From NCBI GenBank assembly GCA_051362555.1, contig CM120646.1, positions 24,276,642 through 24,301,575 of the forward strand: a stretch of 24,934 bases of DNA, given 5' to 3'. The DNA is from Lingula anatina. Its lineage: Eukaryota > Animalia > Brachiopoda. This document shows, in pieces, positions 1-24,934 of the stretch; position 1 is the first letter of the stretch; each line of letters opens with the position of its first letter. The notes beneath the pieces are model-generated. The model was not told the DNA's origin. It worked only from the letters and a program-made list of their open reading frames with translations, and searched no databases. The translations under genes and the position numbers were made by a program.

Positions 1-61
1 CAAATTACCTGAATATCACTGCGAAGTGGGCCTCCACGACTCCCGTACCCACGATAGCCAG
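1..61 (+). CDS. SLC5 sodium:solute symporter, internal exon (5'-partial), last extracellular loop
   Basis: Frame from base 3 reads NYLNITAKWASTTPVPTIA, with an N-I-T sequon in a T/P-rich loop. Donor AG|GTGAGA at 61/62, phase 2, joins the exon at 665 in frame. Confidence 0.8.
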
Positions 62-281
62 GTGAGAGACAAAAAATTTACACATTCTGTAATTATGTTT
101 TCAAAGAAATAAATGAATAATATCCCCAAAAACAGTTGTTTTGTTAGCACTACTGTAGCTAGAAATGATAAATCTTGGAAAAAGTAAAATAATGGAATGT
201 GTTAGGTGTTCGAGTTTTAATTTTGTTTTAGAGTAAGTTACCCAGCCTACCCAACTACCAGACTCGGCACTGAATGATCCC

Positions 282-509
282 GAATTTACCGGTAGATTGG
301 ACCACACTCCCCGTTTTCAAGGTGTGCGTCAGCACGCATTTGGCAGTAACAGTATCATACCCGGAACAAATTTTGAGCTGAGATGCACTACTTTCCAACC
401 CCGCTGAGAATCCTCACTATCACACTTATCACACCGTGTACTAGACAAGGTCGGTGTCGCGTCTGATACCTTGAAAACGGGTAGTGTGGTCCGATCTACA
501 GGTGAATTC
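282..509. mobile_element. MITE-like element with 42-bp inverted repeats (SLC5 intron)
   Basis: 282-323 GAATTTACCGGTAGATTGGACCACACTCCCCGTTTTCAAGGT matches the reverse complement of 468-509 at 38/42; no clear TSD. Confidence 0.75.
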
Positions 510-664
510 CCCCCCCCCCCCCCCACAACCATGGACTCTACAACCATGTTTGCCTGTCAAATGATTTAAGTTATTTGTGAGCTACAATGCATTTTGTTTT
601 TGCGTCGTACATGCACATTAGGGATGAGATGTTTGTTGAAGCGCCGTATTTGTTTCTGTTTCAG

Positions 665-765
665 TGAGGGTTTGAACGGTCTTTATAGTATCTCTTACCA
701 ATACAATGGCTGCATTGGCATGGCAACCGTCGTCGTGGTGGGACTTATTGTCAGTTTTATAACAG
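665..765 (+). CDS. SLC5 symporter (SLC5A5/6/8/12-like), last TM helix exon
   Basis: Acceptor tttctgtttcag; reads (S)EGLNGLYSISYQYNGCIGMATVVVVGLIVSFIT(G); donor AG|GTAAC. Matches the Y-x-I-S-Y...G-L-I-V-S-x-x-T-G terminal helix of SMCT/SMVT/NIS transporters. Confidence 0.92.
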
Positions 766-1000
766 GTAACATATCAAGTAACACTAATTTGACAGACAAA
801 TTTAACGTCATTTCCATGGAATAAAAATGAATAATAATAATAATAATGATAACTGACAGTCACTGATGCAAGAGAACTGTTACAGTTTAACCTGGCAATT
901 TTTATTATCTTTTTTTGAGTACCTTTGTGTTTTTTTCTATTTCTTCCTTCATATTTTTTCTTTCATTATGTTTGCTCTTTATCTCCAACTTAAAAATCAG

Positions 1001-1125
1001 GCGCAGAAAAGATCGAAGACGCAGACCCTAAACTTATGATGCCGATATTTGATTGGTTGTTCTGTTGCTTGCCAAGGAAATGCTCTCGTGCACTTAGCTG
1101 TGGTATTGACTACGATAAAACAAAG
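1001..1125 (+). CDS. SLC5 symporter, cytoplasmic C-terminal exon
   Basis: Acceptor aatcag; phase 1; reads GAEKIEDADPKLMMPIFDWLFCCLPRKCSRALSCGIDYDKTK, with the DP-x-L-x-x-P...CCLP...CG pattern typical of this subfamily; donor AAG|GTGGGA. Confidence 0.9.
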
Positions 1126-1200
1126 GTGGGAATTCGATCATTACCTCTTGGTGTATTGTGCTCAGGGTGGATTTATGTAGCCATGTTTTGCTTATATTTA

Positions 1201-1441
1201 GGGATCACCCATTCTCATCATCATTTTCACAAGTCAACAAACCGTACGCTGGAAGGGGGGGGAGGGGGGTTAAAGCCAACTGTACGCTTTTGAAAAAATA
1301 AAGAAAAATGATGTTCCAAATTGCTATCAAAGGTAATCATTTTTAGCTTTTCACAATGTAATCTGTGAAAGAATGGGGGAGGAGTGGAAAAATCCTACGC
1401 TCTGTAGACTTGTGAAAATGAGGATAAATATGCATGAACCG
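1201..1441. mobile_element. PIF/Harbinger-like MITE with TTA target-site duplication
   Basis: Flanked by TTA (1198-1200, 1442-1444); 1221-1239 TCATTTTCACAAGTCAACA vs 1403-1421 is inverted at 18/19; degenerate GGGATCACCCAT / ATGCATGAACCG termini. Confidence 0.7.
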
Positions 1442-2108
1442 TTATATTTGATATGTGCATCTTAGCCCATAAACGTAATAACGAAATTTTGTCCATGGGG
1501 ATGTTAACCGAAAGGAGGACCGTTAGAGCTGCCTTGCCTAGCTACATGGGGGTACAGTATGTCGATAAGAATAAGGACAGTCGAGTTACTGTTATACAGC
1601 CAAACACGTCTTGGCATTTCGTCATTTTCTTTGCTATTAATATCGCCATTGACGTGTAGGCTACACACCTCGTTTAAAACATGGATGGAAAAATGTATTA
1701 TTTTATGTTCTCTAACTTTTGAGAATGATTCTTGGATTAAAATGAGTCATGGATTAAAAAAAATTGTTGTTTTTTGTTTTTCACGCATTGACATTTTAAG
1801 GTGTGATTTGCATTGAACCCCCTAACCCAATGCTAGTTACATTTTCTGAATGCCTTCAGTTAAAGTGCTTACATAATAAAAAAATTGGTTATTATTACGC
1901 TGTTTAAATTATGTAATATTACATCAAATATGACAAAGAAATGACATTAATATTTCGTGCACTTAATATTTAGATTGGTTGTTCATCGCTTGTATATTGT
2001 TTAAATGTAACTGCTTCTATCAGTTCTGACATTTACCATTGTGTATGTATTTCGATTTGGCAGCTTTGTTGCATTGTTGAAATACCCGTGTGCCTTGAAC
2101 TCTTGCAG

Positions 2109-2219
2109 GAAATGAGGAAGAAAGGCGAGGATTTCTTTCCCCCTGAGAGTGACGAGTTTGTTGAGAAAGAGAACGGCATTGTCAACGAGAGCGCTACGAT
2201 CGAATCCTCGAGACTTTAA
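2109..2219 (+). CDS. SLC5 symporter, terminal coding exon
   Basis: Acceptor tcttgcag, phase 0; reads EMRKKGEDFFPPESDEFVEKENGIVNESATIESSRL*; followed by an AT-rich 3' UTR. Confidence 0.8.
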   Translation, partial: EMRKKGEDFFPPESDEFVEKENGIVNESATIESSRL

Positions 2220-2400
2220 TCCAACAAGCTCATTAATGTAGGGTGGAAATAGTGTGGTGAACCCAGGATCCAACCTAAGATCCTAGGGTGAAGATAACTG
2301 AAAAGTTCATAATATTCGTGTCTACAACTTAGATTTATTGGAGATTTATTTTTTATAAAGTAACTTGTTTCATTCTTTCGTTCTGCAATTTTTTTGTTCT

Positions 2401-2490
2401 ATGTGGTTTATTTTATAAAATGGGCCTACATTTCCATTTTTTTTGTCCTACATGTATGTGGTTTATTTCATAAAATAGGCCTACACTTCC
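2401..2490 (+). repeat. Short direct duplication (35 bp, period 55) in SLC5 3' UTR
   Basis: ATGTGGTTTATTTYATAAAATRGGCCTACAYTTCC at 2401 and 2456. Confidence 0.75.
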
Positions 2491-2801
2491 GAGAACAAAC
2501 AGATGATCGCTCCTTTTAAATATTGTTGTTCAAAAGATATTTATATATATCGTAAAGACATTCATCTTTTTGTGGGGGCTTTACATCCTGTCTACTTCTT
2601 ATCATATAGGAATAATTTACTTCTTTAAAAAAGGATATTTAATATTGTGGGGATATGACGAAGATGTTTGAACGAATGGACCGAAGCACGTAGAAAATGA
2701 ACTGATGCCAGCGCATAATACACATTTTACAGATTTTTTTAAAATAGAAGTTAGAAATTAAAAAAGGTGTACAATATTTTAAAGATATTCTCCATAGCAA
2801 C

Positions 2802-2838
2802 AATAAACTTACAAATAAACTTTTGTGTCGTAAATAAA
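2802..2838 (+). terminator. Cluster of AATAAA polyadenylation signals for the SLC5 gene
   Basis: Three AATAAA at about 2802, 2814 and 2833, with a TTTTGTGT element between the second and third; about 600 nt after the stop. Confidence 0.5.
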
Positions 2839-3481
2839 AGTTCCTAGCTCAAATTCTCTATTGCGATTAAACGCTTGTTGAATTCCGTATCTCAATTATA
2901 AGAACAGTCGATATCAAAGGAAAAAAAAGAATGAGTCGTTATGATCGCTTAACTGCCACACGCCACTTATCCCTATTGTAACTTTCTGCCTCCTACTTAA
3001 AACTCGTAAAGTCAAAAGGATCTTTAGGCCAGGCTTTCACGGTCTGTATTTGTATTGAAAACTAAAATAAAGCGAACCTTTTGACTTTTTCATCTACGCG
3101 GTTTCTGGATGAGCTCCCCTTAGACTTTTTCCTGAACGTGATTTTGCTAATAGATACAAGATAGCTAAATAATGATATTAGAAAATAGATTAATCGTTCA
3201 TCCACCCATGCGCGTCACTTATAAGGCCTTTGATGACGAGGCGTTTGTCGAGTCGGGGGGAGGGGGGGGGGGATACCAAGGAAGAGAGACTCGGGAAGAC
3301 GGAAAATAAACACCCTACATACATACCTATAATACTGCTCATTGCTGCAAACCTCACCAAGAAGTAGAAGGAATAGGCACACTGCTATGCTCACCGATAT
3401 TTGAGAACATGCTAGAAAAAGAAACATCAAAAGCAAAACGTATGAAAAACGTAAGTCTCGGGAAAAGACAAAAAGAAGTCT

Positions 3482-3536
3482 AAATGAAAATGAAAATGAA
3501 AATGGAAATGAAATGAAATGAAATGAAATGAAAATG
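3482..3536 (+). repeat. (GAAAT)n/(GAAAAT)n microsatellite
   Basis: Directly visible tandem units. Confidence 0.9.
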
Positions 3537-3659
3537 CTGAAAATTTTAATTTGCTGTTGTGTTTTCGCATATTCCATTTTATCATTTGAATCAGCGCTAT
3601 TAGATCGTAATCCCCATTTGAAAAATAATCATAATGTTTCTATATAACTACATTATCGG

Positions 3660-4110
3660 TGATTCTCTCCCACGTGTTGGCCCTACTCACTATTTACCTG
3701 AGATACCGGCTAGGTCACATGGAAAGTAGGACACTTACGTTGACTCTGATTGGTTGACGTATGTCAAAGGTCATATCAGATGGGAATCGGCTGATTGATG
3801 CTCCCTGATTAACGCTGAGCTTATTTGGCGAGATCAACTTGAGTAAGGTGAGACACTTTTCTCCATTTCCAAATATGTGCAATACTTTTTCGCCATAGCA
3901 TGTTGTAATTTGTGTCATTTGTTTTATTTCTCACGAAAGTTGATTTCAAGACGCCTCTCTGCCCCGACACCTCAAAGAGTCGGTCTGATGAGGAATTTAC
4001 ATGTTTGCACGTGGGGCGGTCGTTGCTATCCAAGCATACAAAGTCAAAGTTGCTATTAATATATGCCGGCTAGGAAAACTGAATGAAGCTGGTCTTGTAA
4101 TAGGTAAACT
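3660..4110 (+). promoter_or_regulatory. Putative elovl2/5 promoter and non-coding first exon(s)
   Basis: Locally CpG-rich. E-box CACGTG 3671 and 4008; inverted CCAAT (CTGATTGG) 3746-3753; TGACGT 3755; DR1-like ATGTCA-A-AGGTCA 3761-3773; GC box GGGGCGG 4013; CAAAGTCA near 4038. Donor-like sites at 3848 (AAG|GTGAGA) and 4104 (TAG|GTAAAC). The ATG exon starts at an acceptor (5599), so a 5'-UTR exon is expected upstream. Confidence 0.55.
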
Positions 4111-4727
4111 TTGACTTGTTTGCGCCGTTTTGTGTGTTATACTTTCATATGGTCAAGTTACTAGCTGGAGTCTCGCACCACAGACGTTGATATACCTTTA
4201 TAGACACTAGCAGTCTGATTTGTTTGGGGGCTAAAATGCAATATGTGATGTTACGGGGTAATGAATTGCCGTTAGACGCTGCGATATTTTCAAGTAGTTC
4301 TTCAGCATCACTTCACTGGGGTTTATACAATCTTGACTGGTCTGTATGCCTCAATGTTCATTAGCGAGCTTCATCTGACCACCTCAGGTGTGTCTGTTAA
4401 CGCTCTCGATGTTTGTATTATTATTGGCCCCGAGGTCCTTAACTCAGACTGTCTATTCAAGTTATTGCTGGTCTCTAACTACAATCAATCGCAGCGCACT
4501 GCATATAAGGTAGGTATAATCTATAAGGCGGGTAAGGCATGTCAGAGATGAGGGGGGTTCTTTCAGGACCCTTTTCAAAGAAAAGTAAAATGAAACATTT
4601 TTTAATATTTAAATTCTAGCAGTGGCTGGAGTAGGGTATGCCTAAACAAATATAGAATGGTAAATTATGCTTTTACCTGACAGCTTGCAGAGTTCTTTCA
4701 CAAATTGTATATGTATTGCAGTGTATG

Positions 4728-4922
4728 TGAGTCAGAGGTGGACTTGACAATTTCACACTGATCAGTACACTGGCTGGTATACTTTGTACTATTGGCGATG
4801 AAGGTTGTACCCCGTATGGCGTGAGAGAAAAAATTAGGTCACAGTTCAAAAATAGACCTAAAGCACGTTGATGGCAGGCGGTCTAGTTGACTCAGTTAGA
4901 TGTACTGTACTGTGTTGACTCA
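4728..4922. promoter_or_regulatory. AP-1 site cluster in 5'-UTR intron of elovl2/5
   Basis: Perfect TGA(C/G)TCA at 4728, 4888 and 4916. Confidence 0.35.
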
Positions 4923-5638
4923 ATGCAAGAAGGTAACCGAGTGCCTTCAACAAGTTAGAAAAAAAAAGATACTGCATGAAGTCTGATATGGATAAAAGTT
5001 ATTTATCTTTTGTTTGTTTTTCACAAGCTGATGTTGTTTTGGGAGTGGATGCACTTTTGCCCAAGCAATAAAGCATTCAGATCAAAGTAATAAAAAAAAA
5101 AATCATAAATATGTTAGGAGTTTATTAATTCCCTACCCTATTGCCCTATCCAATATAATAGGAAATGAAATGTTTTAACACCATAGCTCCAATCATAACT
5201 GAGAGTGTGCTGGGGGATCAATGATTATAAAGGCCTAAATTTGGCAAAATAGTTTTTGGTACTGGCAAAGAATGTTTTAAAAGTAAAAGTTTATTTTTTA
5301 GTGTCAAAACAGTGCTTTTTCAAGCATTTACAGGAGCTGTGCAAAAGATTGCTTGAGATGTCCAAACACAAAAATTGAAATGAATACGTAGTAAATGTGC
5401 ACAAACTGAATGTACGGTTTTGATTGGGCAGGAAATGTATATCTGATAACAAAAAAAAAAAAAAAAAAAAAAAAAAGGACTAAAATATTCTTTTTAAAAT
5501 CTGTTTTGATGGATTACTATAAATGTAAACAGTTTACTCACTTTAACTTAAAGTTTAAATGATATAATATATAAGAAAATGTCTTTAATCTCTGTCAGGT
5601 CCTATATTGATTAGGGATAGCTCAGAACAATTTCCAAG

Positions 5639-5699
5639 ATGGATTTACTCATGTCTCCAGTGCAGAAAATGTTAAAAGACTATGAAACGGCCAAACGAG
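5639..5699 (+). CDS. elovl2/5: Fatty acyl elongase Elovl2/5-like, coding exon 1
   Basis: Acceptor ctgtcag at 5598; AAGATGG Kozak context; MDLLMSPVQKMLKDYETAKR; donor GAG|GTAAGT, phase 1; the split codon gives the D of the conserved DPR. Confidence 0.85.
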
Positions 5700-5748
5700 G
5701 TAAGTGGAGTTATGGAGTTATGGATGTAGAGGCACATTTGGTAATCAA

Positions 5749-5977
5749 AGACTGCATTCCCACAGATTTAGATCGATCCATCTGGGGACTCACGCTAAAT
5801 TGCTGTCAGTTCAAGAGGATAAATGTCTATAAAGCCTACCGAATCAGCTAAAGTAAAGATGATTACCCCCTAATAGCTTTACTAAGCGTGACAGACATTT
5901 AAGCCGGCCAAGTTGACAGCAATTTAGTGAGACTCCCCAGGGGGATAGATCGATCTAAATATCTGTGGGAATGGTCT
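5749..5977. mobile_element. Palindromic MITE, family A copy 1 (PIF/Harbinger-like)
   Basis: TIRs CATTCCCACAGATTTAGATCGATC / GATCGATCTAAATATCTGTGGGAATG; inner IR CTAAATTGCTGTCA / TGACAGCAATTTAG; similar to 24343-24557. Confidence 0.85.
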
Positions 5978-6350
5978 CAAAGACTATGTTGTAATATTGC
6001 ACTTGTCATTCTGCTGACATGTGGTAAAAGGCATATTGCATTTTGCACATCGAGTTAATTTTATTCTCGTTACTTAAATTGGAAATTTCATTCATTAGGT
6101 TTTGTGACATTATACTGGGGTAGCGCTAGCAATTTTTTTCCCTTAGCCAAATCACCTCATTTTTGACAATATGTTATCCAAATGGCTTTAATTTGACTAA
6201 AATTAGTCAAATCAAGCCCTTTTTGTTTAGCCAACTTAAGGCTAAAGAAGAAAGTTGTTCATTTTTAGACTTTTTTTTTTTTACTGCAAAATTTTCTGTG
6301 CTGCCAGGTCAGTATAATGAACAGTTAATAGTTTCCTTGCTATTTTCCAG

Positions 6351-6541
6351 ACCCAAGAACAAAAGACTGGCTTCTTATAGGAAATTCACCTTACAATGTC
6401 TGGCTTATCACAGTATTATATGTAGCATTTGTATACCTTGGACCAGTATTCATGAAAAACAGAAAGCCATTGCAAGTGCAAGGGTTGCTGGTAGCATACA
6501 ACATGGGTCTGGTTGTTTTGTCTGCTTACATGGTGATTGAG
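6351..6541 (+). CDS. elovl2/5: Elovl2/5-like, coding exon 2
   Basis: Acceptor tattttccag; DPRTKDWLLIGNSPYNVWLITVLYVAFVYLGPVFMKNRKPLQVQGLLVAYNMGLVVLSAYMVIE; donor GAG|GTAAGT. Canonical ELOVL N-terminal motifs DPR..W, GP..MKNR.P and YN. Confidence 0.96.
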
Positions 6542-7723
6542 GTAAGTGATATCATAAATATGTCATAGATGATGGGTGATATAATGGTTATTCGTAGCAC
6601 ACCCAGGTGGAATAAAAAAATCCACAAATGTGAACAACCTCAAAGTTTAAAAGAGGTTTGAGATTTATTTGTGTATATGAATGCATGACACATATCCGAC
6701 CTCATTTACACTATACATGTAGGACCATATTTGTGAAAGCTTTGCCAGATTGGCCATTAGCTAACAGCAAACAACTATAGATCTACATGTATATGTAGTA
6801 TTTCATTTCTCACTGAAATAAACTTTTAGGCTGGAGGTATTTTATCCAGTGAAAATACTTTGGATAAATACTTAAATGTTCTTAATTGAGTCTCGATCTA
6901 GGGTTCTCTCAAATTCAAGTTAAACATACCTTTTTTTGCCAAATTTGATATATTTGTTTTTTATCATTTGTCTTACCTTGCTGTACAGAAAGTACAAAAA
7001 GAACTTTAAAAACATGATAGTCTGTAAGAATGTCTTTTAATAATTGGTTATTAAATAAAATAAAAATTAGTTTTTGCTGGAAAATTGTTGGTAATGAATT
7101 CCATGTGATCAATACATCTCTGGCAAATCTGTTACACAAATGTTTGGCAGTGGGATTATTATTACTTTTCCTCTTCTATTTCTTTTATTACAACACACTT
7201 AATGGGATAGTAAACAGGGTTTTTGTTTTCTTGAATCCTTCAATTTTTTCTCCAGGTTGCTTTTTAGATCATTTATTTTTCTTGTATTGATAAAATAACT
7301 ATCCCTGCTCAAAAATTGCACTTCCAAGGAATGCATGTAGCTGTTTTATGTTTGAGTTTAGAACTCATTAGAGTGCTGTTCATAAGTGCTAAGACATTGT
7401 AAGGACCCCTGGAAGATTAGCACCCTCTACAAAGTGGCAGATAATTATGTGCACTTTTCTCTGATGCACAGTGCAGAAAAGTACCATCATTTATCTTGAG
7501 ACATATTTGTGAATATCTAGTGAAAAATCAATCTGTGGGCCTGGTAGAAATTAGAAGGTTAGTGAGTTGAGTGATAGTACCAAAATCCAATATAGATTTT
7601 ATTGAATTTGAAGTAACTTTGCAAATTCCTTACAAGATTTCCAAAGGCAGTTCCCTGTAAAATAGCACTCTTTGAAACAGACAACTTTTAGCTAATTTTT
7701 GGTCACTTGTTTCTTCTTTGCAG

Positions 7724-7816
7724 ATATTTTTGAGTTCCTTTGCTGCCAATTATGGCCTGCTTTGTGCAGAATACGATGTAGAAACTGTAGATGTGAACGA
7801 TCCCAAAGAGCTGAGG
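7724..7816 (+). CDS. elovl2/5: Elovl2/5-like, coding exon 3
   Basis: Acceptor ttctttgcag; IFLSSFAANYGLLCAEYDVETVDVNDPKELR; donor AGG|GTAAGA; phase 0/0; Y-x-x-x-C luminal loop. Confidence 0.93.
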
Positions 7817-8084
7817 GTAAGAAAAAGTACTATGTATTGCGTGGACCTTGATATGCCAAAACTATTTTTGAAACATATTTTTGAAAATTGTTTTTGGGCA
7901 CTAATTTATAGAAACTTAAAATCATGCATTAGTATTTGACATTTCTGTTGCAATAATTTATTGTCAAAAGAAATGTAAGCATTTTGGTAAATAAACAGTT
8001 CAGACATGAAGATTGTTTTTTGATTTTGATATTTAGCTAGGAAAGGTGTTTGCTCATAAAGTATTCAATGTTCTTTTTATCCAG

Positions 8085-8256
8085 GTTGCCAAAGTTTTAT
8101 GGTGGTACTTCTTCTCCAAAGCCATAGAACTGATGGACACTGTGTTAATGGTGTTGAGGAAGAAGAATGACCAGGTTACCTTTCTCCACTGGTTTCATCA
8201 CATCTCTATGTTAAATATATGGTGGTGGGTCATGGTGTTTGCACCAGGAGGCCTGT
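8085..8256 (+). CDS. elovl2/5: Elovl2/5-like, coding exon 4 (catalytic His box); gene is 3'-incomplete in window
   Basis: [57 protein letters not shown]: KxxExxDT, QxTFLHxxHH and the MLNIWW motif characteristic of ELOVL2/5; 172 nt; donor T|GTAAGT, phase 1. Confidence 0.97.
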
Positions 8257-8484
8257 GTAAGTTGGACCATTCACTAAGTATTTCTATGGGATCATAATGT
8301 ACAAAATTAATATTTTTGAACACAATACTTTTTGTACAAATAACTCATTATTATAATATTTTTTGTTGAAAGGGGATGAGGTAGGGCAATTGAATTATGA
8401 GAGCATAAATTTTCATCAAACACACACACACACACACAAGTATATATATAAGGATTGTGGGAGGGACCCCTATATTTGTGCTTT

Positions 8485-8639
8485 TACCCTAGGTAGATTT
8501 ATGAAAATTGAGATGATATTCATTACTGAATCCTAATGGCAGAAGGGTACATCTTTTTATCTACCCTAGGTAGATTTATGAAAATTGAGATGACATTCAT
8601 TACTGAATCCTAATGGCAGAAGGGTACATCTTTTTATCT
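8485..8639 (+). repeat. 77-bp tandem duplication, 2 copies
   Basis: Units start at 8485 and 8562 and differ at one position (GATATT/GACATT). Confidence 0.95.
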
Positions 8640-9335
8640 TAGCTTATGGAGAAGGTTTGTCACTTAAATTTAAGTTCAGTGGAAATACCACATGAATGCA
8701 GGTCGCAGGGGTTTTGGGTAGGAGGTTCCTTCATTTACTGTGGGTCATGGAAGACAGCTGCATATTGTACTGTGTATTATTTAATATCAGATGCTTGTCA
8801 CCTGTGTGCAATATGTCATTCTCATTCATTCACTTGAAGCTTGACACATGTGGCTATAATACCTGCAAAGTGGATCTTAACAGCAAGTAATTTCAAAAAC
8901 ACCTGAGGGGCTGACGGGTTTTCAAAGCAGATAGCATATTATTTGCTCATGGCATAATAAACCAGTAAGACATGCTTTAAATCTACAGTGTGCCAGATAA
9001 GATGACAGCCAGGTACATAGACATTTATAGTTGTACATTTTGTCTGGGTTCTTTTCTATAAACAGCTTAATGCACATAAAATATATCTTTGTCAAAAGCT
9101 ACAATGATTAAGTAAAAAATTATCAGTGGCATAAATGTTCTATGAGAGTATGAAAACATATATGTGCAAAATACGGTATACATGGCCTTGATGACAACGA
9201 TTAGTTACCAAACAAAAATTATAATTAAAATATGATTTCATGCCCTAAAGACCTATAAATACCCAATTATTCCCTACAATCACAATGCTTTTGAACAAAT
9301 ATAATATCTCTTTCTTATATAATTAGTACTTGTAC

Positions 9336-9450
9336 AGGGATGGGACTGAATTTTGAAAATTTGGCGTGGGGTCCAGGGGGCTGCTGAGGCCCTCTACAGG
9401 GTCCAGGGGCAGAGGCATGGACGAAATTTACCCCTACCCCCCACCCCCAG
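9336..9450. mobile_element. Fragment of GC-rich interspersed repeat (GGGTCCAGGGG type)
   Basis: Two GGGTCCAGGGG motifs in a GC-rich patch inside AT-rich DNA; recalled as a common marine-invertebrate non-autonomous element core, not verified. Confidence 0.45.
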
Positions 9451-9847
9451 AGTCTTAATTGTAGATCTGCATCAATCTCAAAAGTCTGGGAAAATCTCAT
9501 CCCTGCTTATCCTATATTTATTTTTGCAAGTCAAGTTATTCTGAGGATTAGTCTTGAGTAATTGTTGTATCCTGGGGGGCTGAACTCCTTAGCCGTCTTA
9601 ATTTTTGCTTCAAGATCAACAGTGAACATTGCTAAACTCCCAGCAGGTGCATAAAATGCACACCTGACCATATTTTTTCTAAATGAAGTCATCTCATCTT
9701 AGATTTCATAGAAATGATATTTAGTTTTAGAAACTTAACAGTATTTACAATACTCTATTTGTATCCAAAATTGTCCCCAGGATTTGGGGCCTGTCTAGCC
9801 AACAATGTGTGTTTGGGTGTTAGGACTCACAATGAAGGTGAATAAAA

Positions 9848-12303
9848 CTAGAGGATCAGAGAGGCGATACCGCCTCCAAATATTGTACCACCAGCTGGAG
9901 CAAACGCATTCGTATAGACCCCCACATACACAAAATAAGGGACACAGCCACCAGTTTTGTGCTTGACAAGCTGTAAAAATGCAATCAACAAGAATTTTTA
10001 AACTATTGCAAAAAATATATATGGTACAATCAAATTTAAGTTCTTCGTAAGGTAGGTCAAGGGTCAATTTCAAGGTCACAGTAAATTGCCAGTATATGAC
10101 TTCCTATTCAAGTTCAAGAGTAACTATGGACCTATCTCTGTCAAGTTTGAAGTTAAAAGAGAAAGAAATAAACAGAGTTCAGTTCATGATAAAAAGTAGG
10201 TCAAAGGTCAATTTCAAGGTCACACTTAGATTGCCAGTATAGGACTTCCTATTCAACTTCAATAGTAACTATGGACCTATCCCAGCCAGTTTTGGAGATA
10301 AAAGGGAAGCAAAATTTGCAAAATTCAGTTCATGGTGAAAAGTAGGTCAAAGGTCAATTTCAAGGTCACATTTAGATTGCCAGTATATGACTTTCTATTC
10401 AAGTTCAATAGTAACTATGGACCTATCTCAGCCAGTTTTGGAGATAAAAGGGAAGAAAAGTTTGCAAAGTTCAGTTCATGGTGAAAAATAGGTCAAAGGT
10501 CAATTTCAAGGTCACATTTAGATTGCCAGTATATGACTTCCTATTCAAGTTCAATAGTAACTATGGACCTATCTCTGCCAGTTTTGGAGATAAAAGGGAA
10601 GCAAAATTTGCAAAGTTCAGTTTATGGTGAAAAGTAGGACAAAGGTCAATTTTAAGGTCACATTTAGATTGCCAGTATATGACTTCCTATTCAAGTTCAA
10701 TAGTAACTATGGACCTATCTCTGCCAGTTTTGGAGATAAAAGGGAAGCAAATTTTGCAAAGTTCAGTTTATGGTGAAAAGTAGGTCAAAGGTCAATTTCA
10801 AGGTCACATTTAGATTGCCAGTATATGACTTCCTATTCAAGTTCAATAGTAACTATGGACCTATCTCAGCCAGTTTTGGAGATAAAAGGAAAGCAAAATT
10901 TGCAAAATTCAGTTCATGGTGAAAAGTAGGTCAAAGGTCAATTTTAATGTCACATATAGATTGCCAGTATATGACTTCCTATTCAAGTTCAATAGTAACT
11001 ACGGACCTATCTCTGCCAGTTTTGGAGATAAAAGGAAAGCAAAATTTGCAAAATTCAGTTCATGGTGTAAAGTAGGTCAAAGGTCAATTTTAAGGTCACA
11101 TTTAGATTGCCAGTATATGACTTCCTATTCAAGTTCAATAGTAACTATGGACCTATCTCTGCCAGTTTTGGAGATAAAAGGGAAGAAAAATTTGCAAAGT
11201 TCAGTTCATGGTGAAAAGTAGGTCAAAGGTCAATTTCAGGTCATAGTAAGATTGCCAGTATATGACTTCCTATTCAACTTCAATAGTAACTATGGACCTA
11301 TCTCTGCCAGTTTTGGAGATATAAGGGACTAGATGTTATAATTTTGGAGTTACCATAATGTGCCTTAAATTTCGTACAGAAAAAATTAATTAAAATAAAG
11401 AAAATGTCATTTTGGTCAAAATTCTTGAAATAAGAGGTGCTCTGAAGTTTCAGAAGTTCAAATTTGATGAAATAATGTCATTTTTGAACACAAGTTGTCT
11501 GCTTTGCCAAGCCTAATGTTTTATTTTTCCAGAGTTCAAAATTTATTATCCATTACCGTACTGCACATTTTGCTTTTACCACCAATATGTACTTTTTGAT
11601 ACAGCGTAACTCGAAAACCGTATGGAATACAAAAAACCCGAGACCACCTCCAGTGTTGGGCTTTACATGCTCTACAAAATGCAAAAAAGAATGGGTCTCT
11701 AGCATTAACGGTTCCCGAATTAGAGACAGTTTTCAGTTTCGGTATCTTATGGCCGCTACTCCCGTGAAAATGCACCGATTGACCCCAAATTCATGGAGAT
11801 CAAAGATGACCTGAAGGGTAACACTTTCCAATAATATTATTGGTTAAGTCTGTGTGGTGTCTGAATAACAGGGCAAAAAATTTTTTTTTCCTAAAAAATT
11901 TCATTTTTTTGAAAATTTTGGCCCATTTGACCTTGAAGTAAAGGTCAAAGGTCAAATCCAAGGGTATATTTGAAATCTACACATATGACTTTTGGAAAGC
12001 CGTCTATAGAAATTTTTCCCATAACTCCTTCCGTAGGGTAGATAATTAGCATTTAATTTTGCCATTTTTAGACAAGGGTGCATTGCAATGAGTGCCACAC
12101 CCAGACCCCAATACCGACAAAGCCCAAATTTTACGTGGAACGAGTTGAGATTATAGGTGACCTAAATCCATGAGATGGGTATGGGGGGCCTTACCGTCTA
12201 GGAGGAGAAGCGGTAACGGTAGCCGTCCGGCGGAGCCGGCGGAACGATCCGGACGAGACCGAAACCATGTGTACCGCCAGCGCTAACGCTGGTGGTACAA
12301 TAA
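9848..12303 (-). mobile_element. Non-autonomous Helentron/Helitron2 (HINE / DINE-1-like) element, about 2.45 kb
   Basis: Perfect 15-bp asymmetric subterminal IR TATTGTACCACCAGC (9881-9895) / GCTGGTGGTACAATA (12288-12302); 13-bp hairpin 12270-12299; GC-rich microsatellite-like tract 12211-12260; hairpin GAGGCG-atac-CGCCTC 9861-9876 next to terminal CTAG (9848-9851); T-runs at both ends on the minus strand; no TSD; central tandem array. Confidence 0.88.
10051..11328 (+). repeat. 146-bp satellite array, about 8.8 copies
   Basis: Unit anchor AGTAGGTCAAAGGTCA (with minor variants) at 10195, 10341, 10487, 10633, 10779, 10925, 11071 and 11217 (period exactly 146), plus a diverged first unit at 10051. 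Confidence 0.98.
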
Positions 12304-13294
12304 CCAAGACCCAAAAACCAAGGAAGGCATCAGTCCTTTAAGTAAAAAATAACTTTTGGTCGTCCGTATATTACTGTATAGCGTAACACTCAGCTCCTTT
12401 CTATCTACAGGCTATATTATCACACTAATACTATACTGCTTCCCCTACAGCACCAGAAGATGTGTTAAAAATTCAAAATAAAACTGAAAATATAATACAC
12501 AAATAAATGCTATTACTATTAAAGTTCAAACCTTCTGATACAATATCTTTTCTGCTTTACAAGTACATATATACAATAACGGTATGTCATTGTCAGTTCA
12601 GAATGACTATACCTTACAAAATGATTCTCTTTCTGGCCAAAACTAATAAGAAAACCTTATGTATAGATTTCTGCACAAAAAAATGTGACTGCAAATATGG
12701 ATTTTTTTTTTCTTTTTTGTGATGTCCACATGATAGGGAGAGATTAAGAAGTCATGTTCAGACCATAAAAGAAAATCTGGTTTAACACATTTCAATATTA
12801 ATGTGTAAAAGATGCTCACCACAGTAAAATGTGACTTGTACAAAAATGTATTTCTTAAAAACTCAAATCATAATTAACACCACACTGAGCCTATCATATG
12901 AGATACGCGGGTATTCAATGCAGAACTAGAAGTCAATGTAGAAGAAATAGATATAATAATTATAATAATGAAAATAATTATAGCATATTGCAGAGAAAGT
13001 AAATGATGAAGATAAAAACACTTTTTGTGATCACGAAGCATTTGAAATCAAACAAACCAAATATGCAATACTCCTTTTGCAACTTGTAAAAAATTTGAGA
13101 CTTGTCTTTGAGTCCATTGATGGGCTTTGTGAACAGGTGAATAGGAATGGTTCAAAAGCTTTGTAACACTGACAAATAAAATCCAAACAAAAGCTTTGCA
13201 TGCCATAGTAGAGCAAAAGCTTTAAGCAGGTTGTAGTAGCAATATTGTGTTAGAGAAGACAGCACACTAAAACTACTGCACCCTTATATACAGC

Positions 13295-13300
13295 TTTATT
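13295..13300 (-). terminator. Candidate AATAAA polyA signal for the minus-strand receptor gene
   Basis: TTTATT on + strand about 1.7 kb downstream of the TGA at 14998; an alternative lies near 13629. Confidence 0.3.
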
Positions 13301-13795
13301 GGAGCTTTCAAAAATTAAATCAAGTTATTTTTAATATGGAAAAAGTTAATTTTAATGTAAAACAATATTGACGAATAAAAACTATATTTTATAAGAATGA
13401 TATTTCCATGGTCTAACAAAAAGACCCTTTTTTCTTTTCCTTTTTTGCTGATGAACATCACGCACCCTACATGCCTAAAATCCTGATTCATTGAATATAT
13501 TAATGTGTATAAACGATGTATCAAAAAAAGTTTGCAATTAAGTTACAAAATAAAAAGAAGCCATTACCCATTTTCAGGAACTGTCTACATAATTCTACGA
13601 ACTTAAATTTTTTAAAACATTTTTATCATTTATTGATTTATCATGACTTTTATAATTTCATATTCCCATTCTTATAATCTAAAGCTACAATATATGTGTA
13701 GATATTAAAGAAGCTGATATGTTTTTTAAAATCACGAAATGTACATCATTTTTTTAAACTTTGACATAACTGCCCCCAGATTAAGTGACTCTCTC

Positions 13796-13973
13796 AAGTC
13801 CCATACAGAACAGACGACTAACCAGTCCCAGGGTCAAACATGGTGACCCACTACAAAGCTTGCCATTTAATCCAATTATAGGCATCGAATAGGTATCCCG
13901 TGGGGAAGTATTCAAGTGGGTCGGCCATATTTGCCCCTCTGACAAGTTAGTCCCCTATTCTGAATGAGGCCTT
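13796..13973. mobile_element. Old degenerate MITE with about 58-bp inverted arms
   Basis: AAGTCCCATACAGAACAGACGACTAAC...ATGGTGACCCACT aligns at roughly 70% by eye with the reverse complement of AGTGGGTCGGCCATAT...GTTAGTCCCCTATTCTGAATGAGGCCTT. Confidence 0.6.
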
Positions 13974-14997
13974 CGTTAATATTCTTATAATTTTCAAATG
14001 ACTGCAAAGCAGAAAATGCACTGCCTGCTGTGAAAATGGCTACATTCCAATGGTAAAACTTGCCACTAGACTAGTAATAAAAACTTATGACCAGGGACAT
14101 GGCCCATAAGCTTCAAAATGAAAACATCTCAGTACACCTGAGCTTGGCTCTTGCTGGAGTAAGGTACTAGTAATTTATCTTCCAGAAGTGAGAGAGACAT
14201 TTCATGATTCAGCCTTCGTTTAACACTTGTCTTAGACTACAGTGTAAAACAAAGCCATTTTCCCCTGAACAATTTCATATTATTATAAAGTTAATAAAAG
14301 CACAGCAAATAACCAGTTGAAGTTATACAATAAAATTAGTGAGGATGAAACTTTAAAATTTTCACGATAATTCAACAAAAACAGGATCCATTAATCACGT
14401 TCCTAAAATCTGGTAAAAAAAAAGTGCTTTAAAATGGAGCAAGTCAACCACCAGTGACCTTGCTGGAAGTTAGTGATATGCCTTTGTGATTCAGATTATG
14501 ATCATTTTCAAAAATGAAATTTTGCTCCTTTTTTTAAAAAAGTGTAATCCATATACAGAAGTTTCTGGGCTAAAAACTACAAAGTTTGCTGCTGTTACAA
14601 CTTACAATTTACCCAATGCTGCACAACTACTAAATTCTGACATCAAAAGGCATAACTACACCCAACTACACACAGGCATGCACAGGCATGTTGACTATTT
14701 TTATCAAAAGCGGTTTAATACTTCAGATAATGACTCGATCTTTTCAATGGGCAAAAATTATCAGACTTTCAGATACATCATTTTAAAATCATAAAAATTG
14801 TATATTCTTTACAAAAGCATTTGTGGTGCTTTTAATGCATAAAATAAAACTATAAGGTAGTCTGCAGCTGCTTCCTTTAAATTTTGTACTAACCATAGGA
14901 ATTAATGCTCTTATTTTAAGAAATTATGACTTAAAAATATGGTATCAGTAAAACTGACATTTTTCCCCATTGACAAGTCATTACCATATATTCTGTT

Positions 14998-15129
14998 TCA
15001 AACTCTTTTTATTTCTGCGTATTCCGTGTTTTCAGGCACTTTGAGTTGTGTTTTGCGTTTGGGTACTGCAGGTTTTCCGTGGATCTGAAGATCGGCATAT
15101 ACAATACCCTCCACATTTTTCTTCAAAGG
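14998..15129 (-). CDS. Terminal coding exon of putative ITIM/ITSM-bearing membrane receptor
   Basis: Acceptor ctgtttttatttccag, phase 0; PLKKNVEGIVYADLQIHGKPAVPKRKTQLKVPENTEYAEIKRV*; ITIM IVYADL and ITSM TEYAEI; GC content higher than flanks. Confidence 0.88.
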   Translation of the reverse strand, partial: PLKKNVEGIVYADLQIHGKPAVPKRKTQLKVPENTEYAEIKRV

Positions 15130-15985
15130 CTGGAAATAAAAACAGTGTTACATTGTTTACAGAATTTTACATTTCTTCTTGTTATATCTGTCACAATTTT
15201 CTACATACAAGCTGATATCACAAAAGAAACCAAAGTTTCACTCTCAATTAGTAACAAATCACATCAACATTTGATCAAACATGCTTCCTCACACCTGACA
15301 ATTTTATGTTGAAGGGGATTGAAAAGGTCAAGGTTGCCAAATGGTTGGGTAAAGAATGAAATCATTTTCAATGGTTTGTTTCCTATCTAATTATAATTAT
15401 TATAAGAAGGATTATACATGAAACATTTAAATAATTTGAATTAGCCACTGATAGATAAATCATGTTACGCAGATTTTTAAAAACTTCATATGAAAATGTC
15501 CATTTCCAAATCTTGCAATTTAGTGTGGCAAATCAAACACAAAAGGAAATGTTTTTTTTTCTTTACCAATGCATAGTGAAGAGTTATTCACAGTACAAGA
15601 TAAACCAACTGATAGGAATCAATATAACGGATTATGCAGAGGGCAATAACCATGAAAACATACTTCAATAGATTTCAACATGAATGAAATTTTACACATT
15701 TTACACACTTAAATCAAACAGATAAAAGTTTCACACAAACAAACACAATGGCCACCCATTAGTCATAAAAATATATGATTTAGAATACATAAATAAATGA
15801 CGAATCATGCCCTACTTCTGTCTACACAACAACTACGTGTTAAATAAATATTTTTTTCTGCAAAACCAACTTTTGTTCACAAAAGAGGAAATTACAACTT
15901 TTTCAAAAATTAGTTGGTCCATCTGAGACACATCCACAATTTACTTCAAGAAATTCAGTGTTGGTGCAAATGTTAATTTGATTTC

Positions 15986-16208
15986 AGGACCATTCCCAGA
16001 CCCCACCTTCTCGCTTAATCACAATCAACTCAAGCAACCTAGATGTCGGTCACGCCTACTGAAGCAGATAGGGAGTAATTAATTATCATTTAGCAGCTTC
16101 AGTAGGCGTGCCAGACATCTAAGCCGCTTAAGCTGAAAGCAATTTAACAAGAAACACCTCAGGGATGGATCAGTTCTGTTAGATTGACCTAGGTATGGGA
16201 ACCCAGTC
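15986..16208. mobile_element. Palindromic MITE, family A copy 3 (diverged)
   Basis: Perfect 15-bp inner IR CACGCCTACTGAAGC (16051-16065) / GCTTCAGTAGGCGTG (16096-16110); shares GCGTG..GACAT.TAAGCCG with copies 1 and 2; ends GGACCATTCCCA / TGGGAACCCAGTC. Confidence 0.7.
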
Positions 16209-17831
16209 TTAGATGTAGGTAAATTGGTCTGCCTGTGTCTGTGTGTATGTGAGAGGGCGGAGGATTCAAGATGGCGGACAGTTCATGGTCCTGTCTTTTT
16301 TCTGAGAAGCACGTGTGAATGACCATAAAACATTTATCACATACAACGAGATGTCATGCTTACTCTGATGATCACAATAACACACACACACAACAGTGAC
16401 AACATCAAATATATCACATTGAATATAAACAGTGAAATCATAATAAATAATAATGCTACTGTGTCAAAGAAAATGTTATCCCCAACTAAAAGCCAAGACA
16501 ACACCAATGGCGGACCTCTTCTCCCTCACCTGCTCTAAGGTCCAGTTTATTTGAGAAAGGGCTAAGAAAATACAAGACATCTTAAGACAAAGCTGTTGTA
16601 AAAAGTGGAAAGAAAAAATACAGAGTCGAGACAAGGAGACTTTGTTATTTTTCAACATTATTAGATATATATTGGCCTGGAATGAAAGTCTGTTACAAAA
16701 ACATGTGAGACATTTACACTTGGTCCCAAAAACATAAAACAGAACATGTTCCTGTTCTCATTTCTGAGCTTTCGATCTAAAACCTACTGTGTTGCCTAGA
16801 CTGTGCTGGGTTTGCAAACATCTTCATACACGAATGGGAGATGCAAATAATCTTTTACCATTATTATTTTTCTAAACATAAATAATTGATCAATTTCATG
16901 CTTCATTTCAGAGAGATAATTGGGCTGGAAGTCCAAATCCCTACTTTCACTTCAGTGCATTTGGTTCAGTTGTAGCTGTCACACCTAACACATTCCCCCT
17001 TTGGGCCACCAACTGCTAGCGCCACCTTTAATCTCCTCTTCAATTCCTTGAACAGTAATGTCCCTTTTTAGTGAAACAGTACCACGATTTCTATTTTGAC
17101 TTCGTACACAACAGGTTAACCATTTTGCCACACCTTGTGTGTACAAACCTACTGAGCTGTGTCTTTCCCTACATTACAGGATATATAGACACCAGGGACT
17201 TTTAGTTGAGGGTCTTTTCAATTCTATGATATGAACTAAGGAAATATCTTTGCAAAATATGAAAAAGAAATTATGACGCTGGGACTTTTTCAAACATGGA
17301 TTGAATACTAGTACTTTAAATTTGTTAGAAAGAAAATGGTTGCAACTTCTAAAAACAAATCTACAGATTGCAATTAATTATTATCATTTTAATTTTTTTG
17401 CTCTACATGATAAGGAATGGCACCCACATTAAGTAATTATCAATAATGCACTCTGAGGAGAGAACGGCAATGCAGGTGCATGTTAAAAAAGGACAGTAAC
17501 GCCACACCTTTAACCTTGTGCCCAGCTTTGATGCACATAGCTCTGGGTCGCATTTCCACTTTACTTGTGACAGTTCAGCTCAGACTACACCAACTATGAT
17601 AGGAGACCAATCTAACAGTGAGTGACCTATCCAAATGGCACTGGATGCAGCAGGGCAGTGAGGGTGATTCTCATGTTTATAAATCATTATCAAATGATTG
17701 AGGACGTCTATACTGAGTTAAAATGTCACAAATTGACTGGAAATGACCCCCAAATAGGCAAGTTTGCCTCGTCATTAATAGCAAAATGCGCTACAAAGAC
17801 AAGCAAAAAAAAATTAAAAAATAAAATAAAT

Positions 17832-17990
17832 CAGAAGTGGATCCAGGACTTCGAAGGATTTCTTTTCTTTTTTAAAATTCTATACCTCTCTTGTGATGAA
17901 GGGTCTACAGGCAGTTGGGGTGGGCAGTGGGCAGAGAAGGCTGAGGACCCCCCCCTCCCTCTTCCTAACAGATACCTGGATCAACCCCTG
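17832..17990. mobile_element. Small MITE with CAGGGGTGGATCCAGG-type TIRs
   Basis: CAGAAGTGGATCCAGG vs reverse complement of CCTGGATCAACCCCTG matches at 13/16; G/C-run interior. Confidence 0.55.
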
Positions 17991-19005
17991 CATGCAATGG
18001 CATTACAACAGCAAGGCATGCATTAAGCTAGAACAGCAATGGTTATCATATACCTGATGCTACCTATACGCTGGTTACTGCTGAAATAATGGCGACAATT
18101 CGGTTATTTTACTGCTGCAATCACGATGTCTTTTATGTCAATCTTAATCTATCATATGCAAATATAAATATCACATTTTTTTGTTTTGATTCCTAAAAAA
18201 CAAACAACCTGCACAGACTGCAGTACTAAATATTCAAGAAATTCAATAATATTAAATTTTTTTTCTAAAACTGCAATCAAAAGGGATGAAATTGTATTTA
18301 ATTATATTCTGAGAACTGTATTTTTGACAATATTTTACTTGACAATGTATAATAAAAACAAATTATTTTATAATGTTTTCGAAAAAAAAATGGATACCCC
18401 TGATATTATCTCCATTCTTAGACTGAAAACACAAGAAGTATTATGTATATTGACTTAAACCCAAACTCTTACATCTTTAAACAGCGCTAGAGTGAAAAGC
18501 ACATAAGAAAAAAGATCATTGATTTTTTTCAGGGAGGAATGGCAAACAGTGTGAGACTGAGGCTTTTATGATCAATGTCAAAATCAAAAGATATCAAATA
18601 TTCAGACCAACAACTCATCCTCCTTTTATTACTTGGAAGAAAATAATCATAAGAATTTAGAAATGAAATATCTGACAAAACACCTGCAATAAAGGAGTGG
18701 CAAAGCAGACAGACATTAGGAATGCACGGTTGAACAGATACACAAGACCCTTCCTGCAAATACTGAAATATTAACACCACCTGAATTTTCCTCGTGACAC
18801 GTGCACGCCCTCGAGCTCTCTCAGGCATTAACGACACAATATCCCAGAAATCAATTTCAAGGAGCTAGCTCATCCGAGAAAATTCCTAATCAATATCAGA
18901 TAGGGTCAATTTTGCAAGAGCTGCTGAAGCAAATTAATAAAGATGATGCTAATCCGGCATGCTGCGTTAATGGAAGACCCATTATCAAGGCGTCTTCTGT
19001 GATTC

Positions 19006-19197
19006 TCGTCCACGCAGCACATGCCAGTCCTTAATCAGTAGGATGGGTATTAAATTGGCCCTGAAGGCACAGACATGCAATAGCATAGTAACGCAGGCAG
19101 TTAAGTATTTATAACTAATTGAGCTAATTGCAAATCCACTCGGTTCATGTCTTCGGATTTGGCTGCAATTTCGAGATTTCATGATGCTGCGTGGCGA
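19006..19197. repeat. Imperfect inverted repeat, probable old MITE
   Basis: TCGTCCACGCAGCACATG (19006) vs CATGATGCTGCGTGGCGA (19180-19197). Confidence 0.45.
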
Positions 19198-20568
19198 CCC
19201 CTATCCATGGGCCGGGGCACCTTTACCACCAGTGCATCCTGGGAAGTAGACTGTATCAACCCCATGCTGTTAGTTTATCCATAGTCCTGGACCACATATA
19301 TAAGCAGAGATTCCAAGATTTTGCTTTCTTTGACTTCAAGTTCAGCTAAAGCGTGCAGTCAATGTAACAAAAGTTATAAGTAAGGGCCCTTCATCTGCAT
19401 GATCAAGAATACATATATCTGCACACACACAGGGTGGCAATGCTGGTGCGAAAAAAGCCATAATAAGTTTAAGCCCCTCCTCTGTATAATAAACACCATA
19501 CATGACCCCATGTCTAAGGAGGTGCTAATTAGCGTGTCCAAACTTGACAGCATGTAATATTGATGGAGTGTTATCCCCCTGTGGCTTGCGTGCAGCACAC
19601 CCTCACATAACGACCCCCGCATGTAATATGCATGACTCTAGGAGACGGCATTTCACGAACTATAGTACTATGTATGAGTTACTACAGAGTGGGCAATAAT
19701 GAGAGAGGGTCTTAATGAGACAAATGGTCATCCACTGGTGAGCTATTTTCCTGTTAGTCTCTTTAACTCTCTTTTTATTCAATATTTACTTGATTAATAA
19801 TGTTCAACTTTTCCTTTTTTCATTCTTTACTTTTTCCTTTACTATATACCTCTTTTCATTATTCCTTCACACTAATATGCAAGTTCTTTTTGGGTTACAT
19901 AAAGGAAAAACTTACTCCTTCCCCCCAAACTTTTGCCACTGTGAGAACACGAACCCTAATTTGCCCACCTTACACCTTCCCATGCCTGATGGCGCCACAG
20001 GCACGGAAGTCAACATACTCTTTTTTTCTTGAATATTCTGTACAGCCAAACCATTCTAGAATTATTGGACGAAATAATAACCAAAATGAAGAGAAACCAA
20101 TTAGAGGCCTATTCTTAAGTTCATGCTTCAGCATGAAAATGATTCCTTTCCTTTTTTTATCTAGTAGAGAGTTTCCCTGCCATTAGCCAAAGGGGTGGTT
20201 GCTGCTCTCTTGTTACCATAAAAATCAATGCAGTTATTTGTGAAAACAGCCAAGATCACCTGCTCCTTTGCCTTGACTAATAAAGTACAGAAAACACTAG
20301 ACAGAACAAGACAAAGTACATTTTAGTTTTTACCACTTTCAACAAAGATATCCTGAAAGTCCAAATACTATTACTGAAAGAAAACAACAAACAGACAAAC
20401 AAACAAAAACCTTTAACATCAGTCCTAAAATATGATAGCTGTTTTTAAGATCAGGATTAAAAAAAAAAAATTATTGTAGTGTCATTGATAGTGTTATTTT
20501 ATCAATTAGGAATTTAAATTGCTTAAAAGCAATGTGAAACACCTGTAGGTATAGTGTTATAAACTTAC

Positions 20569-20656
20569 ATCATCCTCCTTAGTAAAGTTGCCGTTCTTGT
20601 CATCCATATGTTCTGGGCTACTGTAGCCATCATTGGGGGCGCCCTCTGCATCTGGT
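20569..20656 (-). CDS. Receptor cytoplasmic-tail exon (penultimate)
   Basis: Acceptor tcctttcactttcacttccag, donor GAT|GTAAGT; phase 2 to 0; PDAEGAPNDGYSSPEHMDDKNGNFTKEDD; splices in frame to the terminal exon. Confidence 0.82.
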
Positions 20657-21663
20657 CTGGAAGTGAAAGTGAAAGGAGATAAACATATGATTTGTGTGCA
20701 GACAATTCAAGAAATAATTCATTAAATGACACAACAATTAAGAGAATAAAATGAGATGTCAATGCATTTTTACATTACTTAGGACATTTATCTTTATTGA
20801 ATAGATTTCAAGAGTATCATTGTGAAGAAACACCCATTTTCTTTTCTTTTAACCTTTATAATGAAAAGCAACATACAAATAAAATACTAATTAAACACAA
20901 GTGGGTGATGTAATTTTCTAATGTCAGATGGTTAGATGGTCATATTTGGTGACAGTATTTGACAATGTACATTAATTGAATAAATGATTATTGAGATTCA
21001 AAATTAATTTGTTCAGCATTCTGATCCCTCGTCGACTCGATCTGTATTAATTCAAAGTCACAGTCCAGTCGTATACAGTTTTTATTTAACCCCCTCCCCT
21101 CACTACTAAAAATCTTCTCTACGCATATTTCCTCGTAATTATAGTATTGTGGTTCTCTTTGATCATCATTAGGGCCTACGCTAACCTTCCCCATCATATA
21201 CCAAACTATGTGAGTGTGTACAGTGTAAATGTCAGTAATGTGGGGGTAACCTTCTCCACAGAGAGCCTGACATTCAGGCAGGGTCAGGACTACAGGTGGA
21301 GCTACTACCTTGTCTTTACTATGGTATTTGGGTGTTGAGAGAGAAAACAGCACCCTGGTCTAAATATACACCTCAGGACAGTGCTGGAAAGTGGTGGTTT
21401 TTCAGAAGCTTTGAATGATTTTGTTCATCCCTCGTGTGCAGTGTGAATTTGCAACTATTTACTTTTATTTTCTGATCTAAGGAAAAGGATTTTTAACTTT
21501 CGTTTTCTGTTAGTAGTAATCAAAATTTATTTTAGTAGTTTACTTAGAAACATTTAATAAGTAAATATACAAAACAACAGGTTGTGAGTGAAAGTTTTGA
21601 TCATTTTTGGGACATAGTCTTTTAACCAGTCTGATACACATAATTCATAACCAAAGGCCTAAC

Positions 21664-21689
21664 TAATTAATTAATTAATTAATTAATTA
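21664..21689. repeat. (TAAT)n microsatellite
   Basis: About 6 tandem TAAT units. Confidence 0.85.
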
Positions 21690-22213
21690 CTTCTGACAAC
21701 AGGGCCAAATATAGTGTTGGGATGCTCATGTTACAACTTGTTGGGGAGACTTGGAAAAGAAATCAATTTAACAGGTGTATTAAAAATACACACAATTTTC
21801 TGGGTTATCAATAAACACGCTGATTTTCAAGTTAAAAGTGACAACATGAAATGGAAATTGCATGACAACATGGTCTGAAAACCAAACATCATGGAAGGTG
21901 ATTAAGCATGCACCACTGCACACCATCTGCAAATAAAAGCACGAAGACACGGAAAAAAGTTGTTTACTGATCACCGAAGTCTTTGATTTTTTTTATACAA
22001 TCAACCAAAATAAACATAATTATCTTAGGGTTGGGCACAAAATAAATAACCAAAGTGATATATTTACTTAAACTTTCAATAACAATTCAAATCAAACATG
22101 AGAAAAAAATATGAATAAAAACGGAGGAGAAACATACACAGAAATCATGGTGATGAATAATACGGTTGTCCAAAAACTGATAATACGTAGAAATGTTGTG
22201 ATGAATTCATTCT

Positions 22214-22257
22214 GGGCCATTCCATAGTAGTCTTGAAGAAGTATCATGGAATGGCCC
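22214..22257. repeat. 44-bp hairpin with 12-bp perfect stem
   Basis: GGGCCATTCCAT-20 nt-ATGGAATGGCCC. Confidence 0.85.
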
Positions 22258-22284
22258 TATAACAAATAATCTAAGATACCATAC

Positions 22285-22332
22285 CTATCTTTGAATACAC
22301 AGGCTTCATAGGTAGCCTGCTCCTGTGCATGT
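22285..22332 (-). CDS. Candidate 48-nt receptor-tail microexon
   Basis: Donor AG|GTATGG; acceptor tttttatccaatttgtattaag (weaker AAG type); phase 2/2; HAQEQATYEACVFKD(R); in frame with both neighbours. Confidence 0.5.
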
Positions 22333-22753
22333 CTTAATACAAATTGGATAAAAATCACAATGAAAATATGATACAATCTTTGGTAAAATGTTAAATATTA
22401 TGCAAAAAAACTATTTCTATAAACCAAATTTAATCTCGTAGTCCATGGTACTTAAAATACATATCACCTACCAAAAGACCCATCTTGATTTTCTTTTTTA
22501 TGAAATGGGCATGATAGCTGCTGCTGGGAAAGCTAGCTAAATATAAAGCTTAAGCATGCAAATTTGTTTTCTGGATAGAAAAACTTACCAGAATCTTACC
22601 AAATCTGTTGAACTTCAGATATTAAATAGCAATATAATCCATACAAACAATTATCAGAATGTCTCTTTTTGTCAATGAAGTTCCTTAAAAATGATCATGC
22701 AGCTAGTGTAACTATTAAGTCTAAGGCTCCATTCACATTTATACCTTCCAAGC

Positions 22754-22889
22754 TGTCACATCTAACGCAATTTCACATCCAATGCAATGTCACATCCAAC
22801 GCAATGACACATCCAACACAATGTCACATCCAATGCAATGTCACATCCAACACAATGTCACATCCAACAATGTCACACCTAACTCAATG
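22754..22889 (+). repeat. 17-bp minisatellite, about 8 copies
   Basis: Consensus TGTCACATCCAAYRCAA. Confidence 0.92.
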
Positions 22890-23941
22890 CCATCTCTATA
22901 TTGTTTCTGCAGAATTGTAGTATTCTCCAAGGAATCTTAATAATCTAATGCAAAATAATGCAAGCAATAAATCTGATAAACAAAGCTCATTTGAAGGGGC
23001 CCCTTCAATGTGTATTATGCTACTGCTTTTGTTAAGGATAGTCAAACGCCATACTTTGTCATTATAAAAAAGCCTGTTATCTGTGCCAACAGAGACAGTC
23101 TGCCAGGTCAGTGTCATACAAATTTGACACTCCTTGTGACTGGTAAAAGGCATATGGTGCAATAGGCAAATGTGTTGGCTAGGTTGCAATCAGCTGACTA
23201 TTCAGGTATTCAGCGGGGGATAGATTATTACCTGAACCACTTAGCGAGCACTTTCAAAGCTCAGCAATGCCTGGGGTATCTTAATAGCAACTTTGGCTCA
23301 GGCCAGAAAGCTTGTATTTTGTGACAAATATTTGCATTGATTGAAATGATTTGTACTACCAAATTACTGTAGTAAAGAAATCAGGTGAAAAATAACAGCA
23401 GCTACTTATTAATACCAATATGAAAGAGGTTATAGCACAGTGTCAACATCTGGTTAAAACATAAGATTCTGAAGCAGAGATAGCTCAATCACTGAAAAAT
23501 AGAATCATAAACTACCAGAAGGTAACGCCAAACACACATATTAGTAGTTTTAATAACCCACAGCAGGATGCAAGGGAGGATAAAAATGTAACCAAAAAGG
23601 AAAACATCAAAAATATCAACTAAATGACAATACTTGATGCCTTTTTTTTTAATTGATTATTCTACCAGAAGAAAAACTGGTCAAGTTCTCTCCTGGTTTT
23701 CACCAGTACTAGGCAAATAAAAATGCCAAGACCACTAAACATTTTCTTATATTTTCTCCCTCCTCCCCTCCCTCTCCCCCACCCCCACCCCACCCCACCC
23801 CCAGCAGACATAAACAAGCCATTGCAGTGGGCTGTTGCAGATGCAGGGAAATGTTGAACCTTGTAGAGAGGGTGTCTGTCAATCAAGATTGTAAAAAAGA
23901 AAAAGGTTAAGGAAGAACAATTGAATAAGAACTCTACTTAC

Positions 23942-23977
23942 ACAAGGGAGTAGGTATGCCCACTATCAGTGTGAGGA
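23942..23977 (-). CDS. Candidate 36-nt receptor-tail microexon (gene continues beyond window)
   Basis: Strong acceptor tttgttgcttctttcag and donor GTAAGT; phase 2/2; PHTDSGHTYSL(V); phase matches the downstream exons. Confidence 0.68.
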
Positions 23978-24342
23978 CTGAAAGAAGCAACAAACCCCAA
24001 GTCATTAGCAAATTATATAATACACAACAAAAACAAAATACAGAGACGCATTTCATTATTTCTTTTTTAATCCCACACGACTAATATTTGTTGCTAAACC
24101 AAAAGGGAAAAGCTGATGTAATATATAATGTTTGTTTTTACTTCAACAAAGCAATTGTACACCTGTTAGAAATATAAACAGAATGAAGCCATACAATACA
24201 CTGCTGTACACATATTTAGATATCACACAATATGGAAAGTTTGGGTTTCTATTTTGGTTTCACTTTCACATCTTGAATGTAAGTGTAGGTGAAAATTCTC
24301 CCTATCCCCCTTTTTTTTCATTTTCCTGTCTCGGTCACCTTA

Positions 24343-24557
24343 GACCCCATTTCCAGAGATAAGATCGATCTACTTAAGATCGACCTAACTCCCTAGGGGT
24401 TCACGCTAAATAGCTGTCAGCCGAACGGGCACGAAAGTTAATTACCCCCTTCCAGTTTGTAGTAGGCGTGACGGACATTTAAGCCGGATTATCTGACAGT
24501 AATCTAGTGAGACTCCCCGCGGGGATAGATCGATCTAAAAGCTCTGTGAATACTCCC
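24343..24557. mobile_element. Palindromic MITE, family A copy 2, TTA flanks
   Basis: AGATCGATCTA / TAGATCGATCT subterminal IR; interior TCACGCTAAAT.GCTGTCAG...ATTACCCCC...GCGTGAC.GACATTTAAGCCGG...TAGTGAGACTCCCC shared with 5749-5977; TTA at 24340-42 and 24558-60. Confidence 0.85.
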
Positions 24558-24934
24558 TTAGTCCCATACCAAAAAGGACCGTCCCCCCCCCCCAAGCCTT
24601 CACCATACACATGCATGATATTTAGTACTACTCATGCATAAATAATGATGAAAATTAAAGAAGGACAGATACAAATGTTAGTAGGATTAGTATTAAATGT
24701 CAGGACGGCACCTGGGGGTTTTCTTTACTTCATTCTAGAACATTTTCTCCACATCTGCATTCTGTTTTGCCTTTTACCTTCACAGATATTTGCAATTGTA
24801 TCAATAATTCACTACCGAGTCATCAGAATATAATTTCAGTAACTTGGTCTCATCATTCAAGGAAGAGAAATGTTCTGGACTCGTACTACGTACTAGAAGT
24901 ACTAAATGATTTAATAGCTCAAGTAGATTTCTTT

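Follow-up and report, generated by a model that had tools for sequence, protein, structure and literature searches.

A kinase-less Ig receptor of Lingula anatina with a C-terminal ITIM and ITSM is a candidate inhibitory partner of Ig receptor tyrosine kinases

The window analyzed here, a 24,934-nucleotide stretch of the genome of the brachiopod Lingula anatina, contains on its minus strand (14998..23977) a real gene whose terminal exon encodes the C-terminus of XP_013389163.1 (hereafter P0001), a Lingula protein of 484 amino acids. P0001 comprises a signal peptide, V-set, C2-set_2, and I-set domains (Pfam), a single transmembrane (TM) helix near residues 356-376, and a tail bearing an ITIM and an ITSM, with no kinase. 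The earlier note on this DNA had taken the tail for that of a receptor, and it does belong to a type I Ig receptor: the protein has three Ig domains and then a TM helix ahead of it, the ectodomain exons lying outside the window and resting on the RefSeq model. P0001 and its kinase paralogs combine related ectodomains with opposite intracellular modules, the ITIM/ITSM tail in the former and an intact kinase in the latter. Since P0001 thus pairs a kinase-like outer part with two checkpoint-type tyrosine motifs in the kinase's place, it would be a likely brake on those kinases. Sequence comparison is best read as placing P0001 in a receptor set that is diversifying, where it would be the inhibitory member and the activating members would be kinases, not ITAM receptors. 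More specifically, P0001 may act as an inhibitory partner of the Ig receptor tyrosine kinases by recruiting SHP-type phosphatases, a proposal that we regard as about evenly balanced.

The earlier note had assembled a cytoplasmic chain of 100 amino acids from four exons, with tyrosines at positions 9, 20, 39, 68, and 94. A sequence check found all four segments, with AG/GT ends and matching phases, and RNA reads support exons 3 and 4, while exon 1 proved minor and exon 2 drew no read group. The RNA mapping covered four of nine same-species raw-read runs and a target, 20520-20710, that encloses exon 3 only. Exon 3 (20569..20656, 88 nt, phase 2-0, cytoplasmic) is covered with sharp edges in all four runs (265, 275, 15, and 63 reads), and in the stranded runs its RNA derives from the minus strand. 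The predicted junction of exon 3 to exon 4 (20569-15129) is crossed by spliced reads in every run (115, 154, 5, and 35, counted with loose read ends). The coding part of exon 4 (14998..15129, minus strand, 132 nt) specifies 43 amino acids and a TGA stop, bears both motifs, and matches the C-terminus of P0001 at 100%; it is followed by a putative 3′ UTR (13295..14997, minus strand), in which a motif scan places AATAAA sequences starting at 13634 and 13300. On its other side, 172, 151, 4, and 43 reads join exon 3 directly to an exon that lies beyond the window and whose encoded sequence ends EEKETSRSNV. The 36-nt exon 1 (23942..23977, minus strand, phase 2-2), a minor cassette with splice sites that is part of the RefSeq model and adds a YxxV motif, YSLV, is joined to exon 3 by 20, 24, and 4 reads in three runs, with none listed in the fourth. 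Exon 2 (22285..22332, minus strand, 48 nt, AAG acceptor and GTATGG donor) is an unsupported in-frame candidate: it has no read group among the four runs laid on 20520-20710 and is missing from the RefSeq model as well. Reads from it would pool at 20658, where agreement is 0.97-1.0, so that a form containing exon 2 would make up at most a few percent. The interval 23941-20657 holds 36 other open, phase-matched AG..GT candidates, none of which passes a stricter splice filter. Most reads skip both exons upstream of exon 3, and in the main spliced form this stretch of the tail therefore carries only three of the five tyrosines first counted. All nine read variants in exon 3 (20656-20569), the only exon in which variants were called, are synonymous, against an expectation of 18-32%, and the exon is under purifying selection.

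The two motifs of the tail stand as originally described. The ITIM, IVYADL (15088..15105, minus strand; Tyr452 of P0001), precedes the ITSM, TEYAEI (15010..15027, minus strand; Tyr478), which lies at the C-terminus, three residues before the stop; their tyrosines are 26 residues apart, and in a motif scan the order and residues fit the consensus S/I/V/LxYxxI/V/L followed by TxYxxV/I as given in PMC8631942. According to the same source, the ITIM of BTLA is IVYASL, with which IVYADL agrees at five of six positions, and an Ala at pY+1, as in IVYADL, favors SHP1; the corresponding spacing in PD-1 is given as 25 (Y223/Y248, PMC7078208). By itself, the motif pair is not far beyond chance, a frame of ITIM, ITSM, and stop appearing in 23 of 300 dinucleotide-model windows, and it is the RNA reads that settle the reality of the gene. 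No orthologous tail was found among 1.84 billion representatives or by two word-based searches; the single match of exon 4 among those representatives, a mosquito repeat protein, was dropped as spurious. When exon 4 was compared with the kinase juxtamembrane region, as a possible ancestor, with the motifs held fixed, its score was reached by 352 to 2680 of 3000 shuffles and was not significant, and for the whole tail against four kinases the score was reached by 1, 25, 90, and 647 of 2000 shuffles, with YAEI driving it. The kinases themselves carry a juxtamembrane YAEI, and this motif may therefore be a general docking site.

At a threshold of 1e-10 no relative of the P0001 ectodomain was found outside Lingula; the six that were found are all Lingula paralogs, five with a tyrosine kinase domain and one (P0013) an ectodomain-only model. 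P0001 and five of the six list an equal longest contig, 593,503, and on the strength of these equal sizes they would share a scaffold. The catalytic motifs of the kinases are intact in P0002-P0005, and the kinase domain matches FGFR1 and RET about equally. Against P0003 and P0004, P0001 is 95-97% identical in C2, 98% in I, and 26/29 in the TM segment, but only 72-73% in V. When four V domains are compared, 40 of their 103 sites are variable, as against 10 of 99 in C2, and 34 of the 55 sites on the BC-C-C′-C″-F-G side are variable versus 6 of 48 on the back, with face boundaries that were drawn, after the variable sites had been seen, on a predicted model of low confidence (mean pLDDT of 55). 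The V differences would therefore sit on the predicted ligand face. Outside this set, the PDB matches of P0001 by sequence and fold are generic Ig ones (about 14-21% identity), and the protein atlas yielded only generic Ig clusters. A literature search, with most subscription journals outside its coverage, yielded nothing on this Lingula receptor family.

In the proposed mechanism, a ligand would bind the V domain on its front face, and P0001 would meet either one of its kinase paralogs or a member of the Src family, which would phosphorylate Tyr452 and Tyr478. SHP-2 or SHP-1 is predicted to dock with its two SH2 domains on the phospho-ITIM and phospho-ITSM, and the recruited phosphatase would then dampen the kinase output. 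More speculatively, diversification of V might be driven by pathogens or by self/non-self recognition, the kind of pressure that acts on paired receptors of vertebrates. We put forward only tentatively the wider view that a cluster of receptor tyrosine kinases (RTKs) gave this brachiopod a paired-receptor system of its own, in which the V binding face diversifies while the constant domains stay near-identical, the activators signal by intrinsic kinase, and P0001, through a PD-1-like tail phosphorylated by its kinase twin, would switch that twin off in the service of self/non-self recognition.

In classic paired receptors, the ligand-binding domain is often similar between the members. The V domain of P0001 differs by 22-28% from every kinase V, so it may recognize a different ligand, and "pair" might signify kinship alone. 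P0001 could be a stand-alone receptor for adhesion or recognition that binds a ligand of its own, its likeness to the kinases reflecting recent duplication or exon shuffling and not joint function. We consider this unlikely, though worth weighing: V is just 72-77% identical to any paralog, with the changes on the predicted binding face, and nectin-1 and Necl-4 are among the whole-ectodomain fold matches (target TM about 0.5, 17-19% identity), but C2, I, and TM are near-identical to those of the kinases and no relative was found outside the set. There is a similarly small chance that P0001 is a co-receptor or adaptor without a kinase, bringing in SHP-2 or Src so that signaling is promoted or rerouted and not inhibited. 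The model here is FGFRL1, an FGFR relative lacking a kinase, which is described in PMC12026108 as binding SHP-1 and increasing ERK phosphorylation, such that SHP recruitment can raise ERK signaling, and the paralog kinases are FGFR/RET-like with the same YAEI core. However, the Lingula tail has an exact ITIM followed by an ITSM at the C-terminus, with PD-1-like spacing, whereas the FGFRL1 motif is given in that source as a compact YxxLYxxI.

Sorting does not need the -2 residues or an Ala at pY+1, and both motifs of P0001 have the ITIM/ITSM -2 residues and the pY+1 Ala. Together with the purifying selection on exon 3, this makes it improbable that P0001 is a passive decoy, a kinase-less copy that uses YxxL/I motifs for endocytosis and does no more than compete for ligand or enter dead dimers, even though YxxPhi also suits sorting signals, the tyrosine motif of FGFRL1 controls trafficking according to PMC12026108, and the ectodomain-only model P0013 exists. 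Finally, RefSeq models can be chimeric in a near-identical tandem family, and the link of the tail to this particular V domain rests on the RefSeq model, reads joining the tail to the juxtamembrane exon only. A kinase locus might then use the tail as its alternative 3′ end, with splicing joining one ectodomain to a kinase in some transcripts and to the ITIM tail in others, or the database model might be chimeric. Near-identical C2 and I exons invite mis-joining, and P0003 and P0004, labeled as isoforms, have one kinase in common yet differ in their ectodomains, including C2. The exon ending EEKETSRSNV, which reads join to exon 3, is nevertheless present in P0001 and in none of five aligned kinase proteins, and P0001 departs from the kinases in its signal peptide, V, and stalk as well, making this explanation very improbable.

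For the preferred reading, P0001 as an inhibitory partner of the kinases, the kinase twin is the unusual part, invertebrate Ig-ITIM receptors being already known. The sponge protein SAML is reported to carry an ITIM, although a literature search did not confirm this. In Geodia cydonium, as in the Lingula set, an Ig RTK stands beside Ig receptors of the same design (SAML/SAMS), implicated in self/non-self recognition; the sponge proteins are described as having two Ig domains with polymorphism over both (PMC11926128), whereas Lingula has three, together with an ITIM/ITSM pair and with variation focused on the front of V. Oyster CgNCAM1, Hydractinia Alr, and Botryllus FcoR likewise combine Ig or other ectodomains with ITIMs; CgNCAM1 is reported to bind CgSHIP2 and dampen inflammation (PMC11841013), and the Alr (10.1101/2022.03.04.482883) and FcoR (PMC12582321) families are described as mixing ITIM members with ITAM or hemITAM members, the latter being the activating ones, in contrast to the tyrosine kinase domains of the Lingula set.

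The activating partners of PD-1/Siglec-type receptors have no intrinsic kinase and rely on a charged TM residue to couple to ITAM adaptors. In known paired receptors generally, ITIM members are opposed to ITAM-coupled ones; P0001 and all five kinases lack a charged TM residue, and in place of the classic vertebrate activating member the Lingula set has kinases. PD-1, BTLA, SIRP-alpha, and CD33-related Siglecs resemble P0001 in having an Ig ectodomain, a TM segment, and an ITIM followed by an ITSM (PMC8631942), with no sign of orthology among its generic Ig matches. FGFRL1 also has three Ig domains, no kinase, and a tyrosine motif, which binds SHP-1 (PMC12026108), but its gene is old and conserved and its tail His-rich, whereas P0001 is a young, lineage-restricted V-C2-I paralog with a diversifying V and no His-rich end, and no FGFR is among the best 60 of its 99 PDB matches. 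If the proposal is correct, a lophophorate set that opposes kinases to an ITIM/ITSM receptor behind a hypervariable V face would represent an independent route to paired-receptor logic and would link invertebrate RTK gene expansions to recognition; if the tail alone holds, P0001 is one more invertebrate Ig-ITIM receptor, from a gene already annotated. CADM/nectin orthology was considered and rejected, the Necl-4 match (5e-8) being weaker than those to PTPRD and others. The RefSeq label of P0001 is "cell adhesion molecule 3-like," and a V domain plus two C-type Ig domains is the CADM/nectin-like layout.

The earlier note had placed on the minus strand a four-exon receptor tail, with a transmembrane (TM) helix and ectodomain expected upstream. 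The four segments (23977-23942, 22332-22285, 20656-20569 and 15129-14998, ending in TGA) have AG/GT ends and compatible phases, and joined they give a 100-aa frame in which, as claimed, IVYADL (ITIM) and TEYAEI (ITSM) lie 26 residues apart. However, an ITIM/ITSM frame before a stop arose in 23 of 300 simulated windows, and thus the motif pair alone is weak evidence. Exon 4 (43 aa) matches one protein among five candidates at 100%: XP_013389163.1 (P0001), a 484-aa Lingula anatina protein labeled "cell adhesion molecule 3-like," encoded by the window only from residue ~400 onward. The expected upstream parts are present in it, as a signal peptide plus three Ig domains (V-set, 32-121; C2-set_2, 142-228; I-set/Ig_3, 249-325) and one uncharged TM helix. 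Of the four exons, the RefSeq model includes 1, 3 and 4 and leaves out exon 2.

Four of nine RNA runs (9.5-12.4 million records each) were mapped to region 20520-20710. Exon 3 is covered in all four (265, 275, 15 and 63 reads); depth drops to near zero at its edges, and the stranded runs show minus-strand RNA. Loose read ends support the proposed exon 3 to exon 4 junction in 115, 154, 5 and 35 reads. Upstream, such ends join the P0001 juxtamembrane exon straight to exon 3 in 172, 151, 4 and 43 reads; for exon 1 joined to exon 3 the counts are 20, 24 and 4, with none among the listed groups in the fourth run. The main tail form is the RefSeq model minus 12 residues. Exon 1 is therefore a minority form, and exon 2 has no read group among those listed at the exon 3 upstream edge in the four runs; as its reads would pool with the major group, where agreement is 0.97-1.0, its usage is probably at most a few percent. 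All nine exon 3 variants, at eight places, are synonymous, against an expected share of 18% among the possible changes and 32% among transitions. Reads and variants thus support a tail that is expressed and constrained; the tail is real, and its gene is annotated already, though under an uninformative label. That the tail is an alternative 3′ end, or the P0001 model chimeric, is very improbable. Exon 3 read counts per record differ ~14-fold between runs of two RNA studies (P1 and P2), and most synonymous variants come from one run (X7), pointing to differing tissue or population.

With the TM and tail of P0001 as query, 219 candidates yielded five other proteins; the ectodomain query yielded six others from 1670 candidates. 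All are from Lingula. Five of the six relatives have a tyrosine kinase domain, the sixth (P0013) being ectodomain alone; every catalytic motif checked is present in four of the five, and FGFR1 and RET structures score about equally against the kinase. Equal longest-contig entries suggest that P0001 and five of the six paralogs lie on one scaffold. Compared with the closest kinase (P0003/P0004), P0001 has 72-73% identity across V, 95-97% across C2 and 98% across I, and the two TM helices agree at 26/29 residues. Outside the window, P0003, P0004, P0008 and P0012 are RefSeq isoforms of one kinase gene, with identical kinase domains and many residue differences in C2, stalk and TM, suggesting one kinase fed by duplicated ectodomain cassettes, or merged alleles. 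Also outside it, P0005 has an FN3 domain instead of V, and P0006, which may bridge the kinase and tail types, combines a truncated kinase with two juxtamembrane tyrosine motifs, VYTDL and SPYAEI.

The four distinct V domains are 72-78% identical in every pair, and variable sites number 40/103 in V, 10/99 in C2 and 23/106 in I. Within V, 34/55 sites vary on the BC-C-C′-C′′-F-G side vs. 6/48 on the back, a contrast that uses strands from an AlphaFold model built on six sequences (mean pLDDT 55) and whose p-value is optimistic because the boundary was drawn once variable sites had been seen. In all four full ectodomains checked, V and C2 each carry an additional cysteine, and these may link the two domains.

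Searched against 1.84 billion representatives, exon 4 gave one spurious repeat match and no orthologous tail, a search that is not sensitive proof of absence because the library should contain P0001's own cluster representative. The kinases' juxtamembrane region, a possible source of the tail, likewise holds YAEI. By architecture, P0001 looks like an ITIM/ITSM inhibitory receptor. With no charged-TM ITAM partner, it falls outside the classic vertebrate paired receptors and is best called an inhibitory-tailed twin within a diversifying set of Ig-RTKs. In sponges, SAML reportedly carries an ITIM. The sponge RTK and SAML, alike in ectodomain design (PMC11926128), form the nearest precedent. Invertebrate ITIM receptors are already in print: oyster CgNCAM1 has two ITIMs and binds SHIP (PMC11841013), Hydractinia Alr is an ITIM receptor (10.1101/2022.03.04.482883), and Botryllus FcoR is one within a paired system (PMC12582321). 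The available sections of an invertebrate IgSF review (PMC11999971) name CgIgIT2 and do not mention an RTK-ITIM pair. A search of main texts, with most subscription journals outside its coverage, found no paper on P0001's Lingula family.

The likeliest reading, to which we give roughly even chances, is that P0001 is the inhibitory member of the Lingula Ig-RTK set and damps kinase output, each mechanistic step being a projection from sequence. A ligand would bind the V face, a kinase twin or a Src-family kinase would phosphorylate Tyr452 and Tyr478, and an SHP phosphatase would bind both phosphotyrosines at two points and damp kinase output. The motif chemistry fits SHP recruitment: both motifs conform to the published consensus, the ITIM equals that of BTLA at 5/6 positions, and its pY+1 Ala favors SHP1 (PMC8631942); spacing is 26 vs. 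25 in PD-1 (PMC7078208). Set beside these motifs, a positive adaptor resembling FGFRL1 (PMC12026108) is unlikely. Fold and atlas searches returned generic Ig matches; for the whole ectodomain, the top-ranking folds include nectin-1 and Necl-4. An independent adhesion receptor binding its own ligand is about as unlikely as the adaptor. A passive decoy, for a protein whose tail is constrained, is less probable still.

Facing the receptor gene is a plus-strand fatty-acid elongase gene (ELO/GNS1-SUR4; 5639-8257), whose Pfam matches (6332-6565 and 8037-8294, plus strand) extend to profile position 139/242. No later exon was found by motif scan or in 108 of 123 plus-strand frames of at least 36 aa, the other 15 lying inside a tandem array; the 3′ half is therefore in short exons, missing or mis-assembled. 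That array (10052-11328; 146-bp unit, 8.8 copies, 93% matches) comes just after the last elongase exon identified. A 77-bp tandem duplication occupies 8485-8639, and a minisatellite (22754-22889; 17-bp unit, 8.1 copies) lies inside a receptor intron. At ~24390-24530, 16030-16180 and 5750-5970, inspection by eye shows short elements that are related to one another and have inverted ends, possibly a MITE family.
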